Source of the DNA: Thermoproteota archaeon
GTDB taxonomy: Archaea; Korarchaeota; Korarchaeia; Korarchaeales; Korarchaeaceae
Direction of reading: 5' to 3'
DNA length: 64,000 bases
NCBI GenBank assembly: GCA_026986575.1
Contig: JALSOH010000006.1
Span: 64,001 to 128,000 of the forward strand
Every line of letters begins with the position of its first letter. Position 1 is the stretch's first letter. A program made the position numbers and the translations under genes. Below the pieces are notes generated by a model. The model searched no databases. It saw only the letters and a list, made by a program, of their open reading frames with translations, and was not told where the DNA came from. Of this stretch, positions 1 through 64,000 are shown piece after piece.

Positions 1-489
1 ACCTTCCTATTCCAAGGTATGGGTGTGGACCCCGATGGCCAAGTGGTAGCCTATGAATGGGACTTCGGCGACGGTAAGAAGTTCAGGGGAGAGCTGGAGG
101 GAAACTCCATTCCCCATAAGTTCATCAATCACACTTACACCTCTAGCGGCAACTACACCGTGAAGTTCAGGGTCAAGGACAATAAGGGCGCTTGGTCTCC
201 TTGGATCTCCAAGAGGATCACGGCATTCATCCCAGAGAAAGTCAGCTCGGCCTCATGGGCTGGCTCCGAATTCGGTAACTTAGAGATAGCCGCCGGTGTG
301 GGTACCCTAATAGTGGTAGGGGCCGGTTACCTAGCCTATAGGGAGTCCAAGAGCAACGCCTTCGTAGAGAGGTCTAGGGAGAGGGCTAGGAGATCCCGTA
401 AGGTGGCAGTGAAAAAATCCACTAGAAGGAGACCAAGAAACGGATCTAATACTGCGAGAAGGAGAAGGAAACCTTGGCCAACCTCCTAA
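1..489 (+). CDS. PKD-domain surface protein, C-terminal part (5' truncated), with TM anchor and basic tail
   Basis: DPDG..YEWDFGDG..HTY..GNYTVKFRVKDNKG PKD signature; hydrophobic segment IAAGVGTLIVVGAGYLAY followed by an Arg/Lys-rich tail. Confidence 0.75.
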   Translation, partial: TFLFQGMGVDPDGQVVAYEWDFGDGKKFRGELEGNSIPHKFINHTYTSSGNYTVKFRVKDNKGAWSPWISKRITAFIPEKVSSASWAGSEFGNLEIAAGVGTLIVVGAGYLAYRESKSNAFVERSRERARRSRKVAVKKSTRRRPRNGSNTARRRRKPWPTS

Positions 490-494
490 TACCT

Positions 495-1094
495 TTATCG
501 GTCTCTTCTTCCTCCCTTTGATCTCCTTCTCCTGTACTCCTTCACCAAAGATACCGCTTCTCTGAATTTTGGATGCCCCGAGCTGCCTAGAAGCTCGTAC
601 GCAACGGACTCCGAGGTCGTTACGTAAATGCCCTCTTGAAGCAGTCTTGCCAGTGTCGCCTCCTTATCCTCGGGAAATGTCGACCCAGTGGCATCACTGA
701 CCAAGTGTACCTCCAGACCGTGGGCGACAGCGCTAAGTGCGGTCTGGAGTATGCATATATGGGTTTCTATTCCGGTCAACAGGACCTTTTTCCTTCCAAG
801 GCCGAGCAGCCTCTCTTTAATCCTCCTATCCTTGAACGCATCAAATGAAGCCTTCTCCATTTTCACATCCAGCAGTTCATCTACTTCTCGGACGGTCCTG
901 CCCAGTTTCTCGGGGGCCTGCTCAGTCCCCACCACAGGCATGCTTAGGAGCTTAGACGTCTTGGCTAGCAAGGTTATGGAGCTTACTATAGAATCAAACT
1001 CCTTGATTACCTTGGAGAAAGGCTCTTGCATGTCTATAACAAGCAGAAAGGTGTTCTTAGGGTCTAACCTCCCGGGTAAATGGCCTCCAGACAT
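495..1094 (-). CDS. Isochorismatase-family cysteine hydrolase
   Basis: LLVIDMQE, EKASFDAF, GIETHICILQTA motifs; start placed at ATG 1094 (ORF track starts at 1133). Confidence 0.85.
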   Translation of the reverse strand: MSGGHLPGRLDPKNTFLLVIDMQEPFSKVIKEFDSIVSSITLLAKTSKLLSMPVVGTEQAPEKLGRTVREVDELLDVKMEKASFDAFKDRRIKERLLGLGRKKVLLTGIETHICILQTALSAVAHGLEVHLVSDATGSTFPEDKEATLARLLQEGIYVTTSESVAYELLGSSGHPKFREAVSLVKEYRRRRSKGGRRDR

Positions 1095-1657
1095 AAGAAG
1101 TTCGGGACTCCCTCTTCTATTAAGGTGTGGCATTCGCCCATTGGGAGAAAGCCGCCCCCTCTGAGGAGGGAGAGTAGTTCTTCTCTGCTGAGAAACCTAG
1201 CGTAAGAGTAAATGGATCCAGATCTTCCCTTCTCGGAGTATAATCTCCCCAGAGGAGAGTCCGAGGGGATCACACATACGTAGAGGCGACCCCTCCTCCT
1301 AAGGATCCTAGCAATCTCTTTGATGGCCGCATCTCTATCCTCGAGGAAGCATAGAGTGACCACTAGAATGACGCATGAGAACGATGAGTCTCTGAAAGGG
1401 AGTGACTCCGCCTTACCTTGAACGACCTCCAAGCCCCTCCTCTTTGCCAGCAACAGGGGAGAGTAGGCAGCGTCCAGCCCTACATCCACTTGGAGGGGTC
1501 CCGCGAACCTCCCAGTCCCGACACCTATCTCCAAGCACGGACCGTCCTTCCTAACCAAGCTCTCTAAACAGGAGAGTTCAGCCAAGTAGATATCCTTATT
1601 CTCCTCGTACCACTTGTCGTATCGCTCAGCTATCCTTTCGAAAGCCTTCCAGCTCAT
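1064..1657 (-). CDS. Class I SAM-dependent methyltransferase
   Basis: LEIGVGTGRF motif I, GLDAA, AESLPFRDSSF. Confidence 0.9.
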   Translation of the reverse strand: MSWKAFERIAERYDKWYEENKDIYLAELSCLESLVRKDGPCLEIGVGTGRFAGPLQVDVGLDAAYSPLLLAKRRGLEVVQGKAESLPFRDSSFSCVILVVTLCFLEDRDAAIKEIARILRRRGRLYVCVIPSDSPLGRLYSEKGRSGSIYSYARFLSREELLSLLRGGGFLPMGECHTLIEEGVPNFLCLEAIYPGG

Positions 1658-1919
1658 GGGGCACCAGACACCTCAGTATGGCTCTGACCTCCCTCCTCCC
1701 TGATAGCCTATATATCCTGACCCTACCCAGCCTCACCTCCTCCAGTATTCCCGCCGACTTCAAGGCTTCTAAGTTCCTCTCGGCTGAACTATACGATATA
1801 TTGAGAGTTCTAGCTATCCTGCTTATGTTCATTCCTCCTCCCGATGAGGACAGGAGCCTGAGGATCCCCACTCTGATCCTATTCGAGAAGGCCTCAATCA
1901 AGAGATCGTCCCAGTTCAA
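1626..1919 (-). CDS. ArsR-like winged-helix transcriptional regulator
   Basis: FSNRIRVGILRLL..MNISRIARTLNISYSSAERNLEALKSAGIL..GRVRIYRL. Confidence 0.8.
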   Translation of the reverse strand: MNWDDLLIEAFSNRIRVGILRLLSSSGGGMNISRIARTLNISYSSAERNLEALKSAGILEEVRLGRVRIYRLSGRREVRAILRCLVPHELEGFRKDS

Positions 1920-1928
1920 GCGATCACC

Positions 1929-2990
1929 TTATGGGATTATCTCCGTGGTGTTATCGTAGGGAGGATAATATATCTCATCCCGCTTCACCACACCTTCCTC
2001 CATGAGCGACCTTATTTCGCTCACTCTCGACAAGACCTCATCTATAGTCGCTTTGGTAACTGAACACACCTCTCTGAAACCCTCCTCACCCCAATATCTC
2101 TCCATGTAGGTATAGAGGCACCTCCCTCCACAGTACTTGAAGTAGCTGCAGCTCGTACAGGGCTCTCCTATGACGACCTTCCTTAGAACACCGCTCCTCA
2201 CATCTCCTACAACTGCCCACTCGGAGTCAACAGCTATAGGACATGCCACTACCCTCCCATCTGGGAGTAGAGTGAAGGTCTCATAGCCCGCACCACAGGG
2301 AGGGCTTCTCCACTCACCGAAGAGGGCCACTTTGGCTATCCCCAGAAACGGGACTATTCCGAGAATCTCTCCCTGCCTCATCCTCTCAACCCACAGAGAG
2401 ACCAACCTCCTTATTCCAGGAAGATATGAGCTATCAGCCCATTTTCTGAAGTCCCACGGCTCGGTCCATATCACATTCAATTGCCAGTGAACATGGTCGA
2501 ACAAACCCAGCTCGAGCAAATGAGTTACCTCCTCGAATATGTCACTGCGATCCCAGACAGCCATCCTGGCTATTAGGTCACCGCCGTACCCGAGCTCCCT
2601 CAGGCGCCTGGCCGTTTTCAACACGATATCGTAGTTCCCCTTAACCCTGTAGTGGTCGTTGACCTCTCTCCTGCCATCTATGGAGAGGAGTATGGCGTCG
2701 AACCTCAACCAATAATCCTCCGGTAGGTTATCGAAGAGTGTACCATTGGTTTGAATTATGTAACGCCTCCTAGGTCCCAAGGCATCCATGACATTCTCGA
2801 TCAGTTCGGGATTGATCAGTGGCTCTCCGCCGTAAAAAGCTACATCCGCGTCTAAGCTCCTGACTAGGGCCACCAGATCCTCCAGCTCGTACTGCTCCTT
2901 CGGGGGAACCAAATGGGGAGGGAAGCTGCCCCCGCAGTAGGAGCACTTCAGATTACAGAGTCCAGTTGTGGTCACTATTAGGAGTGTCAT
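1929..2990 (-). CDS. Radical SAM/SPASM protein (TIGR04084/AF0577-like)
   Basis: CNLKCSYC, YGGEP, SPASM cysteines CGAG..CP..CTSC..CGGRC, C-terminal TEIIP. Confidence 0.85.
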   Translation of the reverse strand: MTLLIVTTTGLCNLKCSYCGGSFPPHLVPPKEQYELEDLVALVRSLDADVAFYGGEPLINPELIENVMDALGPRRRYIIQTNGTLFDNLPEDYWLRFDAILLSIDGRREVNDHYRVKGNYDIVLKTARRLRELGYGGDLIARMAVWDRSDIFEEVTHLLELGLFDHVHWQLNVIWTEPWDFRKWADSSYLPGIRRLVSLWVERMRQGEILGIVPFLGIAKVALFGEWRSPPCGAGYETFTLLPDGRVVACPIAVDSEWAVVGDVRSGVLRKVVIGEPCTSCSYFKYCGGRCLYTYMERYWGEEGFREVCSVTKATIDEVLSRVSEIRSLMEEGVVKRDEIYYPPYDNTTEIIP

Positions 2991-3220
2991 AATCGAACGC
3001 TCCAAGTCCTCCTCACATAACTATAAGCTTTTCCTGGCTTTTCGGGGGAAATGGGCTGAATGGATGGTGAAATGATGTACAGCTTACTTTCTAAAAATGA
3101 TTTCGTTTAATGTCCAGATGCCCCTGTTATAAATCGAATTTACCCGTCTATCATATTCTTATTTTGTCAAATTTACGAGATGTAACGAAAATCTTAAATA
3201 CAACCTTTGGGTTAATAATC

Positions 3221-3332
3221 ATGGAGGAGGAATGGGGGGTGAGAGGATGATCCCGGGGAGGAGGATCGGGCCTTAGATCCCCTCTCGGGGTGATCCTACC
3301 CTTCCACTCCTCCTCTCTACGGCAGCTTTTTT
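3221..3332 (+). ncRNA. Putative structured small RNA or leader upstream of mat
   Basis: TATA-like CTTAAATA at ~3193-3200; ~90-nt hairpin 3223-3313 with G-U pairs favouring the + strand; T6 tract 3327-3332. Confidence 0.5.
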
Positions 3333-3391
3333 GGTAATGTGGCTGATGGAAGATTTATCAATTTCTTATCCGGCCCTTAGTAGGTGATTTC

Positions 3392-4594
3392 ATGCTCAAG
3401 GTCTCCAAATGTAGCAAGCTCCCCATGGACAGGCAACCCATTGAGATTGTTGAGAGAAAGGGCAAGGGCCATCCAGATACGATCACTGACGGTATAATGG
3501 AGCGGGTAGCTTTGGAGCTAAATAAGGAGTATCTCAGGAAGTTCGGCGGCATTCTCCACTACAACGCGGATAAGTCGCTACTAGCTGCAGGTGTTACCGA
3601 GCCGCAGTTCGGTGGAGGCAAGGTAATCGAACCCATGTTGATCGTCTTCGGTGACAGGGCCACCGTCTCCTACGCGGGAGAGTCTATAGACTTGGAGAAG
3701 GTCGTCGTGAACGCAGCCAAGAGCTGGATAAGGGAGAACCTCCGGTTCGTCAATCCCGACGAGCATGTCCGCTACCAGATAGAGCTGAAGCAGGGGAGCG
3801 CTGAGCTGACAGACATATTCAGGAGGGGCTCCAAGATAATGGGCGCCAACGATACATCGGCGGCGGTGGGCTACGCTCCGCTCTCCAGAACTGAGAGGGT
3901 GGTCTTGGAGCTGGAGAAGTATCTGAATTCTCCAGAGTTCAAGAAGGAATTCGAGGAGACCGGTGAGGATATAAAGGTCATGGGGAGCCGGCACAACAAC
4001 CACTTGGACCTGACCATAGCGCTCGCTTTCGTGGACAGGTTCGTCCCCAGCGAGTCTGAGTACTTCAGGAGCAAGCAGGAGGTCTTGGACAGGGTCAATT
4101 CCTTTCTGAAGGAGAGGTTCGCGAACGACTTCGATGGGATCGATGTCCACATTAACACGCTAGATGTGGAGGGCAGGGGAGTACACGGTGTGTATCTGAC
4201 CGTCCTAGGCACTTCTGCCGAGGGAGGCGATTCGGGCCAGGTCGGCAGGGGGAACGGGGTCAACGGGGTCATCCCCCTGATGAGACCTAGGAGTTCGGAG
4301 GCAGCTGCCGGGAAGAACCCCATTAGCCATGTGGGTAAGATATACAATGCGTACACCCACGAAATAGCTAGGAAGATAGTTGAGGAAGTGGAGGAAGTTC
4401 AGGAGGTTTACGTCTGGCTGCTGAGCAGGATAGGAAAGCCGATAAATGAGCCAGCGCTGGCCGCGGCGGAGGTGTACACCGAGGCGAACTTCGAGGACAT
4501 AAAGGGACAGATAGAGGAGATCATTGCGTCGGAACTCGATAACATAGGGGAGTTCGTCAACAGGCTCATAGACGGGATGGTTCCTGTCTACTGA
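3392..4594 (+). CDS. mat: Archaeal S-adenosylmethionine synthetase
   Basis: ERKGKGHPD, HYNADK, ANDTS, GEDIKVM, GDSGQVGRGN, EAAAGKNPISHVGKIYN. Confidence 0.97.
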   Translation: MLKVSKCSKLPMDRQPIEIVERKGKGHPDTITDGIMERVALELNKEYLRKFGGILHYNADKSLLAAGVTEPQFGGGKVIEPMLIVFGDRATVSYAGESIDLEKVVVNAAKSWIRENLRFVNPDEHVRYQIELKQGSAELTDIFRRGSKIMGANDTSAAVGYAPLSRTERVVLELEKYLNSPEFKKEFEETGEDIKVMGSRHNNHLDLTIALAFVDRFVPSESEYFRSKQEVLDRVNSFLKERFANDFDGIDVHINTLDVEGRGVHGVYLTVLGTSAEGGDSGQVGRGNGVNGVIPLMRPRSSEAAAGKNPISHVGKIYNAYTHEIARKIVEEVEEVQEVYVWLLSRIGKPINEPALAAAEVYTEANFEDIKGQIEEIIASELDNIGEFVNRLIDGMVPVY

Positions 4595-7500
4595 CCGCTC
4601 AGCGCCAGGTAGGTGAGGTATAGAGACCTCACTCTATCCTCCACTATTTCTCTGGCCTTCTCCCTCAAGTACTTGGTGTATCTCCTCCAGTCAGCCTCGC
4701 TCCTCTCCTCAATTTTACTCACGGACCTCTTGATCTCAACCAAAGCATCTTTTAAGGAGCGCTTTATCCCCCACATCCTCTTCGCTACCTCTTCCAGAGA
4801 GACGGGCGAGACCCCTAGGAAGTCCTCCACCAATGGTCTCAGCTCAACTACCTTCCCCTCGGATCTCAGTCCCTGAAGCACGTAGACTAGGGTCTTCTGC
4901 CCCAGCATGGTGAGGTCCCTAGTGAGGGATGCGAAGTCCCAGCATACCAGTACGAAACCCTCGTTAACGGCCTTCTCCAACCCAGATAGATCGTAGCTCT
5001 GCCCTTCAAAGAACTCCTTGGCTATCGTCTGGATACCCACGTCCTCACCGTCAAACGCGGCTATCACCCCGAGGGTCACCGCATCGGAGAGGGGCATAAC
5101 CACAGCATCCATCGTCAGGATCTTGTGGGCCCTAGAAGGCTTTGGAACGAAGAACTCCCTTCCCTCTAGGATCACAGGAATTCTTTGCTTCAACAGGAGA
5201 TAGCTAACTGCTCTCTTGGCGAATTTCTTGGCCAGATCCCATCTCAACCCTGAGACCACTAGCTCGTAATGGGCCTGATCGTCTATCAGCATCATCAACA
5301 CTTCAGACAGGTCGTCCGGCCGGAAGTTTTCTACGTCCTTAAGCACAGTTGACCAATCTAACTGCTCGAGAAGACCAGCTGATTCAGGTTCATAGAGAAG
5401 CATGATCTTCTTATCCCCGATATTCGTTACCTCGTAGGCTATCGCATCTATAGGTATCCCCCTCGAGACCCTCATGACCAGTACGAGCGTCGCTAGGCCT
5501 ATCCTCAACCAGGTCAGGTCCTCACCAGGGTCGAGCTCAATCGATAGCCCGTAGGTGTAATCCCTATACACACCTCCGGTGGGTCCTATGACCGGAAGGG
5601 ACCTGCTCTCCCTTATGAACAGGGTCTTACCGTCTAAGGGGACGGGCCTCACCTTGGAGGAGGTCACCCTCCAGTAGACCCTGTTGGGAATCTTCGTCTT
5701 TAGCCCGAACCCATCGGTGGGAGGATCCACCACGCACACTACCTCACTCCCCACCCTTCCCCTGTAGTAATCGTCTATCAAATCCGCTCTCTCTCCCCAC
5801 CCCATCTTGGTCCTCTCGTACTCCTCTATCGCGAAGGCTAGCGGATCAAATGAGTATATCGTGGAGTAGTTGAGGGGTTCCTCTACGATTCCCGTTATGA
5901 CCCTCCCCCTCCTGAGGAAGTCGACCACCACTGAATCGTTGCTGTAGTCTATGGATCCCGGCTGGAATCTCTCGACCAAGTCGCAATGTCCTATGTCCTC
6001 CAGGTATCGTAGACTGCCGTCCTCCCTCAGCGCCCGCTTAAACCCGTAGGGCGGACCGAACTCATAGAAGTTGAGGTTGTCCCAAACCCTCTTCCCACGT
6101 TGAGTGAGACCCGATGGGGAAATGAGCCCTAACTCCTTAAGGAGATCTATCTCCTCCTGATCTAGCTGATCCCGGAGCCTCGGATGGACGAACTTGTAGA
6201 GGCCCTCGAAGAGTATGGAGTACTTGTTCTTCGGGTTAACGAGGGCGACCTCCAAGGGAAGTTGGAGCCATTGCTCCACGGCCTCCACGCCCCTAAGGAG
6301 GAGCTCCTTATCCCATCTGTACATTGGGAAGATCACAGTTTCAGTCCACCCCAGCTCCTCTCTCCTGCCCTTCCTGCCTTCCCTCTGTTTGAATTCGCGA
6401 ACGCTCTCAGGCATACCCAAGTGGACTACCCTCACCACCGTCCCTATGTCCAACCCTTGAGAGAGCGTCCTAGGGCTTATCAGGACCTTGACCCCTCCCC
6501 TCCGGGCTGCCTCTTCTATTTCCTCCCTCTCCTCCTTCGAAACCAGGTGGTGATGCGAGGCGACGTTTTCCAATCCAAATTCCGTTTTAAGCCTCCTTTT
6601 CAGACTTTCCGCAGATCTTATGCCTCTGGTGAAGACCAAAGTGACCCCATCATCCTCGGCGTAATGGTATATCACCTCAGCCGGATCGATCTCGGGCTGG
6701 GGCACTTCAACGCCGACGGATCTCAGGAGTTCGACCACTCGATACACATCCTTCTCAAATCTCTCATAATCAGTAATCGCTTCCCTCAGGTCCTCACCTA
6801 TTGGAAGGCTGAGGAGCTCGTCCCTGTGCCTCTGAACGACCTCCCAGATTCGCTTCATGTTCTTGCCTAGGACGAGGTAGACTTCGTTTCTCACCCTGAA
6901 CGGCTTTCCCCTTATGATCACGGTCTCCCTACCATTTATCGACGTCAAACACTCTGCGAGTTCATCTGGATTCCCTAGCGTCGCGGTGAGGATCACGAAT
7001 TGGGGGGACCTCTCCACCAAGAGGGAAAGTATCCTCATCATGGAGATTATAAGGGCGAGCTCCCTAGGTCCGTAGAAATCGAGCTCATCCACAACCAGCA
7101 GGTCCATACCCCTAATGAAGTCCGATAGATAGGATCCCTTCGTAGCCATCCTCTTCAGATCAGTCATGAGAAAAGCTGGATTCGTGATCAGGAGGTCAAC
7201 ACTCGAGATCTTGGTCCTTAAACCGCTCCTTCCTAGCTCCTTGATTAAAATAGTCCTCCTCCTCGCATCTATCACCTGAGAGCTGATGTCCAGCGCCTTG
7301 GAGTATTCCTCGAGCCTCCTTATCTGGTCGTTGGCTAATGCTAGAGTCGGGTAGATGGCTAACGCCCGCTTGCCCTTAGCGGCGTAAAAGAACCAAGCCT
7401 CGGTCTTGCCGCTACCGGTCCCGGAAATCAGGATGACGTTCTTCCCCTCATCCAGCGCCTTGTGGGCTTCGGCTTGGTGTGAGTAGAGCCTCATGTCAGC

Positions 7501-7653
7501 GATTTCCGAGGGTTTACCCGGATAAGACTTGAGGGAAGGGGCTAGATCCCCGAAAGTGAGGTCAATCCTCTCGGGCTTGACCTCCTCCTCTGAATAAGTC
7601 CTGTAGTTGTAACCTAGGATCTCCAAGAGGGTTGAGGAGGATACGCGGGCCAA
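4588..7653 (-). CDS. SF2 helicase of Hrq1/YprA(MrfA) type with C-terminal degenerate RNase_H_2-like domain
   Basis: LYSHQ Q-motif, GTGSGKT, YPTLALANDQ, DELD, TATLGNP, QREGRKGR; DUF1998-like segment lacking the Cys cluster. Confidence 0.8.
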   Translation of the reverse strand: MARVSSSTLLEILGYNYRTYSEEEVKPERIDLTFGDLAPSLKSYPGKPSEIADMRLYSHQAEAHKALDEGKNVILISGTGSGKTEAWFFYAAKGKRALAIYPTLALANDQIRRLEEYSKALDISSQVIDARRRTILIKELGRSGLRTKISSVDLLITNPAFLMTDLKRMATKGSYLSDFIRGMDLLVVDELDFYGPRELALIISMMRILSLLVERSPQFVILTATLGNPDELAECLTSINGRETVIIRGKPFRVRNEVYLVLGKNMKRIWEVVQRHRDELLSLPIGEDLREAITDYERFEKDVYRVVELLRSVGVEVPQPEIDPAEVIYHYAEDDGVTLVFTRGIRSAESLKRRLKTEFGLENVASHHHLVSKEEREEIEEAARRGGVKVLISPRTLSQGLDIGTVVRVVHLGMPESVREFKQREGRKGRREELGWTETVIFPMYRWDKELLLRGVEAVEQWLQLPLEVALVNPKNKYSILFEGLYKFVHPRLRDQLDQEEIDLLKELGLISPSGLTQRGKRVWDNLNFYEFGPPYGFKRALREDGSLRYLEDIGHCDLVERFQPGSIDYSNDSVVVDFLRRGRVITGIVEEPLNYSTIYSFDPLAFAIEEYERTKMGWGERADLIDDYYRGRVGSEVVCVVDPPTDGFGLKTKIPNRVYWRVTSSKVRPVPLDGKTLFIRESRSLPVIGPTGGVYRDYTYGLSIELDPGEDLTWLRIGLATLVLVMRVSRGIPIDAIAYEVTNIGDKKIMLLYEPESAGLLEQLDWSTVLKDVENFRPDDLSEVLMMLIDDQAHYELVVSGLRWDLAKKFAKRAVSYLLLKQRIPVILEGREFFVPKPSRAHKILTMDAVVMPLSDAVTLGVIAAFDGEDVGIQTIAKEFFEGQSYDLSGLEKAVNEGFVLVCWDFASLTRDLTMLGQKTLVYVLQGLRSEGKVVELRPLVEDFLGVSPVSLEEVAKRMWGIKRSLKDALVEIKRSVSKIEERSEADWRRYTKYLREKAREIVEDRVRSLYLTYLALSGQ

Positions 7654-7658
7654 GGGAT

Positions 7659-8135
7659 CTACCTTTTGGAGATCCTCACCTCTAAGATGCCATTCCTGTA
7701 GGTGGCCTTTGTTCTCTTGGGATCTATCTCGATGGGAAGCTGGAACTTCTTGTGTAGATCACCAGCCCTTATGGTGATCTCCCTTCCCTTCACCCTGACC
7801 GAAATGTCCTCCTTTCTTATGCCTGGGACATCAGCAACTATTATTATCTCCTCATCAAGCTCGATCACATCAACCCTCTGCTCCTCCAGCTCCAAAGGAG
7901 CACCTCCCCCCTCAACACTCTCACCACCGAGATCACCCATATCGGAGGGGTATCCCACATCGAACCCCCCTGAGGGGAGATCCTCGTTCCAGCCAGATAC
8001 ATCGCCGTTGACGAATCTTGAGAGATCTTCATCCATCTTCTTGAGTAGATCTATCATGTCTTTTATGAAGTAATCGAAGGGATCGTCGTAAGGCTTCTTC
8101 TTTTTTTCGTCGCCCAAGGGATTCCCCGCCAACAA
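7659..8135 (-). CDS. Small heat shock protein (Hsp20)
   Basis: VDVIE..IVADVPGIRKEDI..KATYRNGILEV alpha-crystallin domain. Confidence 0.92.
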   Translation of the reverse strand: MLAGNPLGDEKKKKPYDDPFDYFIKDMIDLLKKMDEDLSRFVNGDVSGWNEDLPSGGFDVGYPSDMGDLGGESVEGGGAPLELEEQRVDVIELDEEIIIVADVPGIRKEDISVRVKGREITIRAGDLHKKFQLPIEIDPKRTKATYRNGILEVRISKR

Positions 8136-8152
8136 TGAGCCGGAGGACCTAT

Positions 8153-10870
8153 TTAATCACTAACATGGGCACCCTCATCAACGACCTCAACTGACGACAC
8201 CTCTCCAGACTTGCTGACCAGTATGGAGTGGGAAGCTATGTCCCTGAACCTAGGAGAGTGCGTGACTACTATCAGCTGAGGTACGTTGAGGGAGGACATG
8301 GTCTCAACCAGCGCACTGATCCTCTCTTCGTCCAGATGGATGGTTGGCTCGTCTAGGAGGAACGTCTCGACCTTCGACATCATGAGAAATCGGGCTATCG
8401 CTAGTCTTAACGCTAGGGCGAGGGATATCTTCTCCCCACCGCTCAACCTGTCGAAAGAGAACACCGTTCTGCCCCGCCTCAGGCTGGGCGTGAAGTCATC
8501 ATCCAGCGTCACGGAGTCGTAGTCGAAGTTGAACGAGCTGAATATGATGTTAAGTTCCTCCTCCACGGCGGGCCTCGCCCTGTCCCTTATCAGGGGCTGG
8601 ATCCCCCTATCCCTGCTGAAGACCTCCCTGACCTTCAGGATCTTCGACCTGAAGACCTCTAACGACTCTTTCTTCCCCATCAACTCCCTCAATCTGGATT
8701 CCTTCTTCCTGAGGATCTCCATCCTCCTATCTATCTCCTCGATCTTCCCCTGAATCTTGCTCCTCTTCTGTGTGAGGGAGTTAAGCCTACTCTTCAGATA
8801 GTCTATCTCTCTCTTGATGGTCTCAAGCTCGGAGGGATCGAAGGAAAGCCCCTCTATCTCCCTCTGGAGGGACAAGAGTTCTTCTTCCAATTCAAGCTTC
8901 CTCTTCTCCAGTTCTTTCACCTCAGAGGCAATTCCGTCCTTAGTGGACAGGATACCTCTGAGTCTCTGCACCTCCTTCACAGCGGAAAGGGCCTCCCTGT
9001 ATTCCCTCTCAACAGACTCCAGTTCCAAGCCCAAGGACGTGAGTTTCTCTTCCAAATTCTTCTTGAGCCTCTCCAACTTATCTCTCAATTTATTCACGTC
9101 TCTTTCACCTAGCTCATCTTTAATCTCCTCTATCCTGCTTAGCAGGGCTTCCCTTTCCGCGAGATCCCTCCTGAGGGACTCGAGCTCAGCCCTCATCCCG
9201 CTCAGGCGAGACACCTTCTCCCTCAGCGGGACTATCTTCTCCTTAAGGGAGGCAATCTGATCTCTGATCTCGGATACCTCCCTCTCCAAGGACTCCAGCT
9301 CACTCTCCTTGGCGACGATCCCCTCCAAGTTGAAGGAGCTCAGCCCCTTGTATTTCGATAAGATGTTTTCCCTTCTCTCCCTGATGGACCTCAGCCCCCT
9401 CTCCTTATCCATTATCAGGGAATCTACTTCCTTTATCTCGCGCCTCATCTCATCCTTCAACCTCTCCACAGAATCAGGATCCAGCTTGGACCCGCAGAGA
9501 GGACATCTATCCACATCTCCCTCCAGATCTGATAAATACCGGGATGCCTGTTCCCTCCTCTGAAGCAATCTGGACCTCTCCTCAGTGATTTTGCTTAATT
9601 CTCTGTCCAAGTAGTCCAGCTCATTCTCTAACTTGGAAAGTTCCTCGGCGAGGACCCTTCCACCCTCCTCCGCATCCTCTATCCACCTGCCAAGCAGCTC
9701 GGACAGGCTTGAGAGGGCCTCCTTGATCTCACGCCTGTACTCTGCCATCCTGCGCTCTAGCTGAGATCTCTTACTCTCTAGCTGCCTAAGGCGTTCCTCC
9801 ATGCTGGCTAGGAGGACCTCCTCCTGCTGGAGCCTTTCAATTTCCCTGCTGAGTTGGGACACCTTCTCCCTCAGGATGCTCAAAGAGGAGATCCTCTCCT
9901 TATACTTCGAGAGTTCCTGTCGCATCTTCTCTAAACGCCTGACCTCCTCTTCCAGCGGAACTATCTCAGCCAAGAGACCCCTCACGTACTCGAGCTCCTC
10001 GTACTTGGAGGCCTTGATCTCCAGATCTCTCATTCGAAGGAGCTCACGCTCCAGATCCATCAATCTCCTCTTCTTAACATCGAGCTGGTTCGATACCTCG
10101 CTGAGTCTCCTCCTCAAGGACTCTTCCTTGGCCTTGAGCTCCCTGTACCTGAGGTTCTTGTGTTCCAATTCCTCTCTAGTTTTCTCCAGCCTCTCCATCT
10201 CCTTATTCAGGAGTTCCCCCTCCCTCGAGGTTTTCTGAAGTTCCTCCAGCAGTTCCTCCCTCTCGGATTCTAGGGACGCTCTTTCTTTGAAGACATCCCC
10301 GATACCCTTGATCTCACTATCTATCGACTGGAGATCAGCGTTCAAGCGACTTATCACATCTCTCAGCTCCTCCCATATCCTCTCCAGCATCTCTATGCCG
10401 AGAAGCCTCCCCACCAACTCCTTCCTTCTCGAAGGAGTCTGTTCGAGGAGCTGGGCTATCTCGCCCTGCCTGACGTAGATGGCTTGGAGGAATGTCTCCC
10501 TGCTTATGCCCAGCAGGGCCTCGATCTGCCTGTTCACCTTACTTTGATCCCTCTGGAGGAGCCTTCTCCCATCGGTCACATCGTATATGGAGGCCGATGA
10601 AATTCCACCCCTTTCCCTCTCCCTGATCAGGAGGTATCTCCGGCCGCCCAGCTCGAACTCGAGTTGAACCCTCATCCTGCGCGCGCCGGATCTGATCAGG
10701 TTCTCCTGCTTGCCCACGCTCTTGGGATACAGGGCATAGGCTATTGCCTCTAGTATGGTCGTTTTACCCGCGCCGTTCTCTCCTATTATCGCATTTATCC
10801 CCTCAGAGAACGTCACCTCCGTCTTCTCGTGCGAACCGAAGTTCTCCAGTACCAAACACTTTATCCTCAT
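8153..10870 (-). CDS. rad50: DNA double-strand break repair ATPase Rad50
   Basis: GENGAGKTT, Q-loop VRQGEI, coiled coils with CPLC zinc hook, LSGGE, LLDEPT, VTH; start at ATG 10870. Confidence 0.95.
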   Translation of the reverse strand: MRIKCLVLENFGSHEKTEVTFSEGINAIIGENGAGKTTILEAIAYALYPKSVGKQENLIRSGARRMRVQLEFELGGRRYLLIRERERGGISSASIYDVTDGRRLLQRDQSKVNRQIEALLGISRETFLQAIYVRQGEIAQLLEQTPSRRKELVGRLLGIEMLERIWEELRDVISRLNADLQSIDSEIKGIGDVFKERASLESEREELLEELQKTSREGELLNKEMERLEKTREELEHKNLRYRELKAKEESLRRRLSEVSNQLDVKKRRLMDLERELLRMRDLEIKASKYEELEYVRGLLAEIVPLEEEVRRLEKMRQELSKYKERISSLSILREKVSQLSREIERLQQEEVLLASMEERLRQLESKRSQLERRMAEYRREIKEALSSLSELLGRWIEDAEEGGRVLAEELSKLENELDYLDRELSKITEERSRLLQRREQASRYLSDLEGDVDRCPLCGSKLDPDSVERLKDEMRREIKEVDSLIMDKERGLRSIRERRENILSKYKGLSSFNLEGIVAKESELESLEREVSEIRDQIASLKEKIVPLREKVSRLSGMRAELESLRRDLAEREALLSRIEEIKDELGERDVNKLRDKLERLKKNLEEKLTSLGLELESVEREYREALSAVKEVQRLRGILSTKDGIASEVKELEKRKLELEEELLSLQREIEGLSFDPSELETIKREIDYLKSRLNSLTQKRSKIQGKIEEIDRRMEILRKKESRLRELMGKKESLEVFRSKILKVREVFSRDRGIQPLIRDRARPAVEEELNIIFSSFNFDYDSVTLDDDFTPSLRRGRTVFSFDRLSGGEKISLALALRLAIARFLMMSKVETFLLDEPTIHLDEERISALVETMSSLNVPQLIVVTHSPRFRDIASHSILVSKSGEVSSVEVVDEGAHVSD

Positions 10871-12054
10871 GATCCCTCCTCCATGAGGCCGAGGACTCCT
10901 TTGACGAACGCCTCTCCCCTCTTGCCCTCTCTGTACCACAGATCGAAGATTCTCAGGGCCAGAGATCGTACCTCTTGGTCCAGATCTAGGGATGCTATGG
11001 CGTTCTGGACCAGCTCCTCCAGACCGACCCCGGTGAGGAGGCCCTTCTCCTCATCCTCCTCCGTGATCCTGCTCTCCCTGATGATCACGTAGAGGGAGAG
11101 GTCCATCAGGGCCCTCCTGATCTCGAGGGTGGGTACGCCCGGCCTCACGTCCTCCTTCAATGAGAGCTTTCCATATACCACGGGCCTCTCATCGAACTCT
11201 TGGGACGATAACTGCTTTTTCAATCTCTCTATCAGGACGTATAGGTCTTGGATATTGCTCAGGGTCTCGGAGAAGTAGATGAATGGCCTAGTCCTCAACC
11301 TCAGCTCCTCCACATCGATGCCGTCCCTGTCTATCTCCACGGAGAGCACGTACTTCCCCTCTCCAGCCAGAGGGATCTCCCTAGTCTCTATGACCTCCGT
11401 GGATCCCGAGTAGGCGAACACTCTGTTGCCGCTCCTCCTGACCACCTTGTTGTGATAGTGGCCCATGGCCACATAGTCGAAGGAACTCTTGGCTATCTCG
11501 GAGAAATCGACCTCCGGGTAGATGGCCTTTATCATCCCCTTCACACCCTGATGGAGCATCAAAACCTTGGGACAGCTCTCGCAGAGACTCTTGGCTTTCC
11601 TGTCCAGGCTCTCCACCGTGTCAGCTATCTTGACTCCCTTGCTGGCGTAGGGGGCACCGGCCACCACTATATCACCGATCCTGACCGCGCCGGGCCCCAA
11701 CCTCACGAAAAGCTTCCCGTACCCCAACCTCTCGAAGAGCTTCCTCAGGTTTATCAGAGGTGAGGTCATCCTCCTCCTGACGGTATCCGGTCCCAGCTCG
11801 TGATTTCCCTCTATTATCGCGATAGGGATGCCCTTCTCCACTATCCTCAGCAGGCCCTCAAAGGCCCTCACGAAGGCCCTGGGATGGGGCCTGTAGCTGT
11901 CGAAGAGGTCCCCGGTATGTATCACCAGATCGGGATCCTGCTGGAGCGCCAGATTCACAGCCATGTCGAACGCCTTGTAGAGGTCCTCCTCCCTCTCGGC
12001 CAGATGGAACTGGGCCTTCCCGAGGTGGTTATCGGACATGTGGACGATCCTCAA
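10867..12054 (-). CDS. mre11: Mre11 nuclease
   Basis: SDNHLG, TGDLFD, GNHE, LHQ, MGHYH, YSGS; probable TTG start at 12054. Confidence 0.93.
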   Translation of the reverse strand: MRIVHMSDNHLGKAQFHLAEREEDLYKAFDMAVNLALQQDPDLVIHTGDLFDSYRPHPRAFVRAFEGLLRIVEKGIPIAIIEGNHELGPDTVRRRMTSPLINLRKLFERLGYGKLFVRLGPGAVRIGDIVVAGAPYASKGVKIADTVESLDRKAKSLCESCPKVLMLHQGVKGMIKAIYPEVDFSEIAKSSFDYVAMGHYHNKVVRRSGNRVFAYSGSTEVIETREIPLAGEGKYVLSVEIDRDGIDVEELRLRTRPFIYFSETLSNIQDLYVLIERLKKQLSSQEFDERPVVYGKLSLKEDVRPGVPTLEIRRALMDLSLYVIIRESRITEEDEEKGLLTGVGLEELVQNAIASLDLDQEVRSLALRIFDLWYREGKRGEAFVKGVLGLMEEGS

Positions 12055-12056
12055 GT

Positions 12057-13658
12057 TTACCCCCCTATGGAGTCGTAGTACTCGTCGGGAGATGCGCTCA
12101 ACCTCTTCTTCAGACCTTCCCTCCACATCTCATAGGCCTTCATGCTCTCCCCTCCCCTCTTCCCCTCGAACAGCCTCACCTTGACCAGCGCCGGTATCCT
12201 CACCATCGGCCCCACCACCACGGCCTCACCGACATCGAGGGAGGGGAGGTATGAGACCATCTCCTCACTCAGGAATTCGGTGGCCCTCCTCACGTATGCT
12301 TGGTCCTCGGGTTCCACGACCCTCAGTATGATCTTGTTGACCATCTGGGAGAGGACATCGGAGTTGAGCCTCTTGGGCCTCTGGCTGACGAGGCAGAGAC
12401 CGACTCCGAACTTCCTGCCTTCCTTGGCTATGGATGCTGCTGCTGACGACGTGTAGGTATGCTCTACCGATGGTATGAGGGCGTGAGCCTCCTCCAAGAC
12501 CGCGAAGACTGGAGTTGGGAAGTCCTCGTACCCCCTTCCTATCCTCTTCAGCTTCGCCCTCATGAGGATGGTGTACAGCGTCTTCCCCACCACGATGTCG
12601 GTGAGATCCGAATCCAACTGACCCAGATCCACTATCACCAACTTCCCGTAGTTCAGGTGGTCCACCAACTCGCCAGCAGCCGGTCTGAGGACCCTCCCGT
12701 ACTTCGACCTCACGAAGTCCACCTTAGCCAAAAGGCTCTCAATGCTCCCTCTGTCATTGCTCGGAAATGCTATGAGGAATCTGTCATCGGAATCCTTCTC
12801 CCTTAGGGACAGCTGTATTATGGCCTGCATGCCGGCCAAGAGGTCATCCATCTCAGCTTCGATCTCAGTCCTCCTAAGGTACTCTCCAAGCCTCTCCCTG
12901 ATGAGGAGCTCCTTGGCCCTCCTGTAAGCGGCCTTCAGGTAGATGAACTGCTTGGGTGCATTATCGTAGGTAACTCCCAGCAGACTACCAAGCTCCTCGA
13001 CTGTAAGAGTGTTGGGATCAAGGACGGGATCCACAGTCTCTACCTCGCAGTGGGGACATCCTAACGTCATGCCCGTGTACTCCGAATGCACATCGAACAG
13101 TATGGCCACGCCACCCATCCTGACTATCTCCTCCAAGATCACGGCCACCGAGTTGGACTTACCGCCACCAGTAACGGCCAGCACGGCTAGATGCCTCGAG
13201 ATAAGCTCATCTGGATCCAAATGGACGACTACATCGCCCCTCGTGAGGAGCTTCCCCAGCTTTATCCCCTCTCTACCCTCAGGCGGGGCGAAGATCCTCC
13301 TCAAGAGGTCTGCTGGGGCCTTCCTCACGAGAGCCCCCGTTGGAGGAGGCGCCCTGGGGAGGCCAGCTAACTCGCTCCTCGAGAGCACCCCTATCATCCT
13401 TATAGTCGCCTTCAACCAGTCGGATGGTGATCCTACCACTTCTAGTATCGTATCGTAATAATTTGCTTGGAGGAGATCGCTCCTAGCTAGCTCCAACGCC
13501 CCCCTAACCACGTTACTGACCATGCCTAGCAACTGGGACTCCTCGCTGTCTATCACAACGTAGTCCCCCACCTTAGGCACCACACCAGCATAGGCTATCA
13601 TCTCGGCCTGCACGGGCGTGGAGTTGGGGGCAATTCTTCCCAAAACGTCACTCTCCAA
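12057..13658 (-). CDS. herA: HerA bipolar helicase/translocase
   Basis: HAS barrel, RHLAVLAVTGGGKS, FDVHSEY, LEEAH, KEGRKFG, SQRP. Confidence 0.93.
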   Translation of the reverse strand: MESDVLGRIAPNSTPVQAEMIAYAGVVPKVGDYVVIDSEESQLLGMVSNVVRGALELARSDLLQANYYDTILEVVGSPSDWLKATIRMIGVLSRSELAGLPRAPPPTGALVRKAPADLLRRIFAPPEGREGIKLGKLLTRGDVVVHLDPDELISRHLAVLAVTGGGKSNSVAVILEEIVRMGGVAILFDVHSEYTGMTLGCPHCEVETVDPVLDPNTLTVEELGSLLGVTYDNAPKQFIYLKAAYRRAKELLIRERLGEYLRRTEIEAEMDDLLAGMQAIIQLSLREKDSDDRFLIAFPSNDRGSIESLLAKVDFVRSKYGRVLRPAAGELVDHLNYGKLVIVDLGQLDSDLTDIVVGKTLYTILMRAKLKRIGRGYEDFPTPVFAVLEEAHALIPSVEHTYTSSAAASIAKEGRKFGVGLCLVSQRPKRLNSDVLSQMVNKIILRVVEPEDQAYVRRATEFLSEEMVSYLPSLDVGEAVVVGPMVRIPALVKVRLFEGKRGGESMKAYEMWREGLKKRLSASPDEYYDSIGG

Positions 13659-14775
13659 GCCTCTCCCTCCCACTCACCTCTGGAACTAGGAGGTTCCTCG
13701 CTAGGTGGGACATGAGATCCCTTCCTATCTTGGCGAGCTCGTGTACCCTCCTCAGGTGGTAAGGATAGCCCCTCACCGAGTACTTGGCCAGAGAACCCAG
13801 CAACTCTTCCAAGAACGATTCATCAGCATCCCCGACCACCTCCACCCTCAAGGGGTTGGTGGCCGTCTCGAGCCTAGCGTAGGTCAGCATGATCCGGTAG
13901 GTATCATCGATTCCTGAGTACTGCGGAAATCGAAGTTCAGCCGACTTTGGACTCAGATAACCTGATTCCAGGCTGGTATACCTCCTCACGACCTCCATAT
14001 CGGGTAGGCGCGAGTTAAAGTACAGCCTGCTACCTGACCTCTTCGCCACAGCCACCAGAGTCCCCCTTCCCCTTCTCAGGAGTTCGTTCAGGCTGGAGAG
14101 AACCTCGTACCTCTCTATGAAGGCCATCGCCCTCTTAACCTCGTCCCTCTCGGGTGGCCTCCCCTTCTCATCCTCCAACACCGAGCTCACGATCTCTTCT
14201 ATTCTGCTCGAGATGTCCATGAGGTGCGTGTGGGAGACCAGTCCTTGGGTGAGGTCCACCCCTAAGGCCGACTCAACCTCCCTCAAGATCCTCCTCATGG
14301 GGTAGGGTACCTTCTGACCGTAAGGGGTGGACCACAAACCCCTGTCGACCATAGCCAAGAAGGAGCCGTCCATGAGCAGGATTTCCGGCTCGAGCTCCAA
14401 GGATCTGAGAGCCATCTTGACCTCCATGGTCTCCCGGCAGAAGGAGACCCTCTCCCTGTAGTGATAATCGTCCATCACCCCTATCTGGTACTTCCTAGCG
14501 ACCACGGGCTCGCTATCCTTCATGAAGAGGGAAGCTGAGACCACGAAGATGATCTGGCCTAGGGTGAAGTAGTCGCTGTTGTTGCTCCCATCGATGGCAG
14601 CTATCCTCTCTATCTCCCCCCGCCCTATACCGCCCCTCCACTCCCTCCTTATCACCGAGAGCAGGGCATCACCTTCCACTCCGCTTTTTGGGAAGAGAAA
14701 GGAGGACACCCGTGATCTGGCCTCGATTACTGCCTCCTCTATCGACTCAAAGGGCAGTCCTGACTCAACCACCAT
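13648..14775 (-). CDS. nurA: NurA 5'-3' nuclease
   Basis: AAIDGS, LMDGS, AKRSGSR, GYPYHLRRVHELAKI; directly upstream of herA. Confidence 0.9.
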   Translation of the reverse strand: MVVESGLPFESIEEAVIEARSRVSSFLFPKSGVEGDALLSVIRREWRGGIGRGEIERIAAIDGSNNSDYFTLGQIIFVVSASLFMKDSEPVVARKYQIGVMDDYHYRERVSFCRETMEVKMALRSLELEPEILLMDGSFLAMVDRGLWSTPYGQKVPYPMRRILREVESALGVDLTQGLVSHTHLMDISSRIEEIVSSVLEDEKGRPPERDEVKRAMAFIERYEVLSSLNELLRRGRGTLVAVAKRSGSRLYFNSRLPDMEVVRRYTSLESGYLSPKSAELRFPQYSGIDDTYRIMLTYARLETATNPLRVEVVGDADESFLEELLGSLAKYSVRGYPYHLRRVHELAKIGRDLMSHLARNLLVPEVSGRERLGE

Positions 14776-14835
14776 TCCAGCTAACTTACGACTGCTAAAT
14801 TTTAACGTGTTCCCGTGATTACCCGGGGGGATAAT

Positions 14836-16218
14836 TTGGGAGAGCTGGACGTCTTCTTCAAGCCGAGGTCAGTGGCTGTCATAGGCGCATCGAGGAACCC
14901 TGAGAGAGTTGGACACGTCATTCTGAAGAGGCTGATAGAGATAGGGTTCCCGGGGAGGATATATCCCGTGAATCCGAAGGCGGACGAGATACTGGGGCTC
15001 AAGTGCTACCCTAGGGTCTCGGACATACCTGACGACATCGACCTGGCGGTCATAGCTCTGAGGGCCGACCTCACCCCCTCCGCTCTAGAAGAAGCGGCTG
15101 AGAAGGGAGCCAAGGGCGCTATCGTGGTGTCAGGGGGATTCTCCGAGATAGGGAATGAGTACTTGGAGAGGGAACTGCTGGAGGTGGCCAAGAAGCATGG
15201 AGTGAGGGTGATAGGCCCGAACTGCTTGGGGGTCTTCGACCCCAAGGACAGGATAGATACTCTATTCTTACCTGAGGAGGTCATACCCCGGCCACGCCCC
15301 GGGGAGGTCTCAATAATCACGCAAAGCGGAAGCTTGGGGAGCACCCTCCTCACGATGATCAGGAAGGAGGGGAGAGGGATAAGCAAGTTCGTGAGCTACG
15401 GCAACAGGCTGGATGTGGATGAGGGGGATCTGATCCTGTACCTAGCAGAGGACGATGACACCAAGGTCATCGCGGCCTACATAGAGGGTGTAGCCGACGG
15501 GAGGAAGTTCATGGACTCCATAAGGAAGGCTTCGAAGAGGAAACCCGTGGTCGTTCTCAAGGGAGGGAGGACCTCGTCCGGAGATAGGGCCGTGAGGAGC
15601 CACACGGGATCCCTTGCTGGGAGGAGCGATATATTCCAGGCAGCGGTTCTCCAGAGCGGCGGGATCTTGGTCAGCACTTTGAACGAGTTCGTGGACGTTC
15701 CGGTGGCCTTGGCGACCCAGCCACCCATGTTCGGGGACAGAGTAGCAGTACTGACGAACGGGGGCGGATTCGGGATACTGGCAGTGGATGCCTTGGAGAT
15801 GAGGGGCTTCAGGGTGACTCCCCCCTCTGAACAGTTGATGAGGAAATTGAGGGAAATGCTCCCCCCATACTACCCCGTGGGCAATCCGACGGACCTTACC
15901 GGCGACTCTACACCGGAGCAGTTCTTAGAGACCGGACTAGCCTTTGTTGAGAGCGGTGAATATGATGCCCTGTTCCTCATACCCCTGTTCGGGGTTCCCG
16001 GGATGGTTCCGGACAAGACTGAGAGGCTATTGCTAGAGTTGGTTGAGAGATCCAACATACCCGTGGTGGCCACTACAGTCCCTACAACCTCTGAAGTCGA
16101 GGAGGTACTTCACAGGATGGAGAAGAGAGGGCTACCGATCTACCCGACTCCAGAGAGGGCAGCTGCCGCACTTTACGGGCTCAGGCAGTACGGTCGCTCG
16201 GTAGCCCGATCTCGATGA
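14836..16218 (+). CDS. acdA: ADP-forming acyl/acetyl-CoA synthetase alpha subunit
   Basis: PRSVAVIGAS, IGPNCLG, QSGS, SHTGSLAG phospho-His loop, TNGGG, NPTDLTGD. Confidence 0.92.
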   Translation: MGELDVFFKPRSVAVIGASRNPERVGHVILKRLIEIGFPGRIYPVNPKADEILGLKCYPRVSDIPDDIDLAVIALRADLTPSALEEAAEKGAKGAIVVSGGFSEIGNEYLERELLEVAKKHGVRVIGPNCLGVFDPKDRIDTLFLPEEVIPRPRPGEVSIITQSGSLGSTLLTMIRKEGRGISKFVSYGNRLDVDEGDLILYLAEDDDTKVIAAYIEGVADGRKFMDSIRKASKRKPVVVLKGGRTSSGDRAVRSHTGSLAGRSDIFQAAVLQSGGILVSTLNEFVDVPVALATQPPMFGDRVAVLTNGGGFGILAVDALEMRGFRVTPPSEQLMRKLREMLPPYYPVGNPTDLTGDSTPEQFLETGLAFVESGEYDALFLIPLFGVPGMVPDKTERLLLELVERSNIPVVATTVPTTSEVEEVLHRMEKRGLPIYPTPERAAAALYGLRQYGRSVARSR

Positions 16219-16259
16219 ACAAATTTTTTATCCCGTCCCTCGGGGATTCACGGTGATGC

Positions 16260-16970
16260 ATGTTGCCTAGTTTTTGGGAGAGGCTCAAGACGAGCATTGA
16301 GGCCAAGTTGAATAAGCTATTGGACAACTTCGAAGACCCCCGAGAGCAGCTGGATTATGCGTACGACAAGCTCGTGCAGCAGCTCCACGATGTGGAGATG
16401 GCCCTGTCTAGGGCGATCACCGCTAGGAAGAAGCTGGAGTTCGAGCTGGAGAGGATAGATGAGAAGATAGAGGACCTCGATGATAAGGCCAAGAGAGCCC
16501 TCAAGGCCGGTAGGGAAGATCTGGCCAGGAAGGCCCTCGAGAGGAAGCTCGTACTGGTCAGACAGAAGAAGATACTAGAAGAAAGGATAGCTGACATGAA
16601 GGAAGACGAGGAGAAACTGCTGGAGGTGAGGGACAAGCTCAAGACGAAGATAGACCTGTTCAAGGCAAAGAAGGAGCAGCTCAAGGCGGAATACGAGGCC
16701 TCCAAGGCTCAAGTGGAAGTTCAGGAGATGGTCACCGGGCTGTCCGAGGACTTCACATCGGCAGCCGAGATAATAGAGAGGGCCGAGGACAAGGTCAACG
16801 AGATGAAGGCCAGGGCCGCAGCTCTGGACGAGCTGGTTGCTACTGGAGGGGCCCTCGACGTCTTGGAGCCGGAGGAGAAGGACGAGATCGAGAGGGAACT
16901 GGGTAAGATCGAGCTCCAGAGCGAGCTCGAGGAAGAATTGAGGAGGTTGAAGGAGGAAGTTGGGAGCTGA
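16260..16970 (+). CDS. pspA: PspA/IM30 (ESCRT-III superfamily) protein
   Basis: N-terminal amphipathic helix FWERLKTSIEAKLNKLLDNFEDP, ALKAGREDLARKAL, coiled coil, C-terminal ELEEELRRLK. Confidence 0.9.
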   Translation: MLPSFWERLKTSIEAKLNKLLDNFEDPREQLDYAYDKLVQQLHDVEMALSRAITARKKLEFELERIDEKIEDLDDKAKRALKAGREDLARKALERKLVLVRQKKILEERIADMKEDEEKLLEVRDKLKTKIDLFKAKKEQLKAEYEASKAQVEVQEMVTGLSEDFTSAAEIIERAEDKVNEMKARAAALDELVATGGALDVLEPEEKDEIERELGKIELQSELEEELRRLKEEVGS

Positions 16971-16976
16971 TCCCAG

Positions 16977-17384
16977 TTGCCCTCCCTCAGGGATTTTTTA
17001 GCTTACGGAGCAGGAGCTATCCTGATTTTCTTCGGCCTGATCTTCCTGATAGCAAGTTCCTACAACCCCTCTAGGATCGTGCCCGGATTTGCCATGCTGC
17101 TCTTGGGAGGAGCGGCCATATACGCTAATATGATGGTTAAAAGGGCCCAAGCATCCGAGAAACTCCTCGAGGCGAAGGTGATAAGGCTCGCTAGGAGGAA
17201 AGGAGGGTACGTGACCGTCGCAGATGTGGCAGCTGACCTGAACCTCCCAGTCGACACGGCCAAGCAGGTCTTGGAGAGGCTAGAGAGGAAGGGCCTAGCA
17301 TTTCTGGACTTCAAAAGGATAGGAGATGAAGGGGTGGAGGTGTACAGGATACTGGGCACCAGCAGTTCCGATGAGGAATCATGA
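16977..17384 (+). CDS. Two-TM membrane protein with C-terminal winged-helix domain
   Basis: two hydrophobic helices, then VIRLARRKGGYVTVADVAADLNLPVDTAKQVLERLERKG..VYRI. Confidence 0.7.
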   Translation: MPSLRDFLAYGAGAILIFFGLIFLIASSYNPSRIVPGFAMLLLGGAAIYANMMVKRAQASEKLLEAKVIRLARRKGGYVTVADVAADLNLPVDTAKQVLERLERKGLAFLDFKRIGDEGVEVYRILGTSSSDEES

Positions 17385-17708
17385 GACCGGGGTGCCCGGC
17401 GGGACCCTCTTCTCAGGGGTCAACAGGACGGGCCTGCCCTCCCCCACCACCGCAGCGAGAAGCATACCCTGCGACTCCACGCCCATGAACTTCCTCGGTT
17501 GCAGGTTCGTCACGACGACTATCTGCTTACCCACGAGGCTCTCGGGCTCGTAGTACTCTGCTAAGCCCGCGACCAGCTGCCTTCGTTCATTGCCTAAATC
17601 CACTATCAGCTTTACGAGCTTCCTGCTGCCTTCAACTCTCTCCGCCTCTACTATCTCTCCTACCCTCAAATCCAGCTTTTTAAAGTCCGAAAACGAGACA
17701 TAACCCAT
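17379..17708 (-). CDS. Stand-alone tRNA-binding OB-fold (MetRS C-terminal domain/Trbp111/CsaA family)
   Basis: DFKKLDLRVGEI, RQLVAGL, NLQPRKFMGVESQGMLLA. Confidence 0.92.
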   Translation of the reverse strand: MGYVSFSDFKKLDLRVGEIVEAERVEGSRKLVKLIVDLGNERRQLVAGLAEYYEPESLVGKQIVVVTNLQPRKFMGVESQGMLLAAVVGEGRPVLLTPEKRVPPGTPVS

Positions 17709-17816
17709 GGAACCCACCCACTCTACGTGAAAGGTACTATTTTTAAATCAGTAAGAAGGACGTTACTCCTGTAAAGGACCGCTAGAGACGGTCCGAGATA
17801 AGAGGTGAGAAAGGGA

Positions 17817-19088
17817 ATGGGAAAGATATCCGTGACTGCGCTGGGTGGAACCCGTGAAGTAGGCAAGAGCGCACTCTTGCTTGAGGCAGGAGGTACGAGG
17901 GTGCTGCTGGATTACGGCATGAAGCTAATACCCAAGGAGCACCCGGAGTTCCCTCCCATACCTGAGAAAGTGGATGCCGTCTTACTGACTCACGCGCACT
18001 TGGATCACTCCGGATCGCTGCCCAGGCTGGTTAGCCATGGACACGATGTACCCATCTACGGGATAGACATTACTAGGGAGTACTCCGAGCTCCTGCTTTA
18101 TGATGCCATAAAGGTGGCGAAACTGAAGGGCCATCACATAGGGTACGGACCGAAAGAGGTGAGGAGGACCCTGAACAACTTCAGGCCTGTGGAATTCAAC
18201 GTTCCCTTCAGGGTGGGCGACTTGGAGGTCACCGCCATAAATGCTGGCCACATACCCGGCAGCGCCATGTTCCACATGAAGTACGACGGGACGAGCGTCC
18301 TGTACACGGGAGACTTCAATACAGTACCTTCTAGGCTGATGCCTCCAGCTAGCATCGATGATATACCTCCAGTGGATATACTCATAACGGAATCCACCTA
18401 TGCGAGGAAAGAGCACCCGCCCAGAGCGAAGCAGGAATTTCTCCTCAAGGAGATAGTGATAGAAACCCTTAAGTCCGGCGGGACAGCCATAGTCGCTGGA
18501 TTCGCGATAGGCAGGCTTCTGGAGGTCGCCATGGCTCTGAGGGCTAGGGGGTTCAAGGGAAAGCTCTTCCTAGATGGGATGGCCCGGAAGAGTACTGAGA
18601 TAACGGAGTACTTCTCGAACAGGGTGAGGGACGCCGACGACCTGAAGCTGGCCGTGAGGACCATAACTTCCGTGAGGAACTGGCACATGAGGAAGAAGAT
18701 AACCAAGAGGCCCAATGTGGTGTTGACCACGTCAGGTATGCTCGAGGGCGGCCCAGTGCATTACTACATGAAAGAGAGGAAGGAGGACGAGAACAGCACC
18801 ATAACCCTGACAGGCTATCAGGTGGACGGAACCGAGGGAAGGAGGCTGATAGAGGAGGGCAAGATGGAGATAGAGGGAGAAGAAACGTGGGTAATGATGA
18901 AGGTGAACCAGCTCAACTTCTCTGCCCACGTCAGTAGGTCCGGTATACTCAAGCTCATCAGAGAACTGAAGCCGGAGAGCATAATGGTGGTCCACGGGGA
19001 GGAATCGGAAGAGTTCGCCAATGAGTTAGAGGATAAGATGGGGATGGCGGCCTTCTCTCCAGAGCTAGGTGAGGAGATCATATTCTAA
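17817..19088 (+). CDS. beta-CASP metallo-beta-lactamase ribonuclease (aCPSF2-like)
   Basis: LGGTREVGKS, THAHLDHSG, AGHIPGS, TGDF, ESTY, GYQ, FSAH, VHGE; no KH domains. Confidence 0.88.
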   Translation: MGKISVTALGGTREVGKSALLLEAGGTRVLLDYGMKLIPKEHPEFPPIPEKVDAVLLTHAHLDHSGSLPRLVSHGHDVPIYGIDITREYSELLLYDAIKVAKLKGHHIGYGPKEVRRTLNNFRPVEFNVPFRVGDLEVTAINAGHIPGSAMFHMKYDGTSVLYTGDFNTVPSRLMPPASIDDIPPVDILITESTYARKEHPPRAKQEFLLKEIVIETLKSGGTAIVAGFAIGRLLEVAMALRARGFKGKLFLDGMARKSTEITEYFSNRVRDADDLKLAVRTITSVRNWHMRKKITKRPNVVLTTSGMLEGGPVHYYMKERKEDENSTITLTGYQVDGTEGRRLIEEGKMEIEGEETWVMMKVNQLNFSAHVSRSGILKLIRELKPESIMVVHGEESEEFANELEDKMGMAAFSPELGEEIIF

Positions 19089-19099
19089 ATTCCTAAAAA

Positions 19100-19351
19100 T
19101 CACATCTTTATCCCCACTATCCTAACCCTAGCCTCCTTCACCCCCTCAACGCTTTCCGCCGCCTTCTTTATTGCTAACGCGAGAAGATCGGCATAAGGGC
19201 AGAAAGGAGTTGTGAGAGTAAACTCCACCGTCACCACACCACCCTTCTCCTCTACCTTCTTTATCAGGCCAGCATCCACCATGCTCACCTTGAGCTCCGG
19301 ATCCCTGACCTTCCTCAAAGCCTCCCATACCTTCCTCTCAATCTCCCTCAC
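19100..19351 (-). CDS. SufT/DUF59 metal-sulfur cluster assembly factor
   Basis: VRDPELKVSMVDAGLI, TLTTPFCPY. Confidence 0.88.
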   Translation of the reverse strand: MREIERKVWEALRKVRDPELKVSMVDAGLIKKVEEKGGVVTVEFTLTTPFCPYADLLALAIKKAAESVEGVKEARVRIVGIKM

Positions 19352-20426
19352 TCCTCCTCATCTCCCTCAGGATGAAATTGAGGGGGAAGATCTGCAGCAC
19401 CTTCCTGTCATCTGTGGGCATGACCTCCACCAGCCTCCCATTCAAACCGAGTTCCCGAACTTCCTTGGCGATCTCTTGGAAGATGTATGGATCTATGAGG
19501 AGCTTACCTCCGGAGATCGTACCCCCGTACTTGGTCGAGAGATATAGGAGAGCCTCCTCCGGACCTTCGATCTCCCCGTAGATAAGGGTGCCCTCATCAG
19601 TCGGCTCTTCGTACTCCTTTGCGACATTCTTGGCCCTTCTAGCCCACCTCATCCTCACCTGATATTCCTTCTGGAGGGCCGGGCAATAGTAACCCATGAT
19701 GCCCGTCTCCCTCTCGACGAACTCCAGCACCTCCCTTGCAGCCTCCGCACTTCCCCGAACAGCCACCTCGCTGTCCATCTTGGGCTTGAAACCCATCTTT
19801 AGCAATCTATTCCTATTCGATGGCGTGAACTCCAGCTCGTTGAGGTTTATGAAGCTGGCGCCTATCCTGTCTAGGTAGGAAGCGAGTTCCTTCAGCTTAG
19901 ATACCCAGGGCTCGCCAGGTATGGAGGGCATCTCCGCGCCCACGATGAACCCCTCGTCTAGGGCTAGTACCATCTTCTCCCAGATCCTCCTATCCCAGCT
20001 GTGAAATCTGATCTCATCCAACCCAGCATCTCTCAGAACGGACAGACTTCTCTCATCTATTCTAACGGCGTTGGTGTACATGTGCGTATGGAAAGATTCG
20101 CCGAACCTGTCCTTCAAGATCCGGACGTAGCGGGCCACTTTGTCCACTACTAGCGAGGGCTCTCCGCCAGTGATCCCCGCACCTAAGGCGGAAATGAGTT
20201 CCGCCTCCCTGATCACATCCTCATCGCTAGATACTGGGTTCTCGTCCACCAGCACTAAGTCCTTGTCGCGGCGCCATTCGGAGATCGTGCAGTATGGACA
20301 GGACTCGTAGAGGGGACACTTGCCAGTCACGAATAAGACTACCTTAGCTCCTTCCCAGCAGAGCCCGCAGCCCCTGCTCCATCCCCTGACCCTGAGTGCA
20401 CCTAAGGGAAGTTCCTCCATGGTCAT
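19338..20426 (-). CDS. Radical SAM protein (COG2108-like)
   Basis: [43 protein letters not shown]. Confidence 0.85.
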
Positions 20427-21661
20427 CCACGCCAGCTCTCTAGGTATCTCTCCTGCTCTTCCGTTAGGGTATCTATCTCTATTCCCATGGACGCCAGCTT
20501 GAGCCTGGCCACCTCCTCATCTATGCTCCTTGGAACTGGGTGCACCCCTGGCTTGAGGTTCCTCCCCTCCCTGATCAGGTATTCGACAGCTAGGGCCTGA
20601 TTGGAGAAGCTCATGTCCATGACCTCGCTTGGATGCCCCTCCGCAGCAACCAGATTCACAAGTCTGCCCTCCGCCAACAGGTAGATCCTCCTCCCATTTG
20701 GTAAGAGGTACTCCTTCACGTTGTCCCTCATCTCCCTCTTGGAGAGGGCCATTAGCTCCAAGTCCCTGACCGACACCTCCACATCGAAATGTCCTGCATT
20801 AGCCAGAATGGCTCCATCCTTCATCAAGCTTATGTGCTCCGCTTTGATCACATCTTTATTTCCTGTGGCGGTTACGAAGATGTCCCCTACCTTAGCCGCC
20901 TCCTTCATTGGCATAACTAGGTAGCCGTCCATGGCAGCCATCAGGGCCTTTATTGGATCGATCTCCGTCACTATGACCTTGGCGCCCATTCCGCGGGCCC
21001 TCATGGCTATTCCCCGACCGACATGTCCGTATCCGGCTATCACGAAGTATTTACCGGCTATCATAACATTTGTCGCCCTCAGGATGCCGTCGATCGTACT
21101 CTGGCCGGTCCCATAAACGTTATCGAAGTTCCACTTAGTCTCCGCGTTGTTAACCGCTATAACCGGGTACTTGAGCGCCCCATCCCTAGCTAGGGACTCT
21201 ATCCTAAGGACACCAGTGGTGGTCTCTTCGGTCCCGCCGATCACACCGTCAGCGAATCCCTTCTCATGGGCCATCACCGTAATGTCCCCACCATCGTCCA
21301 TCGTGATGTGAGGTTTGCAGCTCAACGCTTTCTCTATAGCCCAGAAATACTCGTCCTCGCTCATCCCCCTCCAAGCGTACACATCTATTCCCTCCTCTGA
21401 GAGGGCCGCCGCGACGTCATCCTGAGTTGAGAGGGGGTTCGATGCCGACAGGCAGACCTCCGCCCCACCCTTCTTCAGTGTCAATACTAAGACGGCCGTT
21501 TCCTTGGTAACATGGAGGCACGCAGCTATTCTGATGCCCTCTAAGGGCCTCTCCTTAGAGAATCTCTCCGATATTGTACCCAACACGGGCATATGGGCCT
21601 TGGCCCATTCTATCTTCAACGCGCCCTTCTCAGATAGGCCGTGATCCTTGACTCTAGGCAT
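20423..21661 (-). CDS. ahcY: Adenosylhomocysteinase
   Basis: [55 protein letters not shown]. Confidence 0.97.
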
Positions 21662-21697
21662 GGCGCATCGCTTAGCTAGTAGTTGAGGAAATAAAAA

Positions 21698-21919
21698 TCA
21701 CTCCCTCTTTGCTATCTGGACCAGCCAGTGATCCCCTCTCTTCACGACGGCCTTTAATATGTGACCAGTTCTCTTTATCCAGTCGTAAACTTCATCTACC
21801 GATTCCTTATCATCGATGAGAAAGTTTACCGTCTCACTCGGGGAGGCCTTCTTCACGGTCTTCGCTATCTGTATTATCGGATAGGGGCTCCTTTTACCCC
21901 TCAGATCGATGGTCCTCAT
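21698..21919 (-). CDS. TusA/SirA-family protein lacking the persulfide Cys
   Basis: IDLRGKRSPYP (family motif D.RG..CP.P); no Cys anywhere in the 73 aa. Confidence 0.8.
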   Translation of the reverse strand: MRTIDLRGKRSPYPIIQIAKTVKKASPSETVNFLIDDKESVDEVYDWIKRTGHILKAVVKRGDHWLVQIAKRE

Positions 21920-22446
21920 ATTCTCACAACCCTCTTCCCCAGCACCTCCTCAACGAGGGCCTCCTCCACTTCCTCATCTAACATCTTGTACATCAGGTAG
22001 GCATCCTCCCCATCAGCATAGTAGGCTGGAATTATCCCGAGCTTCTTGTAGCCCAGATCATCGTACAGTTTTATCGCGGGCTCGTTGGAGACCCTTACCT
22101 CGAGGTAAACCGCGTCAGCTCCATACCCCTTCAGACCTTTCTCTGCTCTCTCCATTAGTGCCTTGCCTATACCCTTCCTCCTGTGCTTCTTGCTCACAGC
22201 TATGGAGAGGACGTGGCCAAGCAGGATAGTCTGATCCCTAGCGTAATAGCTTTCTACCCTGCACATCACGTATCCAACGACATTACCGTCGTTGTCTTCC
22301 GCCACTAAAAAGCTGTTTGGGAACCTCCTGTAGTTCTCTATGAAGAAGTAACTAGGGTAGTTCTCGGGCAGGAAGACCCTGTTGATGCGCTCAACCTCCT
22401 CTAAGTCCTCGGGCTTGAAGGGTCTTATCCTGTAGCCTTGGAGCAT
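21916..22446 (-). CDS. ard1: N-terminal acetyltransferase Ard1/RimI (GNAT)
   Basis: LPENYP, GYVMCRVE, GHVLSIAV, RRKGIG, LEVRVSN, YYADGEDAY. Confidence 0.88.
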   Translation of the reverse strand: MLQGYRIRPFKPEDLEEVERINRVFLPENYPSYFFIENYRRFPNSFLVAEDNDGNVVGYVMCRVESYYARDQTILLGHVLSIAVSKKHRRKGIGKALMERAEKGLKGYGADAVYLEVRVSNEPAIKLYDDLGYKKLGIIPAYYADGEDAYLMYKMLDEEVEEALVEEVLGKRVVRI

Positions 22447-22500
22447 CACATGGAATTTCAACGGGATCATATATTTTAAACGAATGGTGCAGGATCTCCT

Positions 22501-23571
22501 ATGTCGAAAATACCACCCTCAGTGGAGGATGTAGTGACCGAGAGTTTCGAAGTGAAAGATGTGGTCTACTACGAGGATAAGGTGGAGTTCTCACTGCAGG
22601 AGATAAGCCCCGTCGAGACCGGCCCCCTTTTCAAAGGTCTGTATATGAAGTTGACCGGAATGGGCCTTCTTCCCAAGCTATTTCACGATGGGGAGGATCT
22701 CAAGTTGCTCATATTCTCCATGCCCGGAAGACTGGGTGTCAGTGATAAGCTGAGGTACGCTCTCTCCGCGGTTACCGCAGCTACCGTCCTGTTCTCTGCT
22801 TGGATTATCTCGAATGGAACCGCTTCCCTCCTGGGAGAATTAGGGATGCAAGTAGATGTACTCGGCCCTACAATCCTCCACTCGCTCGGGATACTGGCCT
22901 TCCTGCTGGTGCATGAGCTGGGCCACTCGCTCAGGTGGGAGGGCAGGTACAAGGTGGACCTGATGATCCCAGCGCCTCCCCCTCCCTTCGGATTCGGTAC
23001 CTTGGGCGACCTACTCGTGAGGGACAGGCCCTTCATCAACAGGGAGGAGCAGCTGGATGTTGCGCTTTATGGTTTACTGGCGGGCCTCTCGGCTGGTTTA
23101 ATAATCTCCCTCTTGGGGCTCCTCCAATCGGTTCCCATCCCATCGGATGTAGCTTCAACTTGGATAGAGGAGGGGAAGGCCGGGATGCTACCGACTCCCC
23201 TCATATTCCTGCTGATGGAGATCGCCCTCTCTCCTAGCGGCGGGAACATGTTTCTGCTGTCGCCCCTGGCGCTCGCTGGTTTGGGTGCCCTGCTGATATC
23301 CTTCTTCCTGTCAATGCCCGTCCTTCCATGGGACGGAGGTCATGTGGCCAGTTCACTCGCCGGAGGCAGGGTGAGATGGCTCGAGTGGATAGCGGTCTTG
23401 GGAATGATATTCATCAACCCACTACTGGGCGCCCTAATGTTGGTAGCTAAGTTGATACCAGCCTATCCTGCGGTATTGGATGAGTATAGTGAGGTACCAC
23501 AGAGGAAGAAGAGGAGAGGATTATTCCTTTACCTGCTAATATTAATGATCTCAGTGCCCGTCCTCCAATAA
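22501..23571 (+). CDS. Site-2 protease (M50) membrane metalloprotease
   Basis: HELGH, FGTLG, MPVLPWDGGH, multiple TM helices. Confidence 0.85.
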   Translation: MSKIPPSVEDVVTESFEVKDVVYYEDKVEFSLQEISPVETGPLFKGLYMKLTGMGLLPKLFHDGEDLKLLIFSMPGRLGVSDKLRYALSAVTAATVLFSAWIISNGTASLLGELGMQVDVLGPTILHSLGILAFLLVHELGHSLRWEGRYKVDLMIPAPPPPFGFGTLGDLLVRDRPFINREEQLDVALYGLLAGLSAGLIISLLGLLQSVPIPSDVASTWIEEGKAGMLPTPLIFLLMEIALSPSGGNMFLLSPLALAGLGALLISFFLSMPVLPWDGGHVASSLAGGRVRWLEWIAVLGMIFINPLLGALMLVAKLIPAYPAVLDEYSEVPQRKKRRGLFLYLLILMISVPVLQ

Positions 23572-23603
23572 ATTAAAAACTAACTTTCCACAGGCAGAGT
23601 TGG

Positions 23604-24419
23604 ATGGACCACGAAGATTACGATGAGAAGCTAGCTGAGAAGGAAGAGCTAGAGGAGAGGATAACCGAGCTCAGGGATCTAGTCACCAAATTGAGTGCCG
23701 AGACCGAGAAGCTAAATACGAGACATGAGACCCTCCTAAAGGGTATAGAGGACCTCCAGAGAAGGAAACTATCATTGGAGGACGAGATAACAAGGAGAAG
23801 GGCTGAGCTGAGCCATCTAGAGTCTCAGATAGAGGAGTTGGAGAGGGACTTGGATGTTCTCAAGGAGGGGAGGGAGAGGCTCAGGGCCGAGTACAACTCC
23901 TTGGAGTCAAGAAAATCAGTGCTGGAATCGGAGGTCTCTTCGCTTGGGGCTAAAATAGAATCCATGAGGAGAGAGGAATCCTCCCTGAAGGAGAGGATAG
24001 AGGGGCTAAGAAACCAAGTGAGGAAGCTTGAGAGTCAGAAGACTGTCCTGATGGGAGAGATAGAGGAACTCAGAAACATAAGGAACGACCTAGCCGAGGA
24101 TATCAGGAAGATGGCTGAGCATGTCAAGGAAGCCGCCCTAAACCTTACATCAGGCAGTGGACCACTGATAGAGGAGCTCAGGAAGATGTCCGACACGCTC
24201 AGGGACTGCAAATTCGGGCTGAGTGGTCTGTCAGAGGAGTTGAGGGACCTCTCGTCCTTCCTATCCAATCTCGAGTCTAGGCAGAGGTTATTAGAAACTC
24301 TGGATAGGGAAATCGAGGCGAGAAGAGCTAGGATAGACCTACTAAGGGCGGAAGAGGAGAGGTTGAGGAGATCCATATCCCAACTGGGCGGGCACAGATC
24401 CGAGCCCCAGGAGGGATAA
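23604..24419 (+). CDS. Long coiled-coil protein of unknown function
   Basis: heptad L/I-E/K pattern over about 260 aa; no globular domain seen. Confidence 0.65.
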   Translation: MDHEDYDEKLAEKEELEERITELRDLVTKLSAETEKLNTRHETLLKGIEDLQRRKLSLEDEITRRRAELSHLESQIEELERDLDVLKEGRERLRAEYNSLESRKSVLESEVSSLGAKIESMRREESSLKERIEGLRNQVRKLESQKTVLMGEIEELRNIRNDLAEDIRKMAEHVKEAALNLTSGSGPLIEELRKMSDTLRDCKFGLSGLSEELRDLSSFLSNLESRQRLLETLDREIEARRARIDLLRAEEERLRRSISQLGGHRSEPQEG

Positions 24420-24458
24420 GTTAAAAATGGGGCATCCGACTAACACGGGGTATCTGCT

Positions 24459-24716
24459 ATGAGCGCGGAGAAGGCAGAGAAGATAATCAGGGAAATAGAG
24501 GTTAAACCCTCCGTCCTAGAGCAGATCAAGAAGGAGGTCCAGAGATCCAAGGTGGTCACGCCTCAATCCCTCGCCCTGAAGTATAACATCCGGGTGAGTG
24601 TCGCTAGGAGGCTACTGCGCGAGTTCGAGAAGGAGGGGCTCGTAATGTATGTTGATGGCAATTCGAAGATAAGGATTTATAGGGGAACCAAGGCTAAGGC
24701 CCCGAAGGAGGGGTGA
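24459..24716 (+). CDS. rps25e: 30S ribosomal protein S25e
   Basis: KVVTPQSLALKYNIRVSVARRLLREFEKEGLV..IY winged helix. Confidence 0.88.
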   Translation: MSAEKAEKIIREIEVKPSVLEQIKKEVQRSKVVTPQSLALKYNIRVSVARRLLREFEKEGLVMYVDGNSKIRIYRGTKAKAPKEG

Positions 24717-24733
24717 GCTCTTAACCCTTCTTT

Positions 24734-25153
24734 GTGAATTTTCCCTCCTCGGGGGTGAAACCATATTTGAGGAATAGATCGGAAGGGGTAGAGAAGTATC
24801 TTATATACATCAGATCTGGCGGCTTACTAAAAGAAGTTTCCATAGAATTCCTGAGGCACCTCTCCCCTATAACGATAGAGAGACTCTACAGGAGCCTCCC
24901 ACTGCAGGGCATGGTGGTGAGGGACAACAACCTGATATACATCTCAGCCCCCATAGATACGAGGCTGGAGAAACCGAGGAACCGATTGAGGAAAGGGCAT
25001 GTAGCCTATTCTCCCTCTAAGAAGATGATAGTGATAGCATTGGAGGATGTTAGGCTCAATGAAAACGTTAACTCGCTCGGTAGAGTAGTCGAGGGGCTGG
25101 AAGAGCTTGAAAAACTGAGAACTGGCCATATGGTGAGGTTGGAGAGGGAATGA
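24734..25153 (+). CDS. Cyclophilin-like fold protein (DUF369/TM1367 type)
   Basis: LSPITIERLYRSLP, EKPR..KGHVAYSP, VNSLGRVVEGLEEL. Confidence 0.7.
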   Translation: MNFPSSGVKPYLRNRSEGVEKYLIYIRSGGLLKEVSIEFLRHLSPITIERLYRSLPLQGMVVRDNNLIYISAPIDTRLEKPRNRLRKGHVAYSPSKKMIVIALEDVRLNENVNSLGRVVEGLEELEKLRTGHMVRLERE

Positions 25154-25803
25154 TCTCCTTTCTCTGGAAGGGATGCTCGGCGATTCTGCTCAGGGTGCAG
25201 GATCTCAACCTGCTGATGGATCCAGGCAATCACTTCACCATAGATGAGCTACACAGCATCACTGAGCGGGTAGATGCCGTATTCTATACCCACGAGCACA
25301 CCGGGCACTTCGATCCGGATTTCCTCAGCTCCTTGATAAAAGGATTTTCCCCGTACATGATCGTGAATAAGGGGGTCTTCAGGACCATAAGGAGGTGGGT
25401 GGACTGGGATCGTCTGATCAAGCTGAAGGAAGGAGAGAGTACCGAGGTTCTAGGGATGAGGGTTCACGCGCTCAGGGCCGTTCATCCCGGTGTTCATCCC
25501 GTGGTGTTCCTGCTGGAGATCGGAGGTAAAGCAATATTTCACGGCGATAGCTCGGGATTCTCCCACATGTTCGAGGCCTTCTCCCCTGTTGATCTAGCCT
25601 TCATACCCTCGGGGAGTCCCTCGCCCAATGCCAATCCGAAGGAGGCGGTGAGGATGATCAGGGCTCTAGTGCCCAGAGTAGTAGTACCCTTCCACGGGGA
25701 CTCCTCGGAACTCCAAGAGGTGGAGAGGAGGGTGAGGTTGGCGAACCTCAACACTAAAGTGGTCTTGCCCGAGCCCGGCGAGCTGATCACTCTCGAGATT
25801 TGA
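25150..25803 (+). CDS. MBL-fold metallo-hydrolase
   Basis: THEHTGHFD, FHGDS, VPFHG. Confidence 0.8.
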   Translation: MISFLWKGCSAILLRVQDLNLLMDPGNHFTIDELHSITERVDAVFYTHEHTGHFDPDFLSSLIKGFSPYMIVNKGVFRTIRRWVDWDRLIKLKEGESTEVLGMRVHALRAVHPGVHPVVFLLEIGGKAIFHGDSSGFSHMFEAFSPVDLAFIPSGSPSPNANPKEAVRMIRALVPRVVVPFHGDSSELQEVERRVRLANLNTKVVLPEPGELITLEI

Positions 25804-26758
25804 AGTGTTCCCATCCCCCTTCCTCAACTTCCTCTATCTTACCATCCAGTTTCACGAAGACCCCTCTACCCTCCACCACTTTACCGATCCTGATTAGGGA
25901 GAGGCCCTTCTCGGAGAATTCCTTCTCTAGATAGTAGACCCTATCTTGAGGAACGGAGAACACTATCTCATACTCCTCTCCTCCATGAAAAGCTACCTCC
26001 ACTGGATCGATCCTTCCCTTAGAAGCAAGCAACTCCGCCATTGGGTGGAGAGGGATCCTCTCAACTAGGAATCCAAACCCACTCGCTCTAGAGAGTTCCT
26101 CGAGCGACCAATAGAGCCCGTCACTGCTATCAACCGATGATGAGGCATAAGCTGATGCAGTGATGCCTTCTTGGATTCGAGCTATCGGTTCGTAAGCCGC
26201 CTTCAAGGCTTCGACCCTCACATCGCTTGGAAGATCCATGTCCCCGAGGAGGTGCTGGAAGGCCAGCCATGTGAGCCCGAACCAACCCGTGGTGAACAGC
26301 ACATCCCCCGGCTTTGCTCCAGATCTCTTTACCAAGTTCCTCTCGATTTTACCCACTGCGAAGCCTGCAATCACGAGCTCTCTCGATTCTCCAAGATCCC
26401 CACCGACGAAATAAGCGCCGAATTCCCTCGATCCCTCCTCCAATCCCTCCACTAGGGAGATAAACTCTTCGTCACTCATACTCCTGCTTAGCCCAGCAGA
26501 GGCCATGAAGAAGAGAGGTTTAGCTCCCTTAGCAGCCAGATCGGAGAAGTTGGAGACCACGCACTTCCTAGCCAGCTGCCTGAGGCTCATCCCCGGTAAT
26601 AGATCGGTCGTCTCCGCCACCATGTCGGTGTTAAACACATAGATCCCGTCGGCCAGCCTCCTAGCTGAAGCATCATCTCTGCCGGGTTCTAGAAGCTCCT
26701 CAGGATCTCTGCTGACGATCTCTCTAATCAGATCGATGAGTTCCCTCTCCGGTCTCAC
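25787..26758 (-). CDS. thiL: Thiamine-monophosphate kinase
   Basis: GRDDA, NTDM, NFSDLAAKGA, GGDL, RSGAKPGD, DSSDGL, GGEEYE; probable GTG start at 26758. Confidence 0.92.
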   Translation of the reverse strand: MRPERELIDLIREIVSRDPEELLEPGRDDASARRLADGIYVFNTDMVAETTDLLPGMSLRQLARKCVVSNFSDLAAKGAKPLFFMASAGLSRSMSDEEFISLVEGLEEGSREFGAYFVGGDLGESRELVIAGFAVGKIERNLVKRSGAKPGDVLFTTGWFGLTWLAFQHLLGDMDLPSDVRVEALKAAYEPIARIQEGITASAYASSSVDSSDGLYWSLEELSRASGFGFLVERIPLHPMAELLASKGRIDPVEVAFHGGEEYEIVFSVPQDRVYYLEKEFSEKGLSLIRIGKVVEGRGVFVKLDGKIEEVEEGGWEHFKSRE

Positions 26759-26818
26759 GATACGAAGGCCCCAGCTAAATGTTAAATCTCTTTCCCAATG
26801 AGGAGGCTCGGTGATCGC

Positions 26819-28141
26819 ATGGTTAGGAAGGTCGTCATAATGGGGGCCGCAGGCCGCGATTTCCACAACTTCAACGTCTTCTTCCGGGACAATGAGGATT
26901 ACCGGGTGGTCGCCTTCACGGCGGCCCAACTACCCGATATAGCAGGTAGGATATACCCGCCCGAGCTAGCGGGTAGGCTTTACCCGGAAGGTATACCCAT
27001 AGTGCCGGAGGAGGACCTGCCCAAGCTGATAAGGGAGCAGGGAGTTGATCTAGTCGTCTTCTCCTACAGCGATGTCTCTCACCAGTACCTGATGGAAAGG
27101 GCCGCGGTAGCCCAAGCCAATGGCGCCGATTTCATGCTGTTAGGCCTCAAGAGCACCATGCTTGAGTCGGAGAAGCCCGTCATCGCTGTTACAGCCGTCA
27201 GAACGGGAGCCGGGAAGAGCCCAACCAGCCGGAGGATATCCAAGATACTGAAACAGAGGGGACTCAGGGTAGCGGTAGTCAGACATCCCATGCCCTACGG
27301 GGACCTGAGGAAGCAGGTGGTCCAGAAGTTCACCTCCTTGGAGGACCTAGACAGGTATAACGCCACTATCGAGGAGAGAGAGGACTACGAACCTCATCTG
27401 AAGCTGGGCAACGTGGTTCTGGCTGGAGTGGACTACGAAAAAGTGCTGAAAGAGGCGGAGAAGGAGGGAGATGTAATCCTGTGGGACGGTGGAAACAATG
27501 ACTTCCCGTTCTTCAAGCCGGACTTGATGATCACGGTAGCAGATCCCCTCAGAGCGGGACATGAGCTCACGTACTGGCCTGGCAGCGTGAACATCAGAAT
27601 GGCGGATGTGATTATAGTAAACAAGGTAGATACGGCAAGCTACACTCAAGTGAACGAAGTTCTCGAGAACATAGAGAGGGTCAACCCCAAGGCTAGGGTG
27701 ATCACCGCCGCCATGCCCTACATGGTCGAGGAGCCCGAGCTGGTGGAGGGCCGGAGGGTAGTGGTGGTGGAGGATGGCCCAACGGTCACACACGGCGAGA
27801 TGGGCTACGGTGCCGGATACCTAATGGCTAAGAGGCTTCATGCCGAGATAATCGATCCCAGACCATACGCAGTCGGATCCATAAAGGAGGCATACGAGAA
27901 GTACCCTCATCTGGGGCCTGTGCTACCGGCAATGGGATACAGTGAGAGGCAGATGCGTGAGCTGGAGAAGACGATAAACGCAATACCTGCAGAAGCGGTC
28001 GTCCTAGGAACGCCAACTGACTTGAGCAGGTATCTGAAGATAGACAAGCCAACGGCCCACGTGAAGTACGAGCTACAGGAGATAGGGCCGCTAACCTTGG
28101 AGAAAATAATCGACGACTTCCTGAAGAGGGTGGGACTTTGA
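26819..28141 (+). CDS. COG2403 P-loop ligase (cDPG synthetase-like; probably arginine synthetase ArcE type)
   Basis: MGAAGRDFHNFN, AVRTGAGKS, RHPMPYG, TIEEREDYE, WDGGNNDFPF, EDGPTVTHG, PAMGY. Confidence 0.8.
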   Translation: MVRKVVIMGAAGRDFHNFNVFFRDNEDYRVVAFTAAQLPDIAGRIYPPELAGRLYPEGIPIVPEEDLPKLIREQGVDLVVFSYSDVSHQYLMERAAVAQANGADFMLLGLKSTMLESEKPVIAVTAVRTGAGKSPTSRRISKILKQRGLRVAVVRHPMPYGDLRKQVVQKFTSLEDLDRYNATIEEREDYEPHLKLGNVVLAGVDYEKVLKEAEKEGDVILWDGGNNDFPFFKPDLMITVADPLRAGHELTYWPGSVNIRMADVIIVNKVDTASYTQVNEVLENIERVNPKARVITAAMPYMVEEPELVEGRRVVVVEDGPTVTHGEMGYGAGYLMAKRLHAEIIDPRPYAVGSIKEAYEKYPHLGPVLPAMGYSERQMRELEKTINAIPAEAVVLGTPTDLSRYLKIDKPTAHVKYELQEIGPLTLEKIIDDFLKRVGL

Positions 28142-28890
28142 ACGGAAGGGAGAGGAGGATCTGGTTCCTCACTTGGAAGGAGTTTAAAGAAGCCTTGGAG
28201 GATACGGATCTAGTTATACTACCCATGGGCGTCAGCGAAGCCCATGGAAACCACCTACCTCTGGGCACTGACTTCATTATACCGGAGTGGATCGCGGAGC
28301 GGCTAGCCGAGGAGCTGAACGCACTGATAGCCCCTCCTATAAGATACGGTGTAGTTACTGGCCTCTCTGGGTACTGGGGCTCTATGAGCGTGAGCGAGAG
28401 TACCTTGGAGGCGCTCACTTACGAAGTACTGACTGAACTCTCTAACAACGGATTCGAGAGGGTGATAATCCTCAATGGTCACGGCGGTTCAGGTCAAGTT
28501 AGGGCGATCACCAATGCTATGAAGAGGGCATGGAGAGAATTGGGCCTCAAGAGTCTGATGGTAATGTGGTGGGAGCTCTCCTCAGACATCACGGAGGAAC
28601 TGCTCGGTGGTAGTGGCGGACACGCGGGTGTCGATGAGACCGCAATGGTGATGGCCGTTGATCCTAACCTAGTGAAGGGGGAGATGGAGAAGGAGGAGAT
28701 ATACAGGTTGAGGAAGGGCATATCCCCCACGCCATTGCCCGGATCCATACTATCATATGACGACGGGTTCGCCGATGCTATCCCGTCTCCCGACAAAGCT
28801 GAAGAGTTCGCTAAGAAGCTACTTGAGAGGATAAAGGAGGAAATAGAGAAGATCTTGGATGGATGGGACAGACAGGACATTCTGGTATGA
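28138..28890 (+). CDS. Creatininase-family amidohydrolase
   Basis: EAHGNHLPLGTD, NGHGG, GHAGVDET; start overlaps upstream stop (TTGA). Confidence 0.88.
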   Translation: MNGRERRIWFLTWKEFKEALEDTDLVILPMGVSEAHGNHLPLGTDFIIPEWIAERLAEELNALIAPPIRYGVVTGLSGYWGSMSVSESTLEALTYEVLTELSNNGFERVIILNGHGGSGQVRAITNAMKRAWRELGLKSLMVMWWELSSDITEELLGGSGGHAGVDETAMVMAVDPNLVKGEMEKEEIYRLRKGISPTPLPGSILSYDDGFADAIPSPDKAEEFAKKLLERIKEEIEKILDGWDRQDILV

Positions 28891-28898
28891 ACACAGCT

Positions 28899-29615
28899 CT
28901 AGATCAAACTATTCCTCCAATTTTTGGCCCTGAGAACTATTCTCCTGATAATAGCAGTTTCGAACATTCTCCTCTCATCGGGGTATAGCATCAGGTAGGG
29001 TGTATCTTCCCTCAGCCCAGGGATCACTCTATGGAGGGGCCTGCTGTCAGAAGTGTGTACAGCCACGCCAACAAGCTTCCTATGGGCTAATATGCTGGCT
29101 GGAGTATGCTCGTGAAGGTACACGACGCCCAACCTTGGATCTGCTAGTCTATCCGCTATTTCCTTGGAATTACTACCAATCAGCTCGAACGCCGCGTACT
29201 GACCCCTACCCAACCTAGTCACTAAGGCTTGGAGCTTCCTTGCGGCGACCAATGGATTTCCCTCGTAAGGTCTCTGGGACGGTCTGATGACTAGGAAATC
29301 CGCATTTATGGAGTAAGCTAGCCTCATAGCCTCCTCAACACTCTTCATGGAGGCCTCCGCTATATGAGGGTTTGTGCTGAACACATTCACATCGCTCACA
29401 GGGGATCTTACTGCTACTATCGTGTCCAGTTCCCTCACAACCGTCCTCAGGTGGGATATGACTGATCTATGAAGCAATGACGGTAGGTAGTGCGGGGGCT
29501 CTGTGGAGACCACGATACCCTCGCATCCAGACCTGACCAGTAGCCTGACCACCTCAGGGAGCTCGGCCCCCCACATGAAGTCAGTCGAACACAGAAGCCT
29601 CAAACCCTTCGTCAA
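28899..29615 (-). CDS. Degenerate xylose-isomerase/AP-endonuclease-2-like TIM barrel protein
   Basis: VRSPVSDVNVFSTNP..SMKSVEEAMRLAYSINADFLVIRP pattern; metal-binding His positions replaced by Arg. Confidence 0.55.
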   Translation of the reverse strand: MTKGLRLLCSTDFMWGAELPEVVRLLVRSGCEGIVVSTEPPHYLPSLLHRSVISHLRTVVRELDTIVAVRSPVSDVNVFSTNPHIAEASMKSVEEAMRLAYSINADFLVIRPSQRPYEGNPLVAARKLQALVTRLGRGQYAAFELIGSNSKEIADRLADPRLGVVYLHEHTPASILAHRKLVGVAVHTSDSRPLHRVIPGLREDTPYLMLYPDERRMFETAIIRRIVLRAKNWRNSLI

Positions 29616-29619
29616 GATT

Positions 29620-30215
29620 ACCCCCTACGCTTCTGGGTAGAATTTCGATCCCTTTGGGTATATAATTTTGATCTCAAATATGCAAGATTTACCCGTCTCT
29701 GTCCCCAACGGTTCGAGATATCTTTTTCAAAACGATGATTTACTGAAAATTATTCTGAGACAGTTATTCATAGATCTTACAACCAATCTGTCATGATATA
29801 GGGGCTTTCATCGGGAGGGAAAGGTTATTATACAGCTATAGAAGATGGAAGGTTACAGCATAGACTTGTTCTAAGATACCCCAAGTATTCTATCTCCTTA
29901 CAGGTTACCAAATCCGGTTATGCTATCATCAATAATATATAATATTAAATTCAAATAAGCTAGTAAATTAAACTAAAAACAAATTATTTAATGTAAAAAG
30001 AATAATTATGCAGTATTATGTTTATATTCTTTCGGAGCGTTAGGAACCCTTCTATCATTTACTGGATTGTCGAGGGATACCATACCACTAATAAGGCTAT
30101 CGAGACATAGGCAATCACCTTGATCGATCGATTCTTCGCCGAGAAAATAGAAAAGCTTATATTTAATCTTCCGTTGTTTGAATACGGCCCTATAAGGGTT
30201 TGTCAAGAGGTGAGA
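29620..30215. promoter_or_regulatory. ~600-bp AT-rich intergenic region with divergent promoters (histone gene and TIM-barrel gene)
   Basis: very AT-rich core ~29925-30030; BRE/TATA-like AAAAGCTTATAT at ~30151-30162. Confidence 0.6.
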
Positions 30216-30219
30216 CTAT

Positions 30220-30450
30220 ATGCCTCAGAAGCCTGCCAAGCATCTACCCCTTGCCCCTGTATACCGGATCATAAAGGAGGCCGGCGCTGAGAGAGTCAGC
30301 GACGACGCTAAGGCCAGGCTAGCCTACTATCTCGAGAAGTTCGCTTACGAGGTAGGCAAGTACGCCGTTGACCTGGCCAGACACGCCAAGAGGAAGACCG
30401 TCACCGACAGGGACATCGAGCTGGCCGTAGAGGCCATCTGGAAGAAGTAA
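30220..30450 (+). CDS. Archaeal histone (HMf family)
   Basis: LPLAPVYRIIKEAGAERVS..ARHAKRKTVTDRDIELA histone fold. Confidence 0.95.
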   Translation: MPQKPAKHLPLAPVYRIIKEAGAERVSDDAKARLAYYLEKFAYEVGKYAVDLARHAKRKTVTDRDIELAVEAIWKK

Positions 30451-30464
30451 GCCGGCCTCCCTAA

Positions 30465-30480
30465 CCCTCTTTTCTTTTGA
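30465..30480 (+). terminator. Pyrimidine/T-rich terminator after the histone gene
   Basis: CCCTCTTTTCTTTTG just 3' of the stop codon. Confidence 0.5.
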
Positions 30481-30550
30481 CTCGATTCTACAGCCTCATC
30501 GGAGCTGGGACTACTCCTATCATGATGGTTTAACTAGTTCAACTGTTAAA

Positions 30551-30625
30551 CGGGCCCGGGGGGACTTGAACCCCCGACCTGCGGCTCCGAAGGCCGCCGC
30601 TCTATCCTTGCTGAGCTACGGGCCC
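30551..30625 (-). tRNA. tRNA-Arg (anticodon TCG), intronless, CCA not encoded
   Basis: GGGCCCG acceptor stem, anticodon arm GCGGC-CTTCGGA-GCCGC, T-loop TTCAAGT. Confidence 0.95.
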
Positions 30626-30669
30626 CCAGAGGATGGGATCCTTCGGGCTTAATAGTGTATGCCTTCTAG

Positions 30670-31857
30670 TCACTTCTCCTCCCCATCCTTAATCACCTGC
30701 CTACTGAAGAAGTAGGCCCCCACTAGCAGCATCACCACCGATATCAAGAGCAAGGTCCAATCACCCTCGGCCAGCCTGGCTCCGACTAGACCGAAGAATG
30801 TAGCCCTCGGGACGATTGCCAGTACATTTGCCAATACGAAGACGAGGAAATTCATTCCGACAGCTCCGGCCACGTAAGAGGTGACATCTAAGGGAAGGAA
30901 TGGGATAAGCCTAGTTATGAAGACTAGCCAGCCGCCCCACCTGTCGAACCATAAGTAGACCTTCCTCAGCAGGTCCTCCCTTATGTAGTATTCTAGGATC
31001 CTCTTCCCCAAAGCCCTAGCGATGAAGTAGTTGATGATCGAGCCGACAGCAATACCCATACCACCATATATCCCCACCTCAACTGGACTCATGCCCAAAG
31101 CTCCTGCGGCGACTAGGACAGCATCCGCAGGTATGGGCGAGATCACGGCTTGGAGGATCATCGCAGCGAAGAGACCTATAGCCCCATATCTCCTGACGAA
31201 AGAAGAGATCTCCTCTGCTATGGCTTGGTAATGTCTCAAATGCTCTCCTATGAACCTGATTTGGTACACATTACCGAGAAGGGCTGAGGAAATGAGGAAG
31301 CCAAAGCTACTAGGCCTCATATTCAGTTTACTCAGGAGAATAACGAACACAAATCCCTCCAGCAAGTAGAGTCCCCAAAATGGAGAGGGAGTTTCAGTAA
31401 TCAGTTGAGCCAGTACGGGGGGTAGGGAGGCTATCGAGGAGATCGTTATGGCTCCTCTAATGGAGACACCAGATGATGTCAGCAAGGCTAGGGAGAGGCC
31501 ACTTCCCCCGAACCCTATCGAGCTCACGCCTTGAGCGAATCCAGATACGAAACCATCCATAGCATCAGGATTCCTACCTTCTTCTACCGCGAGAAGTCCC
31601 CACCTGAGGAAAGCTACAGCTAAAAGTCCGATGAATGAGAGACCAGCTACTATTAACCCACCTATAACAGGATCGACGTAGTTGAGCCATCCTCTCAGTA
31701 AGAAGGTTAGCAGCGAGGAGGTCACCAAGGCAGATACCGCCGCCTTGGGCTCCAACCCCTCCCTAGCTATATATATTCCTGGTACTCCAGCAAGGTGTCC
31801 CGAGGGAAGGGGCCATACGGGTATCCACTCTAGGAGCCCGGCGGCGTACTCCAGCAT
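30670..31857 (-). CDS. Fusion of degenerate UppP/BacA-like domain and DedA/VTT (TVP38) domain
   Basis: N-half GLLEWIPVWPLPSGHL and GFAQGVSSIGFGGSG resemble BacA motifs; C-half PIPAD..AGAL..GSIINYFIARALG..FITRLIPFLP..SYVAG is VTT. Confidence 0.7.
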   Translation of the reverse strand: MLEYAAGLLEWIPVWPLPSGHLAGVPGIYIAREGLEPKAAVSALVTSSLLTFLLRGWLNYVDPVIGGLIVAGLSFIGLLAVAFLRWGLLAVEEGRNPDAMDGFVSGFAQGVSSIGFGGSGLSLALLTSSGVSIRGAITISSIASLPPVLAQLITETPSPFWGLYLLEGFVFVILLSKLNMRPSSFGFLISSALLGNVYQIRFIGEHLRHYQAIAEEISSFVRRYGAIGLFAAMILQAVISPIPADAVLVAAGALGMSPVEVGIYGGMGIAVGSIINYFIARALGKRILEYYIREDLLRKVYLWFDRWGGWLVFITRLIPFLPLDVTSYVAGAVGMNFLVFVLANVLAIVPRATFFGLVGARLAEGDWTLLLISVVMLLVGAYFFSRQVIKDGEEK

Positions 31858-31903
31858 ATGTAGGATGATTAAGTTTCAAATATTAATAGTGGTTGGTGGA
31901 TCG

Positions 31904-32704
31904 ATGGCCGACTTCACCTACGGGGGAATGAATAACCCCCATAGAGACCTGATGGAGGAGATAGAATCCATCTTGGAGCTCGGTTTGGATTACGTGGAAA
32001 TAACGGTCGAATGGCCTTACTCATGGGTCGACACGATTCTAAATCATATAGTCGAGCTGAATGATCTGGCCAGCTCTCACAACTCCTTTTACCTGATACA
32101 CTCCCCTTGGTACTTGGAGGTAGGCCATCCCTACGATGAAGTGAGGAAGGGGGCCCTCAAGGAGGCTTTCAAGGTCTTAGATATCGCCGCCAGACTGGAA
32201 TCCCCCTACGCAACCTTTCACCCTTTCACCCCCGGATGGCTAGCCGCCATCAGGGAGAAGGCTAGGGAGTTCAATGTAGTAGGTTTCAGGGAGCTGGTTG
32301 CATATTCCAAGGAGAAGGGGGTTCAGGTACTGGTCGAGAACGTGGATCACGGCGCCTTCAGGTCGCCCTCCGATATAAGGTACCTAGTGGATAACGTTCC
32401 AGAGCTGTTCGTCACTCTCGATATCGGACACACCTTCCTCAATGGAGGTGTGGATAAGTTGAGATCCTACATAAACAAGCTCGGCAGCGAGATCATGCAC
32501 CTGCACGCCCACGACAATGATCTCAACAGAGATCTCCACCTCCCTATAGGGGCTGGCAGAATACCGTGGAACGAGGCTGTTGAGGAGATTAGGTCCTGGG
32601 GATACAAGGGTACGGTGACATTGGAGCCTCACGTATCGGACATTGACTACTTAAGGATATCTAGGGACAAGCTCTCATCCCTACTTGAGGCTCCAAGCCA
32701 CTAA
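31904..32704 (+). CDS. Sugar phosphate isomerase/epimerase (AP endonuclease 2 family TIM barrel)
   Basis: IHSP, TFHP, VENV, LDIGH, HLHAHDN..DLHLPIGAG, TLE; ATG at 31904. Confidence 0.85.
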   Translation: MADFTYGGMNNPHRDLMEEIESILELGLDYVEITVEWPYSWVDTILNHIVELNDLASSHNSFYLIHSPWYLEVGHPYDEVRKGALKEAFKVLDIAARLESPYATFHPFTPGWLAAIREKAREFNVVGFRELVAYSKEKGVQVLVENVDHGAFRSPSDIRYLVDNVPELFVTLDIGHTFLNGGVDKLRSYINKLGSEIMHLHAHDNDLNRDLHLPIGAGRIPWNEAVEEIRSWGYKGTVTLEPHVSDIDYLRISRDKLSSLLEAPSH

Positions 32705-33247
32705 GCATGTGGCAGAGGTTATCAGAACGGAAACCACTATGCCCAGCAGGATCTGACCAAAGGTGTGGGAGCCCGATCTCCACCTAGACCAAGCTAAAAC
32801 GGGGACTAGGGCCATCAGCAACACTCCTAGAGGATAATTCCCTAAGATCATCAAGAAGGCGGCCGGACCAGCCAGACCCGCCATGTGAACACTAACCTTG
32901 GTGGCGCAGTGGTTAATCACGGCTACTGCTAGGGTGACCGCCAGATAGGATAGGGAGAGAACGGCCATCGGACATGAGCCCAGTGAAGTAAGCACCACAG
33001 TGGCTACCGAATAGCAGGCTATGGCCTGAGCGAAGAAGGGGCCTCTAGCGTACCTATCCGGGACAAGGATGTCCATCTCCCCCGAGAGGGACTTCCTCAC
33101 AACATTGGCCACGGGACAGATGACGATCAACAAGAAGGACACTATAAGGCTCAAGAGATCTGGGTACATGGCATAGACTCCTAGAGACGAGATGGCTGCT
33201 ATGGTCACCGGTGACAGCAGCAGGGCTATGGCTCTGTGAGTGTCCAT
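32681..33247 (-). CDS. PAP2-like integral membrane phosphatase
   Basis: about 6 TM helices; KVSVH (C2-like) and WSRWRSGSHTFGQ (SRx5H, C3) motifs. Confidence 0.7.
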   Translation of the reverse strand: MDTHRAIALLLSPVTIAAISSLGVYAMYPDLLSLIVSFLLIVICPVANVVRKSLSGEMDILVPDRYARGPFFAQAIACYSVATVVLTSLGSCPMAVLSLSYLAVTLAVAVINHCATKVSVHMAGLAGPAAFLMILGNYPLGVLLMALVPVLAWSRWRSGSHTFGQILLGIVVSVLITSATCLVAWSLK

Positions 33248-33298
33248 CGGTGGCCAATCCTAGGTTGATTTAAAAAAGAGTTTCCCCGCCTAAAACCT

Positions 33299-34153
33299 AT
33301 GAAAACGAAGGTTTCCCTCCTTTACTCACTGAGAGATCCAGCAGGCAGGAACATGGCCTCCAAGATAAGTGAGAGGTTGGGAGAGCAATTCGATTTAAGA
33401 GAGAAGGACATAGAGTTGGTCAGTTTCGAGAGGGAGATTCTCTATGTAAGGAGCTGTGAGGAGCTTGGAGTCTCCGATTTTGACTACGTAGTGGTCCTCT
33501 CTAGGCATAGCGGTACCCCTCACAGACCCATACTCACTGCTCACGTCCCCGGGAACTTCGGTCGGGCTAAGTACGGGGGAGAGTCCTTCAAGCTGGGCGT
33601 AGCAATACCCTCCCTCATGAAGGAGTACCTGATGGCCGCCTCTAAGAGGGTGGATGGGACGGGATATTCTGTGGGATTCGAGCCGACCCACCATGGTCCC
33701 ACCATCGAAAAGCCCATAGCCTTCTTGGAGATAGGCTGTGATGAGAAAGCTTGGAACGACCCTAATGGAATAAAAATGGCAGCGGAATCCGTAATAGAGG
33801 CGCTGGAGAACTGGACCACGGGAAAATACATCCCGACAATAGCCTTTGGTGGTCCACATGTGAACGACCACTTCACTAGGGTGGAACTCACGACTAAGTA
33901 TGCGATCGGCCACACAGCGAGGAAGCTAGATGCTGGCTGGGTTGACATCACCATGGTGAGGCAGGCGATCGAGAGGAATGGAGAATCGCCTGAAATTGCC
34001 ATAGTCGATAACAAGGGTTTGAAGGGAGAGGATCGGGAGAGGATAGAGGCGGCTTTAAGGGAGATCGGGCTGAGGACGGTCAGGGTAAAGAAGCTCCTGA
34101 GGGAGGGAGTTGAGGTCGAGGAAGCGCAGGGGGGTCAGGAGGAAGAGGTATAG
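33299..34153 (+). CDS. dtdA: D-aminoacyl-tRNA deacylase (archaeal DTD2)
   Basis: DPAGRN, LSRHSG, LTAHVPGN, EPTHHGPT, FLEIG, FGGPH, GH. Confidence 0.9.
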   Translation: MKTKVSLLYSLRDPAGRNMASKISERLGEQFDLREKDIELVSFEREILYVRSCEELGVSDFDYVVVLSRHSGTPHRPILTAHVPGNFGRAKYGGESFKLGVAIPSLMKEYLMAASKRVDGTGYSVGFEPTHHGPTIEKPIAFLEIGCDEKAWNDPNGIKMAAESVIEALENWTTGKYIPTIAFGGPHVNDHFTRVELTTKYAIGHTARKLDAGWVDITMVRQAIERNGESPEIAIVDNKGLKGEDRERIEAALREIGLRTVRVKKLLREGVEVEEAQGGQEEEV

Positions 34154-34472
34154 AACCCCCTTCTTCTTCGATAGAACGGTCCCTAGAGACCTCTATTTCT
34201 CCATACAGAGGAGACTGAACTATCTAGGATATGGAGCCGTCTGGCAGCCAAGAAGCGCGGTTAAGGGCAGGAATAGGGATATAAGGGAGATACTAGACTA
34301 CTGCGTGGCTAGGGGGATTAAACTCTACATCACGTTTTCAAGGAGAATTACCATTCCACCCGAATATGAAAATAAAATAAAAATAATTAGGCTTAAAGGT
34401 GGTAAAAAGAAAACTGTAAATAAGATTTTAGCTATATTATTTATGGAGCTTGCTTCTAGGGAAAAGAATTAA
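34110..34472 (+). CDS. Basic protein with a DUF5615/Mut7-C-like PIN fold pattern
   Basis: FFFDRTVP..LNYLGY..DIREILDYC..LYITFS; Arg-rich N-terminus. Confidence 0.45.
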   Translation: MRSRKRRGVRRKRYRTPFFFDRTVPRDLYFSIQRRLNYLGYGAVWQPRSAVKGRNRDIREILDYCVARGIKLYITFSRRITIPPEYENKIKIIRLKGGKKKTVNKILAILFMELASREKN

Positions 34473-34512
34473 TAAACCGATGGCCCATTGAGCTTGGGGA
34501 GGATATAGGGAA

Positions 34513-34827
34513 TTGCTGAGTTTCCGGCCTTCCGAAGATGAGGAAGGTGAAAGTAGACGTATCGTAGTCAGGAGACTTGTATTGGATGTAGTAAAGCCAC
34601 ACAACCCTAACATAGTCGACATGGCCGAAGGGCTCTCCGAACTGAAGGGAGTCAAGAAGGTGGATATAGAGGTGAAGGATTACGACTCCACGATCGAGAG
34701 GCTGAAGATAATCTTGGAAGGAGACGACCTAGACTACGATGAGATAGTGAAGGTGATTAGGTACTACGGGGGGAATGTGGCGAGCCTCGATGGGGTTACG
34801 GTCGAGACCGAGTCTGGATCGGAGTGA
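34513..34827 (+). CDS. DUF211 family protein
   Basis: RRLVLDVVKPHNP..IILEGDDLDY..GGNVASLDGV. Confidence 0.85.
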   Translation: MLSFRPSEDEEGESRRIVVRRLVLDVVKPHNPNIVDMAEGLSELKGVKKVDIEVKDYDSTIERLKIILEGDDLDYDEIVKVIRYYGGNVASLDGVTVETESGSE

Positions 34828-36142
34828 GTTCAGGTTCTATCTGGAGACCCACGGCTGCTCAATGAACAGATCAGACTCTCAAATAATGGAGAGCCTACTC
34901 AGGAGAGCGGGCTGGGCTAGAGTGGATAGACCAGAGGAAGCTGACATTCTCATTCTGAACACCTGCAACGTGAAGACGCCCACGGAGCAGAGGATGCTTC
35001 ACAGGGCCAAGGTACTATCCAAGTATGGTCCCCTCATAGCGGCGGGATGCATGGCTAAGTCTCAACCCGAGCTGCTTAGGCCTTACTCTAAGGTCTTGGT
35101 GGCACCCAGATCCATAGACAGCATTGTAGAGGCCGCACTCTTAGCTCTAGAGGGGAGAGAGGGGGAGTTCTTGGAGTGGAAGAGGCTAGATAAGGCCTCA
35201 TATGATAGGGACCCCGCGGACCTAATCGGAATAGTTCCCATCGCCGAGGGCTGCCTAGGTTCCTGCACCTACTGCATAACTGAGCTGGCTAGGGGAGGAC
35301 TGACGAGCTTTCCCAAGGAGAGCATTATCGACAGGGTCTTGGACTTCCTGAGCAAGGGTGCAGTGGAGATCTGGTTGACCGCGGAGGACACAGGAGTGTA
35401 TGGTTGGGACATAGGGACCGATCTACCGGATCTGTTGGACGGCGTCACCTCGCTTGAGGGGGAGTTCAGGATCAGGGTTGGAATGATGACCCCTAACTCC
35501 ACCCTGAGGATTGTTGATAGACTGCTTGACTCATTCGAGAGCCCTAAACTGTACAAATTCTTCCATTTACCGGTTCAGAGCGGCTCAAACAGGATCCTCA
35601 GATTGATGGGGAGGGACTATACGGTAGAGGAGTTCATCTCCCTGGTGAAGCTCATAAGGAAGCGGTACGAGGACTCTACCATAAGCACTGACATCATAGT
35701 TGGATTTCCGGGGGAGATGGAGGACGACTTCCAGCAGACTCTGAGGCTCTTGGAGGAGATAGAGCCGGACTTGGTAAACCTGAGCAGGTTCGGGCCTAGA
35801 CCCAAGACGAAGGCCGCCTCATTACCCCAACTCCCCGCTAGCGTGATCAAGAGGAGAAGCAAGGTGGCGATGAGACTGATAGAGGAGATAAAGGAGAGGA
35901 GGAACGAGAGGTTTTTGGGGAGGAATATGGTAGTACTCGCCTCAGAGATAACTCCCAAGGGGACTCAGGGCAGGACCCCTTCATACAAACCTGTGGCCTT
36001 GGGGCAGGTTGAACCCGGGTACTTCTATGAAGTCATCATCGAGGGCTTCAGGGGCAACTACCTGCAGGGACGGGTTATAAGGAGACTAGAGAGAGCAGGC
36101 CTCGACTTTAACGTCCAAGTCGAGGGGTGCCCGCATAGATAA
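34775..36142 (+). CDS. tRNA methylthiotransferase (archaeal MtaB/CDKAL1 type)
   Basis: ETHGCSMN, NTCNVK, AGC, GCLGSCTYC, HLPVQSGS, TDIIVGFPGE, C-terminal TRAM-like domain. Confidence 0.9.
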   Translation: MWRASMGLRSRPSLDRSEFRFYLETHGCSMNRSDSQIMESLLRRAGWARVDRPEEADILILNTCNVKTPTEQRMLHRAKVLSKYGPLIAAGCMAKSQPELLRPYSKVLVAPRSIDSIVEAALLALEGREGEFLEWKRLDKASYDRDPADLIGIVPIAEGCLGSCTYCITELARGGLTSFPKESIIDRVLDFLSKGAVEIWLTAEDTGVYGWDIGTDLPDLLDGVTSLEGEFRIRVGMMTPNSTLRIVDRLLDSFESPKLYKFFHLPVQSGSNRILRLMGRDYTVEEFISLVKLIRKRYEDSTISTDIIVGFPGEMEDDFQQTLRLLEEIEPDLVNLSRFGPRPKTKAASLPQLPASVIKRRSKVAMRLIEEIKERRNERFLGRNMVVLASEITPKGTQGRTPSYKPVALGQVEPGYFYEVIIEGFRGNYLQGRVIRRLERAGLDFNVQVEGCPHR

Positions 36143-36167
36143 GTCCCGTGAAAAAGTAGATGGAGGA

Positions 36168-36536
36168 TCAAGACCTGTCTAACCCACTCTTCACCTCCAC
36201 CGCATTTTGCTGCTTGGGCTTAAACAGCTTGACTAGGGCTTTGTACACATTCCAAGCCCACGTCTCATCTGAGAACCCTACCACATTGACGGTGGCGTAA
36301 GAGTGCTCCGGCCATGTGTGTATGGCCACGTAACCCTTCCTCATCATGAGGAAGCCGCTTACGCCGTACGGCTCGAACTCATGTACGTGCACGTGTACGC
36401 TCTCCTCTCCGACCTCCTCAGCTAACCCCCTCAGCATCTCCTCCATGAGGGAGGGGGAATCCAGTATCTCCCTATCCTCTACATCGTAGAGCTCCGCGAT
36501 CACCTGCGTCTCCTTGGGCTTCACTTCAGAGTTCAT
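36168..36536 (-). CDS. S-adenosylmethionine decarboxylase paralog, predicted non-cleavable and inactive
   Basis: HEFEPYGVSG..AIHTWPE family motifs, but ESH is replaced by KGY and the catalytic Cys is absent. Confidence 0.8.
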   Translation of the reverse strand: MNSEVKPKETQVIAELYDVEDREILDSPSLMEEMLRGLAEEVGEESVHVHVHEFEPYGVSGFLMMRKGYVAIHTWPEHSYATVNVVGFSDETWAWNVYKALVKLFKPKQQNAVEVKSGLDRS

Positions 36537-37197
36537 AGCTCTCTCCCGGTTTCAGAGCTATCACTTCGCAGTCCAAACCCTTCTCCCTGAGCAACTCCTT
36601 CAGTTCCTCTGGCCTGCCCTTGAGGACCGGGAATGTCTCGTAGTGCATAGGAATAACCTTCTTCACTCCTAGGAGCTCGATAGCCTTGGCTGCCTCGAGG
36701 GGTCCCATCACGAAGTGACCGCCTATGGGCAGAAGCGCCAGATCTGGCTTGTAAAGCTCACCTATCAGCTTCATGTCGTAGAAGACTCCCGTGTCGCCAG
36801 CGTGATAGATCCTCTTGCCGTCTAACTCTACCACGACCCCAGTAGGGGCTCCAACGGGACTGCTATGGATGGCGGTCGTCAGGGCGATCTTCACTCCATC
36901 CACCTCGAAGAATCCGCCTATGTTAGCTCCTACGGTCTTCTCAACCCCCTTGTTCCCGGCCTCCATAGCGATCTCGTAGATGCTCACTATCGTCCCTCCA
37001 TGGGATTTCGCCAACTTAACGGCGTCGTCTAGACCGTGATCCCCATGAGCGTGCGTCACTACGTAGATGTCAGCTCCCTTACACTGATCTATTGATATAG
37101 GGGATTGAGGATTGCCCTCTATCCACGGATCTATGAGCACCCTCTTACTGCCCTCCAGCAGGAAGGCCGAGTGCCCCAAGAATGTGACCTTGACCAT
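36526..37197 (-). CDS. UPF0173 metal-dependent hydrolase (MBL fold)
   Basis: FLGHSAF, IDPW, THAHGDH, HSS, YHAGDT, LPIGGHFVMGP, PMHYETFP. Confidence 0.9.
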   Translation of the reverse strand: MVKVTFLGHSAFLLEGSKRVLIDPWIEGNPQSPISIDQCKGADIYVVTHAHGDHGLDDAVKLAKSHGGTIVSIYEIAMEAGNKGVEKTVGANIGGFFEVDGVKIALTTAIHSSPVGAPTGVVVELDGKRIYHAGDTGVFYDMKLIGELYKPDLALLPIGGHFVMGPLEAAKAIELLGVKKVIPMHYETFPVLKGRPEELKELLREKGLDCEVIALKPGESYEL

Positions 37198-37237
37198 CTT
37201 ACCACCCCGCTGGGAGTCCCACGGAAAGAGATAACTC

Positions 37238-37894
37238 TTACTCCCGCCAACCCATCGCGCGCTTCAGCCTCTCTAGGATGCCTCTCCTCCTCTCCCTATT
37301 AGTATCTCTCTCTACCCTCGAGAGGGCTGTGAGGATTTTCGTCCTTATGGAACTCCTCTTCTCAACCCTCAGCATCCCCGCTAGGAAGGCGAAGACGTCG
37401 TCCTTAGACGCGTTCTTTGAGAGGGAAGTTACGAGGGCCTCCCTGACCTTAGGCGATGGATCCTCCCTGAATGTCCTTAGCAGCTCTAAGGGAGCCTCAC
37501 CCTCGTCGAAAAGCTTAGACGCGCACTTGATATATGCCATCCTCACCTCAGGGTTGGGATCCTCGGCCCAGCTCTTCAACAATTCAATGGTCTTCCTGTC
37601 ACATATCTCGCGAAGAACCAGCAGAGTGAGATCCCTTAAGGCTCCATCGATGAGCTGCTCCCTCAGTATATTGAGAAGAGCTTCCTCAGTTAGCTGCTTT
37701 GTAATGTATCCTTCGAGGGCCTCAGCCAATCTGAGCATTTCGGAGACCACGCGCTCGTCACAGACACCTTCCCTCTCACATTCTCTTATAATCTTCAGAA
37801 TAACATCCATCCCATTATCTAAATCTCCGGATAACAAGCGTGAAATTGAATTATACAACACTTGAACGTAATGCTCAAACCTTTCTGAAGCCAT
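37238..37894 (-). CDS. HEAT-repeat-containing protein
   Basis: DPNPEVRMA and DPSPKVREA repeats. Confidence 0.7.
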   Translation of the reverse strand: MASERFEHYVQVLYNSISRLLSGDLDNGMDVILKIIRECEREGVCDERVVSEMLRLAEALEGYITKQLTEEALLNILREQLIDGALRDLTLLVLREICDRKTIELLKSWAEDPNPEVRMAYIKCASKLFDEGEAPLELLRTFREDPSPKVREALVTSLSKNASKDDVFAFLAGMLRVEKRSSIRTKILTALSRVERDTNRERRRGILERLKRAMGWRE

Positions 37895-37956
37895 CTAACC
37901 TAACTGGCGCAAGCGTTTATTATAAGTTGACTCTCACTATCCTGCGGTGATAAAAG

Positions 37957-39699
37957 GTGGTTGTGGAAATACCGGCGCCGCGGTTCATCGAAGTCGATGG
38001 TAGGAAGATTGCAATAGGCGGTCCGCGGCCGAAGCTCAGGGAAGGGGAGAAATTACTCAGACACACATCATCGGTATGTCCCGTTTGCTATAGATTACTG
38101 CCCGCGATCATATTCGAGAGAGATGGGGCCGTCTACATAAGGAAGGAGTGCCCCGAGCACGGAGAGTTCGAGGATCTCTACTGGGGAGATGCTGAGATGT
38201 TCAAGAGGGCCATGGAGTTCGAGGTCCCCGGAAGGGGGATCTATCCCCCCCACACTGAACTCCTCGCCCCATGTCCCTTCTCCTGCGGCATATGCCCAGC
38301 CCACCAGAACACGACGGCCCTAGCGAACCTAGTAGTGACCAACAGGTGTAATCTCGATTGCTGGTACTGCTTCTTCTACGCCGAGAAGGCCGGTTACGTA
38401 TACGAGCCCACCTTGGAGGAGATTGATAGGATGGTAGATCTCCTCATAAAGGAGAAGCCAGCCCATGGGAATGCCATCCAGATAACGGGCGGAGAGCCCA
38501 CCCTGAGGGAGGATCTAGTTGAGATAGTTAAGCTCCTCAGGAGAAAGGGTATCACACACATACAACTCAACACCCAGGGCATCATCTTCGTGGAGAAACC
38601 CGAGCTCATGAGGGAGCTGAGGGAAGCGGGGGTCAATACGATATACATGAGCTTTGATGGGGTCACTCCCGAGGCCAACCCCAAGAACCACTGGGAGATC
38701 CCGTACATACTAGAGGCCGCCAGGAAGGCTGGCATGACGAGTTTAGTGCTCGTTCCCACCGTGATAAAGGGAATAAACGATCACGAGGTAGGTGACATGG
38801 TCAGGTTCGCCGCCTACAATATAGATGTCGTCAGAGGAGTGAACTATCAGCCGGTCTCCCTCACCGGACAGATGCCAAAGGCCGAGAGGGAGAAGTACAG
38901 GATAACTATCCCAGATGTCATAAGGAAGATAGAGGAACAGACAGATGGACAGATATATAGGGAGGCTTGGTATCCGGTTCCGTTCACCGTGGCCGTGAGC
39001 GAGTTCATCGAAGCCGTGACCGGCGAGCCCAAACTCATGATGACCAATCATCCGGCCTGTGGAATGGCTACCTACGTCTTCCCGGTATTCGAGAGGGTCG
39101 ATGGTAAGAAGAGGGTAACCAGATTCATCCCGATAACGGACTTCGTCGATGTAGATGGCTTCTATCAGTTCCTCAAGGAGAAGGCTAGGGAGATCAAGGA
39201 GGAGCGCAAGAATAGGTGGCTCACCCTCCTCAAGGTGGTCGCTAAACTCCCAAGTTTCATTGAGAAGGACAAGCAACCCCCTGGGATAAACCTCATCGGA
39301 ATACTCAGGAAGATAATACTCCAGAGGAGCTATAAGGCGCTAGGGGAGTTTCACTACAAGTCGCTCTTCTTGGGAATGATGCACTTCATGGACCTGTACA
39401 ACTACGATGTCCAGAGGGTGATGAGGTGTGACATACACTACCTCTCTCCTGATGGCAGGGTAATACCCTTCTGCACGTATAACGTGCTCTCCGACCTCTA
39501 CAGGGACAAAATAATCAAGGAGTACTCAATGAGCTTCGAGGAATACGAGCGCAAGTACGGAAAGGGATTGATAGGCGCTGAGAGTAAGTACAGGAGGGAC
39601 ATTCCAAAGCTGGAGAACACTGAGATATACGTAAGGACCTACGAGCCTTTCTTCCACAAGTTCAGAAGGCTCCCCGCCATAGTGAAGAAATCCCAGTGA
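37957..39699 (+). CDS. tes: Tetraether lipid synthase (GDGT-MAS, MJ0619 family radical SAM)
   Basis: CPVC..CPEHG rubredoxin-like site, CPFSCGICPAH, TNRCNLDCWYCF, HPACG, MHFMD.YNYD..R..RC.IHY..PFCTYN. Confidence 0.88.
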   Translation: MVVEIPAPRFIEVDGRKIAIGGPRPKLREGEKLLRHTSSVCPVCYRLLPAIIFERDGAVYIRKECPEHGEFEDLYWGDAEMFKRAMEFEVPGRGIYPPHTELLAPCPFSCGICPAHQNTTALANLVVTNRCNLDCWYCFFYAEKAGYVYEPTLEEIDRMVDLLIKEKPAHGNAIQITGGEPTLREDLVEIVKLLRRKGITHIQLNTQGIIFVEKPELMRELREAGVNTIYMSFDGVTPEANPKNHWEIPYILEAARKAGMTSLVLVPTVIKGINDHEVGDMVRFAAYNIDVVRGVNYQPVSLTGQMPKAEREKYRITIPDVIRKIEEQTDGQIYREAWYPVPFTVAVSEFIEAVTGEPKLMMTNHPACGMATYVFPVFERVDGKKRVTRFIPITDFVDVDGFYQFLKEKAREIKEERKNRWLTLLKVVAKLPSFIEKDKQPPGINLIGILRKIILQRSYKALGEFHYKSLFLGMMHFMDLYNYDVQRVMRCDIHYLSPDGRVIPFCTYNVLSDLYRDKIIKEYSMSFEEYERKYGKGLIGAESKYRRDIPKLENTEIYVRTYEPFFHKFRRLPAIVKKSQ

Positions 39700-39705
39700 G
39701 TCAAA

Positions 39706-40863
39706 TTGTACGACGTGGCTGTGGTGGGTGCTGGCCCTACTGGGGCCGCCCTATCTCATTTCCTGACCTCTAAAGGGCTCAAGGTACTCGTCATAGAGAA
39801 GGATCCACAGCCCGGGATTAGAACCATCTGTGGCGAGTATCTGCCCGATCCAAGTTCACTCAGGTTGGAGGGAGACATCGCCTCAGCTTATTTGGGCTTT
39901 TTCGAACCGTTTATCGTACACAGAATGGAAAGGATAGTGATGGAGATAGGGAGCAGGGAATTCGAGACCAATTATGCGGGATACTCTGTCGATAGGAGGG
40001 AGATGATCATCTCTAGGCTAGAGGAGTCCTTGGCGGAGGGAGCCGTCCTCAAAACTGGGGAGGCGTTCATCACGGCTCGGCCCGTGGATGATGTTTACGA
40101 GGTGAGGACATCCAAGGACAAGTACAGGGCGAGGTACTTGGTGGGGGCGGATGGATTCGATAGCAGAGTTGCCAAGCTGATAAACAGAAGTACAGCACTC
40201 AGGTGCGACGATCTTGCGTTAGCCTTCTCCGCTGAGGTCACGATGGAGGTGAACGAGCCTGACGTGATGAGGTTAGTGATAAGCGAGTCTTTGGCACCGG
40301 GTACTTACGCTTGGGTCATCCCTAGGTCCGAGAGTACTGCAAACGTTGGGATTGGTGTCAGGCTCAATATGATCAACGGGTTTGACCCCAAGAGAGCTCT
40401 CAAGGAGCATCTTGCTAGGCTGAATGTAACGGTCGAACCTGAGCTCAGGGGGAGATACGTCCCGGCCGGGGGCATGCTAGGCAAGGTCCAAGAAGGAGGA
40501 ATTTTCATCGCAGGAGACGCGGCCGGCATGACGATTCCCTCCAACGGCGGGGGGATGCATACGGGCATAATAGCCGCATATCTCCTTGCCAGATCGCTGG
40601 CGGATGACAAACCGGAAAACTACGTGCCCTCCGTCGACAGGATAGTTAAGCCGATGGTGGACACGGGCCTCATCCACAGGAGGGCCGCTGACTTCCTGCT
40701 GAGAACTGGTCTCCTGTGGAGGACTCTGAAGTTTCTGCCCCACTCCTTGGTCGAGGAGGTGATAAGGGTGGAGCGCGGGCCCTATTACCCCCTGCTCAAA
40801 CTCCTTTCCTCGCTCTACGGACGGATAAGGGGCAAAGTCTATAGCTATCCAGCTTGTAGATAG
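39706..40863 (+). CDS. Geranylgeranyl reductase family flavoprotein
   Basis: VVGAGPTG, ICGE, GADG, YAWVIP, NVGIG, GDAAG..PSNGGG. Confidence 0.85.
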   Translation: MYDVAVVGAGPTGAALSHFLTSKGLKVLVIEKDPQPGIRTICGEYLPDPSSLRLEGDIASAYLGFFEPFIVHRMERIVMEIGSREFETNYAGYSVDRREMIISRLEESLAEGAVLKTGEAFITARPVDDVYEVRTSKDKYRARYLVGADGFDSRVAKLINRSTALRCDDLALAFSAEVTMEVNEPDVMRLVISESLAPGTYAWVIPRSESTANVGIGVRLNMINGFDPKRALKEHLARLNVTVEPELRGRYVPAGGMLGKVQEGGIFIAGDAAGMTIPSNGGGMHTGIIAAYLLARSLADDKPENYVPSVDRIVKPMVDTGLIHRRAADFLLRTGLLWRTLKFLPHSLVEEVIRVERGPYYPLLKLLSSLYGRIRGKVYSYPACR

Positions 40864-41896
40864 GATCCTCGCACTCATCACATACCAAGACTACATCGAA
40901 CTCGCTGGAATATACCAGAGAGTCCTCAACCGACGTGATTATCCCTCCTCCTCTCCTCAAGGAAGAGATGAGCCATCTGATCTCGTCCTTTATCTGATAT
41001 GGCGCCCTCTCCTCCGTGAGAGGGCTTAGCAAGGGAGCGATAACCACGAAATCCCTCCTCTCGTAGGTGATTGATTGGAGCAAGGTCATCAGGGAGATCG
41101 CATCCTTGCCAGCGGTCGGTAACCTTGAGACATCTATTATCAGGACCCCTGCCACTTCGGGCAGTGCCTCATGCAGCAAGGATCCATCCTCACCGAACAG
41201 CTGTTGCAGCATAGATCTCCCTGGCTCCGAAATCCTAATGTCATCTAGCAGTGAGACTTCACCTGTCTTCAGGACCTCACTTATAACGGAGGGATCCACT
41301 CCGCTCAAGTAAGAGAGGAGGAGAGATGCCGTCATGTAATAGGATGGCCCGAGACCACCAGCATGACCGAATCTGAGATCTCCTGGCCCAGCGATCTTGA
41401 TCTCGGCGTTTTTCAGCCTATCAGCAGCGTCACCGTTCCAGTCGACCAAGATCACCCTCCTATTCGTGGAGATTATGGAGGCCAGCGATATCGCTAGGGA
41501 ACCTGCTAGACCTACGGATTTGCAGACAGTTAGTACCGACTTGAACGAGAGAGACAACAGGTCCTGCCCACTCTGACGCTCGTCCTCCTCCCTCACCTCA
41601 TCCTTGGAGATAGGCATCGTGGAGATGAAGGTGAGCAGCAACAACAGGGGGAATAACAGCGATCCCAGAGCTAGAGGGATGTAGTACCTCAGATCAACGT
41701 TACCTCTGATCCTAAAACCCAAATAGAAGAGAAAACTCGCTATGGAGATGTTGATCAATCTCTGAGGCATCCTCGCAGGCCAGATCCTAACAATCTCCAC
41801 AGAAAGGAACAGGAATCCGAGTATCAGGAGTAAGAGGGATAGCACGCCTTCAGGTCCCTTGAAGATCCTCTTGAGGAGGGAGAGTAAGGAGATCAC
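40796..41896 (-). CDS. Membrane protein with degenerate HerA/VirB4-like P-loop remnant
   Basis: 3 N-terminal TM helices; VILVDWNGD and VLIIDVSRL resemble HerA/TraD strands; no intact Walker A. Confidence 0.45.
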   Translation of the reverse strand: MISLLSLLKRIFKGPEGVLSLLLLILGFLFLSVEIVRIWPARMPQRLINISIASFLFYLGFRIRGNVDLRYYIPLALGSLLFPLLLLLTFISTMPISKDEVREEDERQSGQDLLSLSFKSVLTVCKSVGLAGSLAISLASIISTNRRVILVDWNGDAADRLKNAEIKIAGPGDLRFGHAGGLGPSYYMTASLLLSYLSGVDPSVISEVLKTGEVSLLDDIRISEPGRSMLQQLFGEDGSLLHEALPEVAGVLIIDVSRLPTAGKDAISLMTLLQSITYERRDFVVIAPLLSPLTEERAPYQIKDEIRWLISSLRRGGGIITSVEDSLVYSSEFDVVLVCDECEDPIYKLDSYRLCPLSVRRARKGV

Positions 41897-43557
41897 GCCC
41901 CCAACTCTCCCCATTCGGATAGGAGTAGCTCTAGGTATCTGAGTTTCTCGAGGAGATGCCTCATCTCAGCCCGGTGAATGACTCTCACTTGCTCCTCCAC
42001 AGACTCAACGCCTAGCAGGAAGCCCTCCACCCCAGCGGACAGAGCCTTGCGTATTAGATCAACTGAAGGAACTTCCTCCTTCAGATCTACCATGAGATGA
42101 TCGAAGCGGGAAGCTATAGAGAGGGATGCACTGAACCCCTCGAGATTCACTGGCAGTACGGCGCCATCGTAGATGTCAGACAGCTCATCAGACATCAGCA
42201 CCAATTCTGCCTTTCCTAGGTAGATCAAGAACTTTGAGCTCGGAGAGGACGCTGCAATGGAAGATAGCTTTTCCTTAGCTTCCTTCGGGTTATCTGCCTC
42301 CACTAACACCTTAACCTCACCCAGATCTCCTACGTTTGAGGGATCCCTTAGAATGACGATGTGGTCGCCTGGTCCTACTCTGCTCAGCTCGTCTACTTCC
42401 ACGATGCTGCCGTCCACTAACCCCCTCGGGAGTTCCACCGGGTACCTGATGTAGATCTTGGATGCAACCAATGCGACTTGGGAGACCTCAACCTCTCTCA
42501 GAGTTACCTTCTCGGGGCGAGTAGGGATCTCTACCTCCTTCACCACCTCTCTTAATTTTTCCTCCTTAATTTCCCTGACTTCTCTCCTCTCCTCCAACCA
42601 ATTCATGATCTTCCTCTCCAACGGCTTAACGGGCGGTCTTTCAGGCTCCTTGTGGGCCTGTATCACGAATAGAACGTCCGTGCCCTCCTGAATTATCCAC
42701 TCCATGAGGGTGGGGGTCCCCAAGATCAGTGAGAGATCGGAGGAGGTTCTAGCTATCTCCTCTATCTCTCCCCCACTCACCGAGGGCTCCATCCATAGAT
42801 GATGGGGGACCTCCACCTCCCGAATGCCCTGAGGGCTGGGTACGAGCTTAATCTTCTTCTCACTCAGCTCGCTCTCTACGACCTCCATGAGGTCCATGCT
42901 GATCCTGAACCTGTCCTTCGGAACTCCATTCATCGATCCCCAAGTCGACTCAACTAGGATTTCATTTCTCCTCCTAGAGGGGCAGCAGATGGCGATCCCA
43001 CTCGATCTCGGAAAGATGACCTTCTGTATCATTATCGCTAGGTCCAGATCCTCTGGATATACGCCGAGATCCATCATCCTAGCTATGGCCTTAAGTGAGA
43101 AGGAGCCGCTTAACACCCTCTGGATGGACCTCACAATCCCCTTTTTCGTTGGCTCATCGTACCACACGCCCATCCTGCCTTTGAGGTCCCCGTCGACGAG
43201 CTCGGATGCGTAGGGAGACGGTCTAGCGACTATCATTTTCTCGACATTACCGGCGATGGAATCCATTATACCATCCAACAGGTCCTCGGGAATCGGTAGA
43301 GAGTTTATCTTGGATCTGATCTCCTTCTCGAGTTCAAAGGCCTTCCCCGGGCTGTCCGAGTCCATCACTATCCTAGAGAGCTTGAAGATGTCATGCCTTA
43401 TCCCGGACCCCGACATCAACTGGGATATCACATCGCTGGGTATGATGACGGTGAAAGGAACCTTAGCACCGGTGGCCTTCACCTTGGATAGGTTCCAAGC
43501 CTTCAATCCTACCTCCATCTCGGTGTGCTTGGGAACATCGTCCAAACCGATTAGCAA
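41893..43557 (-). CDS. PEP synthase (PpsA)-like protein lacking the phospho-His domain
   Basis: VGLKAWNL, AIMIQK..SSGI, STWG, MEW..LFVIQA (ATP-grasp-like), then SKIY and C-terminal AGVEG..AE.R.LLEKLR; TTG start after GGAGGTGA. Confidence 0.7.
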   Translation of the reverse strand: MLIGLDDVPKHTEMEVGLKAWNLSKVKATGAKVPFTVIIPSDVISQLMSGSGIRHDIFKLSRIVMDSDSPGKAFELEKEIRSKINSLPIPEDLLDGIMDSIAGNVEKMIVARPSPYASELVDGDLKGRMGVWYDEPTKKGIVRSIQRVLSGSFSLKAIARMMDLGVYPEDLDLAIMIQKVIFPRSSGIAICCPSRRRNEILVESTWGSMNGVPKDRFRISMDLMEVVESELSEKKIKLVPSPQGIREVEVPHHLWMEPSVSGGEIEEIARTSSDLSLILGTPTLMEWIIQEGTDVLFVIQAHKEPERPPVKPLERKIMNWLEERREVREIKEEKLREVVKEVEIPTRPEKVTLREVEVSQVALVASKIYIRYPVELPRGLVDGSIVEVDELSRVGPGDHIVILRDPSNVGDLGEVKVLVEADNPKEAKEKLSSIAASSPSSKFLIYLGKAELVLMSDELSDIYDGAVLPVNLEGFSASLSIASRFDHLMVDLKEEVPSVDLIRKALSAGVEGFLLGVESVEEQVRVIHRAEMRHLLEKLRYLELLLSEWGELGA

Positions 43558-43561
43558 GACA

Positions 43562-44332
43562 TCACCTCCACCTGAACTCAATACTGTCACCCACATCGAC
43601 CCCTAGGAAGTTGGCGGCGCTGCCCCTAGCTAACGAGAGCTCCAACAGATCAGTGCTCCCCCTAATCATCAGGAGGCCTTTACCCCCGTAATGGGTGGAT
43701 CTCATAGCCCTGGCCCACGAATGCGATGTAATCACTTCGATCTTCTCCGCGCCCACCTTACTCCATCTCACGTTAGTTATCACGTTCCCGAAGCCATCCA
43801 CGTTGAGCACTTCCCCCTTAAGGTATCTGTCTCCCTCCTCCACCTTCCACAGATCCAAAATCTCCATGGATCTCTTCCTAAATCCCAAGTCGTCGGGAGA
43901 CTTGCCGCATGCTAACATCGCGGACACAGGAGCGAAGATATCTCTCCCGTCGAAGGTGCCCGTCCTCCTCTCGGCGAGACCCGTCCCCCTCATGTCTATC
44001 TTGAAGATCTCGTACTCTCCCATTTCTTGAACCACTGGCCAAAAGAGACCGTTATCCGGACCCACAAAGGTGAGAGGACCGGCCTTCACTATTATTGGAT
44101 CCCTAGCAGTTCCCACCCCGGGATCCACGACTCCCAAGACGATGGATCCCCTTTCTATCCAACGATGCGCCTGCCAGAGGACGAATGCCCCATGCTTTAT
44201 GTTGAACTTCCTGACCCCGTGAGATATATCGACTAGATCGACCTTGGGGCACCGGGTGCGGATCACTCCTTTCATTGCCCCTACGTAATAGTCTTCGGTA
44301 CCGAAATCAGTGATGAGGTATATCGAGGTCAT
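43562..44332 (-). CDS. SAM hydroxide adenosyltransferase (DUF62, chlorinase/fluorinase family)
   Basis: ITDFG, DISH, VVDPGVGTAR, GPDNG, TFDGRDIFAP, VDGFGNVITN. Confidence 0.92.
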   Translation of the reverse strand: MTSIYLITDFGTEDYYVGAMKGVIRTRCPKVDLVDISHGVRKFNIKHGAFVLWQAHRWIERGSIVLGVVDPGVGTARDPIIVKAGPLTFVGPDNGLFWPVVQEMGEYEIFKIDMRGTGLAERRTGTFDGRDIFAPVSAMLACGKSPDDLGFRKRSMEILDLWKVEEGDRYLKGEVLNVDGFGNVITNVRWSKVGAEKIEVITSHSWARAMRSTHYGGKGLLMIRGSTDLLELSLARGSAANFLGVDVGDSIEFRWR

Positions 44333-44385
44333 CGATTAGAAGGGATACCATCCTTTTTAATTATGATATGGATTGACGGAGTGCT

Positions 44386-44586
44386 ATGAGCCTAAAGGGT
44401 CTGCTGTTCTGGCTTGCTGGATCTCTAGCGCTCCTCCTATCCCTGTTCACGCTAGTTGCCGATGAGTCTACTCTCTTATTGATATTGAGATGTCTATCAT
44501 TCGTTTTCCTGTTAGGAGTCGGAGTTCTGCTCCTTATAATCGCTAAGAAGTTGCTTACTCTATCCCCACCTCCTCCCGCTGCCTAA
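44386..44586 (+). CDS. Small two-TM membrane protein
   Basis: 66 aa with two hydrophobic segments; upstream TTTTAA promoter-like sequence. Confidence 0.5.
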   Translation: MSLKGLLFWLAGSLALLLSLFTLVADESTLLLILRCLSFVFLLGVGVLLLIIAKKLLTLSPPPPAA

Positions 44587-45139
44587 GCTTGATGCCGTAT
44601 AGTGTCTCGTATATTGGTCCCTGCGGAGTGAGGGTGCTTTTCTTGAACCTCACCTCCTCGACATCTATGAATCCTATATCAACATCCGAGATCCTCCTAA
44701 TTATCTCAGGCAGATCGCCGGAGTAGCCTTTGACCCTAGCGATGGTTAGGTGGGGCTCGAATCCCTTGGTCTCCCTCTTAAAGCCTAACTTGGCTAAGGA
44801 CCTGTCAAGCTCCTTGGCCATCTCGATGAAGACATCTCTTCCCTCATCCACACCTATCCACACGACGTTTGGCCTGCTCACCCTAGGAAAGGCGCCAACT
44901 CCCTTGAGGTGCATGGGAAAGGGGTCAAAGGATCCGAGTACCTCTCTCATGGTGGAAACCACCAGTTCTATCCTCGATTCCTCGACATTACCCAAGAACT
45001 TCAAGGTAAAGTGGAGGTTCTGCCTCTCCACGGGTCTCAGCCTGGCGCTAGAGGAGAGGATCTCCTCCTGAACCCTGACTATCTTGGACACTATCTCGGG
45101 GTCTTCGACATCTATGGCGATGAAGCTGCGTATCCCCAC
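44555..45139 (-). CDS. thpR: RNA 2',3'-cyclic phosphodiesterase (2'-5' RNA ligase family)
   Basis: RSFIAID, HFTLKFLG and HLTIAR 2H motifs, STLTPQGPIY. Confidence 0.93.
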   Translation of the reverse strand: MGIRSFIAIDVEDPEIVSKIVRVQEEILSSSARLRPVERQNLHFTLKFLGNVEESRIELVVSTMREVLGSFDPFPMHLKGVGAFPRVSRPNVVWIGVDEGRDVFIEMAKELDRSLAKLGFKRETKGFEPHLTIARVKGYSGDLPEIIRRISDVDIGFIDVEEVRFKKSTLTPQGPIYETLYGIKLRQREEVGIE

Positions 45140-45152
45140 TATCTTCCCTCCT

Positions 45153-45509
45153 TCACCTTAGCTCAGGAGGAACGCCCTCGTTAGGTATCATGCAAAGGAA
45201 CAGAATTTCATCGTAAGCGAAATATTCGTGAGGAAGATCGGGAGGTACGTATATGGCATTTCCCTCCTTGACTTCGAATTCCTGATCCCCGATCCTTATC
45301 TTCCCCCTTCCCTTCAGTACAAGGATCTCGTGCTCCCACGGGTGGCTGTGCTCAGGTATGTGCCCTCCAGCCTCCACCCTGAATATCCTCATCGAGAAGT
45401 TGGGTGCTCCGTCCTTAGGGGAGAACACCCACTTGATGTAGGTCTTCTCAGCTTGAGGGACCGGTTTGAACGGGATGGAATCGACATCCTTGATCACGGG
45501 CCGGGACAT
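45153..45509 (-). CDS. Cupin domain protein
   Basis: GAPNFSMR, HSHPWEHE, PPDLPHEY, FLCMIP; ATG 45509 about 25 nt below a TTTATA box. Confidence 0.88.
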   Translation of the reverse strand: MSRPVIKDVDSIPFKPVPQAEKTYIKWVFSPKDGAPNFSMRIFRVEAGGHIPEHSHPWEHEILVLKGRGKIRIGDQEFEVKEGNAIYVPPDLPHEYFAYDEILFLCMIPNEGVPPELR

Positions 45510-45541
45510 ATGTCTCAGGGTCAGTGCAACGTATAAAGATG

Positions 45542-45601
45542 GGGGCTCAGTCCTAAAGCGTATAATCACCCCTCATAGATCACCTCCGACATCATCGCCC
45601 C
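45542..45601 (-). ncRNA. Box C/D guide sRNA with both guides complementary to 16S rRNA
   Basis: GGGGC/GCCCC terminal stem; box C ATGATGT, guide CGGAGGTGATCT, D' ATGA, C' GTGATTA, guide TACGCTTTAGGA, box D CTGA. Confidence 0.8.
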
Positions 45602-45613
45602 GTCTAATGGACA

Positions 45614-46501
45614 TTAAACCGTTATTAACTCGAACTCCATCCTAGACCCCACTATGGCGAGCAGGTCCTCCATCCTCGAGGGCATTATCAACGCACCTGC
45701 GGCGTTTCTGTGGCCGCCCCCTCCCAATCTCTCAGCTACTTCCAGGGCCGAGAGCGGAGAATCTTCTCGACTCCTTAAGGAGAGCCTCAGAGCCCCATCC
45801 GATCCGGTGGTAATGGTCCCAAAGAACCTATATCTCTTAGCCACTAGTTGTATGACGGGCACTAGGTAGGATGGGAGGCTCTCTATTCTCACCAAGAGAG
45901 CTTCTCCTCCCTCCAAAGATAGTAACTCTTTCAATCGGTCCCCGTACTCCCTCCCTATGAGATCTACTTCCCTCTTCACCGCAGGAAGGTTAATCAGCTC
46001 ATCACTTGTCGTGGGAGGATGTAACAAGAGATCCCTCGCAACTTTGATGAGATCAGACCTCTTTCTCTTGAAGATCTTCCTGATGGCGGCCGTGAAGAGG
46101 GCGGAGGACAGATCTAGGTTACCCGTATCTGTCAGATCTACCAGATCGACAGTATGGGAGAGATCCTCCACTTGAGGTTCGCACTCCCTCAGTATGTCAT
46201 ACAGGAGTCTCGCCGTGGACGGATATTCCGGCCTAAGGAAGGCCGTCCCCGCCCTGTCAAGGAGGTTGAGGTTGGACTCGTGATGGTCCACGAGTATTCT
46301 AGTACCGCCCCTCGGGGGAGGCAGGTCTAGGACAATATCGAAGCTCTCCAGCGACTCCCTTATCTCGTAGGGCGCGGTGAAATGGATCACAAGGTCCTCC
46401 GGATGTATCAATGCGATGAGGGAGGCTGAGAATATACCGTCTAGGTCCTCCCCGTGGCTAGCTACCTTGAGCCTTCCACCCTTCGAGACCAGTTCGAACA
46501 T
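45614..46501 (-). CDS. DHH/DHHA1 family phosphoesterase
   Basis: SHGEDLDG, VLDLP, VDHH, STA, GGGGHRNAAG. Confidence 0.85.
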   Translation of the reverse strand: MFELVSKGGRLKVASHGEDLDGIFSASLIALIHPEDLVIHFTAPYEIRESLESFDIVLDLPPPRGGTRILVDHHESNLNLLDRAGTAFLRPEYPSTARLLYDILRECEPQVEDLSHTVDLVDLTDTGNLDLSSALFTAAIRKIFKRKRSDLIKVARDLLLHPPTTSDELINLPAVKREVDLIGREYGDRLKELLSLEGGEALLVRIESLPSYLVPVIQLVAKRYRFFGTITTGSDGALRLSLRSREDSPLSALEVAERLGGGGHRNAAGALIMPSRMEDLLAIVGSRMEFELITV

Positions 46502-46575
46502 TTCACCGGCTCTCCCCTTCTCGAGTCCATCGCGCATATCGAATTTAAAACATTAACAGGGAGGATGCGTAGAGA

Positions 46576-47046
46576 GTGATGGGACGCAGGGTCTTAGTGG
46601 CCGGCACGTTCGACCTGATTCACGAGGGTCATATCAAGATGCTATGGGAAGCTAAGAAACTCGCTGGCAAAGATGGGGAGCTCGTGGTGGTCATTGCGAG
46701 AGATGATAATGTGAAGAGGTTCAAGGGAAGATTCCCTGTGATAAGAGAGTCATCTAGGGCCTACATTGTGAAAAACCTGAAACCGGTCGACCGTGTCGTT
46801 CTGGGTGAGAAAGAACCTTTAGATTCCATAGTGAAGATAAGACCGGATGTAATAGCCCTAGGATACGATCAATGGGCTGAGGAGAGATGGCTTAAGGAAG
46901 AATTGAGGAAGAGAGGTATGGAGATCGAGGTGGTGAGGCTTCCTAGGTTCGGGGACAGCTCGAGTTCCTCGATAATCGATAAGATACTGAGACTGTTCTG
47001 TTCAGACAAGGAGCCTCGAAATGGCGGAGGAGAGTCTGAGAGCTAG
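46576..47046 (+). CDS. ribL: FAD synthase (cytidylyltransferase family)
   Basis: GTFDLIHEGH, VIARD, PDVIALGYDQ, SSSSII. Confidence 0.8.
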   Translation: MMGRRVLVAGTFDLIHEGHIKMLWEAKKLAGKDGELVVVIARDDNVKRFKGRFPVIRESSRAYIVKNLKPVDRVVLGEKEPLDSIVKIRPDVIALGYDQWAEERWLKEELRKRGMEIEVVRLPRFGDSSSSSIIDKILRLFCSDKEPRNGGGESES

Positions 47047-47466
47047 AGCCTCTGCTTCTCTTCTGTCGACCAAACCATTTTCCACATCTAGCTTGGTCCA
47101 CAGCTCCGCCCCAATTTCCTTGACCTCCTCGCTCCCCCTCCACCTCCTCATGAGGGAGAAGGCTAGATCTATGAGATCCCTAGCTATTCCACACGCGGTC
47201 TCCTGAACTCCATCCTCCGTGTCGTAACACAACCCGACTCCCAGCGGTATCAGGTAAGACAGGCCGCACACCAATGTCTTGAGGTCGCCACCTTTCCAAT
47301 CCCTCAGGTGACCTACTAGCTCGAAGAATAGGTACCTGAGATAGCCCTCGGCCCTGCTTAACTTTCTCACCCTCTCCTTCGGGTCCTCCTCCCTCAAGAG
47401 GTCCTCGACGTAGGAGAGAAATTCCTCGTTCACCTCGTAGACGCAGGAGTTCACATCTTCAACCAT
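47002..47466 (-). CDS. Hypothetical alpha-helical protein
   Basis: open frame with typical codon usage; no recognised motif. Confidence 0.55.
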   Translation of the reverse strand: MVEDVNSCVYEVNEEFLSYVEDLLREEDPKERVRKLSRAEGYLRYLFFELVGHLRDWKGGDLKTLVCGLSYLIPLGVGLCYDTEDGVQETACGIARDLIDLAFSLMRRWRGSEEVKEIGAELWTKLDVENGLVDRREAEALALRLSSAISRLLV

Positions 47467-47530
47467 GGTGATCCATGCTGAATTGAGCACAGGCTTAAAA
47501 TTCTTGATAGCGCCATTTGCGGGAGCGGAT

Positions 47531-49210
47531 ATGAGGTGGATAGTGGCCTCGGCTTGGCCCTACATAAATGCTGTGCCCCATCTGGGCACCCTCATCCAAG
47601 TCCTCTCTTCCGATGTGTACGCTAGGTACAGGAGGAAGAAAGGGGACTCAGTGGTCTTCGTATCAGGTTCCGACGAGCACGGAACTCCCATAGAAATAGA
47701 GGCTATAAGGAAAGGAATAAGTCCGAAGGAGCTCACGGACAAGATGCACTCCTACGTCTCGGATCTCTTCAATAGGTTCGGAATAAGCTACGACAACTAC
47801 ACGAGAACGGAGAGCCCCACTCATGTGAAGTTCGTTCAGGAGTTCTACATGAGGATCTACGAGAACGGGCACATCTTCGAGAAAGAGACGGAACAGCTTT
47901 ACTGCCCCAACGACAAGATGTTCCTGCCAGACAGGTTCGTGATCGGGACATGCCCCTACTGCGGATACGAGAAAGCCCACGGCGACCAGTGCGATAAGTG
48001 CGGGAGGCTTCTGAACCCGACCGACTTGATCAACCCGAGGTGTGCCATATGCGGTGCTGAACCGGAACTTAGGAGAACGAAGCACTGGTTCTTCGATCTA
48101 CCCAAATTCTCCGATAAACTCAAGGAGTACATAGAGTCGAACGAGCAGCTTCCAGATAACGCGAGGTCCATGTCCCTCTCAATGATAGAGGACGGACTGA
48201 AACCCAGATCAATAACTAGGGACAACAAGTGGGGTATCCCAGCTCCCTTCCCAGGAGCCGAGGGAAAGACGATCTACGTGTGGATGGAGGCGGTGTTGGG
48301 CTACGTCTCAGCGGTGAAGGAGCACTTCGAGAGACTCGACAAACCGGAGGAGTTCGACGAGTTCTGGAAGGGAAAAGACACCAAATCGATCTACTTCATA
48401 GGGAAGGACAATATACCCTTCCATACCCTGATATTCCCAGCGCTGCTAATGGCCAGTGAAGGAGGGTACGTCCTGCCCTATAATGTGGCCTCCACGGAAT
48501 TCCTCCTCTTCGAAGGGGAGAAATTCTCCAAGAGGGAGAGGATAGGTATATGGCTGGACGAGGCGCTAGCCCTGCTTCCCGCTGATTACTGGCGTTTCTA
48601 CATGATATACATAAGGCCGGAGACAAAGGACGCCAACTTCTCTTGGGACGATATGGTGGCCAAGATCAACGACGAGTTGAATGATACCTTGGGCAATTTG
48701 ATCCACAGAGTACTCTCCTTCATCAAATCGAGGTACAATGGGATCGTTCCAAATGCCCAGCTCGACGAGGAGTCTGAGGAGATGCTGAAGGAAGCTAAGG
48801 AGATAGCTGGTAGGATTGAGGATAACTTAGAGAGGGTCAAGTTGAGGGACGCTCTCAAGGAATTCCTCGAGATGGCGCGGCTCGGAAACAGGTTCTTCAA
48901 CAGCAGGGAGCCTTGGAGGGATATAAAGGAGAACAAACCACGCGCTGACTCCACTGTGGTCGCCTCATTCAATCTGCTGAAGGCGATGGCCTCGTACATG
49001 CACATATTCATGCCCTTCTCGGCTGAGAAGCTATGGAGGATGATGGGTCTTGATGGTGAGCCTGCGCCCTTCTCTGATGCATTCAACATCGTAACCGAGA
49101 TACAGCTGAGAGAAGTGGAGCCATTGTTCCATAAGGTCAATAAGGAGGAGTTGCAGGAAAGGCTGGAGGAGATCCGAGAGAAGGGAGAGGTTCTCTCGGC
49201 TAGAGAATGA
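47531..49210 (+). CDS. metG: Methionine--tRNA ligase (without C-terminal OB domain)
   Basis: SAWPYIN..HLG, SDEHGTPI, Zn knuckle CP.C..C..C, YVW, GKDNIPFH, KFSK. Confidence 0.96.
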   Translation: MRWIVASAWPYINAVPHLGTLIQVLSSDVYARYRRKKGDSVVFVSGSDEHGTPIEIEAIRKGISPKELTDKMHSYVSDLFNRFGISYDNYTRTESPTHVKFVQEFYMRIYENGHIFEKETEQLYCPNDKMFLPDRFVIGTCPYCGYEKAHGDQCDKCGRLLNPTDLINPRCAICGAEPELRRTKHWFFDLPKFSDKLKEYIESNEQLPDNARSMSLSMIEDGLKPRSITRDNKWGIPAPFPGAEGKTIYVWMEAVLGYVSAVKEHFERLDKPEEFDEFWKGKDTKSIYFIGKDNIPFHTLIFPALLMASEGGYVLPYNVASTEFLLFEGEKFSKRERIGIWLDEALALLPADYWRFYMIYIRPETKDANFSWDDMVAKINDELNDTLGNLIHRVLSFIKSRYNGIVPNAQLDEESEEMLKEAKEIAGRIEDNLERVKLRDALKEFLEMARLGNRFFNSREPWRDIKENKPRADSTVVASFNLLKAMASYMHIFMPFSAEKLWRMMGLDGEPAPFSDAFNIVTEIQLREVEPLFHKVNKEELQERLEEIREKGEVLSARE

Positions 49211-49915
49211 TCAGCTCCCCTTCTCCACCCTCACCCTTATCTTGACCTCTCCAGAGGCTATGGGATGTCCCGGCTTCATCGCCTGCACCACTACGATATA
49301 GGTAGTGTTTTCGGTCACATTGGCGCTCCAATCCAAGACGGCCCTGCCCCCGGAATCGGTGTGAGTCACGGAGGTCACTGTGGCGTTTGGGCCCATGGTG
49401 ATGGCTATGAGCTTGGCCCCCTCGACGGGTTTCCCTTCCATCGTTACGGTAGCATATACCTTACTGGAGACGGTGGCGTACTGCTTCTCAGCCGTCACAT
49501 TGATGAAGGCGGACAGGTTTTCCTCCGTCTCTAGGGTAATGTCCAAAGGAGCGCCCCCGAAAACATTGAAGTATGCATCTTCCTCGACGGTACCACCGAG
49601 ATTCGCCACCACTTTCAGTGAATAGTGGCCTATTCTGTACCTTCCTTCATCGATTGAGATGATAGCGCTCACTACTTTGCCCGGCTGCAGGCTCCTGGAC
49701 TCTATGGTCATGTTCCTCTCGAGATCCACAATGTCCACCCTGACGGATGATGGAGGACTGGGAAAAGACAACGTGAACCGTAGTTCTCCCCCTAGGGGGA
49801 CCGTATCCTCGTCAAGAGAGATCTTGAACTTGGGTGCCGTTATCACAGGCCAGGATAGGAGCAGAGCGACAAAGACGAGATTGAGCAGTAGCACTATCTT
49901 GGTCTTGGTCTCCAT
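49211..49915 (-). CDS. Membrane-anchored/secreted protein with Ig-like beta domains
   Basis: N-terminal signal/TM; GKPVEGAK..TDSGGRA pattern; N-x-T sequons. Confidence 0.6.
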   Translation of the reverse strand: METKTKIVLLLNLVFVALLLSWPVITAPKFKISLDEDTVPLGGELRFTLSFPSPPSSVRVDIVDLERNMTIESRSLQPGKVVSAIISIDEGRYRIGHYSLKVVANLGGTVEEDAYFNVFGGAPLDITLETEENLSAFINVTAEKQYATVSSKVYATVTMEGKPVEGAKLIAITMGPNATVTSVTHTDSGGRAVLDWSANVTENTTYIVVVQAMKPGHPIASGEVKIRVRVEKGS

Positions 49916-50001
49916 TCTTCGGTCCCATGGTAGGGAAACCTCCCTTAATTAATGGTTATCGTTCCCACGAACTTTTATTTTCCTCCAGCCGTTTCACCCA
50001 G

Positions 50002-51099
50002 GTGCGTGGTGAACTGATCTCAGGCAAGGGACTGGAAAAGATAGAGAGCCCAAGATACATCATTTTCGGGCCGAATGCTCTGGGAAGGACAGCTGAAATA
50101 CTGAACAGCTTGGGTCTCACCGGGACGGCCGTGGTGGTCAGCGGATCCAGCGTGACGGCCGATGTGGCTAGGGACCTTATCGACATGTTGGAGGGCGACA
50201 TGAAGGTTTACCACGTCGTAGCCCGTCAGGGAGGGATAGACGACGTCCTACATGTTATCAAGGAGGCGGAAGAGAGAAACGCCGACTTCCTAATAGGGGT
50301 GGGAGGCGGTAAACCTCTGGATGTCACTAAGCTAGCAGCAGCTAAGCTGGGGGTTAGATACGCCGTGGTCCCCACCTCAGCGAGTCACGACGGAATCGCA
50401 TCGCCTGCGGTGAATTTCTCCCTGTCAAAACAGGCTGAAACCAGATTTGGTGGGGTTAGAGGGATGGAAGCACCCACAGCGGTGATTGCTGACACTCGAG
50501 TGATAAATAAGGCCCCTCCCGAGACATTCAAATCAGGATTCGGCGACTTGGTGGCCAAGTTCACGGCTGTGAGAGATTGGGAATTGGCTCATAAGCTGAA
50601 GGATGAACCATACAGCGAGTATGCTGCCTCGATGTCACTGCTCAGCGCCAAGATAGCGACAGATCACGCCTCAGAGATAAAGTCGGGATTGGAGGAGTCC
50701 ACTAGGATCTTGGTAAAAGCATTGATAGGCAGTGGCGTGGCCATAAGCATAGCCGGGAGCTCGAGGCCTGCCAGCGGCAGTGAACACATGTTCAGCCACG
50801 CCTTAGATAAGATAGCTGCCAAGGAGGGCGTCAAACCTGCGCCCCACGGGATACAGGTAGCCTTGGGAACGATAATGATGGCCTACCTCCAGGGTCAGGA
50901 CTGGAAATGGATAAGGGAAAAGCTCAGAGAGGCGAGTGTACCAACAACAGCGGAAGAAGCTGGCTTAAGACCTGATCTCGTGGTAAAAGCCCTTACAGTG
51001 GCTCACAGGATAAGGGACAGGTACACCATACTCGGGGTGACTGGGCTCACCCCAACAGCGGCCGAAAAGCTGGCTAGAGCAACTGGAGTAATACGATGA
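50002..51099 (+). CDS. egsA: NAD(P)-dependent glycerol-1-phosphate dehydrogenase
   Basis: GVGGGK..DVTK, PTSASHDGIAS, GDLVAK, SSRPASGSEHMFSHALD, HGIQV, RYTIL; start uncertain (49927-50032). Confidence 0.93.
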   Translation: MRGELISGKGLEKIESPRYIIFGPNALGRTAEILNSLGLTGTAVVVSGSSVTADVARDLIDMLEGDMKVYHVVARQGGIDDVLHVIKEAEERNADFLIGVGGGKPLDVTKLAAAKLGVRYAVVPTSASHDGIASPAVNFSLSKQAETRFGGVRGMEAPTAVIADTRVINKAPPETFKSGFGDLVAKFTAVRDWELAHKLKDEPYSEYAASMSLLSAKIATDHASEIKSGLEESTRILVKALIGSGVAISIAGSSRPASGSEHMFSHALDKIAAKEGVKPAPHGIQVALGTIMMAYLQGQDWKWIREKLREASVPTTAEEAGLRPDLVVKALTVAHRIRDRYTILGVTGLTPTAAEKLARATGVIR

Positions 51100-51751
51100 T
51101 GATAGAGATCAGGACGCTTATCAGAATTATGGAACCCACGAAGGCTGAGGTGAATTTGAGCGAGTACTTGAGGGCATTCTCCCTCTCCAGTCCAATGGTC
51201 ACGGCGTGCACTCTGTAGGAGAGATAGGTGAACCAGCCAAGGGAAGCTAGGGCCAATACTAGGGAGATTATCGGCGGGAAAGACACCAAATACGAGAATA
51301 TCTCTGAAAATACGGTTAATAGGAGACTTCTCCAAGTGGAACCCTCGCATGAGATGACCCTGCCGGGCGATATCATCAGCACCAATGTATTGAGGACTCC
51401 TACAATGGTGAGCGGAAGGGAGCAGAGGGCCATCAGGTAGTGGTATTTCCTGAGCCTCATCCTAGCCCTCCTAGCTACGGAGATTCCCGTGACTACTGAA
51501 GATATCCCCCAGCTCACTGCCGTTATGATCCACATGTAGAGGAGCAGGAGCTGTTTCACATGGATGAACATCGCCACCCTCTCCGTCATGACAGAGGATG
51601 AACAGGCTATCCTCACCCCCAATGTCGATAGAGCCAGAGCATTCACAACCAAGAAGAGGAGGAGAGAGATGGTTGCTGGCAGTAAGCTGGCGTTTAATCC
51701 AAGATCCCTTAACTCCTCCCTCTTGCCTAGCAGGAACCCGAGCAGATTCAT
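51074..51751 (-). CDS. Yip1-like polytopic membrane protein
   Basis: about 5 TM helices in a Yip1-type arrangement; family call tentative. Confidence 0.45.
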   Translation of the reverse strand: MNLLGFLLGKREELRDLGLNASLLPATISLLLFLVVNALALSTLGVRIACSSSVMTERVAMFIHVKQLLLLYMWIITAVSWGISSVVTGISVARRARMRLRKYHYLMALCSLPLTIVGVLNTLVLMISPGRVISCEGSTWRSLLLTVFSEIFSYLVSFPPIISLVLALASLGWFTYLSYRVHAVTIGLERENALKYSLKFTSAFVGSIILISVLISIIIVLLQLL

Positions 51752-53526
51752 GGGTAGTACCTCCCTGTTGCCCTCGCCAGCTGGTCCATCTTGGAGCCAG
51801 GCTTGTTGACCCTAGGTCTGCCTGTGTCGGGATCACGCCTGAAGGTGACATCGACATCCTTTAGGAACTCGTTAAGTCCTTCTCTTGGATCCATGGGCCT
51901 GCTGGCGTGACCCTCAACCCCAGGTTGCCCAGAGAAGACCATAATCCTATCAGCCACCGCCTCTATTGTAAGGAGGTCATGCTCCACGACGATCACAGCC
52001 TTATTCTCCCCTTGAATCCTCCTCCTGATGGACTTCGCTGCCGCGAACCTAGCTTCTACATCTAGGAAAGCACTGGGCTCGTCTATCAGGTAGATATCGG
52101 CCTCTCTACCCAAGCAAGCTGCGATGGCGACCTTCTGAAGCTCCCCACCGCTGAGCTCATCCAAGTACCTGTCCAGCAGCCTCTCTATTCCCAGCCTCTT
52201 AACCACCTCCGCTCTGAAGTACGGGCTTGAGTAGCTAGATCCAGCCACCTTGCGCAGGAGGGACTCCACGGTGCCCTCATATGTAGGCTTCACGTGCTGA
52301 GGCTTGTACGAGACCTTTATGCCCTCGGTCATTACGGTACCCTGATCCGGACTGAGCTCACCCGCTAGCATCCTCACGAAGGTGGTCTTCCCTATTCCAT
52401 TGGGGCCAACCGCCACGACCACCTCTCCGGCGTATACTTCCCCCTCCTCAACGTGGAGGCTGAATCCGTTCAACCTCTTCTCCAAATTGGTGTACACTAC
52501 AACGGGGTTCTCCGAGATCTCGGGGCTGCCTACCCTAGGCAGGAAGGAGATAGGCTCTTCCCTGAATCTGACGTTGTCGTCAGGGAGGTACCCGTCCAAG
52601 AAGATGTTTATTCCCTCCCTAGTGGAATGGGGATGGCTGACCACTCCGTAAACACCGGGTTCTCCGTAAAGTATGTGGACGTAGTCGCTGAGGTAATCCA
52701 ACACCGCCAGATCATGCTCCACCAGCATAACAGATTTACCATCTTCTTGGAGCCTCCTTATCAGCTTAGCGGCCCTCATCCTCTGATAGACATCCAAGTA
52801 GTTGGTCGGCTCGTCCAACACATAGACATCGGCATCCCTCACGTAGGCCGCCGCTAAAGCTAGTCTCTGGAGCTCACCACCGCTCAACCCTCCCACTTCC
52901 CTATCCTTGAGCTTACCCAACCCTAGAATGTCCATCGCTTCATCTAGGACCCCTCTCTCATTCACCTTCTCGAGGACTTCGATGACCCTTCCCTTCACGA
53001 CCCGAGGTATCTTATCTATCCTCTCGGGCTTGTTCACGACCCTTATCTGACCATCAGCGAGTCTCTTCAGATAGTCTTGGAGTTCGGAACCCCTGAAATG
53101 CCTTATCACCTCGTCCCAGTCAGGTTCATCGTCTACCCTGCCTAGGTTGGGCTTTATCCTACCAGATAGAATGGATATGGAGGTGGTCTTGCCCACCCCA
53201 TTCGGACCCACGAGACCCACGATCTTGCTTGGCCTCACTATAGGTAGCCTGAAGAGAGTGAACCCATTCACCCCGTACCTGTGTACTTCCTCACCCTCCA
53301 CTGGGGCAGGTAGGTTAACGACGGAGATGGCGGAGAACGGGCACTTCTTGACGCATATCCCACATCCCGTGCATAGCTCCTCATCTATAACTAGGAGACC
53401 ATCCTCCAGCCTGATGGTCTCCTCAACACCCATTCTGACCTCTGGACAGTACTTTATGCACTCCAAGCCGCACTTGCGCGGGTTACACCTGTCCCTATCT
53501 ACTACGGCTATCCTCCTAGCGGGCAA
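51748..53526 (-). CDS. Ribosome recycling ATPase ABCE1/RLI
   Basis: N-terminal FeS domain C..C..C..CP / CTGCGICVKKCPF, two ABC domains (GPNGVGKT, GPNGIGKT, LSGGELQ), TFRRD..RPRVNK. Confidence 0.97.
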   Translation of the reverse strand: MPARRIAVVDRDRCNPRKCGLECIKYCPEVRMGVEETIRLEDGLLVIDEELCTGCGICVKKCPFSAISVVNLPAPVEGEEVHRYGVNGFTLFRLPIVRPSKIVGLVGPNGVGKTTSISILSGRIKPNLGRVDDEPDWDEVIRHFRGSELQDYLKRLADGQIRVVNKPERIDKIPRVVKGRVIEVLEKVNERGVLDEAMDILGLGKLKDREVGGLSGGELQRLALAAAYVRDADVYVLDEPTNYLDVYQRMRAAKLIRRLQEDGKSVMLVEHDLAVLDYLSDYVHILYGEPGVYGVVSHPHSTREGINIFLDGYLPDDNVRFREEPISFLPRVGSPEISENPVVVYTNLEKRLNGFSLHVEEGEVYAGEVVVAVGPNGIGKTTFVRMLAGELSPDQGTVMTEGIKVSYKPQHVKPTYEGTVESLLRKVAGSSYSSPYFRAEVVKRLGIERLLDRYLDELSGGELQKVAIAACLGREADIYLIDEPSAFLDVEARFAAAKSIRRRIQGENKAVIVVEHDLLTIEAVADRIMVFSGQPGVEGHASRPMDPREGLNEFLKDVDVTFRRDPDTGRPRVNKPGSKMDQLARATGRYYP

Positions 53527-53530
53527 AAAA

Positions 53531-54139
53531 TCACCTCGGGGGGGATACAGATTCCCTCCCGAGGTCGAAGGCTCTCAAATTTAAATCCCTATATCTGGAG
53601 GGAGAGACCTCCTCCAAGGCTTCCCTGAGGACCCCTTCCGGGAAAGGCAGCACCCCGGTGGCCTGAGCGGCTCCTAGCATCACGGTATTCGCGACTATAT
53701 AATCGCCAGCCTTTTTCGCTATGTCGTATGCATTCAGCACCATTATCTTCTTGGGATTGAGGCTCCTCATTAGCTCCAAGATCTCATCAAAGCTTGGTAT
53801 GGGAAATCTCTCCAAGTACGCCCCCACCGGGGGTATAACATGGTTGTTCATAACCACCGTGGTCCTTTCCGAGATGTATGGTGACTGCCTGAGTCCCTCG
53901 AGCGGTTCCAAGGCTATCAGCAGGTCGAGCGTTCCCTCTAGTATAAGGGGGCTGGATACGTCGCTACCAATCCTTAACTCGGTTCTTATAGACCCGTACC
54001 TCTGAGAGAGACCGTGGACCTCGCTCTGGGCGAAGTTGAGGCCTAGCTTGAGTGCGGCTCTAGCTATCACGTTGGTGGTGAACAGGATACCTTGCCCACC
54101 GACTCCAGCAACTATCACATTGAATTCTCGCACGCTCAT
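53531..54139 (-). CDS. iorB: Indolepyruvate:ferredoxin oxidoreductase beta subunit
   Basis: AGVGGQG, SEVHGLSQRYGS, NLRAFDLG. Confidence 0.93.
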   Translation of the reverse strand: MSVREFNVIVAGVGGQGILFTTNVIARAALKLGLNFAQSEVHGLSQRYGSIRTELRIGSDVSSPLILEGTLDLLIALEPLEGLRQSPYISERTTVVMNNHVIPPVGAYLERFPIPSFDEILELMRSLNPKKIMVLNAYDIAKKAGDYIVANTVMLGAAQATGVLPFPEGVLREALEEVSPSRYRDLNLRAFDLGRESVSPPR

Positions 54140-54143
54140 GCTC

Positions 54144-56039
54144 TCACACTCCTATCTTCTGCTCCCTCCAATTGAGTGACCCCTCCTGAGGTTCGAAAGC
54201 TCCGTATGGACAGACGGGAACGCAGGCTCCGCAGCCGAAGCATACTGTCGGATCTATCTCTACCAGAGAGCCAGTGTCCACGAAGGCTGGGCAGGCGAAG
54301 GTGTTTATGCAGACCCTGCAGTAAGTGCACTTGTCGGGGTTCACCCTATAAGGGACTATCTTCTGGCCCTGTCTCCTGAGCTTAGCCACTGTGAGTAGGG
54401 CGCATTCCCTCTTGGTTATCACCACAGAGACACCATCATGCTTCAGGGCCTCTCTTATCGCCTTTTCAGTGGCGGCATGATCGTATGGATCTACTACCTT
54501 GACGTAATCGACGCCTATGGATCGAACGATCTTCTCTATATCTATGGCAGGGGCCTCATCACCCACCGCATTGACCTCCGTACCCGGGTGCGGCTGATGC
54601 CCTGTCATGGCCGTTATCCTGTTGTCCATTATCACAACAGTCATCTTCCTCTTGTTGTGGACCGCATTTATCAGCGCTGGTATGCCAGCGTGGAAGAACG
54701 TGGAATCTCCTATCAGCGCGACCACATCCTGATCCGTGGCCACATCTATACCATTAGCCAAGCCTATGGAGGAGCCCATCGCGTGAGTGACGTGTTCCAC
54801 CCTGAACGGCTTCTGGAATAGCAGAGCGTAACACCCTATATCGCCCATGAACGCGGCCCTTCCCGCGGCCCTTCTGAGGGCGTACCCCGTAGACCTGTGG
54901 GGGCATGCAGGGCACAGGACTGGAGGCCTAGGAGGGACTTTCTTAAGTATTTCTGAGCTTCTCCTATCTATCTCAGCGAAGTTAACTGGGGGAGCGACTC
55001 CCAACGCCTTAGACAGTCCCTCTAGTACTGTTCTCATGGTGTACTCTCCGACCCTAGGCATGTGGCCAGTCAACTTGCCTAGGATCTCAACCTCAGGCGC
55101 GTAGTCCTTGGCTATGACCTTCACCCTCATTTCTAGGTAAGGATCCAGCTCCTCCACTATCAGTGCGGTGTTCACGGAGGATAGGAACTCTCCTATAGAC
55201 TTCTTGGGGAGAGGGAAGGTCATTCCCAGCTTCAGGATCTTGGCATCCACATTAACGAGCTTCAGCGCCTCCTTAGCGTGGGCATAGGCGACACCCGAGG
55301 TTATGACCCCGAACTCCGCATCGGAAGCTCCCTCTACTTTAGTGTAGGAGGGTGCGACATCCAAGGATATCTCCTTGAGCTTACCCAAAAGCTCTGCGTG
55401 ATGCTTCCTAGCTATGGCGCCAACTTGGAGGTACCTGTCGGGCTCTGGGGGAACGAACTTCCCCTTGGAGAAGCCAGCCTTTATCTCCCCTAAGCGAACG
55501 GGACCTCTTTGATGGCTGATCCTAGTCGTCGTCCTCACCATTACGGGTATCCTATACCTGCTGGATAGCTCGAAGGCCTCCTTCGTGAAGTCCTTAGCTT
55601 CCTGAGGGTTGGATGGCTCCAACATAGGTAAACCAACTGACTCGCTGTAATGCCTGTTGTCTTGCTCGTTCTGACTACTGTGAGCATGAGGGTCGTCCGC
55701 TGATACTATGACCATGGCGCCAGTCACTCCCGCGTAGGCTAGGGTGAATATGGCATCAGAGGCAACATTGAAGCCCACGTGCTTCATCATGGTCAAGGCC
55801 TTGAGACCGGACCATGCCGCCCCCATCGCAACCTCCGTGGCGACCTTCTCGTTGGCCGACCACTCGAAGTATATACCCACACGCTTGGCTACTTTGGCTA
55901 GGGCCTCACCTATCTCCGTGCTTGGTGTACCAGGATAGGCCGCGGCGACGTTCAGACCAGCCTCCAAGGCACCCCTTGCGACGGCTTCGTTTCCGAGTAG
56001 CACCTCTATGGTGTTGGCTGGGGCGAGCAGATCTCCCAT
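54144..56039 (-). CDS. iorA: Indolepyruvate:ferredoxin oxidoreductase alpha subunit
   Basis: GNEAVARG, YPGTPSTE, KHVG, RPPVLCPACPH, GDSTFFHAG, C-terminal 2x[4Fe-4S]. Confidence 0.96.
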   Translation of the reverse strand: MGDLLAPANTIEVLLGNEAVARGALEAGLNVAAAYPGTPSTEIGEALAKVAKRVGIYFEWSANEKVATEVAMGAAWSGLKALTMMKHVGFNVASDAIFTLAYAGVTGAMVIVSADDPHAHSSQNEQDNRHYSESVGLPMLEPSNPQEAKDFTKEAFELSSRYRIPVMVRTTTRISHQRGPVRLGEIKAGFSKGKFVPPEPDRYLQVGAIARKHHAELLGKLKEISLDVAPSYTKVEGASDAEFGVITSGVAYAHAKEALKLVNVDAKILKLGMTFPLPKKSIGEFLSSVNTALIVEELDPYLEMRVKVIAKDYAPEVEILGKLTGHMPRVGEYTMRTVLEGLSKALGVAPPVNFAEIDRRSSEILKKVPPRPPVLCPACPHRSTGYALRRAAGRAAFMGDIGCYALLFQKPFRVEHVTHAMGSSIGLANGIDVATDQDVVALIGDSTFFHAGIPALINAVHNKRKMTVVIMDNRITAMTGHQPHPGTEVNAVGDEAPAIDIEKIVRSIGVDYVKVVDPYDHAATEKAIREALKHDGVSVVITKRECALLTVAKLRRQGQKIVPYRVNPDKCTYCRVCINTFACPAFVDTGSLVEIDPTVCFGCGACVPVCPYGAFEPQEGSLNWREQKIGV

Positions 56040-56136
56040 AAAAGCAACCCCATGCAGTAGGCGCTGAGGTAACTTATAATTGTGCGAATACCCTCACACA
56101 TCAGAGTCGGAGTGCATATAACGCTGGAATACAATC

Positions 56137-56152
56137 AAACTGATGACAGTTT
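56137..56152. promoter_or_regulatory. Palindromic candidate operator upstream of iorAB
   Basis: AAACTG-ATGA-CAGTTT perfect 6-bp inverted repeat. Confidence 0.35.
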
Positions 56153-56190
56153 CACGGAATATAGGAAATTGCTTTACTCAATCTAGCCGT

Positions 56191-57510
56191 TTAGGAGGTT
56201 GAAAATAGTGACCATCTTACCAGCGAGTCGGCCGATCTCAGCGCACGGCATGGGGTGGGGTAAGCGGGTATGCCTTTCCTCCTCAAGGAGAGGATAGCCT
56301 CCAAGGCCCTCTTACCACCCATTATCACCGGGATTATCGGCTTATCGTAAAGATCCCAGAGGTCGTATATCATGCTAGCGAACCTCATGGGATCGGAGAG
56401 AGCGGTCTCACAGTGTAGTGCAATGACGCCATCGACATCCCTCCTAGACAGGAGCACATCCAGCACGCCCCTGTAAACATCAGTCCCAGCTCTTCCTGTT
56501 ATGTCCACAGGGTTGGTGGAAAAATTCCCACCTTCTGGTACGAACTGCCTCATCTCCTCAATCAGATCATTGCCAGGCTCGGGTAAGTCAAGAATGGAAT
56601 CAGAAGCCATCCCCTTAAGGAGCTTTCCCGCCCCCCCGCTGTTGGTCACGGCGACGAAGGATCTCCCTCTGATCCTCTTACCGGAAAGTGCCAAGGCCAT
56701 GTCCAAGGCGGTGATCACGTCATCAGTTATCGGTAGACTACCTTGAAGCCCCTTCAACTCATCTATCACCCGATCTGAGGCTGTGAGGATAACTAGGGGC
56801 TTCCTTCGGGCCACCTCTTCGACTGTGGTCTTCAATGAACCGCTATCCTTAACACTCTCGGCATGCAGCACCAAGGACCGGGTGCTCCTATCCTCGGCTA
56901 GATAACTCAGAACTTCCCTCTCGCTGACATCCAGCTTGTCGCCCAGCCCTATCACCGCTGAGAGTCCGACACCTTGGACAGTGGCCAAGCCCATGAGTGC
57001 CATTCCTAGGGTACGGGACTCCGTGACGAGGCCAACTCCTCCCTCAAGCACCTCCATAGGACCCAGTGTGGCGTTGAGTCGGCTCTTGACGTGGAATATA
57101 CCCATAGAGGACGGGCCCAAGATCCTTATCCCGTGTTTCTGGGCTGACTCGTATATATCGTAGGAGGAGGGATCACCTCTCTTCCCAGAAATGACCACGG
57201 CGACCTTAACGCCCTTAGCGCCGAGCTCCCCCATGATCTTCGGGATCCTCTCAACGGGCGACACCAGAATTGCGAGATCTATGTCCTCCGTCACATCTAG
57301 AACCGTTTTATAGCACCTGATGTCGTGGATCTCCGCGTACTTCGGATTTACGGGGAATATGGGCCCGGGAAAACCGTACTTAACCAAGTTGGTGAGGACC
57401 TCGTAACCCATCTTGCCGGGCGTCTTAGACACGCCGATGACCGCAATGGATCTGGGCTCGAAGAGCGTCCTCAGTACATCCTCCTCTCCCAAAGAAATCA
57501 CCTCCCTCAA
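56191..57510 (-). CDS. ACD alpha-subunit paralog lacking the phospho-His loop
   Basis: PRSIAVIGVS, PVNP, TNSGGAG, NPVDITG, YPTP present; SHTGSLAG segment absent. Confidence 0.8.
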   Translation of the reverse strand: MREVISLGEEDVLRTLFEPRSIAVIGVSKTPGKMGYEVLTNLVKYGFPGPIFPVNPKYAEIHDIRCYKTVLDVTEDIDLAILVSPVERIPKIMGELGAKGVKVAVVISGKRGDPSSYDIYESAQKHGIRILGPSSMGIFHVKSRLNATLGPMEVLEGGVGLVTESRTLGMALMGLATVQGVGLSAVIGLGDKLDVSEREVLSYLAEDRSTRSLVLHAESVKDSGSLKTTVEEVARRKPLVILTASDRVIDELKGLQGSLPITDDVITALDMALALSGKRIRGRSFVAVTNSGGAGKLLKGMASDSILDLPEPGNDLIEEMRQFVPEGGNFSTNPVDITGRAGTDVYRGVLDVLLSRRDVDGVIALHCETALSDPMRFASMIYDLWDLYDKPIIPVIMGGKRALEAILSLRRKGIPAYPTPCRALRSADSLVRWSLFSTS

Positions 57511-58031
57511 CCTGATTCAGCGGCAACTGCCCTCCAGATCGCATCTCCGGCATGATGCAGATTCCTCACGGATCTGCCTCTCTCCTTTATCTGGTCCGGC
57601 GGTCTGAGTGCCCTGCCTATGGCTATGGTTGCTCCCAACCTCTCGTCGACCACGACTACCAAGTCTCCCTCGTCGAAGTCATCCATGACCTCCTTGATGC
57701 CCGGTCCCATGACGTGGGCTCCGCTGGCTATCGGTTTAACCGCCCCCAAGTCCACTACCACCCTAGGTAAATCGAGATCGAACTTCTCTACGGCAGTGAG
57801 GAACGGAATGAGGTCATTATCCTCGGTGGGGAGCTCGACGAGCACGGGTTCCCCCTCGTAGTAATAGACTCTGGCCACCTTCCCCCTCCATGGAACCTCG
57901 AGCACTTGGAACGAGATCTTCCTCTTCCTGAAGACGTTACTCATGCCCCTTATCTCCTTGACAGCTCTGTCTATAATGGCCTTACTCTGCTTTACTGTGA
58001 TCGCGTATTTCCTCCCCGGAATTGCCCTCAC
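57507..58031 (-). CDS. PUA-domain RNA-binding protein (DUF1947/MCT-1-like)
   Basis: VVVDLGAVKPIASGAHVMGPGI, GDLVVV, NLHHAGD. Confidence 0.88.
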   Translation of the reverse strand: MRAIPGRKYAITVKQSKAIIDRAVKEIRGMSNVFRKRKISFQVLEVPWRGKVARVYYYEGEPVLVELPTEDNDLIPFLTAVEKFDLDLPRVVVDLGAVKPIASGAHVMGPGIKEVMDDFDEGDLVVVVDERLGATIAIGRALRPPDQIKERGRSVRNLHHAGDAIWRAVAAESG

Positions 58032-58050
58032 CTTTGCGAATATAGTGAAA

Positions 58051-58127
58051 TGGCGCCCGGGCCGGGATTTGAACCCGGGTCTGGGGCTCGACAGGCCCCT
58101 ATGCTAACCGGGCTACACCACCCGGGC
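58051..58127 (-). tRNA. tRNA-Asp (anticodon GTC), intronless, CCA encoded
   Basis: GCCCGGG acceptor stem, anticodon arm GGGGC-CTGTCGA-GCCCC, TTCAAAT T-loop, GCCA 3' end. Confidence 0.96.
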
Positions 58128-58163
58128 ACCGGAGTAGAGGAGGCAACCATCATTATAAATATT

Positions 58164-59006
58164 TCACCGTTTCCGCCTCATGCTTTCATAGACCAGCTTC
58201 ATCTTCAAGGCGTCCCTTTCTAACAAGGGGGACTCAGAGATCACCAGCCACCGGACGTCCTTCTCCACCATGAGCTGAGCTAAGGGCTCGAATTCGGGGC
58301 CATAGCCAGAACCCAACTCGTGGTGCATCCTCTCTCCGTAACCCGACTTGGTGGGCTCCACCTCGGTGAAATGCACGACAAGGCCGTCTAATGTGCCCAA
58401 CCTGCCCTCTATCTCATCTAGGATCCTCTCATAGTCTTTCCTACCCCTGATTATGCCTCCATACCTCACGTGTATATGGGCGAAATCCACAGTCGGCACG
58501 ACACTATCAACACTCTCGGCCATGGTGAGCACGTCGTCTAGGGAACCTAGTTGCGAGGGCTTCCCCGTGGTCTCCGGGCCGAGCTCGACTTGGAGTCCTC
58601 TGCCCTTTATCACGCTGTGGAGATGCTTTAGAGCATTTATTGCCATCTTCAGAGCTTCATCTCTTCCGAACTTACCGTAGTACCCTGGATGGAATGTGAT
58701 GTGCTTCGCGCCTATTCTGTGGGCAGCCACGGCCGCGGATATGATTCTCTCAATGCTTGCTTCTCTCTTTTTGGGATCCTCAGATGCCAAGTTTATGGCA
58801 TAGGGTGCGTGAAGTGAGAGCATTACATCGTTTTCCTCCGCCTGCTCCCTTATCCATCTGAGCAGCTCCTTGCTCTTCGGAATAGATCTGACTGCTTGGT
58901 ACTCCATCCCATCCAGCCCTACGCTCCTCAGATATGTGAATGCCTCTTCCTTAGGGGCATCTAATGGGTAACCAGCTAGCCCAAATCGGGTTCTATCGAT
59001 GTCCAT
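58164..59006 (-). CDS. nfo: Endonuclease IV (archaeal AP endonuclease)
   Basis: SLHAPYAINL, FHPGYY, PETTGK..GSL, VDFAH, HFT, SESP. Confidence 0.88.
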   Translation of the reverse strand: MDIDRTRFGLAGYPLDAPKEEAFTYLRSVGLDGMEYQAVRSIPKSKELLRWIREQAEENDVMLSLHAPYAINLASEDPKKREASIERIISAAVAAHRIGAKHITFHPGYYGKFGRDEALKMAINALKHLHSVIKGRGLQVELGPETTGKPSQLGSLDDVLTMAESVDSVVPTVDFAHIHVRYGGIIRGRKDYERILDEIEGRLGTLDGLVVHFTEVEPTKSGYGERMHHELGSGYGPEFEPLAQLMVEKDVRWLVISESPLLERDALKMKLVYESMRRKR

Positions 59007-59121
59007 CCCTTCCTCGATCTCCCGTACAAGACATTATCCTTACACCCTTCGCCTCCTTTTACTGTTAAAAGTGTTTGATATAGGGTGGAAGGGTTATATA
59101 TCCCTTCCGGTCCTATATAGT

Positions 59122-59260
59122 GGGGTCGCCCGGCCCTTGGCGGGCTTAGCCCGATGTGCGGGCTATGGCCTACCACCGAAGCGGAAGGGGCCCTAAATTG
59201 GCCCCGATCTCGGGCGTCCTCAGGACGCCTCCCTCCGGACACCGTGCCGGGCGACTCCCC
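59122..59260 (+). ncRNA. Unclassified highly structured ~140-nt RNA
   Basis: 13-bp closing stem GGGGTCGCCCGGC/GCCGGGCGACTCC (one G-U), three internal hairpins, TTATATA box at 59094-59100. Confidence 0.65.
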
Positions 59261-59286
59261 GCACCTCCACCTCCTTCGGTGATAGC

Positions 59287-60354
59287 ATGGCATGGTTCCT
59301 GAGGCCTGATGCTTTCTCGGCCTTCGAGAACGAGGAGATAAGGGACACGATACCAAGGTACATAAGGGTAGTGAGGAGGGAGGAACCTCCCCTCTTCAGA
59401 CTGACTCAGAGGATCTTCTTGGATGTGGGCGACGATCCTTGGGCCACTCACGACGAGGGACTCCAGATACTCTCTAAATGCGTGGTAGAGGGAGAATGCC
59501 CTAAGGAGAAGAGGGATGGGAGGACCTCCTTGCTCGAACTCAAGGCACTCCTGGCCAAGGATATGCTCCGAGGGTGCAGGCTGTGCGAATGGAAGTGCGG
59601 CGTGAACAGACTTGAGGGGGAGATAGGCGCCTGCAGAGTCCGAGACTCACGGGTGGCGAGCGCCTTCATTCACATGGGAGAGGAAGCCCCTATAACTCCC
59701 TCTGGAACGATATTCTTCGCCGGATGCAACTTCAGGTGCGTATTCTGTCAGAACTGGGATATATCTCAATTCCCCGAATCGGGCAGGCGGGTGGACGAAC
59801 GGGGACTTGCGTCTATTATGGATGAGCTGAGGATGCAGGGCGCCAGGAACATTAATCTGGTCGGAGGGGAGCCTACACCCAACCTCCCCCTGATAATCTC
59901 GTCCCTCAACCTCGTCAGGGAGGACTTCCCCGTTGTGTGGAATTCCAACATGTACATGAGCGAAGAGGCTATGAAGCTCCTGCTCGGTTTGGTGGATCTT
60001 TGGCTGCCTGACTTCAAGTATTGGAACGATGAGTGTGCTAGGAAGTACAGCGGGATTCTTAGTTACAGGGAGACCGTAACTAGGAACTTGAAAATGGCGT
60101 ACGACTATCCGCCCGGGGAGATGGTGCTGAGGCACTTGGTCCTCCCTGGGCACTTGAACTGCTGCACGGAACCCATCCTCAAGTGGATCTCCGATAATAT
60201 CCCCGACATCTTGGTGAACATAATGGACCAATACAGGCCCGAGTACAGAGCCAGCAAGTTCGACGAGATAAACAGAAGGGTGACCACCGAGGAGATGATG
60301 AGGGCCTACAGGCTAGCTGATGAGCTGGGCCTGAGATGGAGGTCGGTCAGCTGA
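59287..60354 (+). CDS. PflX-like radical SAM protein (COG1313)
   Basis: CRLCEWKCGVNR..GAC, HMGEE..PSGTIFF.GCNFRCVFCQNWDISQ, GGEPTP, LPDFKY, RHLVLPGH, MDQYRP. Confidence 0.88.
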   Translation: MAWFLRPDAFSAFENEEIRDTIPRYIRVVRREEPPLFRLTQRIFLDVGDDPWATHDEGLQILSKCVVEGECPKEKRDGRTSLLELKALLAKDMLRGCRLCEWKCGVNRLEGEIGACRVRDSRVASAFIHMGEEAPITPSGTIFFAGCNFRCVFCQNWDISQFPESGRRVDERGLASIMDELRMQGARNINLVGGEPTPNLPLIISSLNLVREDFPVVWNSNMYMSEEAMKLLLGLVDLWLPDFKYWNDECARKYSGILSYRETVTRNLKMAYDYPPGEMVLRHLVLPGHLNCCTEPILKWISDNIPDILVNIMDQYRPEYRASKFDEINRRVTTEEMMRAYRLADELGLRWRSVS

Positions 60355-60916
60355 TCGTGAGCAGGAGCCTGACGATTTTCCACCTCAAGTCCTCTAGACT
60401 CCCCTCATTCAGGATGAAGTAGTCTGCTGCCGCGATGGCGTCCCCCAGATGGAAGGCCCTTATCTCCTCCCTATCCTCACCCAAGAATTCCTCATAACTT
60501 TCCTTGTCGAAACCCATCCTCTTCCTCTTTAGTTGCCTCAGGAATCTCAGGTTCTTGGATGCCAGTATTGCTATCGTCACCACCTTGTCACCGAATCTAC
60601 GTTCGAACTCTTCTATCTCCTCCAAATTCCTTATACCATTTACTACAAATCCCTTCCCTCCCTCCGTTTCCTCTATCCTCTTTATCACCAACTTAGCGAT
60701 TGCTGAAGGCCCCATCTTACCTCTAAGCTCAATCCCCACCTTTCTCATGTTCTCCCTAGTTACGGAGAGCCCTCTTTTCCTAAGCTCGTCCAGCAATTCA
60801 TCGCTCATCCTCAAAACCTTGAATCCCAGCTCCTCCTCGATTGCCTTGGCTGCCGCGTCTTTCCCGCTTCCGGGAAGTCCCACTATCAGGACTATTCTCC
60901 CACCGATCTTTCCCAT
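60347..60916 (-). CDS. Nucleoside monophosphate kinase-like P-loop protein (UPF0200/dephospho-CoA kinase-like)
   Basis: VGLPGSGK, NGIRNLEE, DREE, ADYFILNEG. Confidence 0.8.
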   Translation of the reverse strand: MGKIGGRIVLIVGLPGSGKDAAAKAIEEELGFKVLRMSDELLDELRKRGLSVTRENMRKVGIELRGKMGPSAIAKLVIKRIEETEGGKGFVVNGIRNLEEIEEFERRFGDKVVTIAILASKNLRFLRQLKRKRMGFDKESYEEFLGEDREEIRAFHLGDAIAAADYFILNEGSLEDLRWKIVRLLLTIS

Positions 60917-61027
60917 CTAGGGGCGAGACCTTGGCATCCATATAAAGATCAGCCCATACAGTGTCAGGGTCCATCCGGGGAGAGTGGTTTTAAAGAAGAG
61001 CATTTACGGGAAACGGGGATCTAAAAA

Positions 61028-61843
61028 ATGATCTCAGTGATAGAGATAGAGGCCGTAAGTCAGGGTGAGGGTATAGTTCCCTTCACGGGTCCCCCTCTGA
61101 GGCGTGCCCTGTTTAAAGCTCTATCATCTCAGAACCCTCTGCTGGCAAAGGCTTTAGAGATGTCTTCCAACAAGATATTCATTGAAGCCTTCCTCAGGGA
61201 CAGGAGGCAGTTACCGTGCGGCTTTCAAGATGATCTCGTGTATTCGGGATCTGAATATAGGGGATCGGTCATTATATTCGATGATAGGACTCTCGCAGAA
61301 GCTGTGAAGGGGTGGGTTTACAAGAAACCCACCATAAAGATAAGGGATGTGCCATTTAAGGTGGTGGGATACTCTTATCAGGAGATCGAGATAGAGGACT
61401 TCATACAGGATCAGCCTTGCAAGAACTTCAGGATAAGGTTCCTCACTCCCACATGCTTTAGGAGGACATCGACCCCCTATTGCTACTTATATCCGAACTC
61501 CAAGATGGTGGTCTCATCGGCATCCGCGGTCTGGAATGCGCTGTCGCCTAAGAAAGGGCCAGAGACCAGGATAATGTCCATGTGGGCCGATTTGAGTGTC
61601 GTAGAGACCGGATATGAGTTGTGCACAACGAAACCTGTCGAGATAAGTGAGGGCAGGACGTTAGTGGGCTTCATGGGCTGGGTCAATTACAAGGTGGTGG
61701 ATCATCCCGAATGGCACTCCGGCTCCCATGAGGAGATGGCCACATGGCTCAACACCTACCTGAGATTCGCGGAATTGGTGGGAGTCGGATACATGAGAAA
61801 TGCGGGATTCGGTAAGATAAGGTTCGAAGTGAAGAGGAGGTAG
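61028..61843 (+). CDS. cas6: CRISPR-associated endoribonuclease Cas6 (orphan)
   Basis: IRFLTPTCFR, GFMGWVNY, C-terminal G-rich loop GVGYMRNAGFG. Confidence 0.85.
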   Translation: MISVIEIEAVSQGEGIVPFTGPPLRRALFKALSSQNPLLAKALEMSSNKIFIEAFLRDRRQLPCGFQDDLVYSGSEYRGSVIIFDDRTLAEAVKGWVYKKPTIKIRDVPFKVVGYSYQEIEIEDFIQDQPCKNFRIRFLTPTCFRRTSTPYCYLYPNSKMVVSSASAVWNALSPKKGPETRIMSMWADLSVVETGYELCTTKPVEISEGRTLVGFMGWVNYKVVDHPEWHSGSHEEMATWLNTYLRFAELVGVGYMRNAGFGKIRFEVKRR

Positions 61844-61847
61844 CTTG

Positions 61848-62240
61848 TCAGGCGAGGGCCTCCACGGGAAGTCCCTCTATTCTCTCCATGAGCGGGATTC
61901 CGCTCCTCATCTCTATAGCCTTGTGCCTCTTAGCCCTGAAGATTCTCTTCAGCTCAATGAATACCTGCCAGGTACTCTCAGCATCCTTACAGGACGATAT
62001 AGCCACAGTGACCAGTCCACGATCGGGCCACGTGTGCACAGCTGCGTGCGATTCCCCTATGATTGCTATGCTCAGGACACCTCCCTCCAGTCTCCTCTGG
62101 CTTAACACGTCGAACAGTGTAAGACCTGATCTCAGAACTGCTTCAACCAACGCGCTCTGGACGAATTCCACGTCATCGAGCATCTCAGGTTCCACATCGA
62201 GGAGCTCACCGACCACATGGAACTCAAAGGCCTTCACCAT
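61848..62240 (-). CDS. speD: S-adenosylmethionine decarboxylase proenzyme (or arginine decarboxylase paralog)
   Basis: HVVGEL, intact IGESHAAVHTWPD cleavage motif, ISSC; probable start MVKAF. Confidence 0.75.
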   Translation of the reverse strand: MVKAFEFHVVGELLDVEPEMLDDVEFVQSALVEAVLRSGLTLFDVLSQRRLEGGVLSIAIIGESHAAVHTWPDRGLVTVAISSCKDAESTWQVFIELKRIFRAKRHKAIEMRSGIPLMERIEGLPVEALA

Positions 62241-62554
62241 TTTACCGCACCTCCACCCCCATCTCATGGTGAGACCGCTCTAGCTCTTTAAAAACATTAT
62301 GAAAATGGATCTGGCAGCTTTAGAGAATGTATAGAGCGTTTATATCTGGGTTTATAGCGTCTATAAGGGTTCTCTAATGAGCTAGGATAACTAAATCGAA
62401 AAAGATAATGTTAAACTCTCAATTTCAGGTTCTCACCTATGCTCTCAAGCTTTAAGCGGTTTTTATAACTATTTTAGTTTGCAAAGATCACTAAAAATGC
62501 CCTTTTCATACCAAAACGCTTCTCATCCAATTTATGAGGGCTTGATTGACTAGG

Positions 62555-62578
62555 AGGGGGGGAGGGGGGGAGGGGGGG
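62555..62578 (+). repeat. (AGGGGGGG)x3 tandem G-tract, 5' arm of a predicted hairpin ending at 62626
   Basis: three exact A-G7 units; complementary C/T-rich tracts at 62601-62626. Confidence 0.8.
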
Positions 62579-62646
62579 TTTATATAGCCACAGATCTTTG
62601 TCCCCCAACCTCTCTCGGGTTCCCTCAAGCGATCCTTCAACCGTCC

Positions 62647-63690
62647 TCAGAAGAATCTCTCCAAGCTCCCGCTCACCTTGCGCTCTTCCTCCTCTGAAAA
62701 TCCCCTGACCATCCTCTCAAGAGTTGAGCTCCTGCTATCAAGTTCTGGCTCTTCGTTCAATTTGTTCGCCCTTTCTTCGACCCACTTCCTCAAGATTTCT
62801 TTGATGGCCTCCATCATAACCTCCTTCCAACGGGACATGTCCTCTGGGTCTATCCACTCATCTAGGTCCCTCTTTCCGAGCTCGTTATAGAATTCCTTAG
62901 TGTAGGCCTCACCCGTGGGTCTCCTACCTAGTGAGTAGAAGATCCATCCCAGAGATATCTTCTGGGTTATCTCAGCCCTGTCGCCTACTATGGAGAACTC
63001 CTCCTCTCTCAAAGCTACGAACTCGTCAACCCTGACAAGCTGACTGAGGTTGTCGTAGGTACTCTGAGCCTCATCCTCGATCACCCTGACGGCCTCCAAG
63101 CTCATCGAGAACTGCTTCCTGAACTCCTCCACCCCCCAGCTTCCAAGTAGAATGTTGATCTTACCCCTTATGTCCACATTCATGTCGTAGAAGTAGGGTA
63201 TCAGATCGGAGAGAATGGAGTGGATCTCCTCTAGGGGCTTCTCCCCTATGACTGATGAGTTGTCCGATGATCTAGTGAGGATCTCTGGGTATTCCGAGGA
63301 AATAGACGCGAGTTCCTTGATCTTAGGAAGCATCCTCTCAATTATGGCCAGACCTGATGATGCATCTAGCATTATTATGGGATTTTGTGCGAAAGCTGAC
63401 GCTGTACTACCGCCAGCCAGCCTGCCCAAGGTCCATAGGGAGTCCACAACCCTCCAATCTCCTCCATCCTCGATTAGGACTAGGGGATCAACCCTACCGA
63501 CCCTAGGCCTGTCGGGAGATGGGATCAGGTTTACGATGAAACCAGAACGAACGCTCTTCCCGTCCACTTCATATTCTCTAGTGGCTAGAAGGGACACGCC
63601 CGCCATCATCTCAATTATCCAAGGGGATTCCTCCTTTATGGCGCTGGCGAGGTAGTCAGCGTATTTCTCCCTTTCAAGCATGCAGGACAT
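62647..63690 (-). CDS. Hypothetical protein
   Basis: 347-aa open frame with typical codon usage; acidic; C-terminal SLERFF resembles a PIP-box-like end. Confidence 0.65.
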   Translation of the reverse strand: MSCMLEREKYADYLASAIKEESPWIIEMMAGVSLLATREYEVDGKSVRSGFIVNLIPSPDRPRVGRVDPLVLIEDGGDWRVVDSLWTLGRLAGGSTASAFAQNPIIMLDASSGLAIIERMLPKIKELASISSEYPEILTRSSDNSSVIGEKPLEEIHSILSDLIPYFYDMNVDIRGKINILLGSWGVEEFRKQFSMSLEAVRVIEDEAQSTYDNLSQLVRVDEFVALREEEFSIVGDRAEITQKISLGWIFYSLGRRPTGEAYTKEFYNELGKRDLDEWIDPEDMSRWKEVMMEAIKEILRKWVEERANKLNEEPELDSRSSTLERMVRGFSEEEERKVSGSLERFF

Positions 63691-63756
63691 TAACCACCCG
63701 GCACCTCCCGGGTCTCAACATACCTTCCGATAAGGACTATATAACCATCACTCAAG

Positions 63757-64000
63757 CTACTGGCCCTTCATTAACCTCTCTATGTACCTCGCGTGGAAAT
63801 CCATACCCTCCAGCTCGGCTATCCTGACAGACAGGTCCCCGAACTCCTTTACCAGTTCATCGCTTCCTCTAACTGTAAGAACCGACTTCATGAAGTCGAA
63901 CAGGGTTAAGGGACCTCTGAACCTGCTATACCTAGATGAGGGTAGTCTCTGAGGTACGCCAAGGGCATAATCTGCTAGAGGGGACGGGGTGTCCCAAAGC
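63757..64000 (-). CDS. C-terminus of histidinol dehydrogenase (HisD)-like protein (5' part outside window)
   Basis: own translation: LWDTPSPLADYALGVPQRLPSSRYSRFRGPLTLFDFMK...AELEGMDFHARYIERLMKGQ*, similar to HisD GDY..G..HVLP...RF...L...DF.K...EGL..HA. Confidence 0.65.
   Translation of the reverse strand, partial: LWDTPSPLADYALGVPQRLPSSRYSRFRGPLTLFDFMKSVLTVRGSDELVKEFGDLSVRIAELEGMDFHARYIERLMKGQ

Follow-up and report, generated by a model that had tools for sequence, protein, structure and literature searches.

What is the GC-rich, multi-helix segment that lies just ahead of a PflX-like radical SAM gene in the 64,000-nt stretch of Korarchaeaceae DNA analyzed here (the window), and is its function tied to that gene? 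The original prediction, made from the sequence of the window, described a multibranched RNA of ~140 nt with its own promoter, which could be a stable noncoding RNA or a riboswitch-like leader. All coordinates in that prediction match the sequence on a direct read of the window. The element occupies positions 59122-59258, with a core of ~137 nt closed by a 13-bp stem, and forms a GC island, with a GC content of 0.59-0.79 vs 0.40-0.66 in the surroundings. The + strand folds with a minimum free energy of -85.8 kcal/mol (z = -4.84), which none of 200 shuffled sequences equals, whereas the fold of the - strand is weaker (z = -3.73) and is equaled by 1 of 200 shuffles. Together with the covariation described below, the matching coordinates and the advantage over shuffles confirm a folded, multibranched RNA of the predicted size.

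The closing stem, P1, pairs positions 59122-59134 (GGGGTCGCCCGGC, that is GGGGUCGCCCGGC) with 59246-59258 (GCCGGGCGACTCC, that is GCCGGGCGACUCC). One of its 13 bp in the window's copy is a G·U pair, G59124·U59256, and G·U pairs are present in P1 of other copies from the genus (in 6, 3, 3, and 2 sequences). Since these pairs would become mismatches on the opposite strand, the RNA is encoded by the + strand; the strand had been assigned from the window's single G·U pair, and the pairs in relatives agree with it. Inside P1, the W arm (59139-59170, + strand) consists of a 3-bp base, GGC (59139-59141) with GCC (59168-59170), an internal loop GGGCU, and the hairpin UAGCCC(G)-loop-(C)GGGCUA, which reads TAGCCCG-ATGTG-CGGGCTA in the DNA at 59147-59165. 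The long arm originally proposed holds for this TAGCCCG/CGGGCTA hairpin; its outer pairing, TGGCGGGC with GCCTACCA, is just partly backed by comparative data, which favor the 3-bp base and internal loop over the full pairing. The CCAC at 59173-59176 is part of a small hairpin or of alternative pairings, rather than of the W arm. The mutually exclusive CGGGC pairing proposed for this region is physically possible, and both segments are invariant within the genus.

The remaining helices follow on the same strand. Hairpin X (59173-59184, CCAC-CGAA-GCGG) overlaps P3, in which CGGA (59182-59185) pairs with UCCG (59234-59237) and encloses hairpins Y and Z. Hairpin Y (59187-59205) is GGGGCC-CUAAAUU-GGCCCC, with a 7-nt loop, and hairpin Z (59212-59230, core 59213-59229) is (G)GGCGUCC-UCA-GGACGCC(U). 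A CCCUCCG motif and the junction GACACCGU fill 59231-59245, and UCCG of the motif is the 3' strand of P3; in the related genome G002 the motif is retained but displaced by ~8 nt. A C·A mismatch in hairpin X is unique to the window's genome, and close relatives carry GUGG, which pairs perfectly; genus-wide, the helix is paired in 77.6% of cells, with one clade in another register.

Could the element be a known RNA in divergent form, a miniature transposon (MITE), part of a coding sequence, or a GC-rich palindrome that arose by chance? With Rfam 15 at gathering score, only two tRNAs (30551-30625 and 58054-58127) were detected in the 64-kb window and none at the element. When 58900-59500 was searched at E ≤ 10, the best score was 18.4 bits vs a gathering score of 35 (CRISPR-DR28, E = 1.6), and none of the riboswitch models scored on the element. 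Eight copies from four other genera gave a sole match at E ≤ 1, of 20.4 bits vs 58.6 and on the opposite strand. All Rfam scores are thus well below gathering thresholds, and the claim that the element belongs to no known family holds at this level. The 5S rRNA model (RF00001) does not match the element at E ≤ 10, and the genome's own 5S rRNA lies elsewhere (contig C4, 368290-368411, 83.8 bits). Likewise, neither the SRP RNA (RF01857) nor the RNase P RNA model (RF00373) matches the element, and each has a copy above cut-off elsewhere in the genome (C6, 41755-42069 and C4, 159381-159668, respectively). Neither ARAGORN nor RF00005 detects a tRNA or tRNA-like structure at the element. A tRNA anticodon loop has a constant U at position 2 and a purine at position 37; in the loop of hairpin Y, position 2 is not a constant U, and a U stands at the position of purine 37. 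These searches and the genuine copies elsewhere therefore bear out the original prediction, which set the element apart from tRNA, 5S, SRP, and RNase P RNAs.

No Rfam snoRNA or sRNA model matches the element, as would be expected of a box C/D or H/ACA guide, and neither a conserved ACA after P1 nor a GA/AG kink-turn is present in the genus alignment, by a weak check made by eye. The 1.91-Mb genome contains a single copy: besides one full-length match there are five others of 14-25 nt with E ≥ 1.1. A covariance model matches once per genome in 32 genomes; the element is hence not a MITE or other dispersed repeat, the possibility that the original prediction had held open. Indels of 1-2 nt run throughout the alignment, which rules out a coding segment. 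Since Rfam yields no match for any of the five genera, the genome encodes its 5S, SRP, and RNase P RNAs at other loci, the copy is single, indels break the reading frame, and covariation exceeds all controls, the probability that this is not a new RNA is practically nil.

The phylogenetic range of the element was determined in steps of increasing sensitivity. BLASTN found full-length relatives, with 99% to 69% identity, in 18 of 20 other genomes of the genus and none beyond it. With a covariance model trained on the 19 copies of the genus, weak matches over the full length appeared in three other genera, and all five of these cross-genus matches are directly upstream of the orthologous radical SAM gene; an alignment derived from this first model (A3, 73 matches, some of them junk) was discarded. 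Among the regions upstream of the orthologue in ten further genomes, the element was found in eight, all family members, and was missing in the sister-family genomes G025 and G027. A second model, based on 32 copies with a structure of P1 and Y alone, has exactly one match in each of 32 of the 36 family genomes, representing five genera, and no match in the 7 genomes outside the family in the phylum set of 43 species genomes. Three of the four family genomes that were missed are 70-72% complete, and in the fourth, G043, a copy is visible by eye below threshold. At 77 orthologous radical SAM loci taken from other archaea the second model found nothing at 76, and the one match (L050) is the family member G023. 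A metagenome scan for further family members produced just orthologues of ≤50% identity, none with the RNA. Since matches are confined to its genomes, the RNA is restricted to one family.

All 32 copies examined immediately precede the same PflX-like radical SAM gene, on its 5' side and in the same orientation, so that the position predicted from the window recurs throughout. The distance from P1 to the start codon is 25-45 nt in three genera and ~130 nt in the other two, g2 and g4.

Evidence that the fold itself has been maintained comes from compensatory change. The refined model of the genus alignment (19 sequences) contains P1, the W arm, P3 enclosing Y and Z, and a Shine-Dalgarno hairpin. 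In this model 94.7% of cells are paired vs 38-50% when partners are slid, nine pairs are changed on both sides, and the observed values are reached in 0 of 500 shuffles. Double changes affect 5 of the 13 pairs of P1 within the genus and 8 of 13 across the five genera, and 2 of 6 pairs of Y across genera. In the cross-genus alignment (31 of the 32 copies), which leans towards the structure because it was fitted to the covariance model, 94% of cells are paired vs 32-59% in slid controls, and again none of 500 shuffles matches. P1 and Y are thereby supported by covariation beyond both types of control. The W and Z stems are almost invariant within the genus (Z is 97.7% paired), and this near-invariance carries little information for or against their pairing. 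In 15 of 16 sequences the base pair of W at alignment columns 21/54 is G·U, U-A, or C-G, and the position of hairpin Z differs in other genera.

P3 is predicted at both 70 and 85 °C, and its three inner pairs hold in 18-19 of the 19 sequences. RNAalifold proposed a different helix, P2, between CGG (columns 23-25) and CCG (122-124), which was dropped in favor of P3 (66-69 with 121-124) because G002 breaks P2 and compensates in P3, where a G-C pair is replaced by A-U. An unbiased covariation scan of all column pairs was swamped by the two-clade split of the alignment and was set aside. This is a genuine RNA family, absent from Rfam and from the literature searched, and a well-supported one; five genera contribute 32 copies, compensatory changes are numerous, and the promoter is clear.

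Only part of the structure is shared beyond the genus. Hairpin Y is the most conserved feature across genera and is present in all 32 copies, with the loop consensus C-N-N-N-R-U-U (8 nt in some variants) on stems that vary in compensatory fashion: GGGGCC/GGCCCC, GGGGUC/GACCCC, GGGGAUC/GAUCCCC, GGGGGCC/GGCCCCC, and GACGGGC/GCCCGUC. Conservation between genera comprises the sequence of P1, CCGCCCGG/CCGGGCGG, and hairpin Y with its loop, and in a MAFFT alignment that is weak in the variable arms, the AUU of the Y loop provides the sole unpaired nucleotides conserved across genera. The inner arms vary between genera, and one genus has a nearly rod-shaped RNA with compensatory changes of its own; no inner-arm fold common to all five genera could be derived, as just P1 and Y align. 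That a duplex sequence and a hairpin loop are conserved between genera, and not junctions, suggests an RNA recognized by a protein. Within the genus there are invariant unpaired nucleotides (GGGCU, AA, and AC after P3), which would also suit a ligand pocket and in that respect argue against a stand-alone RNA.

The region before P1 resembles an archaeal promoter. A purine-rich, BRE-like GGAAGGG followed by a TATA box, TTATATA(T), lies at 59087-59101 (+ strand), with TTATATA itself at 59094-59100, about 25 nt upstream of P1. A regular-expression search places the start of a TATA-like box 26-31 nt ahead of P1's first base in 30 of the 32 copies; the other two show TATTTATC in that position by eye, and the box follows a purine-rich stretch. 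Between box and stem, at 59113-59121, the window's copy has the A/T-rich stretch CTATATAGT, and a pyrimidine-G step opens the stem. All copies share an A/T-rich stretch before P1 and a pyrimidine-preceded G at the stem start, presumably a proximal promoter element and an initiator. Archaeal TATA boxes are centered near -26, and with this spacing transcription should start at or beside the first G of P1. The proposal that the RNA has its own promoter is thus favored by the box before P1 in both the window's copy and its relatives. No U-tract terminator or processing site is visible in the sequence after P1. From the missing U-tract we infer that transcription continues into the radical SAM gene, so the RNA would physically also be the 5' leader of the radical SAM mRNA.

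This layout raises the possibility that the element is a cis-acting regulatory leader, whose structured domain senses a metabolite, as in a riboswitch, or a protein, and controls the radical SAM mRNA. A structured domain in a probable 5' untranslated leader is what a riboswitch would present, and the strict linkage to one gene in five genera, the predicted start at P1, and the lack of a terminator before the gene all agree with it; strict 5' linkage and a short distance to the start codon are the classic picture of a cis-regulator, and they count against a stand-alone RNA. Control could be exerted on translation or read-through by way of the linker (59259-59286, + strand; CCGCACCUCCACCUCCUUC), where two anti-Shine-Dalgarno-like CCUCC motifs precede the Shine-Dalgarno sequence GGUGAU (59278-59283). 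G019, a genome of the same genus, lacks these motifs. CACC and GGUG of the linker are able to form a short hairpin that occludes the Shine-Dalgarno sequence; one of its pairs alternates between A-U and G·U, and, as read by eye from the alignment, the genus's second clade has a 7-bp stem. Alternative folds exist, since X and P3 overlap, and the linker CCUCC can compete with the internal CCCUCC. In g2 and g4, which have a longer platform of ~130 nt with extra hairpins, the downstream segment appears by eye to be capable of pairing with the 3' strand of P1. The invariance of the junction nucleotides within the genus is likewise consistent with a sensor.

Speculatively, a switch in the window's genus might operate through the G-rich strand 5' of Y, which could pair with either the internal CCCUCC or the linker CCUCC, the Shine-Dalgarno sequence being freed or occluded as a result. 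The basis of this model is complementarity and one A/G vs U/C correlation between clades, and it is not conserved in other genera. A cis-regulatory role is disfavored by several further observations. The junction nucleotides do not appear to be conserved between genera in the MAFFT alignment, no expression platform common to all genera was found, and P1, with 11-15 GC-rich bp, is far longer than typical switching helices. The RNA has a single gene context vs the several gene kinds usual for metabolite riboswitches, and no known riboswitch is located beside the orthologues at 40 other loci, leaving no lead to a ligand. Regulation in cis as the main role, the chief rival of a stand-alone RNA, is on balance rather unlikely, and the genome discussed next weighs against it.

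G003, a metagenome-assembled genome of the same genus (92% complete), is the sole case in which the RNA is retained beside a decayed gene. Its radical SAM gene consists of fragments that are 30-58% identical at the protein level, with open frames of ≤55 aa and a total that falls ~300 nt short of the usual length. The divergent TIM-barrel gene has shrunk to ~80 aa, and no second copy of the radical SAM gene was found in G003 at E ≤ 1e-60. The RNA core shares 88.9% identity with its counterpart in the sister genome, G019, free of indels over 135 nt, and a 20-nt promoter core is identical, whereas intact neighboring genes are 76-80% identical and the two pseudogenes require 40-45 gap events. Of the 15 substitutions in the core, counted after a one-column register shift in P1 was corrected by hand, 8 affect loops or junctions and 7 affect stems, where pairing is retained in every case (C-G to U·G, U-A to U·G, and G·U to A-U). 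Judged from outgroups, at least five of the seven arose on the G003 line. By a rough estimate, as opposed to a computed test, seven of seven pair-keeping changes would arise under neutrality in fewer than one per thousand trials. The linker has meanwhile lost its CCUCC motifs and Shine-Dalgarno sequence. The preserved core and pairing indicate that the core is under structural selection without a working gene beside it, although gene decay could be recent relative to the RNA changes. A cis-leader would be expected to share the fate of its gene; in this single case core and promoter persist beside a pseudogene, and it is the linker motifs that decayed.

Both a stable noncoding RNA and a riboswitch-like leader, the alternatives of the original prediction, still stand, and retention in G003 tilts the balance towards the former. 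We tentatively favor, with confidence a little short of even, a stand-alone stable RNA, probably protein-binding, that doubles as the 5' leader of the enzyme mRNA. The main role is read as stand-alone because the core has been kept by selection where the gene is dead, and stability and recognition by a protein are suggested by that retention, by the long clamp of 5' and 3' ends, by the GC-island character, and by conservation of duplex and loop. Driven by its own BRE/TATA promoter, transcription would begin with the opening G of P1 and, meeting no terminator, proceed into the PflX-like radical SAM gene. A protein, as in a ribonucleoprotein, would recognize the P1 duplex, whose sequence CCGCCCGG/CCGGGCGG is conserved, together with the Y loop, and the core would be released, or left behind, as the stable portion of the transcript. 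The CCUCC/Shine-Dalgarno hairpin of the linker would then influence how the enzyme is translated as a side effect confined to particular lineages. We infer the start, read-through, processing, protein binding, and translational effect alike from sequence comparison. Against a stand-alone RNA, the sequence beyond P1 has no visible terminator or processing site, and the argument for independence rests on one genome, G003.

A passive role would need neither a ligand nor a protein: a GC-rich 5' domain might protect the mRNA against 5' decay at high temperature or set promoter-proximal behavior. The 5' end is buried in a long stem, the hosts look thermophilic, with GC-rich RNA stems in lower-GC genomes, and the arms vary between genera, all of which would suit such a domain. 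A simple protective stem has no need, however, of a conserved C-N-N-N-R-U-U loop, a conserved P1 sequence, or invariant internal loops; retention after gene decay in G003 would be unexpected, and orthologues in all other lineages manage without the RNA. We regard a merely protective leader as very improbable.

The PflX-like radical SAM gene (59287-60354, + strand, ATG at 59287) encodes 355 aa, with the CxxxCxxC motif at C147/C151/C154, Pfam domains Radical_SAM and Fer4_12, and an N-terminal region of ~135 aa that has four invariant cysteines; no NCBIfam model reaches its cut-off. An AlphaFold2 model (pLDDT 94) has pyruvate formate-lyase activating enzyme as its closest solved fold (3c8f, E = 7e-11, target TM 0.76), which is also the only match in a PDB sequence search (E = 0.0075). 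The protein is acidic (pI 5.5), and no RNA-binding domain is recognizable with Pfam. Members of the enzyme family occur widely among archaea and bacteria, where a single scan confirmed 581 relatives. Searches of the literature on archaeal PflX radical SAM proteins or COG1313 found no characterization of this family, which the new RNA adjoins.

The original prediction had further suggested that the RNA is the substrate or partner of the PflX enzyme or of a nearby orphan Cas6, i.e., that it is modified or bound by the enzyme (autoregulation by substrate mimicry) or cut by Cas6. The RNA is physically linked to the enzyme gene, all five genera have a Cas6 homologue 0.6-1.7 kb downstream, on the contig that carries the RNA, and the sub-threshold CRISPR-repeat match mentioned above falls on the W hairpin. 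Set against this, the enzyme family is widespread without the RNA, which is absent from 76 of the 77 loci examined, and the RNA persists in G003, where the enzyme gene is dead. The enzyme is an acidic protein, and the solved fold nearest to its own is that of an activase with a protein substrate. The Cas6 is not an orphan, as CRISPR arrays are present elsewhere in the genome (contigs C6, C7, and C10), and the repeats of five arrays or array-like loci share just 6-8-nt words with the element. Synteny with Cas6 is also unspecific, because the entire neighborhood is collinear: a xylose-isomerase-like TIM barrel (AP_endonuc_2; 58164-59006, - strand) is the divergent neighbor of the RNA, an arrangement conserved in genera g2-g5, and the order TIM barrel, RNA, radical SAM, AAA_17 kinase-like, Cas6, and SAM decarboxylase recurs in another genus. 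Neither part of the suggestion is supported by these comparisons, nothing links Cas6 to the RNA, and we consider a substrate or partner RNA highly unlikely.

Few structured RNAs, whether regulatory or stable, are specific to archaea. According to one source (PMC5473149), the riboswitches most often found in archaea are those for TPP and fluoride, and archaea make sparing use of the known classes. The literature on riboswitches of Korarchaeota does not describe the element by title or abstract, and broader searches uncovered nothing pertinent. A more specific idea, which we consider unlikely, is that the element is either an archaea-native riboswitch aptamer, confined to one family and dedicated to a PflX-linked metabolite, or the RNA subunit of an unknown archaeal ribonucleoprotein. 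The aptamer, for which SAM or a product of its breakdown is an example of a candidate ligand, would gate translation through the anti-Shine-Dalgarno repeats; alternatively, the RNA subunit would be kept even when neighboring genes are lost. With its dead enzyme gene and intact RNA, G003 is a natural experiment on leader vs independent RNA, and either answer, if true, would be a first for the lineage: an archaeal riboswitch class or a new small ribonucleoprotein.

As in SAM-I riboswitches (RF00162), a probable 5' leader with a closing P1, several helices, and an occludable Shine-Dalgarno sequence precedes a SAM-using gene. The element differs from SAM-I in its longer P1, the absence of a cross-genus junction core, its retention in G003, and the lack of a score at E ≤ 10 with any Rfam riboswitch model. 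Autoregulatory protein-binding leaders, such as ribosomal protein leaders and the thrS operator, likewise involve one leader and one gene, with a conserved hairpin loop and helix, but the enzyme encoded here is acidic, with no RNA-binding domain that can be recognized, and no rRNA or tRNA mimicry was found: a loose genome scan for Y-like hairpins gave 12 unrelated matches. The raiA motif RNA, found upstream of one gene, was first a riboswitch candidate and was later argued to be an independent RNA. It too is a conserved structured RNA upstream of one particular gene; unlike the element, it comes from bacteria, has a greater size, and is represented in Rfam. Y RNAs and bacterial Y-like RNAs are ~100-150 nt long, have a conserved long terminal stem with a variable interior, and are recognized by protein. 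The element resembles them in size, in ends paired in a long sequence-conserved stem, and in its variable inner part; we know of no counterpart of the conserved hairpin with a 7-nt loop.

In layout, the closest analogue is 6S RNA (ssrS), which is co-transcribed with ygfA in Escherichia coli and relatives. 6S RNA has the shape of a long rod, and its central bubble imitates the DNA of an open promoter. The element has no likeness to it in sequence or fold, being branched in the window's genus, and nothing suggests that it binds RNA polymerase. The resemblance is instead one of organization, in that a structured RNA with its own promoter heads the unit, probable read-through leads into a protein gene, and the linkage of the two is kept across genera.

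In G003, a metagenome-assembled genome of the same genus, both the radical SAM gene and the TIM-barrel gene divergent from it are decayed, and the surrounding genes are intact. The decayed pair lies at 1100-2432 of locus L041 (contig C16 of G003) and corresponds in the window to 59287-60354 (radical SAM, plus strand) and 58164-59006 (TIM barrel, minus strand). The loss of both genes together suggests that the radical SAM and TIM-barrel proteins act in one pathway. Immediately past the TIM-barrel gene are the genes for tRNA-Asp(GUC) (58054-58127) and a universal archaeal PUA-domain protein (57507-58031), both on the minus strand.

The N-terminal region of the radical SAM protein (residues 1-135, window 59287-59691), which lies outside the coverage of the best solved fold, is helical and contains four cysteines, C97, C100, C104, and C116, that are invariant among 53 orthologues. 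This region probably provides a second metal or iron-sulfur site. One metagenome orthologue has an in-frame stop (locus L165, 701-1813) and was omitted from the protein alignment.

The linker between the RNA element and the start codon is longer by approximately 130 nt in two other genera of the family, g2 and g4 (loci L130, L132, L133, and L134). This additional sequence, which follows the closing stem P1, includes a duplicated CCGGGGGG segment, and one of its segments could potentially pair with the P1 3' strand; in genome G021 it contains a GC hairpin with a short U-rich run after it. The g2 and g4 stretch may constitute a different expression platform. Within the RNA itself, position 59182 is C only in the window's genome and U in close relatives (GCGG vs GUGG), a change that creates a C.A mismatch in hairpin X and converts a U.G pair of helix P3 to C-G. 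Two minus-strand open frames overlap the element, of 126 aa (58976-59356) and 93 aa (59170-59451); relatives differ by 1-2-nt indels, which speaks for both frames being artefacts of high GC content.

Two weak matches of the W hairpin (window 59126-59165) to the Rfam model CRISPR-DR28, at 18.4 and 15.8 bits where the gathering score is 35, were judged to be chance. At least three repeat types are represented among the genome's several CRISPR arrays, and two of them terminate in the usual (A/G)TTGAAA(G/C) tag; array regions are found at C6:439744-441735, C7:22-3936, and C10:17932-18590. The Cas6 gene (window 61028-61843, plus strand) is remote from every one of the genome's arrays, and in each of the five genera a Cas6 homologue holds this position beside the radical SAM locus.
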